From the NCBI GenBank assembly GCA_943354165.1, contig CALRBH010000007.1:1-41303 (forward strand): 41,303 bases of DNA, written 5' to 3'. Both the position numbers and the translations under genes were made by a program. The notes under the pieces are model-generated. The model searched no databases, had not been told where the DNA came from, and worked only from the letters and a program-made list of their open reading frames with translations. Source of the stretch: Candidatus Uhrbacteria bacterium RIFOXYB12_FULL_58_10. Lineage in GTDB: Bacteria; Patescibacteriota; Patescibacteriia; UBA9934; GWF2-40-263. Below, one piece after another: positions 1 through 41,303 of this stretch. The number at the start of each line of letters is the position of its first letter. Position 1 is the stretch's first letter.

Positions 1-1672
1 TCAGACCGTCAAAGGTTTGGAAGAGAAGGCGAGCAAGGCCGGCATGGAAGTTTGTGTCCGCCTCGTGGTTTCCGGGAAAGACGCCCATGCCGCGGAGACG
101 ACGCTCTCAAGCATGATGGCGGCCTTCGCGCAGTTCAATATCTACGAATACGGCAACAGCTTCGTGAAAGCCGTTCCGCGATCGAAGAACGGTTTGGTGC
201 AAGGCTTCATTCGCCGGACGTTCGATGAAGGGCATCGCCTGATCCTGAATGCGGAAGAGATGGCCACGGTTTGGCATCTTCCCACCCCATGGACGGAAAC
301 GCCGAACATCCATTGGCTTGGCGCGCGCAAGGCTCCGGCTCCGGCAAACGTCCCAAACTCTGCGGACGGTCAGGTCGAGCTTGGCTTCAATGAGTATCGT
401 GGCGTAAAGACGCCGGTCTGGATCAAACAGGCAGACCGCCAGCGCCACATGTACATCATGGGCAAGTCCGGATCCGGTAAGTCCGAACTCATTGGGAAGC
501 TCGCGATCCAGGATATTGTCGCCGGCCGAGGTGTGGCCGTCGTTGATCCTCACGGCGACCTCATCGACAGGATCCTGGCGAACATTCCGCGCGAGCGCGT
601 GGACGACGTCATTTATTTCTGCCCAGCCGACACGGACCGTCCGATGGGACTCAATATGCTCGAGTCCAAGGACCCGGCCATGAGGGATTTCGCCGTGCAG
701 GAAATGATTTCCATTTTCTACAAGCTGTTCCCGCCAGAAATGATCGGCCCGATGTTCGAGCACAACATGCGCAACTTCATGTTGACCCTCATGTCAGACA
801 CGGAGAACCCGGGCACCATCGCCGAGGTGCCGCGCATGATCACGGATGACGCCTTCCAGAAGCAATGGCTCGCGAAGGTGACGGATCCCGTCGTTCGATC
901 GTTCTGGGAGAACGAAATTGCGAAGACGAGCGATTTCCACAAGTCCGAAATGTTCGGCTACCTCACCTCCAAGGTGGGCCGCTTCGTGGAAAACGAAATG
1001 ATGCGCAACATCATCGGCCAGGCCAAGTCGAGCTTCGACTTCCGTGAGGTGATGGACCAGCAGAAGATTCTGCTCGTGAACCTGTCGAAGGGGCGCACCG
1101 GCGACGTGAACGCGGAGCTCCTCGGTCTCATCATCGTCTCGAAGCTCCAGATGGCCGCGCTCGGCCGTGCCAACATGCCGGAAGCGGATCGAAAGGACTT
1201 CTACCTCTACATCGACGAGTTCCAGAACTTCATCACGGACTCCATCGCCACCATTCTTTCTGAGGCGCGTAAGTATCGTCTGGACCTGATCATCGCCCAC
1301 CAGTACACCAGCCAGCTGGTCAAGAACAATGACACGAAGATCCGGGACGCCGTGTTCGGGAACGTCGGAACCATGATGGTCGCCCGTATCGGTCCGGAAG
1401 ACGTAGAAACCTTCGAAAAGATTTATTCCCCGTACTTCGCCGGATACGACCTCCAGAACAGCGACAAGTTCACCTGGTTTACGAAGATGATCGTGGATAA
1501 CGCGTCAACCAAGCCGTTCACCATGGGCTTCAATCCGCCGCCAAAAGGCGACGTCGAGATCGCCGAGGCTATCAAGGAATTGTCCCGCTTGAAATACGGC
1601 CGTGATAAGGCGATAGTGGAGGCAGAGATCCAGGAGAGAACGACGATTAATGTTGCTCCGGCGGTGGAATAA
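1..1672 (+). CDS. VirD4/TraG-like (HerA/FtsK superfamily) coupling ATPase, 5' truncated by window
   Basis: Walker A HMYIMGKSGSGKS, VVDPHGDL, Walker B LYIDEFQ, SEARKYRL and AHQY motifs; frame open to the window edge. Confidence 0.85.
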   Translation, partial: QTVKGLEEKASKAGMEVCVRLVVSGKDAHAAETTLSSMMAAFAQFNIYEYGNSFVKAVPRSKNGLVQGFIRRTFDEGHRLILNAEEMATVWHLPTPWTETPNIHWLGARKAPAPANVPNSADGQVELGFNEYRGVKTPVWIKQADRQRHMYIMGKSGSGKSELIGKLAIQDIVAGRGVAVVDPHGDLIDRILANIPRERVDDVIYFCPADTDRPMGLNMLESKDPAMRDFAVQEMISIFYKLFPPEMIGPMFEHNMRNFMLTLMSDTENPGTIAEVPRMITDDAFQKQWLAKVTDPVVRSFWENEIAKTSDFHKSEMFGYLTSKVGRFVENEMMRNIIGQAKSSFDFREVMDQQKILLVNLSKGRTGDVNAELLGLIIVSKLQMAALGRANMPEADRKDFYLYIDEFQNFITDSIATILSEARKYRLDLIIAHQYTSQLVKNNDTKIRDAVFGNVGTMMVARIGPEDVETFEKIYSPYFAGYDLQNSDKFTWFTKMIVDNASTKPFTMGFNPPPKGDVEIAEAIKELSRLKYGRDKAIVEAEIQERTTINVAPAVE

Positions 1673-1709
1673 GGGCGGTAATGGCTGTAAGGGCGGTTAG
1701 GGCGGTAAG
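1670..1709 (+). repeat. 9-bp tandem repeat (TAAGGGCGG-like, about 4 units)
   Basis: taagggcgg taatggctg taagggcgg ttagggcgg taag. Confidence 0.75.
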
Positions 1710-1730
1710 TGGGAGAAAAACAAAACAAAT

Positions 1731-2324
1731 ATGAAAGACGATGAGATCGTTTTTGAACCTGAACAGGATGGGGAAGGGGAGGTGCGGACGTCTGAGGAAA
1801 CGAAGCGGGAGATTGCGCTTCGTTTGCTTAGGCAGGTTCAGGAGGGTGTATCGAACGCTATTCGATTGCTTGAAGGAGGCGAATCTAGTTCACGTGCGGC
1901 GCTGGAGCTCATGCGGATCAATAAGGATGCGCGTGAAGTCACTGCGGAGGAAGGGCGCACTGTCCAGGGGATTTTCGACGGCAGCACGCTTGTTGGGAAC
2001 GATGGGCGCTCGTACCCCGTGCCGCCCAACTATGCGTCGAAGTCCCGTCTCGTGGAAGGCGATGTCATGAAACTGACCGTCCGCGAGGACGGAAGCTTTG
2101 TGTTCAAGCAAATCGGCCCGGTTGAGAGAAAACGGCTGGTCGGAAAACTCGCTACGGATGCATCCACAGGCGACCCTCTTGTCCTCGTCGGCACAACCCC
2201 GTACAAAGTCCTTAACGCCAGCGTAAGCTTCTTCCGCGCCTCGCCCGGAGATGAGGCGGTGATCTTGGTTCCGAAAGGCGCCAAGGCTGTATGGGCCGCC
2301 CTCGAAAATATCTTGAAATCATGA
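1731..2324 (+). CDS. Conserved hypothetical protein, translationally coupled to dnaX
   Basis: 197-aa ORF; GIFDG...YPVPPNYASKSRLVEGD motif I recognise from CPR hypotheticals; ATGA overlap with dnaX. Confidence 0.75.
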   Translation: MKDDEIVFEPEQDGEGEVRTSEETKREIALRLLRQVQEGVSNAIRLLEGGESSSRAALELMRINKDAREVTAEEGRTVQGIFDGSTLVGNDGRSYPVPPNYASKSRLVEGDVMKLTVREDGSFVFKQIGPVERKRLVGKLATDASTGDPLVLVGTTPYKVLNASVSFFRASPGDEAVILVPKGAKAVWAALENILKS

Positions 2325-3937
2325 GTCTCGCTTTGTATCGAAAATACCGCCCGGCCCGATTCGAGGACGTGGCTGGCCAAGAAACCGTCGTTCGAACGGT
2401 GCGCAACCAGCTTGCTTCTGGTTCGCTAGCGCATGCGTACCTGTTTACCGGCCCGCGCGGAGTAGGGAAGACCACCATCGCGCGCATCCTTGCGAAGGCG
2501 GCGAACTGTTTAGAGTTGAAAGATGGGGAGCCTTGCGACACGTGTACAGCTTGCGTGTCGATCCAGAACGGTTCCGCCCTCGATATCATCGAGATCGATG
2601 CGGCTTCGAACACGCAGGTCGAAAAGGTTCGCGACGTCATCGTGGACGGTGTGCGCTTCGCCCCGAGTGCGCTCAAACGCAAGGTGTATATCATCGACGA
2701 AGTGCATATGCTTTCGACGGGCTCGTTCAACGCCTTGTTGAAGACTCTCGAAGAACCGCCAGCTCATGCCTTGTTTATCCTCGCAACAACCGAGATCCAC
2801 AAAGTTCCCGCCACGGTCATTTCCCGTTGCCAGCGATTCGATTTCCGGAAGATTCCCGCACAGGTCATCGTCGACACACTGAAGTCGATTGCGAAGAAAG
2901 AGGGGATCGAAGTCGAAGATCAAGTCTTCTCCGAAGTCGCCAGACACGCCGATGGCGGGCTTCGTGATGCGGAAAGCGTCTTCGGCCAGCTCCTCGCCCT
3001 CGGGGAGAGAAAAGTGACGATGCGCGAAGCCATGCTCGTTTTACCCGCGTCGTCTGCCGAACGCACGTTCGAAATCCTCGCCGCGCTCGCACGGAAGGAC
3101 GCGGCAGGCGCGATTCAGGCACTGAACGTTTCTGTCGAGGAAGGCATCGACATGCCGCACTTGTGCGACGACCTCATCGACACCCTCCGCGCCGCGCTCC
3201 TCGTCTCCATCGGGTCGCCCGCCTCCGCCAGGGACCCTTCGGCAAGCTCAGGGCTCGGCCAGTTCGACGACACCGCGCGCGCCGCCATCGCGCAAGCGGC
3301 AGCCCAGCTAGGCACCGCGCGCGCCGCAGACGCCGTCCGCCGCCTGAGCGACGCCAAGCGCCACATGAAATCCGATTCCATCCCGCAGCTCTCGTTAGAG
3401 ATTGCGTTTGTTGAGCTGTGTTCGCGTGAGGACGCGAAAGGTTTGGAAGGTTTGGGAAGTTCGGGAAGTTTGGGAGGTTCGAAAAAACCCGAACTTTCAA
3501 CTGCCTCAGTTATCCAACCCGTCGAAACAGTTCCTTCCCAACCTTCCGAACCTCCCAAACCTCCCCAACCCACGAGCGTTGTGCCCATCGCACCCATCGC
3601 TACCGCCTTCGGCGGTGCCGTGCCCGTCATAAGTCTCGACGACGTAAAGAGCCGCTGGCCAGAGGTGTTCGCCACGCTCAAGTCCGTGAACGCCTCGCTC
3701 CCCATCGTTATTAATGCCGGCGAAATTTCCCGCATCGACGGCGACCGTATCGAGATGAACTTTACGTATGCGATGCATGCGGACATGGTGAACGCGGACC
3801 GGAACCGCAAGCTCCTTGAACCGGTTCTTGAGCGCATCTATGGGAAGAAGATGTATGTGATCGGTACCCATGCGCACAAGGAATCGGATGAGACGGTAAA
3901 CCTGCTCGTCCAGGAGTTCGGGGGGAGTGCCGCCTAA
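2321..3937 (+). CDS. dnaX: DNA polymerase III subunit gamma/tau
   Basis: LYRKYRP, GPRGVGKT, Zn-binding Cys cluster, EIDAAS, IIDEVHML, SRC; start placed at ATG 2321. Confidence 0.97.
   Translation: MSLALYRKYRPARFEDVAGQETVVRTVRNQLASGSLAHAYLFTGPRGVGKTTIARILAKAANCLELKDGEPCDTCTACVSIQNGSALDIIEIDAASNTQVEKVRDVIVDGVRFAPSALKRKVYIIDEVHMLSTGSFNALLKTLEEPPAHALFILATTEIHKVPATVISRCQRFDFRKIPAQVIVDTLKSIAKKEGIEVEDQVFSEVARHADGGLRDAESVFGQLLALGERKVTMREAMLVLPASSAERTFEILAALARKDAAGAIQALNVSVEEGIDMPHLCDDLIDTLRAALLVSIGSPASARDPSASSGLGQFDDTARAAIAQAAAQLGTARAADAVRRLSDAKRHMKSDSIPQLSLEIAFVELCSREDAKGLEGLGSSGSLGGSKKPELSTASVIQPVETVPSQPSEPPKPPQPTSVVPIAPIATAFGGAVPVISLDDVKSRWPEVFATLKSVNASLPIVINAGEISRIDGDRIEMNFTYAMHADMVNADRNRKLLEPVLERIYGKKMYVIGTHAHKESDETVNLLVQEFGGSAA
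3235..3253 (+). repeat. REP-like palindrome family A (CCCTTCGGCAAGCTCAGGG) inside dnaX
   Basis: Matches the 5514-5532 copy and the reverse-oriented 4426-4458 copy; encodes PSASSG. Confidence 0.7.
3439..3571. repeat. Inverted pair of 9-mer tandem arrays in the dnaX linker
   Basis: (AGGTTTGGR-like)x5 at 3439-3483 and (YCCRAACCT-like)x4 at 3536-3571. Confidence 0.8.
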
Positions 3938-3966
3938 AAAAAAGAGTGACACCCAGTGAGGGTGTC
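3936..3966 (-). terminator. Intrinsic terminator for the small minus-strand ORF
   Basis: GACACCC-agtga-GGGTGTC hairpin with an A8 tract on its left (U-tract on minus strand). Confidence 0.6.
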
Positions 3967-3983
3967 GAAGGCGGTTGCCTGGG

Positions 3984-4199
3984 TCAGCTTTTGGGACGTT
4001 TCCCAAGCTGATTCAATAGGGCTTTTGCGATCTGTTCGGACCGCGGCACGTTGATTGACTGTGCCTTCCGGCGCGATTCCCTAATACTCTCATTGGAAGC
4101 CTCGAAGGACTTCACGCAGGAATCACAGACACCGCATCGTTCTCGTTTCATTCCGTCTGTTGGGGGAGGGCAAAAGGAGCAATCCTGCTTCATGTCCAC
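3984..4199 (-). CDS. Small Cys-rich hypothetical protein (CxxC...CxxCxxC)
   Basis: 71 aa; GGAG 8 nt upstream of GTG; promoter TTGAAG-N17-TATCAT (4253-4225); terminator downstream. Confidence 0.6.
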   Translation of the reverse strand: MDMKQDCSFCPPPTDGMKRERCGVCDSCVKSFEASNESIRESRRKAQSINVPRSEQIAKALLNQLGKRPKS

Positions 4200-4278
4200 G
4201 TCTCAATCTCCATGAGGAACCGAAATGATATATGAACTGGAGCGAACCTTCAAGGGTCTTTGACGGCGGTTCAAGGCG

Positions 4279-4307
4279 TTGACGATGTAACGAGAATCGC
4301 CTATTAT
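4279..4307 (+). promoter_or_regulatory. Sigma70-type promoter of tRNA-Gln
   Basis: TTGACG-N17-TATTAT, 11 nt before the tRNA. Confidence 0.75.
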
Positions 4308-4318
4308 CCCCGTCGTAT

Positions 4319-4392
4319 TCCGAGATCGTCTAACGGCAGGACAGAGGACTCTGAATCCTCTAATCATGGTTCGAATCCATGTCTCGGAACCA
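4319..4392 (+). tRNA. tRNA-Gln(CTG)
   Basis: Acceptor TCCGAGA/TCTCGGA, anticodon arm GAGGA-ctCTGaa-TCCTC, GGTTCGAATCC T-arm, encoded CCA. Confidence 0.96.
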
Positions 4393-4425
4393 AAAACATA
4401 CCACCCGACCGGGTGGTATGTTTTT
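4392..4425 (+). terminator. tRNA terminator, bidirectional-type
   Basis: Perfect IR AAAAACATACCACCCG/CGGGTGGTATGTTTTT. Confidence 0.85.
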
Positions 4426-4458
4426 GCCCTGAGCGAGGCCACAGCCGAGTCGAAGGGC
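4426..4458 (+). repeat. REP-like palindrome family A, expanded form
   Basis: GCCCTGAGCGAG-gccacagc-CGAGTCGAAGGGC; same ends as the 5494-5557 element. Confidence 0.65.
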
Positions 4459-4516
4459 TTCGAATCGCTGGGGATATTTTAGCTTGACCATGAAAGTACG
4501 CCAGAGTAATATTATA

Positions 4517-4603
4517 GGGCTGTGATGGACGCGGGATCTCCGTCCCGTTCCACTCCGGCTCTTCTGAAAACACCTGGTCGTGGGGGCCGGGTGTTTTCGT
4601 TTT
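4517..4603 (+). ncRNA. Candidate small RNA (hairpin + terminator) with its own promoter
   Basis: TTGACC-N17-TAATAT at 4484-4512; imperfect hairpin 4517-4561; 14-bp terminator stem with G-U pairs valid only on + strand, followed by GTTTT. Confidence 0.45.
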
Positions 4604-4607
4604 GGGC

Positions 4608-5696
4608 CTATTCGGCGTACTGCGCGTTGAGTTTTTCAGCCACCCCGAGAAACGCTTCGAGGGACGCCATGTCGCTCACCTTGTTCATTTCTCCGCGGAG
4701 TTCCTTTGCCCCATGTTGGCCCTTGAAGTACCAGGTGAGATGCTTGCGGAAACTCACGAGTCCATCCTCGCCATACTGCTGCAGATGGAGTTTCGCATGC
4801 TCACGAATGGTGCGAAGCCGTTCCTCGAGCGTCACTTCGCGCATAGGTCGACCATTAAGGAGATCGTCGGTTTGGGCGAAGATCCATGGATTGCCAAGCG
4901 CACCGCGCGCGACGAGTACGCCATCGCACCCAGTCGCCGTCAGACAGTCGACGACTTTCTGTGCCGTATGTGCATCGCCGTTTGCGAGGACGGGGATCGA
5001 AACACGCTTTTTCATCTCGGCGATCATCTCCCAGTTCGAAGAACCACTGTATCCCTGCAATTTCGTGCGGCCGTGCACCGTAATGAGCTCGGCACCAGCT
5101 TCCTCAAGCTTCGGGGCAAACTCAAGACATTCACGCGGATCGCTCCAGCCTGTGCGGATCTTTACGGAGACAGGAACGTTTGGAACCGCTGCCTTGATCG
5201 CCCGGATGATCGCTTGGGCCCGCGGCGCGTCTTTCATGAGGGCGGCGCCATTAAAGTTATGGACGATCTTATAGACGGGGCAGCCCATGTTGATGTCGAA
5301 GGCCTCGGGCTTGTGCTGCTCGTAAATGATGCGCGCCGCTTCGCCCATTGTCTCCGGTTCGCTTCCGAAGAGCTGCTGCACAAGCGGGCGCTCCGCTGGA
5401 TGGATGTCGGTCATCCCAAGCGTCTTTTCGCTTCCGCGGGTTACGGCTTCCGAGGAAACCATCTCCCGAAATACGACCGTTCGATCCGTTATTCCCTGAG
5501 CGGAGCCACCGTGGCCTTCGACAAGCTCAGGCAATAAGGGTGGCGGAGTCGAAGGGCTTGGGATGGCTATGACAGGTCCCAGTCCCCATCGCTCATTTAC
5601 GATTCGTACGGATTGACAAAACGCCGAATCGGTCATGTCGGCCATCGGAGAAAGCGCCACAATCGGGCGGGGAAGGTTTTTCCAGGAGAAGCCCAT
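4608..5696 (-). CDS. dusB: tRNA-dihydrouridine synthase (DusB-like) with N-terminal insertion
   Basis: LSPMADMTD, EMVSS, QLFGS, DINMGCP, SVKIRTGW, TVHGRT, ANGD, ARGALGNPWIF. Confidence 0.92.
   Translation of the reverse strand: MGFSWKNLPRPIVALSPMADMTDSAFCQSVRIVNERWGLGPVIAIPSPSTPPPLLPELVEGHGGSAQGITDRTVVFREMVSSEAVTRGSEKTLGMTDIHPAERPLVQQLFGSEPETMGEAARIIYEQHKPEAFDINMGCPVYKIVHNFNGAALMKDAPRAQAIIRAIKAAVPNVPVSVKIRTGWSDPRECLEFAPKLEEAGAELITVHGRTKLQGYSGSSNWEMIAEMKKRVSIPVLANGDAHTAQKVVDCLTATGCDGVLVARGALGNPWIFAQTDDLLNGRPMREVTLEERLRTIREHAKLHLQQYGEDGLVSFRKHLTWYFKGQHGAKELRGEMNKVSDMASLEAFLGVAEKLNAQYAE
5494..5557. repeat. Nested REP-like family A elements inserted in-frame in dusB
   Basis: Outer CCCTGAGCGGAG-CCACC...GGTGG-CGGAGTCGAAGGGC contains inner GCCTTCGACAAGCTCAGGC in opposite orientation. 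Confidence 0.7.
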
Positions 5697-5760
5697 GTTG
5701 TTTTTATTCGAAACGATCGTATACTAGTCTCATTCAACGAATATTTCAAGCATTTCCCTT

Positions 5761-6156
5761 ATGAAATCTATATCGTCTTCCACGGCCCTTATCGCAGGCG
5801 CGTTACTTGTTGTGGTCGGACTTCTTGGTTATGCGGTATTCCACACAGCTGCACCTTCCGTAAACGACGGTTTTGCGCAATGTCTGACAGAGAAGGGCGT
5901 GAAGTTTTATGGCGCATGGTGGTGCCCTCATTGCACGGCGCAGAAAAAACTCTTCGGCACCGCATTTTCGAAGCTTACCTCCATCGAGTGTTCGCCAAAC
6001 AACACCAAGTCCATGTCCGTTCAGTGTAAGAACGATGGGATCGAAAGCTTCCCGACCTGGGTGTTCTCCGACGGAACCAAATTAGCCGGCGAACAGTCAT
6101 TTAACAAGCTCGCCGAGAAGACAAAATGTGAGCTTCCTAAACAAGAGGGAGTATGA
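5761..6156 (+). CDS. Membrane-anchored thioredoxin/glutaredoxin-like protein (VKOR partner)
   Basis: N-terminal TM, FYGAWWCPHC, cis-Pro-type SFPTW. Confidence 0.85.
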   Translation: MKSISSSTALIAGALLVVVGLLGYAVFHTAAPSVNDGFAQCLTEKGVKFYGAWWCPHCTAQKKLFGTAFSKLTSIECSPNNTKSMSVQCKNDGIESFPTWVFSDGTKLAGEQSFNKLAEKTKCELPKQEGV

Positions 6157-6608
6157 TCGTCACTGACAGAAAACTTTTGATGGGGATCAAGGTCCTTGCC
6201 TTGATCGGCGCAGGGATCGCCGTGTATTCGCTCGCGCATAAAAGCGGATTCGCGTCCGGGTCGTTCTGCACGATCGGCACCACGTTCAATTGTGATATCG
6301 TGAACAAAGGTCCTTACTCGGAGCTCTACGGAATCCCCGTGGCTCTGATCGGTATTCTCGGGTACGGCTTCCTTGCCATGACCGCCTTCCTGAAACTCCG
6401 TTCGCCCGCTGATAAGACTCTTACAAAACTCTTGGGTCTTGGCACGATTGGTGGCCTCGGATTCAGCCTATACCTTACAAGCATCGAAGCGTTCGTCCTG
6501 CAGACCTGGTGCCTGCTGTGTCTTACGTCCCAAGCCATCATTCTCACCATCCTTGTCCTAACCATCATCTATGCAATTCGTGAACGTCGATCGGGAAGCG
6601 CTGTTTGA
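6153..6608 (+). CDS. Vitamin K epoxide reductase (VKOR) family disulfide-formation protein
   Basis: Loop Cys pair C-x7-C, PYSELYGIPVALIG, active site WCLLC. Confidence 0.88.
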   Translation: MIVTDRKLLMGIKVLALIGAGIAVYSLAHKSGFASGSFCTIGTTFNCDIVNKGPYSELYGIPVALIGILGYGFLAMTAFLKLRSPADKTLTKLLGLGTIGGLGFSLYLTSIEAFVLQTWCLLCLTSQAIILTILVLTIIYAIRERRSGSAV

Positions 6609-6801
6609 AGAAATCGTTGAGAAAGGCCGCGAAGAGGGGATCACGGACGAAGCCGCCTACCGCGATCTTGTCGATGACATCGTCGAGACTCATCGTCGTG
6701 TAGGCGAAATGCACGATGATAGTAATACAGACGGCTTGTCCGAAAACATGGTCGCGCGGTTTGCGGAATACCTTGAACGCATGGGCGAAGCCAAGCTATG
6801 A
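6571..6801 (+). CDS. Small acidic hypothetical protein
   Basis: 76 aa; fills the gap and has an ATGA overlap with the next gene. Confidence 0.6.
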   Translation: MQFVNVDREALFEEIVEKGREEGITDEAAYRDLVDDIVETHRRVGEMHDDSNTDGLSENMVARFAEYLERMGEAKL

Positions 6802-8162
6802 ACATTTCCTTCCATGGGGCGGCAAAAGAAGTAACGGGTTCTTGTTATCTCGTGGAAGCGAAGGATGCGGCGGGGAAGGCACACAAGCTGTTGATCGATT
6901 GCGGCATGTTCCAAGGCGAGCGCATGTGCGGAAGCAAAAATCTGCTTCCGTTTAAGTTTGGCGCGGGTCACATCGAAGCGGTGTTCGTCACACACCCACA
7001 CGCCGATCACACCGGGCGTTTGCCGAAGCTCATCAAGGACGGGTTCACGGGGAAAATCTACATGACGCCTCCATGCCGTGCGCTTACCCGGATCGTCCTC
7101 GAGGACGCATTTCACATCATGTCCGATAACGCCGAGGAATGCGGCGACCCGGTGCTGTACAGCAAGGAAGATCTCGATCTCCTCATCGCGCACACGGAAG
7201 GCGTCGGCTACCACGAGGAGGTGAAGCTCGCGGAAGGTCTCACCATCATGTTCCACGATGCTGGTCACGTGCTCGGTTCCGCCTACATTTCGATCATGGC
7301 GGAAGGGAAGACCGTGGTGTTCTCCGGCGACATTGGGAACGATAACGTCCCCATTCTTCCGCCAACGGAAGCCATCTCGCATGCCGACGTCATCGTCTGC
7401 GAATCCACCTACGGTCATCGTCGTCACGAGTCGCACACGGAACGCCGCACCAAGCTGAAGGAGGCTATCGAGCAGACGATCAGGGATAAGGGCGTGCTCA
7501 TGATTCCAGCTTTTTCAATCGAACGCACCCAGGAATTGCTCTACGAGATGAATGCGATCCTGAAGGACGTGCAGACGAACATTCCAATTTTTCTCGACAG
7601 CCCAATGGCGATTCGCGCGACCGAGATTTACCGCCAGTTCAAAAACTATCTTCTTTTCGACTCACCGATTCTTGCAGAAGGGGATCGTGATTTTTTCAGC
7701 TTCCCAAACCTCAAGGAGACGCTCCATCGCGATGAGTCCATGGTGATCAATAAGACGCACGCCCCGATGGTCATCATCGCTGGTTCAGGAATGATGTCAG
7801 GCGGGCGCATCATGCATCATCTCATCCGGTATTTGCCCGATCCACACAGCACACTTCTCATCATCGGCTACCAGGCCGTAGGGACGGTCGGGCGCAAATT
7901 GTACGAAGGCGCGCATAACGTGGAAATTTTCGGGAAGCACATTCCGGTGAAATGTCGTATTCGCGCCATCGGATCTTTTTCGGCACACGGCGACATGGAT
8001 AAGCTCACGCGCTGGCTCCACCCAGAAGATGGGAAGGTGCCTGCGAAGATCTTCGTGGTCCACGGCGATGAGGACGCCCAGACCGTGTTCGCAACACACC
8101 TGCGCCACGAGCTCCGTACCGAGGTGATCGTTCCGGAGTTTGAGAGCAGCCATGAGGTTTGA
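6798..8162 (+). CDS. MBL-fold beta-CASP ribonuclease
   Basis: GAAKEVTGSC, THPHADH, AGHVLGS, FSGDIG, ESTYG, AGSGMMSGGR, FSAHGD. Confidence 0.92.
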   Translation: MNISFHGAAKEVTGSCYLVEAKDAAGKAHKLLIDCGMFQGERMCGSKNLLPFKFGAGHIEAVFVTHPHADHTGRLPKLIKDGFTGKIYMTPPCRALTRIVLEDAFHIMSDNAEECGDPVLYSKEDLDLLIAHTEGVGYHEEVKLAEGLTIMFHDAGHVLGSAYISIMAEGKTVVFSGDIGNDNVPILPPTEAISHADVIVCESTYGHRRHESHTERRTKLKEAIEQTIRDKGVLMIPAFSIERTQELLYEMNAILKDVQTNIPIFLDSPMAIRATEIYRQFKNYLLFDSPILAEGDRDFFSFPNLKETLHRDESMVINKTHAPMVIIAGSGMMSGGRIMHHLIRYLPDPHSTLLIIGYQAVGTVGRKLYEGAHNVEIFGKHIPVKCRIRAIGSFSAHGDMDKLTRWLHPEDGKVPAKIFVVHGDEDAQTVFATHLRHELRTEVIVPEFESSHEV

Positions 8163-8191
8163 TTGACCCGCCGCCCCGTTTCCGATAGAGT
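8163..8191 (+). promoter_or_regulatory. Sigma70-type promoter
   Basis: TTGACC-N17-TAGAGT followed by strong SD AAGGAGGAGG. Confidence 0.6.
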
Positions 8192-8224
8192 CTTCAAGCT
8201 TCACAACCAAGGAGGAGGCACTCA

Positions 8225-8668
8225 ATGAACCAGCCAGTAGATCTTTCCATGTACAAGCGGCGTATCAAGCGTATACGGGCTATTCCGCAACCGCTTCGTA
8301 GAGTAAATCGTCTTGTGCGTCTCGCGACCAAGGCGGGCCTTCCGGAGGCCATCGACCTCATGCTTCTTGCCGTGGAAGAAGCGTCGAAGATCAACAACCT
8401 CCTGTTGCTTGAACCGGCGGTCGACGAGCTCGTGGACGGGTATACCGACCTCGGACTTTTCATGCAGGCGCTCGCCGTCACGACGAAGTCGGAGAACGCA
8501 GTTGTTCGTGCCGCCTGGTACGCGCTTATCCATGCCGCCGCAACGGTCATGGGTCACGAAGAGGGGATGGAGCGTTCCAAACAAGCACTTCAGAACGCTC
8601 GTCCGCAGCTCAATAAGCAGGAGCTCGCCGAGCTCGACCAGATGCTCTCGCTCCTTGCGGACGTCTGA
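8225..8668 (+). CDS. Orphan helical hypothetical protein
   Basis: 147 aa; strong SD, own promoter, terminator CCCCGTCA-tcc-TGATGGGG-cTTTTT at 8699-8723. Confidence 0.7.
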   Translation: MNQPVDLSMYKRRIKRIRAIPQPLRRVNRLVRLATKAGLPEAIDLMLLAVEEASKINNLLLLEPAVDELVDGYTDLGLFMQALAVTTKSENAVVRAAWYALIHAAATVMGHEEGMERSKQALQNARPQLNKQELAELDQMLSLLADV

Positions 8669-8772
8669 CCACGTTCTGGACCAGGTTCTCGTAGCAATCC
8701 CCGTCATCCTGATGGGGCTTTTTCTTTACATGGACGCACCACACCTTTTCCGCTAGGATAACGGCACTTCTA

Positions 8773-8802
8773 TGCCCACCTACGCTAAGGCATCGGCGGG
8801 CA
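8773..8802 (+). repeat. REP-like palindrome family B upstream of lepA
   Basis: TGCCC-aCCTACGCTAAGGCATCGGC-GGGCA; core shared with the reverse complement of 33562-33587. Confidence 0.6.
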
Positions 8803-8814
8803 GGCACTCCACTT

Positions 8815-10608
8815 ATGCAAGATCAAAGTAAAATTAGGAACTTTTGCATTATTGCCCACATCGACCACGGGAAATCGACCCTTTCGGATCGGTTGCTTGA
8901 AGTTACGGGGACTATCGATAAGCGTCAGATGAAAGATCAGATTTTGGACTCGATGGACCTCGAACGCGAGCGCGGGATTACCATTAAGCTCGCTCCAGCG
9001 CGCATGACGCACAAGGGCCACGTGCTCAACCTCATCGACACTCCCGGCCACGTCGATTTCAACTACGAAGTTTCTCGCTCACTCGCTGCCGTGGAAGGCG
9101 CCGTGCTTCTCGTCGACGCAACGCAGGGTGTTCAGGCCCAGACCATCGGCAACCTGTACCTCGCCCTCGCGGAAGATCTCGTCATCATCCCAGCCCTCAA
9201 CAAGATCGACATGCCAGCCGCAGACGTTCCGCGCCGTATGGCGGAACTCGTCCAGCTCATCGGTTGCAAGCCAGAAGAAATTCTTTTGGTGAGCGGAAAA
9301 ACAGGGGAGGGCGTTCCAGCTCTACTCGACGCCATCGTCGAACGCGTCCCCGCTCCAGAAGGGAACCCAGCCGCTCCAGCACGCGCGCTTGTTTTCGATT
9401 CCGCATACGACGATTACAAAGGCGTCGTCGCCTACGTTCGCGTCATCGATGGCGGGTTCAAGAAGACCGACAAGATTCTCATGATGGCCTCAAAGTACGA
9501 CGGGGAAATCCTTGATGTCGGCGCGCTGCGTCCAGGAAAGTTCGAATCGACGGCGGAGCTGGAGTGCGGACAGATCGGCTACATCGTCACCGGCTTCAAG
9601 GATATTCAGGCCTGCCGCGTGGGTGACACGATCACAAGTCTCAAAGTTCCCGCAACCGAAGCTCTCGGCGGCTACCGTGAAGCACGCCCGATGGTGTTCG
9701 CCGGATTGTTTCCCAAGGAAGGCTTTGACTATTCCCGTTTGCGCGATGGGATGGAACGGTTGAAATTGAACGATGCCTCGCTCACGTTCCAACCTGAACA
9801 TTCCCCAGCCCTTGGCTACGGATTCCGCTGCGGACTCCTCGGCATGCTGCACATGGAAATCGTGAAGGAACGTCTTTCACGCGAGTTTAAGATCGAACTC
9901 GTCGTTACAGTTCCGTCCGTTGCCTACAAGATCGTAAAGACCTCGGGCGAGATCCTCGTCGTGAAATCCCCATCAGAACTTCCGGACATGTCCACGATCG
10001 CGGAGATTCAGGAACCATGGGTGAAGGCCGACATTGTGACGCCAGGTGATCACATCGGGGGAGTGATGCAGCTCGTGACCGAGCGCCGCGGCATCTACAA
10101 GAACACGGAATATCTTTCCGAAAATCGCGCGATTCTTCACTACGAGATTCCTCTCGCCATGGTGATCGTCGACTTCTACGACAAGCTGAAGTCCGTGAGT
10201 GCCGGCTACGCCTCGCTCAACTACGAAGTGATCGATTTCCGCGTAGCCGATGTGGCCAAGCTCGATATTCTCGTCGCCGAGGAACCCGTCGAAGCGTTTG
10301 CATCGCTCGTCTATCGCGACGAAGCCGAACGCGTTGGCCGTCGGATGCTCGAATCCCTCAAGACATCCATCCCGTCGCAAAACTTCGTCATTAAGCTTCA
10401 AGCCGCTATTGGCGGAAAAGTCGTCGCAAGCGAACGCATCAGTGCCATGCGCAAGGATGTGACGGCCGGCCTTTACGGTGGTGACGTTACGCGTAAGCGC
10501 AAGGTGCTCGAGAAGCAGAAGAAGGGTAAGGCCAAGATGGCGGCGATGGGACGTGGAAGCGTGGATATTCCGTCGGAGGCGTACATGAATATTCTTAAGC
10601 GAGGATAA
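8815..10608 (+). CDS. lepA: Translation elongation factor 4 (LepA)
   Basis: IRNFCIIAHIDHGKSTLSD, DTPGHVDF, GFRCGLLGMLH, C-terminal RKDVTAGLYGGD. Confidence 0.98.
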   Translation: MQDQSKIRNFCIIAHIDHGKSTLSDRLLEVTGTIDKRQMKDQILDSMDLERERGITIKLAPARMTHKGHVLNLIDTPGHVDFNYEVSRSLAAVEGAVLLVDATQGVQAQTIGNLYLALAEDLVIIPALNKIDMPAADVPRRMAELVQLIGCKPEEILLVSGKTGEGVPALLDAIVERVPAPEGNPAAPARALVFDSAYDDYKGVVAYVRVIDGGFKKTDKILMMASKYDGEILDVGALRPGKFESTAELECGQIGYIVTGFKDIQACRVGDTITSLKVPATEALGGYREARPMVFAGLFPKEGFDYSRLRDGMERLKLNDASLTFQPEHSPALGYGFRCGLLGMLHMEIVKERLSREFKIELVVTVPSVAYKIVKTSGEILVVKSPSELPDMSTIAEIQEPWVKADIVTPGDHIGGVMQLVTERRGIYKNTEYLSENRAILHYEIPLAMVIVDFYDKLKSVSAGYASLNYEVIDFRVADVAKLDILVAEEPVEAFASLVYRDEAERVGRRMLESLKTSIPSQNFVIKLQAAIGGKVVASERISAMRKDVTAGLYGGDVTRKRKVLEKQKKGKAKMAAMGRGSVDIPSEAYMNILKRG

Positions 10609-10612
10609 GGGT

Positions 10613-10705
10613 ATGCGTCGAAAAACCATCTCCGAAAAGATCATGACCGTTGTCGCGGTGATCACACTCATCAGCATGATTGGGCTTACCGTCGCTGGGT
10701 ACTAG
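10613..10705 (+). CDS. 30-aa single-TM small protein (DUF4044-like), absent from ORF track
   Basis: MRRKTISEKIMTVVAVITLISMIGLTVAGY; starts 4 nt after the lepA stop; hairpin 10723-10742 follows. Confidence 0.55.
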   Translation: MRRKTISEKIMTVVAVITLISMIGLTVAGY

Positions 10706-10722
10706 ATGGACGTGGATAACTT

Positions 10723-10749
10723 ACGGACCCGCGAGGGTCCGTTTGTGTT
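10723..10749 (+). terminator. Probable terminator
   Basis: ACGGACCC-gcga-GGGTCCGT-ttgtgtt. Confidence 0.5.
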
Positions 10750-10762
10750 AGTCTGTCACCAC

Positions 10763-12505
10763 ATGAAAACCTGGCACGTTGCAGAATCAGCTCCGCCCGA
10801 GGCGAAAACAACGCTTCCGAACCTGCATCCGGTTGCCTTGGGTTTACTTTGGAATCGTGGCGTCCGGACCCAGGAGGCGATGGAACAATTCCTGAACCCC
10901 GACTGGGTCCGAGATACCCACGATCCGGCCATCTTCAAGAACATGGAAGCGGCCGTCGCCCGCGTGTTCCGCGCCCTCGAAGAAGGCGAGTTCATCGCTG
11001 TTCATGGCGATTACGACGCGGACGGCGTCTGCGGTTCGACTGTACTGCTTTCGACGTTGCGAGATCTCTGCAATTCGATGGGCTTCGACTACGAAAACAT
11101 TTCCGGCTACATCCCGCATCGAGAGAAAGAAGGCTACGGCGTCTCCATCGCCACCATGGAACTCTTGAGTGAAGAGCGCGGTGTGTCGCTCGTCATCACG
11201 GTCGACTGCGGCATCAGCAACAAGCCGGCGATCGACCGTGGGCTCGAGCTCGGCATGGACACGATCGTCTGCGATCACCACGCGATGCCCGAGACGCTCC
11301 CCGTCGGCGCGATCCTTTTGCATCCGCAAGTTCCAGGCGAGGACTACCCGAACAAGAATCTTTGCGGCACAGGGGTCGCCTTCAAGCTCGCCTCGGCGTT
11401 GATTATCGAAGCCCGCAATCGCGGTGCGAATCTTCCGGAAGGATATGAAAAGTGGCTCCTCGATCTCGTCGCTATCGCAACGGTGACCGACGTTATGCCT
11501 CTTACTGGGGAGAATCGCGTGCTCGAACGCTTCGGCCTTAAAGTTTTGAATAAGACGAAGCGCCCGGGCCTCAAAGCCCTCATCGAAGTCGCCGGCGGAA
11601 AACCAGGCGAACTCGACACGTATTCCATCGGTTTCCAAATTGGACCTCGACTAAACGCTGCCGGACGCATGGAACACGCCAAGCTCGCGCTCGAACTTCT
11701 CTTAGAGGAAGACGTCGTCGAAGCAGCGACCAAAGCGCAGGGTCTGCACGAGACAAACATCGCCCGGCAGAAAGTGTCTGAAGACATGTATCAGGAGGCC
11801 AAGGCAATGGTCGGTGAACTCGGCGATCGCAAAGCCATCATTGTCTGGAAGGAGGGTTGGCTCGCCGGACTCGTCGGTCTTGTTGCAGGCAAACTCGTCA
11901 ACGACTTTTCACGTCCTGTGTACGTGGTCGGCCGCGAAGGCGACAAGTTCGTCGGTTCAGGGCGCACGGCAGGTGGATTCGACGTGACAGCTGCGCTCCA
12001 CGTCGCTTCTGCGCATCTCGATAGATTCGGCGGCCACCCGCAGGCGTGCGGCTTTTCGGTACATGGCGAAGAAAAGTTCTTCGAAGCATGCAAAGTGATC
12101 GAAGCGCATGCGATGGAGGTGCTGAAGGCGGAGCATCTCATCCCAACCCTCAAGATCGATGCAGCGGTTGAACTCGAAGAAATGGACTTCGCGCTCCTGG
12201 GCGCGCTCGAATCATTCGAACCATTCGGCGAAAAGAATCCGCGCCCCGTATTCGCCGCGATGAACATCGACGTAGCCTACGCCGAACCGATGGGCGCGGA
12301 AGGGAAGCACTTACGTATTACAGCAAAGTCGCCGCGTGGTAAGATCGCAAAGTTCATCGGTTGGCGGATAGGTGACCGTGCGGCAGAGCTTAAGCCGGGC
12401 ACGCGCGTCGATATTGCCTTCGAACTTGAAGTAAACGAATGGAAAGGACGGAGAGATCTTCAAATGAAAATTGTCGATATACAAATCGCAGGCATTAGGC
12501 ATTAG
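10763..12505 (+). CDS. recJ: ssDNA-specific exonuclease RecJ
   Basis: HGDYDADG, ITVDCG, DHH, PRLNAAGR, GSGR, FGGH; start placed at ATG 10763. Confidence 0.96.
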   Translation: MKTWHVAESAPPEAKTTLPNLHPVALGLLWNRGVRTQEAMEQFLNPDWVRDTHDPAIFKNMEAAVARVFRALEEGEFIAVHGDYDADGVCGSTVLLSTLRDLCNSMGFDYENISGYIPHREKEGYGVSIATMELLSEERGVSLVITVDCGISNKPAIDRGLELGMDTIVCDHHAMPETLPVGAILLHPQVPGEDYPNKNLCGTGVAFKLASALIIEARNRGANLPEGYEKWLLDLVAIATVTDVMPLTGENRVLERFGLKVLNKTKRPGLKALIEVAGGKPGELDTYSIGFQIGPRLNAAGRMEHAKLALELLLEEDVVEAATKAQGLHETNIARQKVSEDMYQEAKAMVGELGDRKAIIVWKEGWLAGLVGLVAGKLVNDFSRPVYVVGREGDKFVGSGRTAGGFDVTAALHVASAHLDRFGGHPQACGFSVHGEEKFFEACKVIEAHAMEVLKAEHLIPTLKIDAAVELEEMDFALLGALESFEPFGEKNPRPVFAAMNIDVAYAEPMGAEGKHLRITAKSPRGKIAKFIGWRIGDRAAELKPGTRVDIAFELEVNEWKGRRDLQMKIVDIQIAGIRH

Positions 12506-12570
12506 GCTTAAGGCCGAAGGAAGTTCCTCGGTCTGTCCTGTGGCCTTGTCTGCCTAACGCCTAATGCCTA
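12490..12570. repeat. Inverted heptamer arrays (TAGGCAT / ATGCCTA) spanning the recJ-rnhA junction
   Basis: aggcattaggcattaggc ... tgcctaacgcctaatgccta. Confidence 0.7.
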
Positions 12571-12968
12571 TGCGATTAATCACTTACTCCGACGGAGGGT
12601 CCCGCGGCAATCCAGGCCCCGCGGCAGGTGGTGCCGTCGTGAAAAACGACGATGGTGAGACGCTCGAGACCGTCTCGAAGTTTCTCGGAAAGGCGACGAA
12701 CAACGTTGCGGAATACACCGGCATCATCATTGCCCTGGAGGCCGCCAAGCGACAAGGCGCGACGGAAGTGGACATGCGGATGGACTCGGAACTCGCCGTA
12801 AAACAGCTCAAGGGAGAATACAAGGTGAAGAACCCGGACTTGGCCAAGCTGTTTATGCAGGTGCATAACCTTGCGCTCGGCTTCAAGAAGGTCACCTTCA
12901 AGCACATCCGCCGAGAACTCAACACGGACGCAGACGCGGCGGTAAACGACTGTCTTGACCGCCACTAA
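12570..12968 (+). CDS. rnhA: Ribonuclease HI
   Basis: YSDGGSRGNPG, TNNVAEY, DSELAVKQ, HIRRELNTDAD. Confidence 0.92.
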   Translation: MRLITYSDGGSRGNPGPAAGGAVVKNDDGETLETVSKFLGKATNNVAEYTGIIIALEAAKRQGATEVDMRMDSELAVKQLKGEYKVKNPDLAKLFMQVHNLALGFKKVTFKHIRRELNTDADAAVNDCLDRH

Positions 12969-12979
12969 TTTTTTCTTCT

Positions 12980-13015
12980 TCCAAACCTCCCGAACCTCCC
13001 AAACCTCCCCAACCC
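12980..13015 (+). repeat. 9-mer tandem array (CCCAAACCT-like x4)
   Basis: 26 nt identical to 3546-3571 in dnaX. Confidence 0.8.
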
Positions 13016-13034
13016 GTGTTATACTCGTAACACT

Positions 13035-14117
13035 ATGAGTCTCTTTGGAGGGAAAAAACCGGAAGGCTTTCTTGGGATCGATATTGGTGCCAATGGTCTC
13101 AAGGTGGTTGAACTCATGAACGAGAAAGGCCGGGCGAAGCTGCTCACGTACGGCTATTCAGAACGCAAGACGGGCGATGCGGCTGTTTCGCCATTTGAGG
13201 ATACGCGTGGCACGGGCGAAGTACTGGCCGAAGTCTGCAAGCGAGCCGGCGTGAAATCCGGACAAGCCATGGCGGCACTCCCCATGTCGTCCGTGTTCTC
13301 GACGATCATTGCCGTCCCGCGGAAAAAGGACGAAAAGGAACTCAAACCATTGATCGATGCCCAGGTGAGCAAGCTCACTCCGCTTCCGCTCGCGGAAATG
13401 GTCACCTATTCGACGTTCATCGATGATCTTAAGGCTCCGCCAAAGCCAGGCGCCACCAACGGGAACGATTACGTTCGCGTTCTTGTAACCGGCGCGTCCA
13501 AGTCCCTCGTGCAGAAGTACGTGGATATTTTCCGTTACGCCAAACTTTCCCTCCAGGCGCTCGATACGGAGGCGTTCGCGCTCATTCGTGCGCTCGTCGG
13601 GAAGGACAAGAGCGCCATCATGGTAGTGGACATGGGTTCCACGCGCACCAGCATCACGATTGCCGAGAAGGGGATCCCGTTCCTTTCGCGTAGCATCAAT
13701 GTTGGCGGAACGGCCGTGACGCAGCGCATCATGCAGCAAATGAAAGTGAGCGAAGCCGAGGCCGAACGTGTAAAAACCGATCTCGAATCGCTTCCTGGCG
13801 CCGAGGCCGGAGCGTTGCCGGCCGTGCTCGCACCCGTGATGCAGCCAATCCTGAACGAAATCCGCTACGCGCTTTCGCTGTATGGCCGCATGGAACTTAC
13901 GGAATCCAAGCGTGTGGAAAAAATCATTCTTACAGGTGGATCCGCACATCTTCCAAGCCTCCCAGAATTCCTGTCGTCACAGCTCAACATGAACTGCTAC
14001 CGCGGGGATCCGTGGGCACGCGTGGCGTATCCGGAAGACCTGCGCCCGGTGCTGGATGAGATTGGCCCGCGCATGAGCGTGGCCATCGGCCTTGCCATGC
14101 GTGACATCGACTCATAG
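13035..14117 (+). CDS. pilM: Type IV pilus assembly protein PilM
   Basis: Actin-like fold motifs GIDIG, VDMGS, ILTGGSAHL, C-terminal VAIGLAMR. Confidence 0.9.
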   Translation: MSLFGGKKPEGFLGIDIGANGLKVVELMNEKGRAKLLTYGYSERKTGDAAVSPFEDTRGTGEVLAEVCKRAGVKSGQAMAALPMSSVFSTIIAVPRKKDEKELKPLIDAQVSKLTPLPLAEMVTYSTFIDDLKAPPKPGATNGNDYVRVLVTGASKSLVQKYVDIFRYAKLSLQALDTEAFALIRALVGKDKSAIMVVDMGSTRTSITIAEKGIPFLSRSINVGGTAVTQRIMQQMKVSEAEAERVKTDLESLPGAEAGALPAVLAPVMQPILNEIRYALSLYGRMELTESKRVEKIILTGGSAHLPSLPEFLSSQLNMNCYRGDPWARVAYPEDLRPVLDEIGPRMSVAIGLAMRDIDS

Positions 14118-14127
14118 CTTTTCTTTT

Positions 14128-14625
14128 ATGAACCGCAAAGGATTCGCCACCATCGAACTCATGATCGCGCTGCTCGTCATCGGCCTCATCACAGCCGGCT
14201 CCGCGCTCGCGGTGAACGCGGCCCGCTCCCGTCAGCGCGATGCCGTGCGTCTTTCCAACATCCGCCAGATTCAGGCGGGGCTTGAGTTGCATTTCAACGA
14301 AACAAGCTCCTATCCGCCCGGTTCCGCGATCCCGCTCGGCGATGCGCTTTCCACAGGCTGTCTCAACACCACCGGGTTTGCCGCTTCGTGCCCAACGGAC
14401 GGAAAGACGTTGCTACGAGTGGTTCCAGGCACCGTCCAGAAGGGCCTGGACGGCATTTCTTCCTGCGGCACTCCTAAGCGCGACGCGTTCTGCTACCTGC
14501 AAGTTCAGGATGGCAGCACCTACCGCATTCAATTTGAACTTGAAAACGCTCTTCCAGAAGTCGGCCTTCAAGCGGGGATCAACTGCGGATCACCAGATGG
14601 CCTGAACGGCGGACAGTGTCGATAG
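14128..14625 (+). CDS. Type IV pilin / GspG-like pseudopilin
   Basis: Class III signal KG|FATIELMIALLVIG, then RDAVRLSNIRQIQAGLELHF. Confidence 0.88.
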   Translation: MNRKGFATIELMIALLVIGLITAGSALAVNAARSRQRDAVRLSNIRQIQAGLELHFNETSSYPPGSAIPLGDALSTGCLNTTGFAASCPTDGKTLLRVVPGTVQKGLDGISSCGTPKRDAFCYLQVQDGSTYRIQFELENALPEVGLQAGINCGSPDGLNGGQCR

Positions 14626-14626
14626 T

Positions 14627-15412
14627 ATGATCGAAAGCCTGTTCGTCTTTGCGTTAGGGCTCTGCATTGGGAGCTTTCTCAATGTTCTGATTTTGCGGAC
14701 CAAGGAAGAGAAATCCTTATCCGGAAGGTCGCAGTGCATGACGTGTAAGATGGAGCTCAAAGCGATCGATCTCATCCCGGTCGTAAGTTTTCTCGCCCTT
14801 CGAGGGAAATGTCGGCAATGCGGCTCCGCGATTTCCGTGCAATACCCGCTCGTCGAGTTCGCAACAGGACTTTTGTTCCTGATATTTTTCCTGCGGTTCG
14901 GGCAGGGGATCACCATCGGCGGCGATTGGATGCAGGGCATGGAAGGAATAAACCTGTTGCGAGTACTATTTTTCATAAGCGTGCTGGTCGTCCTCTTTGT
15001 CTACGACCTCAAGTATTACCTGATCCTCGATCGATTTACGGTTCCCGCCGTCGTCATCGCGGTCCTGCTCAACCTTTGGATCGGCATACCACTCTGGTCC
15101 ATTGCCGTCGCTTCTGTGGGACTCGCGTTGTTTTTCTTCGCACAATACGCCATCTCCCGCGGCCGCTGGATCGGCGGAGGAGACATCCGTATGGGTGCGC
15201 TCATGGGCGCCATGCTCGGATTCCCACAAGCATTAGTCGCCTTATTCCTGTCATATGCGATCGGCGCGATCGTCGGGCTGTTCCTGCTCGGTTCCAACAA
15301 GTCCGAATGGAAAACCCAGGTCCCGTTTGGCACATTTTTATCCGCCAGCACCATCATTACGCTCCTGTTCGGGGAACCCCTGTTGAACTGGTACCTGGGG
15401 TTGTTGGGATAG
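14627..15412 (+). CDS. pilD: Prepilin peptidase
   Basis: GSFLNV, two CxxC, YPLVE, YDLK, GGGD, PFGTFL. Confidence 0.93.
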   Translation: MIESLFVFALGLCIGSFLNVLILRTKEEKSLSGRSQCMTCKMELKAIDLIPVVSFLALRGKCRQCGSAISVQYPLVEFATGLLFLIFFLRFGQGITIGGDWMQGMEGINLLRVLFFISVLVVLFVYDLKYYLILDRFTVPAVVIAVLLNLWIGIPLWSIAVASVGLALFFFAQYAISRGRWIGGGDIRMGALMGAMLGFPQALVALFLSYAIGAIVGLFLLGSNKSEWKTQVPFGTFLSASTIITLLFGEPLLNWYLGLLG

Positions 15413-15425
15413 GGGGAGGGTGTAG

Positions 15426-17420
<1,995 letters not shown>

Positions 17421-17424
17421 CTGT

Positions 17425-17727
17425 ATGATTACGAACGAAGACATTCTTCACCTCGCAAAGTTGGCTCGCCTTCAGGTGGCTGAAGCCGACGTTCTAGGGT
17501 ATCAGACGGACCTGGAAGCGATTTTGGGCTACGTAAACAAGCTAAAGGAACTCGACACAGAAGGGGTGCCAGAAATGGCTCACGCCGATGGATCAACGAA
17601 CGTCTCCCGCGAAGATGTGGCCGTTGTCTGCCCAGTAGATGAGCGCACGGCGATGATCGGAGCTTTCCCGGTACGATCGGGCGACCTGCTAGAAGTTCAA
17701 GCCGTCTTTGCGAACCGCACCGAATAG
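17425..17727 (+). CDS. gatC: Asp/Glu-tRNA amidotransferase subunit C
   Basis: HLAKLARL...ILGYVNKLKELDT; directly upstream of gatA. Confidence 0.88.
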   Translation: MITNEDILHLAKLARLQVAEADVLGYQTDLEAILGYVNKLKELDTEGVPEMAHADGSTNVSREDVAVVCPVDERTAMIGAFPVRSGDLLEVQAVFANRTE

Positions 17728-17729
17728 GT

Positions 17730-19154
17730 ATGAACCCTTCTGAACTTACGATTCTTGAAGCCGCCAAACTGATGCGCGAAAAGAAACTCACGGCCTATGA
17801 CCTTGTAAGCTCGTGTTTAGAACGCATCGAAGCGGACAATGGCGAAATCAACGCTCTCGTTTCGGTTTCCAAGACGGCTCTCGATGAAGCAAAAGCCATC
17901 GATGCGCGTCGATCAAGCGGGGAAGACTTGCCGATGCTCGCCGGGATTCCGCTCGCCATCAAGGACAACATCATGGTGAAGGGTTGGATGGCGTCCGCCG
18001 GATCGCGCATTCTTGAAAATCATACGGCGGCGTATGACGCGACCGTCGTCGCGCAACTTCGCGCGCAAGGCGCCATCTTCATCGGCCGTGCCAACATGGA
18101 CGAGTTCGCCATGGGATCGTCCAGCGAATCCTGCCACTTCGGCGTCGTTCGCAATCCAGTCGATCGTGAACGCGTGCCAGGCGGCTCATCGGGCGGTTCT
18201 GCTGCGGCGGTGGCCGCTGGATTTGCGCTGGGAGCGTTAGGATCGGATACGGGCGGCTCCGTGCGCCAACCGGCGTCGCTGTGCGGCGTAACGGGTCTTA
18301 AACCGACCTACGGCCGTGTTTCTCGCTACGGCTTGATCGCCCTTGCTTCAAGCCTCGACCAGATCGGTCCGCTTGCAAAGACGGCGGCGGATGTGGCCGT
18401 GATTCTTTCAGCGATCGAAGGGAACGATCCCAAGGACGCCACCTCATCGGGTCCTTATGAAACGTATCTTCCAGAAATCGACACGGAACCATCTGTTGAA
18501 GGAGTGCGCATCGGCATTCCCAAGGAATACTTTTTGGATGGAATGGACGAGCGCGTGAAGGCGTCCGTGATGTACGCGGTGCGCCAGCTCGAGAAAAAAG
18601 GGGCGAAGATCGTCGAGGTCTCTTTGCCGACGACGGAATACGCACTCGCCGTGTACTACTTGGTGATGCCGGCGGAAGCGAGCTCAAACCTCGCACGATT
18701 CGACGGGATGCGCTACGGCCTGTCTGCCGGGGGCGCCACGCTTCAGGAGACTTATGAGCGTACACGCGGGGAAGGGTTCGGGGCGGAAGCAAAACGACGC
18801 ATCATGCTCGGAACCTATGTACTCTCCAAGGGCTATTACGATGCGTACTATCGGAAGGCCTTGAAGGCTCGTGAGCGCATTCGCCTGGATTTTGAAGACG
18901 CGTTCAAAGTTTGCGACGTGATCGCTTCGCCAACCTCACCAACCGTCGCCTGGAAGATCGGTGAAAAGTTTGGGGATCCGCTTACCATGTATCTTTCCGA
19001 CATTTACACCATCTCCGCCAACCTGGCTGGAATCCCCGCCATTTCCGTCCCGTGCGGAACCGCGGACGGATTACCGGTCGGCCTGCAGCTCATGGGCAAG
19101 CCATTCGATGAAAAGACCTTGCTGCGCGTCGCGTGTACCCAACAGAAAACATGA
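17730..19154 (+). CDS. gatA: Asp/Glu-tRNA amidotransferase subunit A
   Basis: AIKDN, NMDEFAMGSS, PGGSSGGSAAAV, GSDTGGSVRQP, SSNLARFDG. Confidence 0.97.
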   Translation: MNPSELTILEAAKLMREKKLTAYDLVSSCLERIEADNGEINALVSVSKTALDEAKAIDARRSSGEDLPMLAGIPLAIKDNIMVKGWMASAGSRILENHTAAYDATVVAQLRAQGAIFIGRANMDEFAMGSSSESCHFGVVRNPVDRERVPGGSSGGSAAAVAAGFALGALGSDTGGSVRQPASLCGVTGLKPTYGRVSRYGLIALASSLDQIGPLAKTAADVAVILSAIEGNDPKDATSSGPYETYLPEIDTEPSVEGVRIGIPKEYFLDGMDERVKASVMYAVRQLEKKGAKIVEVSLPTTEYALAVYYLVMPAEASSNLARFDGMRYGLSAGGATLQETYERTRGEGFGAEAKRRIMLGTYVLSKGYYDAYYRKALKARERIRLDFEDAFKVCDVIASPTSPTVAWKIGEKFGDPLTMYLSDIYTISANLAGIPAISVPCGTADGLPVGLQLMGKPFDEKTLLRVACTQQKT

Positions 19155-19852
19155 TTCCATATCTTCAACTCATTTCTTTCAAGATCGGCCCCCTCACCAT
19201 CTATGTGTGGGGGTTGATGGTTGCCCTCGGAATCATTGCCGGTACCTACGTTGCGGCGAGGTTCGGAGAGAAGCGCGGCCTAAAGCGCGAAGTGTTTTGG
19301 GATCTCGCCTTCTGGTGTGGTCTTGCTGGCTTCGTCGGCGCGCGACTTTTTGATGAGCTTGCCTATCAAGGGAGTGGAGGATATTCGAGTATCGGCGGGT
19401 TCATCGGCGGAACGATGGCGGGGTTGATCTATCTCAAACGAAAAAAGCTCGACGTCTGGATGTATGCAGACACGGCAGTTTTCGGGCTTCCGCTCGGCTA
19501 TGCGATTGGCCGCGTCGGCTGCTTCCTCATTCATGATCACCCTGGAACCGCCACGAATTTCTTCCTGGGCGTGCCGTATCCGGACGGCGTAGTTCGCCAC
19601 GACCTCGGTCTCTATCAGATCATCGATGGGGCGGTCCTGTTTGTCATCTTCCTCGTTCTGCGAAAGCGAAAAGCCCCCGTGGGAATCTATATAGCCGCGT
19701 TTCTCCTCTGGTACGGGACAACACGTTTTTTCCTTGATTTCTTAAGGAATGCGGACGCCCGTTACATCGGCCTCACTCCAGCGCAATACGCAGCCATTGC
19801 CATGATTCCAGTAGGATGTTGGGCGGCGAAGAAAACCTTCAAGAAAGTGTAG
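19151..19852 (+). CDS. lgt: Prolipoprotein diacylglyceryl transferase family protein
   Basis: GARLF, GGFIGG, AIGRVGCF, RFFLDFLR; ATGA overlap with gatA. Confidence 0.8.
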   Translation: MIPYLQLISFKIGPLTIYVWGLMVALGIIAGTYVAARFGEKRGLKREVFWDLAFWCGLAGFVGARLFDELAYQGSGGYSSIGGFIGGTMAGLIYLKRKKLDVWMYADTAVFGLPLGYAIGRVGCFLIHDHPGTATNFFLGVPYPDGVVRHDLGLYQIIDGAVLFVIFLVLRKRKAPVGIYIAAFLLWYGTTRFFLDFLRNADARYIGLTPAQYAAIAMIPVGCWAAKKTFKKV

Positions 19853-19944
19853 GCAAGATATTGACAAGATTCTATTTTATACTACGCTATAACTAGCGCA
19901 GTTTTTCAGTGGTGATCGCATTTGAAGCATATAAGTTGCCATAT

Positions 19945-20703
19945 ATGTCCTCCCGTACGACCATATCTATGCGCACGCTTGTAGAGCTCGGGCTCTCGGA
20001 GTCCGATCTCGAGATGTACGTTTCGCTGCTGCGTTTGGGGTCGGCTCCCCTCCGCCGCGTGGCCGAGGAAGCTTCTCTGAATCGCGGCACGGCGTACGAC
20101 TCACTCAAGCGGCTCATGCGCGCGGGTCTGGTGTCCTACATGGATGCCAAGACCCATCGGCATTTTATTGCCGAAGATCCGCATAAGCTCCGTGGATTGG
20201 TGACACGAAAGGAGGAAGCTCTCCTTCACGCACGTGCCGAACTCGACAGCGCCATACCCGCGCTTTCGGAGACGGCTCGATCAGGCGCGGCGCGTCCGGC
20301 CGTTCGCTATGTAGAAGGTGTGACGGGCGTACGCGACTTGCTTCTCGATGTGCTCACTACCACGGAGCGTGCGGAGTCGATGCTCTATCGCGTCTATTCT
20401 GCCGCTCAGGTCCGAGATCTTATTAGCGATGCCTGGCCGACCTTCACCAAGGAACGTATCAAGCGCAACGTGCGTGTCCACGCGATCGCCGTGGGAAAGG
20501 GAGGGACGGGAGCAGAGCTTGCCGAGCGCCGTTGGCTCAATAAGGATGCCAAGGCTCCAAGCTACATCTTCATCTATCCCGGAAAGACCGCGTTCGTGTC
20601 TGCGGACTTGCACAAGCGTCTGTTCGGGATAGTGATGGATGACCCTGCGCTCTCAAAGACACAGGAGCTCGTGTTCGATACGTTGTGGCAAACTCTTGAA
20701 TAG
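19945..20703 (+). CDS. TrmB-family transcriptional regulator
   Basis: N-terminal wHTH LGLSESDLEMYVSLL...RGTAYDSLKRL; C-terminal domain ending FDTLW; start could be 19969. Confidence 0.8.
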   Translation: MSSRTTISMRTLVELGLSESDLEMYVSLLRLGSAPLRRVAEEASLNRGTAYDSLKRLMRAGLVSYMDAKTHRHFIAEDPHKLRGLVTRKEEALLHARAELDSAIPALSETARSGAARPAVRYVEGVTGVRDLLLDVLTTTERAESMLYRVYSAAQVRDLISDAWPTFTKERIKRNVRVHAIAVGKGGTGAELAERRWLNKDAKAPSYIFIYPGKTAFVSADLHKRLFGIVMDDPALSKTQELVFDTLWQTLE

Positions 20704-20717
20704 GTGAGGTGAAACGC

Positions 20718-21275
20718 ATGAAGCAGGTCGTTGTGATGTTCTGTGGGCCGTTGTACGGCAAACCATTTCATTACGGACGCATCGATCATGCGGTCCGTGT
20801 GGCAAAGAAGCGTGGATGCCCGTTGGTCATTTGTGGAGACGGCTCAAAAGGCCGAGAGCTGGAAGAGTTCGAGAAGCGCGCGAAGGATGCGGGGATCGCG
20901 AGGGTGTGTACGCGGTATAACCGTCGAGCAAACACCAGAGGCGATTCCATAAGCGCTGCCGCCATGCTCCAAGTGTTCTTTCCAGAAGCCACCCGTGTGT
21001 TGCTGGTGACGGATTGGTACCACATGGCACGGTCTATCGTGCAGATGTATCGACGCATCAATCGCTGCAAAATGCACAAGATCAATGTGTTTCCGTCACC
21101 GGTCTGGGAACACTTGAAGGGAGGGTTACTGCGCCTTCCTCGTGAGCTGCTCGGAACGATCCATGCGCTCATGGGGGTCCCGCAGCCGATCAAAAGCAAT
21201 GGGATCTTTCAACTTCTTCTGCGCAGCCGTCGGATCATCCGTCGGATGCGGCTCAAGAAGCGCTTAAGGCACTGA
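20718..21275 (+). CDS. YdcF/DUF218 (ElyC/SanA-like) protein
   Basis: GRIDHA, ICG, ANTRGD, LVTDWYHMARS, RELLG; SD GAGGTG. Confidence 0.7.
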   Translation: MKQVVVMFCGPLYGKPFHYGRIDHAVRVAKKRGCPLVICGDGSKGRELEEFEKRAKDAGIARVCTRYNRRANTRGDSISAAAMLQVFFPEATRVLLVTDWYHMARSIVQMYRRINRCKMHKINVFPSPVWEHLKGGLLRLPRELLGTIHALMGVPQPIKSNGIFQLLLRSRRIIRRMRLKKRLRH

Positions 21276-21317
21276 AAATATTCAGCGCATCAAACACAAA
21301 AGCCTCCAGAAGCTTAG

Positions 21318-21344
21318 CCTCCAATACGGGAGGCTTTCTTATTT
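21318..21344 (+). terminator. Terminator between convergent genes
   Basis: AGCCTCC-aatacg-GGAGGCT-ttcttattt. Confidence 0.55.
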
Positions 21345-21350
21345 CTCCCG

Positions 21351-21824
21351 CTAGAGGATCCTGACGAACGGAGGCTGGGTTGAGTGAATAGGGAGGTCGG
21401 CAAGTGGTAATACACGTATCCAATTCGGTTCAAACCGATAGAGAGTATACTCGCCGGTCCCGACCGTAAGGATGGGTGGACAGAAACCTTTCACGTTTGT
21501 GGCTTTTTTAGAGATGAGGTTAAGAAGCTTTTGTATCTGTGGGCCGGAAACGATTTTCACGGTTCCATTCATTTGAACATAAATATTCCCAAGCTCATAC
21601 ATTGCGAGAGATGCCCGTGGGTTGTCGGTTATGAGTTGGTGCTTATAACTGTGCGGATCAGAAATAAAATATACGTTCCAGTCCCGATCGATGGTGTTCA
21701 ATAAGACCGCAGAATGGGGGAGTCCATGAAGAGTGCTAAACGCAACGGTCATGAAGGGGATTCGTTGTGCCATCTTCAGGAACTGGGCTTTTGTAGGAGG
21801 TCGTTTCTTCGGTGGTCTGATCAT
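21351..21824 (-). CDS. Pyridoxamine 5'-phosphate oxidase-like (split-barrel flavin-binding) protein
   Basis: PHSA, YFISDPHSYK...NPRASL...YVQMNG...YRFEPNWIR pattern. Confidence 0.72.
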   Translation of the reverse strand: MIRPPKKRPPTKAQFLKMAQRIPFMTVAFSTLHGLPHSAVLLNTIDRDWNVYFISDPHSYKHQLITDNPRASLAMYELGNIYVQMNGTVKIVSGPQIQKLLNLISKKATNVKGFCPPILTVGTGEYTLYRFEPNWIRVLPLADLPIHSTQPPFVRIL

Positions 21825-21843
21825 ACGTGGAATGATAGCACAC

Positions 21844-21877
21844 AAAAAATCTCGCCAACGAAAATCGTTGGCGAGAT
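21844..21877 (-). terminator. Intrinsic terminator (minus strand)
   Basis: ATCTCGCCAACGA/TCGTTGGCGAGAT perfect stem with A-tract on the left. Confidence 0.8.
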
Positions 21878-21886
21878 CAGGCAAAC

Positions 21887-21952
21887 CTACTTTTTCTTGT
21901 CTTTTTTCGGCTTCTTTACGTTTTTCTTCTGTGCATGGTTTCCTTTTGCCAT
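21887..21952 (-). CDS. 21-aa Lys-rich micropeptide, absent from ORF track
   Basis: MAKGNHAQKKNVKKPKKDKKK*; extended -10 TGcTATACT at 22062-22054; terminator immediately downstream. Confidence 0.6.
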   Translation of the reverse strand: MAKGNHAQKKNVKKPKKDKKK

Positions 21953-21963
21953 ATGGGGGGGCT

Positions 21964-22036
21964 AGTTAGTAGTAAGTAGAAAGTAGTTAGTAGTGTAGAG
22001 GGAAATCTACTATCTACTTACTACTATCTACTAACT
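21964..22036. repeat. Heptamer-built inverted repeat (MITE/REP-like), copy 1
   Basis: Arms of (AGTAGWW)n / (WWCTACT)n, near-identical to 25948-26029. Confidence 0.85.
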
Positions 22037-22100
22037 TCTGAATGAATAATAGAAGTATAGCACGAAAGAAAAAACCTCGGCAGAAGCCGAGATGTTTTCA

Positions 22101-22188
22101 TGGCGGAGGGGGAGAGATTCGAACTCTCGGACCCTTGCGGGTCACACGCTTTCCAAGCGTGCGCACTAGGCCGCTATGCGACCCCTCC
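22101..22188 (-). tRNA. tRNA-Ser(GGA)
   Basis: GGAGGGG/CCCCTCC acceptor, CACGC-ttGGAaa-GCGTG, long variable arm, GTTCGAATC, CCA; terminator at 22065-22098. Confidence 0.96.
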
Positions 22189-22418
22189 TCGATGCGGGAG
22201 GAGTGTATACTGTCCGCTCCAATACGTAAATACGGCACCCGAGTAACAGGTGCCGTACAGACGAAAGCAAGGAGTTCCTCTCTTCCAATCGTACAAAAAC
22301 AGGCTTCATGATTCCTCTTTTCGGGAGTTTGTGTTGACGAAAGTAATGAACAACGACGTCTAAACATGTCAAAAATTAAGGTTTTCGTCAAGGGCGAGGT
22401 CTGCTAAGCTGGGCGGAC

Positions 22419-22787
22419 ATGAATCAATTCATCCAAGGCCCACTCCCAGATCGCGGATGGAACCTTCTCCGTCGGTTGGGGTACGCGGAACAGAAAGTCG
22501 TCGGCGAAGAAATCGGCTTCACGCGTCGTTTAAGCACGGATCAATTCCCGCGCTATCATGCGTACACGGAAGAGGTCGATGGGGGGATTAAGGTCAATTT
22601 GCATCTCGATCAGCGCGCGACCACGCACGGGAAGCAAAGCGCACACGGCGGGGAATACAATGGACCGCTCGTTGAGCGCGAGATGGCGCGAATCGTTTCT
22701 GGGATCTCGTCCATGAAGTCTACTCCTCCCAAACCTCCCGGACCTCCCCAACCTACCGGCGGATGGCTTTCACGGTTGTTCGGCTAA
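22419..22787 (+). CDS. Conserved hypothetical protein with repeat-derived Pro-rich tail
   Basis: 122 aa; FPRYHAY...NLHLDQ...HGGEY motif; tail PPKPPGPPQP encoded by the 9-mer array at 22728-22754. Confidence 0.7.
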   Translation: MNQFIQGPLPDRGWNLLRRLGYAEQKVVGEEIGFTRRLSTDQFPRYHAYTEEVDGGIKVNLHLDQRATTHGKQSAHGGEYNGPLVEREMARIVSGISSMKSTPPKPPGPPQPTGGWLSRLFG

Positions 22788-22829
22788 CGCTCGACATTCG
22801 CCTCTCCCTCGGGCAAGCTGCGAGCAGAT

Positions 22830-24647
22830 ATGGACCCCAAGGAAGAAATAAAATCGCGCATAAACATCGCGGAACTGATCGGTTCCTACATCACGCTCAA
22901 GCCCGCCAGCGCGGCGAGCTTTAAAGCACTCTGTCCGTTCCATGCGGAGAAGACGCCGTCGTTTCACGTCTCGGCCGACAAGGGGATCTGGCGATGTTTC
23001 GGCTGCTCGGAAGGCGGCGATTGTTTTTCGTTCATCATGAAGATGGAAGGCATGGAGTTTCCGGAAGCGCTGCGGTTTCTCGGGGAGAAAGTTGGCGTGG
23101 AAGTGAAGCGCTATGACACCAAGGAAGCGAACGAGCGCGCGCGTCTCGTCACGATTAACGATCTGGCGGCAAAGTACTATCGAAAGCTACTCGTCGAATC
23201 TCCAGGCGCTCAGCACGTTCGTGAATACGCGGAACGTCGCGGCATGAGCGTAGACCTGCAGGAAAAATTCGGCATCGGATTCGCTCCAGACGCCTGGGAC
23301 ACGCTCAGCCTGTTCCTTTCGTCCCGAAGCTATGGCGAAAGCGAATGCGAGCTCTCCGGGCTCGGTATGAGGCGCAGGCAGGGAAGTGGGAACATCGATA
23401 GGTTCAGGAATCGACTGATGATCCCGATTCGCGATCAACATGGAGCTACGGCAGGATTCACCGGTCGAGTATTACCGGGTGCCGCTGACGATGTGCCAAA
23501 ATACCTCAACACTCCGGAAACCCCCATTTTCCATAAAGGAAAGTTACTTTTCGGACTCGACCTCGCTAAGCAGGCGATCAAGCGCGCCGGGTTCGTCGTC
23601 ATCGTCGAAGGAAACCTCGATGTCGTCGCCTCGCACAAGGCCGGCGTAGAAAACGTCGTCGCAAGTTCCGGAACCGCGCTCACGGACGATCAGATCTCGC
23701 TTCTCAAACGTTTCACCAACACGATGGCGTTCTGTTTCGATGGCGACGCCGCCGGATTCGAAGCCGCACGGAAGGGAATTACCATCGCGCGCGCCGCCGG
23801 CGTGGATGTTCGTGCGGTTATTCTTCCGCTCGATGCGGGCAAGGATCCGGATGAAGTCGTTCAGAAAGATCCAGCCATCTGGAAATTCGCCGTCGAAAAT
23901 ACAGTGCCTATCATGCAGTACCTCATCGACAGGGCTATCGCCGGAAAGGATCTGAGCCAGGTCGATGACAAGCGCACCGTCGCCGCAATCCTTTTACCAG
24001 AGTTGAAAGCGACCGTGGACGTGATCGAACGCGAGCACTGGCTCACAAGCGTCGCCGACATTTTGCGAACCGACGCAAACGAACTCCGAAAATCCATCGA
24101 GGGAGAGCCGAGTAAACAGGCTTGGAAAAATCCAAACATAAAAACTCCTACTCCCTTACCCACCCCGCAAACCCCGACCACCCCATCGGTTCCACATTCG
24201 AAAGAAGCCGTCGCCTCCATGGTCCTCGTCGGCATCGCCGCCCAATCGGCCGAGATCTTCAAACGCGTGTCCGATACCCTTGGAACGGTGCAGTTTACCG
24301 ACCCGTGGCATGGGCTTTACGCAATGCTCTCAGATGTGTATCATCGTCCGCAGACAGATGCAGCAGGAAATGCCTTCCGGATCATTCGCGGCCAACTAGA
24401 GGCCGATCCCGCGTCCACTGAGCTTTTGCGCATGCTAGACCATGCGGCCCTTGAAGGGGAAACGCTCATGAACGCCCTCGCCGGAAAGGACATCCCCCGC
24501 CGCATCACCGAACTCGTCCGCACCATCTCTGCCGCTGACCTTGCGCGTCACCGCCAGTCGATTGAGTCGGACATACGTCGCGCCGAGCGCGACGGCGACC
24601 GCGCCACCGTGGAGCGCCTCATCCGCGAATTAGGAACACTTCGATAA
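22830..24647 (+). CDS. dnaG: DNA primase
   Basis: CHC2 zinc finger CPFH..KTPSF..CFGC, FRNRLMIPI, KYLNTPET, TOPRIM VEG..DV, FDGDAAG, KDPDE. Confidence 0.97.
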   Translation: MDPKEEIKSRINIAELIGSYITLKPASAASFKALCPFHAEKTPSFHVSADKGIWRCFGCSEGGDCFSFIMKMEGMEFPEALRFLGEKVGVEVKRYDTKEANERARLVTINDLAAKYYRKLLVESPGAQHVREYAERRGMSVDLQEKFGIGFAPDAWDTLSLFLSSRSYGESECELSGLGMRRRQGSGNIDRFRNRLMIPIRDQHGATAGFTGRVLPGAADDVPKYLNTPETPIFHKGKLLFGLDLAKQAIKRAGFVVIVEGNLDVVASHKAGVENVVASSGTALTDDQISLLKRFTNTMAFCFDGDAAGFEAARKGITIARAAGVDVRAVILPLDAGKDPDEVVQKDPAIWKFAVENTVPIMQYLIDRAIAGKDLSQVDDKRTVAAILLPELKATVDVIEREHWLTSVADILRTDANELRKSIEGEPSKQAWKNPNIKTPTPLPTPQTPTTPSVPHSKEAVASMVLVGIAAQSAEIFKRVSDTLGTVQFTDPWHGLYAMLSDVYHRPQTDAAGNAFRIIRGQLEADPASTELLRMLDHAALEGETLMNALAGKDIPRRITELVRTISAADLARHRQSIESDIRRAERDGDRATVERLIRELGTLR

Positions 24648-24695
24648 TCCCGTTTCGATGGGATATCGCGGTACCCGCCTCCCCCTTCGGGTTCT

Positions 24696-25943
24696 ATGCC
24701 GTCAAAGAAGAAGTTGGTGAAGAAAGCTGTCGTGAAGTCCAGCAAAAAGCCTGTCGCAAAGAGTGCGCCTAAGAAGGTTCACCCGCCGCGCGGCAAATAC
24801 GTGAAGGCACTTCCTCCGTCCGAGGACATGATCGCCAACATGTTAAAGAAAGGCCAGTCTCGCGGGTTCATCACCGAGAACGAGATTCTCTTTGCGTTTT
24901 CCGAGGTAGAAGATTACCTGCCGGTGTACGAGGATTTCCTTGAACGATTGGAACGCATAGGCGTTCACCTCATCGAGATGAAAGACGGCATTCTCGGCCG
25001 CGATAAGGATCGCAAGGACGTGTACGACAAGATCCGCGTCACGCACGAAAAGGAAAAGCAGCCGACCAAGAAAACGACCGCATCCGTCACAGGTGGCGCA
25101 GAAAATTCGATTCCAGAACTCACGCAGGACTCCATCCAGATGTACCTGCGCGAGATCGGAAAAATCCCTTTGCTTACAGGTGAAATGGAAGTCGCGCTCG
25201 CTAAGCGAAAGGAACGCAACGATAAGGAAGCGGACCGCCGCCTCATCGAAGCCAACCTGCGTCTCGTGGTTTCCATCGCGAAGAAATTTGTCGGCAAGCA
25301 GATGTCACTTCTCGACCTGATTCAGGAAGGGAACATCGGTCTCTTCCGCGCGGTGAAGAAATTTGAATATCGAAAGGGCTACAAGTTCTCCACGTACGCC
25401 ACGTGGTGGATTCGCCAGGCCATCACGCGCGCGCTTGCGGACCAGTCCCGCACCATCCGTATTCCGGTGCACATGGTGGAAACCATCAACCGCTTCATGC
25501 AGGTGGAACGCCAGCTCATTCAGGACCTCGGCCGCGAGCCGTTGCCTGAGGAAATCGCCGCAGAAATGAACGAGCCGCTGGATAAGGTTCTTCACATCCG
25601 CAAGATTTCTCAGGAAACTGTTTCGCTCGAAACGTCAGTGGGTGATGACGATGAAGACTCCAAGCTCGAAGACTTCATCGAAGATACAAAGACGATCAGC
25701 CCAGACCGTGCCGCCGCTCGCGAACTCCTTCGCGACTACGTGCACACGGCCATGAAAGATCTTTCGCCACGTGAGCAAAAGATTCTCGAAATGCGTTTCG
25801 GCCTTACGGACGGCGTAAGCCACACGCTTGAGGAAGTCGGAAAGGAATTCGATGTTACGCGTGAACGTATTCGTCAGATCGAAGCGAAAGCGCTCGAAAA
25901 GATTCAGGCGAATCCGATTATTGCTAAGTTGCGCGATTACTAG
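24696..25943 (+). CDS. rpoD: Primary sigma factor RpoD/SigA
   Basis: [62 protein letters not shown]; follows dnaG. Confidence 0.96.
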
Positions 25944-25947
25944 GACG

Positions 25948-26029
25948 AGTTAGTAGTAAGTAGATAGTAGTTAGTAGAGTTACGATCATTCCGTAAATCC
26001 TACTAACTACTTACTACTATCTACTAACT
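25948..26029. repeat. Heptamer-built inverted repeat, copy 2
   Basis: 30-bp arms matching copy 1, different spacer. Confidence 0.85.
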
Positions 26030-26095
26030 TTTCATTTTGCAACGATGCGCGGGGTTTTGTTATATACTTGTGAAAGGTTCGTAACTCCTTGCCCT

Positions 26096-26731
26096 ATGGA
26101 AGAAGAAAAGGAGGTGGTAGAGCAAGCTAAATCTAACCCCGAAGCCTTCGGCCGGTTGTACGATGCGTACTACCAGCCGATCTTCGGCTATCTCGCCAAG
26201 CGCGTCGGCAGCATCGAGAGCGCGCAGGACCTCGCAAGTGAAACGTTTTTCCAGGCCTTTAAGAATATTGGCCGATATCGCCAGGAAGGGAAGCCGTTTA
26301 AGGCGTGGTTGTACGCCATTGCCGTTGCGCAGGTAGGGAATTTCTTCCGGGCGCGCAAACGTAACCTTCCCATCCTTTCGGAAGAGTTTCCGGAGGTGGC
26401 GGCAGACGAAATGATGCGGCCGGACGTTCAATACATCGAGGATGAAGACAATGCGGAGCAGAAAGCCCAATTAGTCCAGATGAAACGCCATCTCATAAAG
26501 CTGAAAGAGAAATGGCAAACCATCCTCACCTTGCGCTACTGGCAGGACATGACCATCCCGGAGATCGCGGTGGCTCTGAATATGAAGGAAGGAACCGTAA
26601 AATCCCACATTCATCGCGCACTTAAGCGCCTCCAAACCCTCATGGCAGAAGAAGCCGCTCAAGAAGCCTATGCCCGAACCCCTGAGCCTAAACCATATCG
26701 AGAACTTGCTCATGCAAATGGGCAAGGATGA
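26096..26731 (+). CDS. ECF-type RNA polymerase sigma factor
   Basis: AFGRLYDAY, AQDLASETF, FKAWLYAIA, EIAVALNMKEGTVKSHIHRA. Confidence 0.9.
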   Translation: MEEEKEVVEQAKSNPEAFGRLYDAYYQPIFGYLAKRVGSIESAQDLASETFFQAFKNIGRYRQEGKPFKAWLYAIAVAQVGNFFRARKRNLPILSEEFPEVAADEMMRPDVQYIEDEDNAEQKAQLVQMKRHLIKLKEKWQTILTLRYWQDMTIPEIAVALNMKEGTVKSHIHRALKRLQTLMAEEAAQEAYARTPEPKPYRELAHANGQG

Positions 26732-27080
26732 ACGCATCGGCGAGGCTAAGCACCGCTATGCGCTCCGCCGGGCCCTTATGAACTCCGCCGCCACGACGTC
26801 TGCGGCGGAGCCCGTATTCGCCTGGCTTTCGACGACCGGTATGGTGTTTGCTACAGGAGTCGCTACGGTTGCCGTGGTGATCGTCGTGAGATTCTCTGAC
26901 TCCACGGGCGCGGCGGAACAGCTGGCTTCGATTCCGGAGCAGCCGGCCGTGGAAGACATTCAGCTCAGTGTCCGTGAACTTGAACCATCGCCATTTGCCA
27001 CGTACGCAGATTTCCGTCCAATTCCTGCGCGTGAGATTTTCGAAAACATGCAAATTCGGCTTGCTGGAGTGGCAAGGTAA
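26670..27080 (+). CDS. Putative single-TM anti-sigma factor
   Basis: Overlaps the ECF gene end; short cytoplasmic N-terminus (LRRALM) then one TM; function inferred from position. Confidence 0.55.
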   Translation: MPEPLSLNHIENLLMQMGKDERIGEAKHRYALRRALMNSAATTSAAEPVFAWLSTTGMVFATGVATVAVVIVVRFSDSTGAAEQLASIPEQPAVEDIQLSVRELEPSPFATYADFRPIPAREIFENMQIRLAGVAR

Positions 27081-27156
27081 CGGTTAAGCCAAAGCCTGTT
27101 GAACAACAGGCTATTTTGGTTTAAACTTTTGGGAATATAACTACCAAAATAAAGGT

Positions 27157-28134
27157 ATGTCCGACCACACATTACCGTCCATAAAGTCACTCCTGACTGA
27201 ATTGCTGGACAAGGCAAAGAAACAGTGGAAAACGCTCGTGATCATTGCCGTCATTCCATGGGGAGTATTCATTGCCTCCGCGGTGTTGCTCGCTGTGGTC
27301 GGGATTGCGTTTGGCTTGTCGGTGGGAGGACAGTCTATGATGAGTCCAAACACCATGTCACCTGAGACGTACATGGGCCAAGGGATGTTTCTCGGAATCC
27401 TCGCGTTGGTATTCGCGGCGATTAACATGCTCGCAAGCTTTGTTGGCGGGCTGGCACTCATTTACGCCACGTTGCATCCGGATTCGGACGTACGAGCGTG
27501 CTATCTCATGGCGCTAAAAGTGTGGAAGTCGCTCCTGTGGGTTTCATTGATTGCAGGGTTCGTTTTGATCGGCGGCACCTACCTTTTTGTCATTCCAGGG
27601 CTTGTGGTGGGCCTCATGCTCGCGTTTGCGGAATATGTGGCGCTTGATGAAGGGAAGAAGGGGATGGATGCGCTCATGCGTTCACGCGAGCTCGTGAAAG
27701 GCCGTGGATGGTCCGTACTGTTTGTATTGATCGTTATGGGCATTGTGATAGGTATTCCAAGCCTGATTCTGGGCTCTATTGCCGATCAGGGAAACGAGGT
27801 ATTTGGATTCCTTTCTTCTGCTTATGATGGACTGGTGGCGATGCCGCTGTACGTCCTCGCGGGCGCCATCGTGTACCACCATGCAAAAAAACTTCCTTCG
27901 CTTGCCGGTCCGGAAGTAAATGCACGGAACGTTTACAAAGGCTTGGGCATTCTCGGTGTCGTCGGTATTATCTTTATTGTGCCAGCGTTCATCTTCATTG
28001 CGATAAGCGTGCTTTCGGGCGGAGGGTTCGGGCCCATCAATCAAGAAAATTTTGACAGCTTCGACTGGACCGGATCCGACATCCAATACGCCCCTGACAT
28101 TTCTGCCGGGGAGACCATCCTCATCCAGCAATAG
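27157..28134 (+). CDS. Multi-pass membrane protein (GDPD membrane-domain-like)
   Basis: About 7 hydrophobic segments; FVIPG...E...GMDALMRSRELVKGRGW pattern. Confidence 0.75.
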   Translation: MSDHTLPSIKSLLTELLDKAKKQWKTLVIIAVIPWGVFIASAVLLAVVGIAFGLSVGGQSMMSPNTMSPETYMGQGMFLGILALVFAAINMLASFVGGLALIYATLHPDSDVRACYLMALKVWKSLLWVSLIAGFVLIGGTYLFVIPGLVVGLMLAFAEYVALDEGKKGMDALMRSRELVKGRGWSVLFVLIVMGIVIGIPSLILGSIADQGNEVFGFLSSAYDGLVAMPLYVLAGAIVYHHAKKLPSLAGPEVNARNVYKGLGILGVVGIIFIVPAFIFIAISVLSGGGFGPINQENFDSFDWTGSDIQYAPDISAGETILIQQ

Positions 28135-28362
28135 GCAAACTAAAACCCCACCAGCTCACGCGTTTTGGACTAGATGATAGTCGGGGCCGACACAAGGTCT
28201 GCCCGCGAGGCTCTCATGGCATGGACAAGTCCATGCCGGTTCTAAGCCTACAAAACGATTAGCCAAAGCGTGAATCAAGTGGAGTCTGCCTTGAGCGTAA
28301 CACGAATAAAATAACTCGGAAACGGTCCCGAGTTTTTCGTGAGAAGGTATCGTCGTCAATCG

Positions 28363-28391
28363 TTGACGGGACACGTTCCAATACATAGGCT
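28363..28391 (+). promoter_or_regulatory. Promoter of the second sigma gene with a palindrome over the -35
   Basis: TTGACG-N17-TAGGCT; CGTCAA-tcg-TTGACG palindrome; SD AAGGAG before the ATG. Confidence 0.55.
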
Positions 28392-28420
28392 GGGGTAGGT
28401 CTTTTACGAAAGGAGTCTAC

Positions 28421-29320
28421 ATGTCACAACGAGACGGAAATATGAGGTTCCGTCGCGGTGACGTCGGGCCCCTCATGAAAGCGGCCATGCGTGCACCTTT
28501 GCTCACACGTGAAGAGGAGATTACGCTCGGCATGTGCGCGATCCCGTCATGGGAGGCGCAGACGCGCGGTGTCATTGACCCGGTCTCGCGCCGGATCTGG
28601 CAACGGGCGGGAAATACCTTCATGGCGCACAATCTCCGGCTGGTGATGAAAATCGCCTTGCGGTTCCAGCATCGCGGACTCGAGCTCGAGGATTTGATGC
28701 AGGAAGGCACCATCGGACTGCAAAAAGCGGCGGAACGTTTCGACTATCGCAAGGGATTCAAGTTTTCTACCTATGCGACCTGGTGGGTCAGGCAGGCCAT
28801 GCAGCGGGGCATTGGAGACATGGGTCGTGACATACGGTTGCCGATCAACCAGAGCGCCATGGCCGTGGAAATCCTGCGCACCGAGGATTACATTCGAGCG
28901 AGGGTGCGAAGAGAGCCAACGCAGGCAGAAGTTGCTTACTTCCTCGGTATTACGGAAGAGAAGATCGGACAGATCAAGGTTCAATCGCAATCGCCGGCCT
29001 CGCTGGACGGGCTCGTAGGGCCAGACGGGGATCAGACGCTCCAAGACCTCCTTCCTGACGTGGCAAAGCTTCAGGATGTGCGGTGTGAGGAGGCAGAGAC
29101 CTCGCTGCGCCTTAAGCGAGCGATCGGACGGATCGCCTCGGAAAAGACGCGTACGGTCCTGTTGGCCCGCTTCGGGTTTACGGGCGGGGACATTGAGACG
29201 TTGTTGGACATCGGGAAGACGATGGACGTAAGTCGTGAACGGATTCGCCAGATTGAGTCCATCGGATTACGACAACTACGGAACGATAAGCAGCTGCGCC
29301 GTGATTTCGACGCGGACTGA
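28421..29320 (+). CDS. Second RpoD/RpoS-family sigma70 factor lacking region 1.1
   Basis: [48 protein letters not shown]. Confidence 0.9.
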   Translation: MSQRDGNMRFRRGDVGPLMKAAMRAPLLTREEEITLGMCAIPSWEAQTRGVIDPVSRRIWQRAGNTFMAHNLRLVMKIALRFQHRGLELEDLMQEGTIGLQKAAERFDYRKGFKFSTYATWWVRQAMQRGIGDMGRDIRLPINQSAMAVEILRTEDYIRARVRREPTQAEVAYFLGITEEKIGQIKVQSQSPASLDGLVGPDGDQTLQDLLPDVAKLQDVRCEEAETSLRLKRAIGRIASEKTRTVLLARFGFTGGDIETLLDIGKTMDVSRERIRQIESIGLRQLRNDKQLRRDFDAD

Positions 29321-29352
29321 CGGGGCCTCTCTGGCCCCGTTTTCTTTATCAT

Positions 29353-30267
29353 TTATTGGCCTTTTGAAAGGTGAAGCGTCGATCGGTCGCGTTCGATCAT
29401 GCCGTCCGCAATCATGCGGTCGATCATGGCACGCACCCACTGAGCGTCGTTTACGGAATTGTAGGACGGGTCAATGCGCCCGCCGACGGCTGATTCCTTG
29501 ATGCGAGGGTTCTCGCGGACCAATCGAAGAATTCTCCCCCGATAAATGCGATCAGGATGAGACTTTCCCACTTGAATCGTCTCCTTTGCCTTCTTGATCG
29601 CCGCTTTTGGAATACGGACACGCCCCGCAATGAACTTCTCTGCCATCGGACACTGTTTGCGCAGCGGACACTCCGCACACGAGGGGGTCTTTTTGCAGAC
29701 GATGGTGGCGAGGTCGAACAGCGCCTGGGGAATCTCCCAGAACTTCCGTGACGACTTCATAAGATCGATCGACTTTCTGCGAATGCGTTCATCGTCATCG
29801 AGTTGGGAAAAAGGTTTCGCGAGAAGTAGGCGACCGAGCACACGTCGAATGTTCGTATCTACGGGCATGGTGCGCTTGTGGTTGGCAAAGACGGCGAGGG
29901 CCGCCGCGGTGTACGGGCCAATGCCTTTCAGAATGCGCCAGCCATCCTCTGTGGTCGGTTCACTGTTTTTCGCTACGCTGCGGGCAATATCGCGCAACAT
30001 AAGCCCGCGGCGATTGTAGCCAAGTCCGGCCCACATCGTAATTACCTCTGCATTTGTGGCCTTGGCGAGTTCGTTCCAGTTCGGAAACGTTTCCATCCAT
30101 CGATCGTAAAATCCGAGCACACGCGACACCTGCGTTTGCTGGAGCATGACCTCGCTGACGAGGATCCGGTACGCGTCCCGCGTCTCTCTCCAGGGCAGGG
30201 TGCGACCGTGCGTTTCATACCAACGCAATAGCTGTGAGCTTAGGGATGTTTTCGGGGAGGTATACAC
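29353..30267 (-). CDS. mutY: A/G-specific adenine glycosylase (short MutY form)
   Basis: LPWR, VSEVMLQQTQV, WAGLGYNRR, HhH LKGIGPYTA, VDTN, 4Fe-4S C-x5-C-x2-C-x5-C. Confidence 0.88.
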   Translation of the reverse strand: MYTSPKTSLSSQLLRWYETHGRTLPWRETRDAYRILVSEVMLQQTQVSRVLGFYDRWMETFPNWNELAKATNAEVITMWAGLGYNRRGLMLRDIARSVAKNSEPTTEDGWRILKGIGPYTAAALAVFANHKRTMPVDTNIRRVLGRLLLAKPFSQLDDDERIRRKSIDLMKSSRKFWEIPQALFDLATIVCKKTPSCAECPLRKQCPMAEKFIAGRVRIPKAAIKKAKETIQVGKSHPDRIYRGRILRLVRENPRIKESAVGGRIDPSYNSVNDAQWVRAMIDRMIADGMIERDRSTLHLSKGQ

Positions 30268-30479
30268 ATGTTAGCTAACGGGGATTATTGTATACTAGCC
30301 TCAAGTTCTCGGAAAAAAGACGAAGTAAACATGTAACGACCAGTTCCAGGGTTGGGGCTGGTCTTCGTGTTTTCGGAGAACGCGTAAGGACCATTTGGCA
30401 ATGGTGTATAATGTCTTAGATATGACACGGCAGGAAACCTGCCGTACATAATGGTACACAGACTACGGTTGTACGCTTC

Positions 30480-31055
30480 ATGATATTTTCCGGAATGGTC
30501 TGGCGGCTCAGCATAGAGCTGTTCATTCCCGTGATGGCGCTGTTTGTGGTTTCCAGGATCGAAGGCGGCGGTCCAGTGGTGGTAGGAATTTCTGCCATGA
30601 TCGCCTTGCTGACTAAGAGCCTATTCCAGATTCCCGCCGCGGCGATCGCAGACAAGATCGATGGGGAATTCGACGACTTCTGGATGATGTTTCTCTCCGC
30701 CCTCCTGAGTTCACTCTTTCCGCTGCTCCTGCTTTATGTCGAAACACCAACCGGGCTTTACGCCGTACAGTTTGCGACCTCCGCAAGCCTTGCGTTCTCC
30801 TACCCGACGTTCATGGCGATCATGACCAGGCACATACCTCCCAAGAAGGTGGGAACCATCTGGGGGACCTATTTCACGCTTACGGACGTCGCCGGAGCCA
30901 TTGGGGCGGCCCTCGGCGGACTTATTGCGGTCACGTATGGTTTCGATACGCTCATTATGCTCGTGAGCGGGATTGGCGTTGCATCTGCGTTCCTGTATAT
31001 TCCCATTTACCACTTCATGAAGCACGCAAAAAAAAGAGCCCCAGGTCGGGGCTAA
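30480..31055 (+). CDS. Half-size (about 6 TM) MFS-like protein; start uncertain
   Basis: Hydrophobic helices, QIPAAAIADK, GAAIGG-like GAALGG motif; 191 aa. Confidence 0.75.
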   Translation: MIFSGMVWRLSIELFIPVMALFVVSRIEGGGPVVVGISAMIALLTKSLFQIPAAAIADKIDGEFDDFWMMFLSALLSSLFPLLLLYVETPTGLYAVQFATSASLAFSYPTFMAIMTRHIPPKKVGTIWGTYFTLTDVAGAIGAALGGLIAVTYGFDTLIMLVSGIGVASAFLYIPIYHFMKHAKKRAPGRG

Positions 31056-31075
31056 TGAGGCGTGGAGTGAGAAGG

Positions 31076-31261
31076 TCACTCCTTGGGCAGGGCTGAGCGA
31101 AGCGCGTTCTCGATGGAGTCCGTGGGGACGTGCTGGATGTCCATCGGCACAAGGTCGGGGTCCGTACGGTCCCCGGGAGCGAATCCGTCTACGTCTGAAA
31201 AATCCTGTTCCTCCACAGGAGGGGTTGCGGGTTTGGGCGGCTTTGGACCTTCTGTCGTCAT
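31076..31261 (-). CDS. Small acidic Pro-rich hypothetical protein
   Basis: 61 aa; SD AGGAG upstream; fills the intergenic gap. Confidence 0.5.
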   Translation of the reverse strand: MTTEGPKPPKPATPPVEEQDFSDVDGFAPGDRTDPDLVPMDIQHVPTDSIENALRSALPKE

Positions 31262-31325
31262 TCAATCTCCTGAACGAGTGCTGAAGGAACATGCAGGGAA
31301 CATGGAGGGCTGTCTAGATATCAAT

Positions 31326-31985
31326 ATGCCAAAACGAACCATTCTTCATACGACAGTCGAATTTATCGCGGTTTTCGGGTTTTTCATCGGCATGGGATTC
31401 CTGGCAATGCCGTTGCTTGAAATCATTTCCACGTATCCGTGGTGGGCCGCAATCATCCTTGGACTCGCGGTGCTCGGATATCTCGCCGCCGATTTCTTTT
31501 CCGGATTCGTGCATTTCATGGGCGACTCCTTCTTTCACGAGTCTACGCCAATTATCGGGAACGCATTCATTTCACCATTCCGCGAGCACCACACGGATCC
31601 TGAGGCCATAACGAGGCATGATTTTGTAGAAACGAACGGAAACAATTGTCTTGCATCTATCTTGATATTGCCGATCGCGTTCCTGTTGCTCCCTCTGTAC
31701 CCGCTCGTATCCGCCTTCATCTTCTTTTTTCTCCTGAGTATCTTCGCCACAAATCAGTTCCACAAGTGGGCACATCAAAAGCACCCGAACCAAACGGTCC
31801 AGGTGCTTCAGAAGCTCGGTCTTATTCTTTCGCCAAAGCGTCACGTCCTCCACCACACGCCTCCGTATCACAGCGATTTCTGCATTACGGTAGGCTGGCT
31901 AAATCCCGTGCTCAATCGTCTGAAGTTCTTTCCGACCGCTCATCGAATCCTTTCGATGGTACTACCGAACGATTCCTCGTATTAA
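31326..31985 (+). CDS. CarF/TMEM189 (PEDS1/Kua) family lipid desaturase
   Basis: ADFFSGFVH, FREHH, ITRHDFVETNGNNC, NQFHKWAH, HVLHH, FCITVGWLN; start placed at ATG 31326. Confidence 0.85.
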   Translation: MPKRTILHTTVEFIAVFGFFIGMGFLAMPLLEIISTYPWWAAIILGLAVLGYLAADFFSGFVHFMGDSFFHESTPIIGNAFISPFREHHTDPEAITRHDFVETNGNNCLASILILPIAFLLLPLYPLVSAFIFFFLLSIFATNQFHKWAHQKHPNQTVQVLQKLGLILSPKRHVLHHTPPYHSDFCITVGWLNPVLNRLKFFPTAHRILSMVLPNDSSY

Positions 31986-32212
31986 TTCTTGGTAGCGGCA
32001 CCTAGGCAAGGAGCGAATTCGCACTTCGGACCGCCACGGCCTACGTAGCTGCCATCAGGACACTGTTTCGCTTCCATTGTGCAGGCAACCATCCCAGGAG
32101 CTTCTAAACCCTCTGGTGCGGCAGGCGACATAAAGGTTTTCACGGAATACACAACTCCGCCGACGACTACGAGGAGAGCCGTGATGATGAGAGCTATTTT
32201 CGAGGTCGACAT
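31982..32212 (-). CDS. Small membrane-anchored protein with Cys motif
   Basis: N-terminal TM; ACTMEAKQCPDGSYVGRGGPKCEFAPC motif typical of CPR surface proteins. Confidence 0.75.
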   Translation of the reverse strand: MSTSKIALIITALLVVVGGVVYSVKTFMSPAAPEGLEAPGMVACTMEAKQCPDGSYVGRGGPKCEFAPCLGAATKN

Positions 32213-32390
32213 AGCTGGACGATAAAGATGTATTTATGGTTCTGCGGCCCGGTCTCGCTTGGTGTTTTTTAGAGGGCTTTCAGCTGCCTTTAGGATGTGT
32301 GGTTGACCCGTTCCGGTCTGATAGAACCATGGTCCTGGACACGGTTCTCTGGAAGATTGACAGAATCCTGAATTCTGGTATCCTGTAGTT

Positions 32391-32449
32391 ACATTGGCCT
32401 CGCAAGAGGCTCCGAGAATCCTCCGGCTTAGGTCGGGGGATTCGTTTTT
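32391..32449 (+). ncRNA. Candidate antisense sRNA overlapping the 3' end of the PemK toxin
   Basis: TTGACA-N16-TATCCT (extended TGn) at 32357-32384; GCCTC-GCAA-GAGGC GNRA hairpin; 12-bp terminator with +strand G-U pairs then GTTTTT. Confidence 0.55.
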
Positions 32450-32862
32450 ATGAGCGCGACGAATCCTTCGACCAACGGTTGAAACTGTTCGGGGGAAAGA
32501 TTCCCGATTTTTCGAATGAGCCGTTTGGCACTGATTGTTCTTGCCTGCGCTAAAATTGCTTGAGTTTTCACCGCATCATATTTTATTGGCTGATACCAGC
32601 TGCCGACCTTGGATTTGGTCGTCGTTGGTATCACAAAAAGCATGTCCTTGCTAAATTTTCTGACAATGACCACGGGTCGTTCGAAGTGAAAATTTTTCCC
32701 ATTGGTTTCCGATCCAATATTCTCACCTAAACTCGCCCACCAAACTTCTCGTTCATAAAAGTAAAACTCAGGACGATCGGTGAAGTGAATACTGATCTTC
32801 CTGCTCGTCCACGCAAGAAAATGCTGGACGGGATCGAGGATGTCATCAAGGCTCATACGCAC
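32428..32862 (-). CDS. PemK/MazF-family toxin (endoribonuclease), no protein antitoxin visible
   Basis: EREVWWASLGENIGSETNGK, ERPVVIV, VIPTTT, QARTISAKRL. Confidence 0.88.
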   Translation of the reverse strand: MRMSLDDILDPVQHFLAWTSRKISIHFTDRPEFYFYEREVWWASLGENIGSETNGKNFHFERPVVIVRKFSKDMLFVIPTTTKSKVGSWYQPIKYDAVKTQAILAQARTISAKRLIRKIGNLSPEQFQPLVEGFVALIKTNPPT

Positions 32863-32905
32863 CCTATTCTTGTTGCATCGAAATCCGGAGCTACCGAAGT
32901 TAATG

Positions 32906-33492
32906 TCACGGGTTCAATCGAAAAGAATCAACAATTCTTCTGGCCGTTTCCTCAAAGGATGAATCTTCGTATGAGTCGGTAGTGAAGGTTATTTCTACGT
33001 CCGCGTCGGCCCCTTGGGTCGTTGGGATAAAATAATGTTCGTCGAAACGATCGGTAAAAGTTGCGGCACAAAGATAATGGCGGAGAGTAGGTCTATCATC
33101 CGCAGCCAAGCCGCATATCCTTTGCATTGTTTCGTTCTCATCAAACCATTTATTCGATGACGGAAAAACTATACTGACATATCCAGGACCTGGTTCAGGT
33201 GTCCAGGATCCAAATACAACATTTTGGTATGACTCGTTCGCTGGAAACGGATCGTCTTTGCCAACGCGAGACTCAATGATCGGCCAATTTTCTGGATAGG
33301 AGACGGACCAGTGGTATTTTGGATTTTGATATGTCTTGAAGCCTGCCGACAGAGATGTCGAATTCGAAATTGGAGCAGAGCCGGTAGGAGAATTTTCCTG
33401 TTCCGCCATTGACCTTTTTGCCACAAAAATACACCAGCACCTATCCCGACAAGAAGAGTAACCCCTAAGATCAACGCTATTTTTCCTTTCAT
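32906..33492 (-). pseudogene. Frameshifted membrane-anchored PsbP-like surface protein
   Basis: Signal anchor MKGKIALILG...WQK in one frame, KTYQNPKYHWSVSYPENW...IVDSFRL body in another; one extra base in the T5 run (33415-33419) joins them. Confidence 0.6.
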
Positions 33493-33512
33493 ACGATCGT
33501 AATTGTAGCACG

Positions 33513-33552
33513 AAAAAAGCAAAAACCCGGAGTCTTGCGACTTCGGGCTTTT
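33513..33552. terminator. Bidirectional terminator
   Basis: AAAAA-CCCGGAGTC-ttgc-GACTTCGGG-cTTTT. Confidence 0.7.
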
Positions 33553-33561
33553 ACTGCACCG

Positions 33562-33587
33562 CACGCCGAAGCCTCGGCGTAGGCGTG
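33562..33587 (-). repeat. REP-like palindrome family B
   Basis: Reverse complement CACGCCTACGCCGAGGCTTCGGCGTG shares core with 8779-8798. Confidence 0.6.
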
Positions 33588-33666
33588 GTCACACCCTGTT
33601 CCGGTCTGTAGGAACAGGTCGTGATGGTTCTGAGGTTTGGATTCGAACCACTTACAACAGGGAGTA

Positions 33667-34398
33667 CTATAACGCGAATGCGTCTAGCTCATTCGACATC
33701 AGGTGAAACCAATCACGATAGCCCGCATCACTGGGATGGAAGGAATCGGCGGCATAGTAGACCTTTGGTTGTAAGGCAAACGGGTCCTGGTCACGCTCGC
33801 GAAACAGATCTGTATACCGGACGTTTGGGTTTCCCGCATGAGTGATTTCCGCAAGAAAGATCTCACGAGCCTTGCGTGTTCGGTGGGTAAAGATTGGTCG
33901 GCTCAGGGGAGGGAGAAGTGGGGCAGTCCCCATGTTTCCTGTAGAAGTGACAAGGACGTTCGTGCCCTTGCCTTGTGCGAGGTTCAGAACCGACTTTAGA
34001 CGCGCCCGAAACTCCTCATGCGACGTGAAGTGCGTAATATCGTTCCCGCCTACGTGTACGAGGATTAGGTCAAAGAACTTGGGGTCATTTTTTTTCAGCT
34101 GTTCAATGACGTCCAGCAACCTGGCGCCGCTCACCGACCTATTCACGATGCTGGCGCCGAGGTACTTCTTTCCGACCAACCCAGCGAGTGACTCTTCTGG
34201 TGCCCCAGCCCCAACTCCAGCCCCCGTACTATCGCCGACCATGAGGATACGTTTTCCTCCTTCTGACCCTCCGTGTTCAAAGGGGACCGCTTCTGCCACT
34301 AGCACACGCGCAACGCGAATATGCCCATACGTTCTATAGGCTTGAAACGCAATACAGGCCACAAGAAAGAGAAAAACGATAAGCAAAAACATACGCAT
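33667..34398 (-). CDS. SGNH/GDSL hydrolase, membrane-anchored
   Basis: Block I GDSTGAG, NRSVSGA, block III GGND, block V DSFHPS. Confidence 0.9.
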   Translation of the reverse strand: MRMFLLIVFLFLVACIAFQAYRTYGHIRVARVLVAEAVPFEHGGSEGGKRILMVGDSTGAGVGAGAPEESLAGLVGKKYLGASIVNRSVSGARLLDVIEQLKKNDPKFFDLILVHVGGNDITHFTSHEEFRARLKSVLNLAQGKGTNVLVTSTGNMGTAPLLPPLSRPIFTHRTRKAREIFLAEITHAGNPNVRYTDLFRERDQDPFALQPKVYYAADSFHPSDAGYRDWFHLMSNELDAFAL

Positions 34399-34430
34399 AT
34401 CATGCAGGTTGACTAAAGAGTGAGAAATAC

Positions 34431-34459
34431 TTGCACCTAAGCCACCTCCTTGTTATACT
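34431..34459 (+). promoter_or_regulatory. tRNA-Asn promoter
   Basis: TTGCAC-N17-TATACT with extended TG. Confidence 0.7.
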
Positions 34460-34489
34460 CGCATTCGTTCAATATAGGAACCAATACGT

Positions 34490-34564
34490 TCCGAGGTAGC
34501 TCAGCGGCAGAGCAGTGGACTGTTAATCCATTGGTCGTGGGTTCGAATCCCACCCTCGGAGCCA
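34490..34564 (+). tRNA. tRNA-Asn(GTT)
   Basis: TCCGAGG/CCTCGGA acceptor, GTGGA-ctGTTaa-TCCAT, GGTTCGAATCC, CCA. Confidence 0.97.
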
Positions 34565-34805
34565 TGAGCGACTGTGTCTGGCGACCTAGACACAGTCATT
34601 CAAAAAGCCATCACTTTTGTGGTGGTTTTTTGAATGGTCCAAATTTCCCGTCTTTTTACGAAGGTTTTAGAACAGAACGGTTTATAGACTTGAGTAAAAA
34701 GGCGATTTGCTAGTTGCACAGACCGGCACTCCTTGCGGTTGATGTAAAAAATTTAAAAAAATAGAGAATATTACTAATATGTGGGATAATGTAGTATCAA
34801 TATAT

Positions 34806-35459
34806 ATGAAGAAAAAAACTATGAACATCACATTAATAATTATCGGAGCTGTGTTGGTTGTTTGGTTTTTGTATAGCTGGCTTCCGGTTCGTAATATCGA
34901 AGAGCCGAAGTATACGACCGTGAGCGAGGCCGGTGACTATGAGATACGCGAATACGCAAGCTCTATTATCGCCGAGACAACTATCACCGGGGTCAAAGAC
35001 CGTAGCGATGCCGCAAGCAAGGGCTTTCCCATAATTGCGGGCTTCATCTTTGGTGACAATACCAAAAAAGACAAGATCGCGATGACAGTACCGGTTAATA
35101 CCCAGACAGGTACTTCAGAAAAGATCGCCATGACTGCGCCGGTTAATACCGAAGAAGAAGCCGAGAGCGGCGCATACAGAATCTCTTTTGTCATGCCGAG
35201 CGAATATACGCTTGAGACATTGCCGCGGCCAAATGATACGCGGGTAGGGTTGCGTGAAGTGCCGGCGCGCAAGGTGGCGGTGCGCAGATTTGGCTGGACG
35301 ACCAGTGAGTCAGCTTTCAAAAAACACGAGGCGGAGCTTTTGGAAGCGCTGGCGCGCGATCAGGTGGAGACAGTGGGTGCGGTCAATTCGGCGCGCTACA
35401 ACACGCCGTGGACAATACCGTTTATGCTTAGGAGTGAGGTGCAGGTGGAGGTAAAATAA
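34806..35459 (+). CDS. SOUL heme-binding family protein
   Basis: EEPKY, YEIREY, GFIFGDN, KIAMTAPV, FVMPSEY, ARYNTPW..PFMLRSEV. Confidence 0.88.
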   Translation: MKKKTMNITLIIIGAVLVVWFLYSWLPVRNIEEPKYTTVSEAGDYEIREYASSIIAETTITGVKDRSDAASKGFPIIAGFIFGDNTKKDKIAMTVPVNTQTGTSEKIAMTAPVNTEEEAESGAYRISFVMPSEYTLETLPRPNDTRVGLREVPARKVAVRRFGWTTSESAFKKHEAELLEALARDQVETVGAVNSARYNTPWTIPFMLRSEVQVEVK

Positions 35460-35477
35460 ATTGGTGTACTTATCTCT

Positions 35478-35942
35478 ATGACACCACCATGGATAGATAG
35501 TTTCGGATTGTTTCTGCTCCTTGCCGGTTTTGTCATCGGCCTTGGCGCGGTAACGGTCATTGATATTCATGGCTTTCTCGGACGAAAGTCGTCATACTGG
35601 AGCGAGGCGACCACTCGGACGCATAAAGTGACCAAGCCAATGATCTGGGCTGGGATTTTTCTTTCCGTGGTCGGCGGTTTGATTTTCTACCGCGCGCAAA
35701 GCTTTTCCGGCATTCCCCTCATTCATGCGGCCATCGCGCTCGCCCTCATCCTTAACGGCTATTTTCTGTCTTTTAAGGTCAGTCCTTTTTTACTGAGGCG
35801 AGAGAAAGAGGGTCGGTCGGGTGAACTTTTGCCGGCTTCCTGGCAGAAGAAAATCATGGTGAGTCTCATCGTCTCCGATCTCGGCTGGTGGGGCGGATTG
35901 TTTTTACTGGTCGTCTATCTTGCAGGCCAAAAAGACCTATGA
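35478..35942 (+). CDS. 4-TM hypothetical membrane protein
   Basis: Four hydrophobic segments with His residues; ATGA coupling to the next gene. Confidence 0.75.
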   Translation: MTPPWIDSFGLFLLLAGFVIGLGAVTVIDIHGFLGRKSSYWSEATTRTHKVTKPMIWAGIFLSVVGGLIFYRAQSFSGIPLIHAAIALALILNGYFLSFKVSPFLLRREKEGRSGELLPASWQKKIMVSLIVSDLGWWGGLFLLVVYLAGQKDL

Positions 35943-36451
35943 GAAAAAAGATGATAACAGTGAACGACAAATTCCAGAATGGTTACACATACGAACTCAC
36001 CGCACCGGTGGGACGAAATTTTCATCCCGATTTCAAGCCGGAACTTACGCCAAAGGAAATGCTCGCGCTTGGCGTCTTTGGCGGCAAGTACATGACCGAT
36101 TGCAAGAAAGAGTTTCCGCAAAGTTGGTTTACGCGTGCCAAGCTCTCGCCTGACCATCACGATGACACCGTAAACTTTTTTCATAAGCACGCCAGCCAGC
36201 CTCTCAAAGTTTGGCAAAAAAAAGGATGGATAAATGAAGCGCATGATCCTCGCGGCTGGTTCCAATGGTATTGCCGTTATTATATGGGCAGACGGCTTCC
36301 CGTCGAAGATGAACGTCAGATCAATCGGTGGAAAGCCATTCGTCGGCACATTTCACAAATCAAGAAGAATTGCCGACGGAAAGATCTGACATGCCGCCCC
36401 GCTCAAAGACAGGCGGTCCTGCACTGGGCATATGACAGCCGAAAAATGTAA
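35939..36451 (+). CDS. Conserved uncharacterised protein (FGGKY / DPRGWFQWYCRYY.GRR family)
   Basis: Aromatic- and Arg-rich motifs LTPKEML.LGVFGG, EDERQI.RW, RQAVLHWAY; start at the ATGA overlap. Confidence 0.8.
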   Translation: MRKKMITVNDKFQNGYTYELTAPVGRNFHPDFKPELTPKEMLALGVFGGKYMTDCKKEFPQSWFTRAKLSPDHHDDTVNFFHKHASQPLKVWQKKGWINEAHDPRGWFQWYCRYYMGRRLPVEDERQINRWKAIRRHISQIKKNCRRKDLTCRPAQRQAVLHWAYDSRKM

Positions 36452-36577
36452 CGAGGACTGATGGCTCAAAACCGAGTTCACCACCCGGCCACCGAGCCAA
36501 CATCATCTCAGCAGAAATGCTGGGATTTTGTTATGATGAACAGGTTGTCAAAATAGCTGAATAAGCATACGAACATT

Positions 36578-37432
36578 ATGAAACGCTATAGATACAATTT
36601 CCTCACATTCACCATGCTTGCGGTGTTTTTATGGGCTCCTAGCCTGGCATTCGCACATCAGCCACGCATCGTAGAAAGTAGACAAACCACTGTCATGGAT
36701 CCTGAAATTTCCAAAGCCTATTACGGCAAGCTTTCTGGCGAGGCGGATGTCTATGTCATCAATGCAAGCGAAGCGTTTGACCTCTATGTCAATGTCCTCG
36801 TGCCGGATATCGCCGGGCAGAAGAAAGATGTCTCCGCGGTGGTGCTAAAAGACGAGAAAGAAATCGCCCTCCTCGACGGTACAAATTTTGAATGGAAACA
36901 GTTCTACGAGCCCTTTGGCGCCGACACGTACTGGATGGGACCCGAGTACAAAGCCCGCGCCGAAGCCGGCACCTACGAGATCCGCGTGTCGAGTAGCAAC
37001 AATGACAGCAAGTACTCGCTCGCCATCGGTGAGATAGAGGTATTTGACGGCAAAGAAGGTTTGGGCGCGCTTACGATTATCCCCGAGCTTAAGAAAGACT
37101 TTTTCGACAAATCGCCAATCGACTTTATCGCTTCACCATTCGGCTGGGGTCTTATCGTGGTTATGTATATTCTTGCGTTCATCGTGGGTTTCATCTACCG
37201 CGCGATTTTGAAAAAGTTTGCCGAAAATTCTTCCCGTGGCGTTGCCCGTAACATCGGCAAACCCGACCGCTTGCTCCGCACAATCATCGGCGTAGCATTG
37301 CTTCTCTTAGGCATCACCACCACCTGGAGCCCTATCATCATCTTCTTCTCCGGCTTTGCATTCTTTGAAGCAATATTTAGCTGGTGTGGCTTCTATGCAG
37401 CGATGGGAAAAAACACCTGCCCAGTTGCATAA
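36578..37432 (+). CDS. Exported-domain + DUF2892 (YgaP-like) membrane protein
   Basis: Signal peptide AFA|HQP; C-terminal NIGKPDRLLR...WCGFYAAMGKNTC. Confidence 0.78.
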   Translation: MKRYRYNFLTFTMLAVFLWAPSLAFAHQPRIVESRQTTVMDPEISKAYYGKLSGEADVYVINASEAFDLYVNVLVPDIAGQKKDVSAVVLKDEKEIALLDGTNFEWKQFYEPFGADTYWMGPEYKARAEAGTYEIRVSSSNNDSKYSLAIGEIEVFDGKEGLGALTIIPELKKDFFDKSPIDFIASPFGWGLIVVMYILAFIVGFIYRAILKKFAENSSRGVARNIGKPDRLLRTIIGVALLLLGITTTWSPIIIFFSGFAFFEAIFSWCGFYAAMGKNTCPVA

Positions 37433-37465
37433 GTAATCGCAAGAAGTGCCGTATCATAATTATGT

Positions 37466-37831
37466 ATGATAAAAGTCTTATCAATTTTAATCGGCGTAGT
37501 CAACCTCAATAAGTCAAAACCATTCTATGAAGAAATTCTTGGAATGACCTTCGATGAATTTCGTCCACCGTTTGCTTCTGCAAAGCTTCATGGTATCGAG
37601 TTCAATATTGAAGAAAATGTGGACTATCGTTCCAAAGATTGGGCCGGTAAATATATAGGAGGGCGTAAACAAGTCTCGTTTGAAGTAGATAGCCTAGAAC
37701 AATTTATAGAAAGAGCTAATAGCTATGGCGTAAAAATTGTTCAATCAATTGAGATTAAACCTTGGGATTGGAAAGAAGCTATAATTGCTGATATTGATGG
37801 AAACGAATTTATAATTGAACAGAAAATATGA
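37466..37831 (+). CDS. VOC/glyoxalase family protein
   Basis: V.NL.KSK.FYEEILG, SFEVDSL, PW...A.IADIDGNEF. Confidence 0.82.
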   Translation: MIKVLSILIGVVNLNKSKPFYEEILGMTFDEFRPPFASAKLHGIEFNIEENVDYRSKDWAGKYIGGRKQVSFEVDSLEQFIERANSYGVKIVQSIEIKPWDWKEAIIADIDGNEFIIEQKI

Positions 37832-38208
37832 TTGATTATTCAAAATACAAAATAGTTATCGAAAATCCAAAAGGCTCATACAAATCATTCCAAACAGAAA
37901 GTGATTCTGTTTGGAATTCATATCCTCTCAAAGGTGTAAATTATCCAGTTGATTATGGATATATCGATGGATATAAAGGAGAGGATGGAGCTGAACTTGA
38001 TATTTTTGTTGGGAGTGGAGATAAAAATGGGTATATCAAAGTTTGGAGATTAGATGTACCAGAGGAGACTAAATTTTTTATTAAACTAACTAAGGAAGAA
38101 TTAAAGGAAGTCTTAAATGTTTTTGAACCGGTTTTTTTGAAATATGAAATACTTCAAGGAGAAAATTTTACCCTTGCAATAGAGAAATTTAAAATAAATG
38201 AAAAATAA
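37828..38208 (+). CDS. Inorganic pyrophosphatase-like protein (short)
   Basis: IENPKGS, YPVDYGYI, EDGAELDIFV. Confidence 0.7.
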   Translation: MIDYSKYKIVIENPKGSYKSFQTESDSVWNSYPLKGVNYPVDYGYIDGYKGEDGAELDIFVGSGDKNGYIKVWRLDVPEETKFFIKLTKEELKEVLNVFEPVFLKYEILQGENFTLAIEKFKINEK

Positions 38209-38245
38209 TGATGTAAAGCGGCAAAATACTAAAATGGGTTCTCGG

Positions 38246-38367
38246 GCCATTACCACTTCCTGGAGCCCTATCATCATCTTTTTCTCCGGCTCCGCCTTTT
38301 TTGAAGCGATATTCAGCTAGTGTAGATTCTACGCCGCGATAGGGAAGAATACTTGCCCGTGGAGTAA
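38246..38367 (+). pseudogene. Degenerate copy of the DUF2892 gene 3' end
   Basis: Aligns to 37310-37432 (CCTGGAGCCCTATCATCATCTT identical); TGG>TAG stop and an indel. Confidence 0.8.
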
Positions 38368-38482
38368 TATAAATTTATGGCCAAAGTATCTTTTTCCACT
38401 GAAAGCCGAGGTTCGCAAAAAAAGAATAGTGGTTTTTAAGCAAATGAAGTTTATAATAGAAGTAAGGACTGAAAAAAAATAA

Positions 38483-38749
38483 ATGGATACTATAACCATA
38501 CACACGATTGCTGTCATTGCGTTTATTATCTGGAGTTTTCCTCTGGGATTTTTTCGGAGTCGATTTAGGAAGATGGTCTATCAAACCGATAGCTGGTGGA
38601 TTAATGTAAAGCCCGTTTTTTGGGAGGAGATCAAAGTAATTTTTGACTTTCATCAGCGCACGAAGAGGGCAGAGTTGCGGGTGATTAATTTCTATCGTTT
38701 TTATCTGATCGCATACTTCGCTATTTTTATTTTGATACGATCAACCTGA
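38483..38749 (+). CDS. Small membrane hypothetical protein
   Basis: 88 aa with two hydrophobic ends; directly upstream of the photolyase. Confidence 0.6.
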   Translation: MDTITIHTIAVIAFIIWSFPLGFFRSRFRKMVYQTDSWWINVKPVFWEEIKVIFDFHQRTKRAELRVINFYRFYLIAYFAIFILIRST

Positions 38750-38752
38750 TAG

Positions 38753-40213
38753 ATGAATACTATGAAAGAAGCAACATTAGTCTACCCTCATCAACTTTTT
38801 ATAAAATCACCGGCTATACAAAAAGCACGCATTATTTTTTTGATTGAAGAGCCGTTGATTCTGTCGCGGAACCCTATCCATTATCAAAAGCTAATTTTGC
38901 ACAAATTAAGTATGAGTGCATATGGAGAGCTTTTGAAAAAAGAGGGGTACAAAGTAAAATGTCTGACGATTGAACAGTATCCGAAGACGAAAGATTTTTT
39001 TGATTATTTAAAAAAAGAAGGGATACAAGAACTTCATATTGTCGATACTAGTGACTTCTATTTGGAGCAGGCTATAACAGCTTCCAAGATAAAGCGGGTT
39101 TGGTATGAGTCACCACTTTTTATTTTGCCAAAGGAGGAATCAATAGCAAGATACAAAAGCTCAAAGAAAAATATGGCGATGTTCTACAAGAAAATTCGAG
39201 AGGACTTGGGTATCATGATGGACGAACATGGAAAGCCCAGAGGGGGCGCGTGGAGCTTTGATGTAGATAATCGAAAAAAACTTGCTCGAGATACAACTCT
39301 CCCCGAGGATATTGTTTTTGAAAATGATTTTGAAGTATTAAAAATGAAGAAGTGGCTCGATACAATACAAGCTGAAAAATATGGAGAGATAGCGTGCTGG
39401 CTACCATGTACACACAAGGATGCCGAAAAATTTTTACAGGTGTTTTTAGAAGACCGCTTTGCACATTTTGGTGTGTATGAAGATGCGCTTTCTACGAAAA
39501 GCGTAAGGCTCTTTCATTCGACATTGTCAGCGCTTATAAATATTGGATTGCTCGAACCGAGACAGGTAATCGATAGGGCAATAGTGTATGCAGATACTCA
39601 CGCTATACCTATAAATTCACTCGAAGGTTTTGTGCGACAGATTATTGGGTGGCGTGAGTTTATGCGTGCTTCCTATGAGTGTGATGGTGCCGTCATGCGC
39701 ACGAAAAATTTTTGGAAACATTCCCGTCGCTTGCCAATAGGATTTTGGACTGGAGATACTGGTATTGCTCCGGTCGACAGCGCTATCAAGAAAGCTCTGC
39801 ACTATGGATACAATCATCATATCGAACGATTAATGGTTATCGGTAACTTTATGTTACTTTCTCAAGTCAATCCTAATCATGTGTATCAATGGTTTATGGC
39901 AATGTACGTAGATGCGTATGATTGGGTAATGGTACCAAATATATATGGGATGAGTCAGTTCGCTGATGGTGGTATTTTTGCCACCAAACCGTATATCTCT
40001 GGTAGCAATTATATTAAAAAAATGTCAGATTATCCCGGGGGCGGCTGGGAAGAGAAGTGGACTGCGCTGTATTGGAACTTCATAGCTAATCACCGTGACT
40101 TTTTCAGAAGCAACCATCGACTGTCGATGATGCCGAGACTTTTTGACAAGATGGAAAAGAAGAAGAAAGAGAATTATTTGAAAATGGCAAAGGAGTATCT
40201 GTCAGAAAAATAA
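38753..40213 (+). CDS. Cryptochrome/photolyase family, PhrB/CryB-type (6-4) photolyase-related
   Basis: LVYPHQLF, HYQKLILH, PRGGAWSFD..NRK, FGVYEDA, EGFVRQIIGWREF, HHIERLM, YVDAYDWVM.PN, TKPYISGSNYI.KMSDY. Confidence 0.92.
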   Translation: MNTMKEATLVYPHQLFIKSPAIQKARIIFLIEEPLILSRNPIHYQKLILHKLSMSAYGELLKKEGYKVKCLTIEQYPKTKDFFDYLKKEGIQELHIVDTSDFYLEQAITASKIKRVWYESPLFILPKEESIARYKSSKKNMAMFYKKIREDLGIMMDEHGKPRGGAWSFDVDNRKKLARDTTLPEDIVFENDFEVLKMKKWLDTIQAEKYGEIACWLPCTHKDAEKFLQVFLEDRFAHFGVYEDALSTKSVRLFHSTLSALINIGLLEPRQVIDRAIVYADTHAIPINSLEGFVRQIIGWREFMRASYECDGAVMRTKNFWKHSRRLPIGFWTGDTGIAPVDSAIKKALHYGYNHHIERLMVIGNFMLLSQVNPNHVYQWFMAMYVDAYDWVMVPNIYGMSQFADGGIFATKPYISGSNYIKKMSDYPGGGWEEKWTALYWNFIANHRDFFRSNHRLSMMPRLFDKMEKKKKENYLKMAKEYLSEK

Positions 40214-40306
40214 TTTCATGTACGACTGGTCCTCGACTCTAATCAAACCGACAGGCCTGTCCGTCCGCGGCATTATCGGAGGCGGAGGACCAGAGATAGA
40301 ATCATT

Positions 40307-40711
40307 ATGAACGAACCGACACGATATCAAGCGCTGATAAAACCATCTTGGAGCCCACCGGGCTGGCTCTTCGGGCCGGTATGGACGGTTTTGTATGCGA
40401 TTATCGCCGTGTCTTTCGGCACGGTATTTTACAAAGCATTTACCAAGCAGATTCCATGGATCGTGGCATTGCCGTTCGCGCTCAACGTACTTTTCAATTT
40501 CGCCTTCCCGCCGATACAATTCCGCTTGGTAAATAATTTCTTAGCGTCCATCGACATTTTACTTGTGGTCGGCACGCTTATCTGGGCACTTTACGCCGTT
40601 TGGCATGCATCGCCCGAACTCAGCTGGGTCGTCTATGCCAATATCCCGTATCTCTTATGGGTGTCATTCGCCACTTGCGTGCAATTAAATATAACGTATC
40701 TAAATAAATGA
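40307..40711 (+). CDS. tspO: TspO/MBR tryptophan-rich sensory protein
   Basis: LIKPSWSPPGWLFGPVWTVLY, PYLLWVSFAT. Confidence 0.9.
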   Translation: MNEPTRYQALIKPSWSPPGWLFGPVWTVLYAIIAVSFGTVFYKAFTKQIPWIVALPFALNVLFNFAFPPIQFRLVNNFLASIDILLVVGTLIWALYAVWHASPELSWVVYANIPYLLWVSFATCVQLNITYLNK

Positions 40712-40714
40712 CAC

Positions 40715-41293
40715 ATGTCATTACATATCAAAATAATTTTAGCGAGCGTGCGTCAGGGCAGATTCGGCGACAAGCCTGCGGAGTGGATTACGACGATTGC
40801 CAGAGAAAAAGAAGAATTATCGGTCGAGTTGCTTGATCTTAGGGATTATTCCCTTCCGATTTTTCAAGAGGCCGTGTCACCAATGCAAATCAAAGGAGAG
40901 TATGGAACACCGGAAATAAATCGCTGGGCAGAAAAAATTGCCGAAGCAGACGGATTTGTCGTTGTCACTCCCGAATACAATCACGGCTACCCGTCCTCGT
41001 TAAAAAATAATATCGATTACCTCTATAAGGAATGGAACGACAAACCCGTTTGCTTTGTCGGTTACGGTTCAACGGGAGGCGCTCGGGTGATTCAGCAATT
41101 ACGCCAGGTTTCAACCGAACTACAGATGGCCCCCATTAGAAACAGTGTGCACATCATGTCTCCGTGGTTTCTGACCGAGACCGACGGCACCCTGAAAGCC
41201 GGGGCGCTCGATGTTTACGTGAAGTCGGCTGAAAGTATGTTGGCGCAGCTCACCTGGTGGGCCGACGCCCTAAAGAAGGCTAGAGAACGATGA
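40715..41293 (+). CDS. NADPH-dependent FMN reductase (flavodoxin-like)
   Basis: ASVRQGR, VTPEYNHGYP..LKN.IDY, WNDKP, YG..GG.R. Confidence 0.9.
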   Translation: MSLHIKIILASVRQGRFGDKPAEWITTIAREKEELSVELLDLRDYSLPIFQEAVSPMQIKGEYGTPEINRWAEKIAEADGFVVVTPEYNHGYPSSLKNNIDYLYKEWNDKPVCFVGYGSTGGARVIQQLRQVSTELQMAPIRNSVHIMSPWFLTETDGTLKAGALDVYVKSAESMLAQLTWWADALKKARER

Positions 41294-41303
41294 GATGAAT
41301 ACG

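Follow-up and report, generated by a model that had tools for sequence, protein, structure and literature searches.

The Toxin Gene and Its Neighborhood

The window, that is, the entire 41,303-nucleotide stretch of DNA analyzed here, contains on its reverse strand a gene for a MazF/PemK-fold toxin at positions 32428-32856. Translation from the ATG at 32856 to the stop codon at 32428-32430 yields a protein of 142 amino acids. The corresponding entry in the list of open reading frames, 32428-32862 on the reverse strand, starts at an in-frame GTG at 32862 and would encode 144 amino acids. The toxin appears in the database as a 142-residue protein, and relatives of that same length are 69-90% identical to it. 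Its sole Pfam match is to PF02452 (PemK_toxin), with an E-value of 8e-10 and a score of 39.3 bits, above the cut-off of 23.1.

The AlphaFold (AF2) model of the toxin, with a pLDDT of 80.7, displays a MazF barrel and an N-terminal helix delineated by residues 3-25. When this model was submitted to Foldseek, the top matches were MazF-mt1 of M. tuberculosis (E-value of 1e-7) and the MazF proteins of E. coli, B. subtilis, and S. aureus, with TM-scores of 0.70-0.76 on the target; among the matches listed there were only MazF or PemK entries. A profile search of the PDB led to B. subtilis YdcE/EndoA (E-value of 2e-6), which together with MazF-mt1 from Foldseek constitutes the best solved relatives of the toxin. 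The invariant R60 aligns in the PDB profile with an Arg of YdcE/EndoA, and the Thr region of that enzyme aligns with T79/T80 in a TTT motif. These Arg and Thr positions are invariant across the toxin family, and the MazF residues to which they correspond, R25 and T48, are catalytic. Members of the family also share a characteristic WW-x-S-x-GEN-x-G-x-E motif. The additional N-terminal helix, which canonical MazF proteins lack, is kept throughout the family with its aromatic and basic residues invariant or nearly so. Values of dN/dS, where computable, range from 0.04 to 0.15, and to judge from them the toxin gene is under purifying selection. Family members carry the public annotation "type II PemK/MazF family toxin".

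Upstream of the toxin gene lies an open reading frame for 201 amino acids with a weak PsbP-like match, and downstream lies one for a membrane-like protein of 76 amino acids. Neither matches an antitoxin family. Across 81 loci, the flanks of ∼0.8 kb to either side of the toxin contain no recurrent protein family, the largest cluster comprising only three loci. The upstream neighbors vary in both size and strand, and none of 10 small upstream open reading frames that were tested matches an antitoxin family. Thus the protein has what is expected of a type II toxin in its MazF/PemK fold and its Arg and Thr positions (Pfam, PDB profile, AF2, and Foldseek), and no adjacent co-oriented gene for MazE/PemI (AbrB, RHH, or similar) is found beside it, either in the window or in the 81 loci.

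The Convergent Small RNA

Facing the 3' end of the toxin gene is a promoter on the forward strand at 32357-32384. Its -35 element, TTGACA (32357-32362), is separated by a 16-nt spacer from a TG-extended -10 element, TATCCT (32379-32384). According to the promoter scan it is near consensus, with 10 of 12 matches and a TG ahead of the -10 element. It is the single promoter-like site between 31500 and 33800, a region for which the mean in shuffled sequences is 2.5. A chance arrangement is excluded through comparison of the related loci described below, not through the scan of a single sequence.

The promoter would drive a small RNA of ∼59 nt, hereafter referred to as type B, from positions 32391 to 32449 on the forward strand. 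The start, A32391, was predicted from the promoter as the position 7 nt past the -10 element, and the 3' end is a run of U residues at 32445-32449. The segment 32391-32452 on this strand folds into a 5-nt leader, hairpin 1, a 4-nt linker, hairpin 2, and a terminal GUUUUU. Its fold energy is -31.3 kcal/mol (z = -4.56), a value equaled by none of 200 shuffles. The opposite strand folds more weakly, at -20.9 kcal/mol, since A-C combinations take the place of two G-U pairs in its copy of the terminator. Hairpin 1 (32396-32411) contains six base pairs closed by a GCAA tetraloop. A conserved motif, CUCCGAG (32410-32416), runs from the 3' arm of hairpin 1 across the linker to the opening base of hairpin 2; in an alignment of 34 sequences four of its seven positions are invariant and the other three are conserved at 90% or more. 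Hairpin 2 (32416-32443) is an intrinsic terminator of 12 base pairs, including the two G-U pairs, with a UUAG loop, and it is followed by GUUUUU at 32444-32449.

The small RNA overlaps the toxin open reading frame by 22 nt, such that the stop codon and the last four or five codons of the toxin lie within the terminator stem. The same 22-nt overlap occurs in seven loci of the window clade. The 39 non-coding nucleotides of the RNA are 77-92% identical to those of clade relatives, and the DNA further upstream is 52-62% identical. From this pattern, the non-coding part of the RNA is likewise judged to be under purifying selection. Apart from three tRNAs, no Rfam 15 family reaches its gathering threshold in the window, and in 32100-33000 a scan at permissive settings yielded matches at chance level only; the best sub-threshold match on the small RNA, to rnk_pseudo, scores 24.3 bits, the threshold being 55.

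The initial annotation had described a toxin gene, a promoter, two hairpins, a terminator, and an overlap with the stop codon, and each of these features was recovered in its place by open reading frame analysis, Pfam, the promoter scan, and folding. It was also correct in arguing that the G-U pairs of the terminator fix the forward orientation of the RNA, as the two fold energies attest, and in noting that no antitoxin open reading frame flanks the toxin.

Conservation of the RNA Partner

The RNAs of the related loci were described by two covariance models, R1 for type A RNAs and R2 for type B RNAs. The second was needed because R1 failed to detect the window RNA at E-values up to 1. R2 matches the window RNA with a score of 68.8 bits and an E-value of 7e-20, and this is its sole match both in the window and in the complete 852.5-kb genome. 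With one model or the other, a convergent RNA at the toxin stop codon was found in 154 of 160 related loci (8/8 in L001-L008, 72/72 in L009-L080, and 74/80 in L081-L160). As for the six negative loci, two are on contigs that end 19-22 nt past the toxin stop codon, and four carry, as judged by eye, a third RNA variant.

Both types of RNA show covariation. In type A, 96.2% of the cells are paired versus 75.1% in shuffled alignments, and the covariation score is 0.581 versus 0.187, a value reached by none of 500 shuffles; slid controls give 0.07-0.13. In type B, the corresponding figures are 87.7% versus 67.8% and 0.555 versus 0.213 (again 0/500), with a slide of -1 giving 0.277. Among the 39 distinct type B sequences, changes on both sides are observed in three of the four modelled pairs of hairpin 1, and within hairpin 2 they are observed in seven of nine. 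One hairpin-1 pair is U-G in 21 of the 39 sequences, and the strand of the RNA is fixed thereby. Within each RNA type the unpaired bases of the leader and linker show little or no variation, whereas the stems covary, and the tetraloop of hairpin 1 is often UUCG or GNRA, the latter represented by GCAA in the window. Among distinct loci, a promoter of the form TTGnnn-N16-18-TAnnnT precedes the RNA in 36 of 37 with type B and in 67 of 74 with type A. At least two RNA families supported by covariation and absent from Rfam are added by these models.

Overlap of the RNA with the open reading frame is limited to 0-5 nt in most loci. The geometry is nonetheless retained through all of the divergence of the RNA, with its terminator abutting or overlapping the toxin stop codon even in the Campylobacterota relatives. 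A terminator in the sense of the RNA was identified in 78 of 101 loci, and this is the only terminator direction of the module. Terminator-like sites in the sense of the toxin are not enriched beyond the RNA gene (8/101 loci versus 10/101 in a control region). On a tree of 109 toxins the RNA type switches once, as compared with a mean of 32 switches when the labels are shuffled.

When the search was begun instead with the RNA, in 151 Patescibacteria genomes, all nine R1 matches and four of five R2 matches were convergent with and adjoined a toxin match, for a total of 13 of 14. Note that in these whole-genome searches 36-38 first-look candidates were scored per genome, and that weaker variants were missed. 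When 15 regions were searched again with the filters off, weak matches appeared in the right place and on the right strand in most of them. Four stretches were uninformative, and L175 emerged as the one toxin locus with no RNA detectable in this search. One RNA without a toxin was observed, at L009:722-775.

The modules are patchily distributed. They occur in 17 of the 151 genomes, in some of them in multiple copies, with five in one genome (G082). The genome from which the window derives encodes two PemK-family proteins. Such an RNA lies beside each of the two genes and was found nowhere else in the genome, and the second module carries the other RNA type. Beyond these genomes, 1.84 billion representatives were searched with a profile, which matched 278 clusters (50% identity) at E-values up to 1e-30 and 1838 at E-values up to 1e-10.

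The claim of the initial annotation that the toxin is partnered by a convergent RNA rather than by a protein antitoxin is thus upheld by the 154 loci, by the lack of a recurrent protein, and by the location of the RNA-first matches at toxins. So is its expectation that the 3' flanks of homologs would share these elements: a promoter, two covarying hairpins, and a U-tail are conserved at the toxin stop codon. A large MazF subfamily routinely labelled type II thus seems to lack a protein antitoxin in every case, and its annotation would be corrected to that of a toxin with a conserved convergent small RNA instead.

Given the near-constant presence of the convergent RNA beside the toxin and the absence of a protein antidote, the RNA is most likely the antidote. 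We regard it as probable that the small RNA serves as the antitoxin, or a dedicated controller, of the MazF-like protein. Two explanations in which it does neither were weighed against the data just described.

In the first, a protein encoded elsewhere neutralizes the toxin and the RNA is irrelevant to its control. There is precedent in the solitary MazF-mx of Myxococcus xanthus, which according to the review PMC4803016 is neutralized by the distant MrpC, and our search for a recurrent protein extended over ∼0.8 kb on each side. Such a scheme leaves it unexplained that 154 of 160 toxin loci have the RNA gene and that 13 of the 14 matches from the search begun with the RNA lie beside a toxin. 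It would also demand a distant antitoxin for each of the modules found in unrelated contexts in many phyla, and it does not account for a genome of 852.5 kb with two toxins and two cognate RNAs. It is considered very improbable.

In the second, the two genes are not a toxin-antitoxin pair at all: the RNA could be an independent small RNA or a travelling terminator or insulator, or the MazF-like protein could be its dedicated processing or partner protein, with a different role in the cell. The toxin has no match in NCBIfam or PADLOC, no mobile-element genes surround the module in the window, and the orphan RNA at L009 is what this explanation would allow. A plain terminator, however, would require neither a near-consensus promoter nor a covarying first hairpin, and the positions aligned with the catalytic Arg and Thr of MazF are invariant. 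In addition, the patchy, multi-copy occurrence of the module in unrelated contexts, with distant relatives on plasmids and prophages, is the behavior of an addiction or defense module. This explanation is accordingly viewed as unlikely.

Relatives in Campylobacterota and Comparison with Known Systems

Distant relatives of the toxin, with the same layout, are found on plasmids of Campylobacter, Helicobacter, and Nitratiruptor and in Campylobacter prophages. Their RNA regions contain two or three hairpins. With the filters off, neither R1 nor R2 gave a match at the expected place in four Campylobacterota loci (L180-L183), such that the layout alone is common to the two groups.

The cjrA/cjpT pair of plasmid pVir from C. 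jejuni 81-176 was reportedly described by Shen et al. 2016 (Mol Microbiol 101:909). On pVir, the sole gene annotated as belonging to a toxin-antitoxin family encodes a 134-residue PemK/MazF-family protein. The hhalign alignment of this protein with the window toxin family spans 118 columns, the motif of the N-terminal helix among them, with a probability of 98.5% and an E-value of 3e-15; the protein is only about 28-32% identical to the toxins of CPR (candidate phyla radiation) bacteria. No antitoxin open reading frame lies upstream of the gene, and its stop codon coincides with the end of a convergent promoter-to-hairpin unit. The RNA region, as judged by eye, has three hairpins in ∼95 nt. 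A DNA search located the module segment in the pVir of strain 81-176 and revealed that it is missing from the pVir of IA3902. CjrA is described in PMC10470494 and PMC7826846 as an antisense RNA that serves as the antitoxin in a type I system of the 81-176 plasmid; CjpT would then be the pVir MazF-like protein. A further pVir antisense RNA, CJpv2 (PMC5447181 and PMC10470494), was considered and not equated with the module RNA, as it belongs to the IA3902 plasmid, from which the module is absent.

The window module resembles cjrA/cjpT in combining an RNA antitoxin, a putative one in the window, with a protein toxin other than a small membrane peptide. The two differ in that the pVir pair serves to maintain a plasmid in a Campylobacterota pathogen and the window module is chromosomal in CPR bacteria. 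In addition, the CPR models R1 and R2 miss the pVir RNA region, which is longer than the window RNA. A little-noticed Campylobacter plasmid system is in this manner tied to a wide environmental family. The suggestion of the initial annotation that the system is undescribed is weakened: the same layout occurs on Campylobacterota plasmids, and CjrA has already been reported on pVir. No Rfam family covers the RNA, and our literature search returned nothing relevant on MazF with an RNA antitoxin in Patescibacteria/CPR. For CPR bacteria, in which few regulatory RNAs or defense systems are known, the module represents a candidate for RNA-controlled growth arrest.

The toxin has the same fold as those of MazEF, PemIK, and Kis-Kid and matches them at the catalytic Arg and Thr. 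The module departs from them in the lack of a MazE- or PemI-like gene, in the extra N-terminal helix, and in the family's own motif. It is similar to MazF-mx/MrpC in having mazF without an adjacent mazE; there, however, the neutralizing protein is an unlinked transcription factor (PMC4803016), and no linked RNA is reported, whereas here a linked RNA is nearly universal.

Possible Modes of Action

We propose that the module consists of a MazF-like endoribonuclease gene and a convergent, strongly promoted RNA of ∼59 nt that stands in for MazE. Our first choice for its action, in preference to binding of the protein, is an antisense, type I-like route, to which we assign somewhat less than an even chance. 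Transcription of the toxin gene, which lacks a terminator of its own, would run into the RNA gene, so that the 3' end of the toxin mRNA, including in the window the last codons and the stop codon, would be complementary to the entire small RNA. Pairing of the abundant RNA with this 3' end would leave less translatable toxin mRNA, with head-on transcription possibly assisting. If synthesis of the RNA were halted, by loss of the module or a shut-off of transcription, toxin would be made and cellular RNA cut. The 22-nt overlap in the window makes the RNA antisense to the toxin transcript, as in a type I system, although full overlap requires read-through. Indeed, since the open reading frame is overlapped by only 0-5 nt in most loci, antisense action depends in general on read-through, which is suggested by the lack of a toxin-sense terminator.

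Type I systems with convergent antisense RNAs that overlap at the 3' end include txpA/RatA and bsrG/SR4 of B. subtilis and RNA I/RNA II of the par locus of pAD1. The module is similar to such systems as txpA/RatA in that a convergent RNA with its own strong promoter and the 3' end of the toxin transcript overlap at a terminator hairpin. The toxins of those systems are small hydrophobic peptides, whereas that of the window, on the basis of Pfam and the AF2 model, is a soluble MazF-fold protein of 142 residues; SymE and RalR are exceptions among type I systems in having larger toxins. The short overlap of the open reading frame in most loci, the invariant unpaired bases, and the covarying first hairpin also set the module apart. 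Those invariant bases and the tetraloops are better suited to a protein-binding scaffold than to loop-loop antisense contact, and this counts against the antisense route. An alternative in which the RNA blocks the ribosome-binding site was dropped. The RNA has no additional complementarity to the start region of the toxin, the cognate duplexes having energies of -16.9 versus -16.7 and -19.1 versus -18.1 kcal/mol for shuffled controls.

A type III-like mode is less likely than the antisense route in our estimation. In this mode the two-hairpin RNA would bind the MazF-like protein and obstruct the groove that receives RNA, with the unpaired leader or linker perhaps acting as a pseudo-substrate, and the convergent position would merely link the genes and set their ratio. 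Toxins of the ToxN type have a MazF-related fold and are inhibited by RNA, and the type III toxin fold is related to that of Kid/MazF; this relationship was counted in favor. The same can be said of the invariance of the unpaired bases within each RNA type as the stems covary, of the stable UUCG and GCAA tetraloops frequent in hairpin 1, and of the absence of pairing in trans with the toxin start region. The N-terminal helix, specific to this family and bearing aromatic and basic residues, was counted as well, and the RNA type follows the toxin clade, with two types in one genome, as is expected for cognate recognition.

Like ToxIN, CptIN, and TenpIN, the module pairs an RNA with an endoribonuclease toxin, and the logic of abortive infection would carry over. 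In those systems, however, the antitoxin is an upstream, same-strand repeat array that is processed by the toxin, whereas here it would be one convergent, independently transcribed RNA. No tandem or direct repeats are present in 31900-33600 or 32200-33000, and the RNA is single-copy. By sequence and fold the toxin is MazF-like, not ToxN-like; it lies outside of the ToxN/AbiQ, CptN, and TenpN families, with PemK_toxin as its only Pfam match, none in PADLOC, and MazF or PemK entries as its listed Foldseek matches. The initial annotation had raised type III inhibition through the fold shared with ToxN, and membership in that class is contradicted by the missing array and the nature of the toxin. 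Two further observations weigh against binding in trans. The abutment at the stop codon persists despite changes in RNA sequence and hairpin number, a geometry that a trans-acting binder would not need, and the probable relative cjrA/cjpT is described as type I in the papers cited above.

A single, independently transcribed two-hairpin RNA might itself be the direct inhibitor, with the invariant unpaired leader or linker in the substrate groove and the N-terminal helix gripping hairpin 1, a proposal that we hold to be no better than a minority prospect. Within it, the RNA may present, right at its 5' terminus, a pseudo-substrate that the toxin cannot cut. Were the protein-binding reading true, it would define a new class of RNA antitoxin that links the MazF toxins of type II with the ToxN toxins of type III, and would represent the main mode of MazF control in CPR bacteria.

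Whether an RNA can restrain the MazF fold, by antisense pairing as we favor or otherwise, is now directly testable, and because the module spans only ∼0.55 kb it is easy to test and reuse. Its host is an ultra-small groundwater bacterium, in which it resides on the chromosome.

Structure of the toxin

The toxin ORF extends from 32428 to 32862 on the minus strand and, when read from the ATG at 32856, encodes a protein of 142 aa, which is the version in the protein database. It matches Pfam PemK_toxin with E 8e-10, and a profile of 30 family members matched MazF structures, B. subtilis YdcE/EndoA among them, at E 2e-6 to 6e-4. In the profile alignment, the family's invariant R60 and invariant TTT motif lie opposite an Arg and the Thr region of YdcE, respectively; we take this Arg and Thr to be the catalytic R25 and T48. 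The AlphaFold model (pLDDT 80.7, pTM 0.71) is characterized by a MazF barrel with a helix in front, delineated by residues 3-25, that is absent from canonical MazF. Located in this helix are F13, W16, and K20, all near-invariant in the family alignment. MazF-mt1 and the MazF proteins from E. coli, S. aureus, and B. subtilis head the Foldseek matches. Against its closest relatives, the gene displays saturated synonymous sites (pS 0.6-0.9; pN 0.07-0.26) and, where computable, a dN/dS of 0.04-0.15; judged from such comparisons, it is maintained by selection. The family is large, comprising 278 clusters at 50% identity with E up to 1e-30, and 1838 with E up to 1e-10.

The convergent small RNA gene

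Facing the toxin on the plus strand is an extended-TG promoter, TTGACA-N16-TATCCT, at 32357-32384, the sole site reported by a scan of 31500-33800. The RNA is predicted to start 7 bases past the -10 element. A 5-nt leader opens the fold, followed by hairpin 1 (6 bp, GCAA loop, 32396-32411), a 4-nt linker, and hairpin 2 (12 bp, 32416-32443), with GUUUUU directly after it. The toxin stop codon (32428-32430) and last codons lie within the terminator stem. The fold energy is -31.3 kcal/mol (z = -4.56) versus only -20.9 kcal/mol for the opposite strand, because two G-U pairs turn into A-C mismatches. The ORF list, Pfam, the promoter scan, and the fold thus all agree with the initial annotation in its description of the toxin, promoter, hairpins, and terminator overlap, and its argument that the G-U pairs of the terminator favor the plus strand holds as well. 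Over its 39 non-coding bases, the RNA shares 77-92% identity with clade relatives, as compared to 52-62% for the DNA further upstream.

Conservation of the RNA beside the toxin

A genome scan yielded 94 toxin relatives, of which 80 were kept (L001-L080), and a metagenome scan yielded at least 443, of which 80 were likewise kept (L081-L160). Inspection of the sequences revealed the same opposite-strand unit 3' of nearly every toxin stop: TTGAC-N17-TAnnnT, a short A/U-rich leader, hairpin 1, a short conserved linker, a GC-rich hairpin 2, and a T-run abutting the stop. Two RNA sequence types, A and B, are prominent, with the window RNA belonging to type B.

In the type A seed alignment of 46 sequences, 10 of the 12 pairs show changes on both sides. 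Paired cells amount to 96.2% (75.1% in shuffles), and the covariation score is 0.581 versus 0.187 for shuffled alignments, none of 500 reaching the observed value; slid controls gave 0.07-0.13. The type B seed alignment contains 34 sequences, and its pair statistics were calculated from a model-fitted alignment of 39 distinct sequences, which leans towards structure. With that leaning, the paired cells are 87.7% versus 67.8% in shuffles, and the covariation score is 0.555 versus 0.213 (0 of 500 shuffles), with a slide of -1 giving 0.277. Note that one hairpin 1 pair is U-G in 21 of these 39 sequences, and the strand is therefore fixed. The linker motif of type B, CUCCGAG, shows little or no variation.

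The covariance model of type A RNA (R1) matched beside the toxin stop, on the opposite strand, in 72 of 72 of L009-L080 and 37 of 80 of L081-L160, and that of type B (R2) matched the window (68.8 bits), all eight of L001-L008, and 37 further loci of L081-L160. Together they place an RNA at the toxin stop in 154 of 160 loci, so that the conserved promoter, hairpins, and terminator anticipated for the toxin 3' flanks were indeed recovered. Of the six unmatched loci, two are on contigs ending 19-22 nt past the stop, and four carry, by eye, a third variant with the same layout. Among distinct sequences, a promoter of the form TTGnnn-N16-18-TAnnnT precedes the RNA in 67 of 74 for type A and in 36 of 37 for type B. 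A type B-like RNA likewise lies at the stop of the more divergent MazF-like toxin of L156:111-568 (133 aa, a VWMCILG motif variant), and the pairing therefore extends beyond the motif used for collecting loci.

In most loci the modeled RNA 3' end overlaps the toxin ORF by 0-5 nt, and in the window clade (seven loci) by 22 nt. In about one-tenth of the loci, the toxin reading frame is still open where it reaches the RNA gene and continues 39-63 nt through it; these include L006, L010, L015, L022:4342-4782, L023, L026, L039, L047, L070, L088, L095, L112, and L126. The resulting Gly/Ser/Pro-rich tail is encoded antisense to the RNA.

Search for a protein antitoxin

The toxin in the window is flanked by an upstream 201-aa ORF with a weak PsbP-like match and a downstream 76-aa membrane-like ORF. 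Across the 80 genome loci and the window, the upstream neighbors vary in size and strand. None of 10 small upstream ORFs matched an antitoxin family; one of them is an ArsR/MarR-type HTH protein. An all-against-all BLASTP comparison of open stretches of at least 35 aa within ∼0.8 kb either side of the toxin gave clusters that spanned at most 3 of 81 loci, in keeping with the initial annotation, which had noted no antitoxin ORF on either side. The sole constant companion of this MazF subfamily is a structured RNA gene with a predicted promoter, under selection, and not a protein.

The gene upstream of the toxin (32906-33564, minus strand) appears split across two frames, with a signal-anchor-like start (MKGKIALILGV...) in the frame of ORF 33169..33564 and a weakly PsbP-like body in that of ORF 32906..33511. 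A frameshift, an assembly error, or a true start located further on could each explain the split.

RNA-first searches and the second module

When 151 sampled Patescibacteria genomes were searched with the RNA models (36-38 candidates scored per genome), R1 gave nine matches and R2 five; the same genomes hold 27 toxin matches, in 17 genomes. Thirteen of the 14 RNA matches are convergent with and adjacent to a toxin match, the exception being a marginal R2 match (E 9e-4). The stretch around it was followed up together with 14 toxin places lacking an RNA match, 15 regions in all. At 10 of the 14, visual inspection revealed additional RNA variants built on the same architecture, most of them also with weak model matches (E 0.0012 to 0.2) at the expected place and strand. 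Another three represent contig ends, fragments, or another family, and at the toxin of L175 neither eye nor model search found an RNA.

The window genome (852.5 kb, 98.4% complete) contains two PemK-family genes, each with one such RNA beside it, and no further RNA of this kind. The second module lies on contig C22 at 5713-6153 (L162:1340-1863) and consists of a 129-aa toxin at 5773-6153, minus strand, and a type A RNA at 5713-5770, plus strand, with the promoter TTGACA-N17-TATATT. The RNA type switches a single time on a tree of 109 distinct toxins, as compared to 32 times on average, and never fewer than 27, with shuffled labels. Since relatives share labels, this result speaks of co-inheritance without swapping, not of co-evolution as such.

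Relatives outside the candidate phyla radiation

A tblastn search with a type A toxin retrieved 15 plasmid records at 31-36% identity (Campylobacter seven, Helicobacter six, Nitratiruptor two), and the window toxin matches seven Campylobacter phage records. In all four Campylobacterota records examined, no antitoxin gene precedes the toxin, and a promoter-like site with two or three hairpins (by eye and RNAfold) lies on the opposite strand, the last hairpin abutting or overlapping the toxin stop. R1 and R2, which are CPR models, did not detect these RNAs. In the Campylobacter prophage CJIE4-3 (KF751795.1, 31945-32379), a MazF-like gene of the subfamily is flanked by the genes for the terminase large subunit and the portal, and its last codons are overlapped by a hairpin on the opposite strand.

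Of the systems studied so far, cjrA/cjpT comes closest. CjrA is described as an antisense RNA that serves as the antitoxin in a type I system of plasmid pVir in C. jejuni 81-176 (PMC10470494, PMC7826846). The family profile can be aligned with a 134-aa protein of that plasmid across 118 columns, among them the N-terminal helix motif (hhalign probability 98.5%, E 3e-15). The pVir plasmid of strain 81-176 carries the toxin-plus-RNA segment and that of IA3902 lacks it, which fits what Shen et al. 2016 are said to have found, namely that the pVir plasmids of the two strains carry different systems. Because of this distribution, and because the MazF-like gene is the sole annotated TA-family gene on 81-176 pVir, it is likely to be cjpT. 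If so, the window module would be a distant CPR branch of the cjrA/cjpT system, with RNAs that look unrelated.

Possible mode of action

On the sequence evidence, the small RNA is probably the antitoxin of the MazF-like toxin. As to its route, the evidence points both ways, with cis-antisense action ranked ahead of direct binding. In the former, type I-like route, which we favor tentatively, the RNA would act as a cis-antisense on the toxin transcript. The convergent, stop-abutting geometry is the sole feature kept across all RNA divergence. The module's only terminator points in the RNA direction in 78 of 101 loci, and a toxin-sense terminator beyond the RNA gene is not enriched (8 of 101 versus 10 of 101 in a control region); toxin transcripts should therefore carry the full RNA complement. 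The probable Campylobacter relative, too, is labeled type I. A type III-like RNA that directly binds the toxin protein is the less likely of the two, and it would accord with the invariant leader and linker bases beside covarying stems, the closed, stable hairpin 1 tetraloops, the extra helix in the toxin, and the presence of two RNA types in one genome. A trans anti-RBS mechanism was rejected from a pairing test between the RNA and the toxin start region.

Lacking an antitoxin protein, the module does not qualify as a type II MazEF pair, nor does it belong to the three type III families, since it lacks repeats and its toxin is outside the ToxN family. Among type I systems it would stand out through its large, enzymatic toxin. 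Rfam 15 holds no model for the window RNA, and literature searches on CPR/Patescibacteria returned no account of a MazF-family toxin with an RNA partner.

Genomic setting of the module

Several module-bearing records (L030, L035, L050, L052, L003, L004, L006, and L023) are labeled Alphaproteobacteria (Hyphomicrobium, Methylocystis), Gammaproteobacteria, or Methanosarcinales, with contigs of up to 203 kb; either spread outside the CPR or mis-binning would account for this. Three RNA copies at 636-nt spacing in L105:1506-2831 suggest three toxin-RNA modules in tandem, and in L080:3392-3539 two tandem RNA copies follow one toxin. An orphan type A RNA (60.9 bits) occurs in L009:722-775 (minus strand), with no adjacent toxin, between unrelated 207-aa and 564-aa genes. 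In L024:3007-3454 the toxin gene is broken by an early stop and the RNA is intact (63.5 bits).

Within ∼3 kb of the module in 20 of the 60 loci L001-L060 are 22 tRNA genes and one tmRNA, which could stem from a preferred insertion site or from a functional link. Ten of the 22 encode tRNA-Gln (nine UUG, one CUG) and are frequently located upstream, on the same strand as the toxin; in L029 such a gene ends 70 nt ahead of the toxin start. In the window, tRNA-Asn is positioned 1.6 kb from the module.
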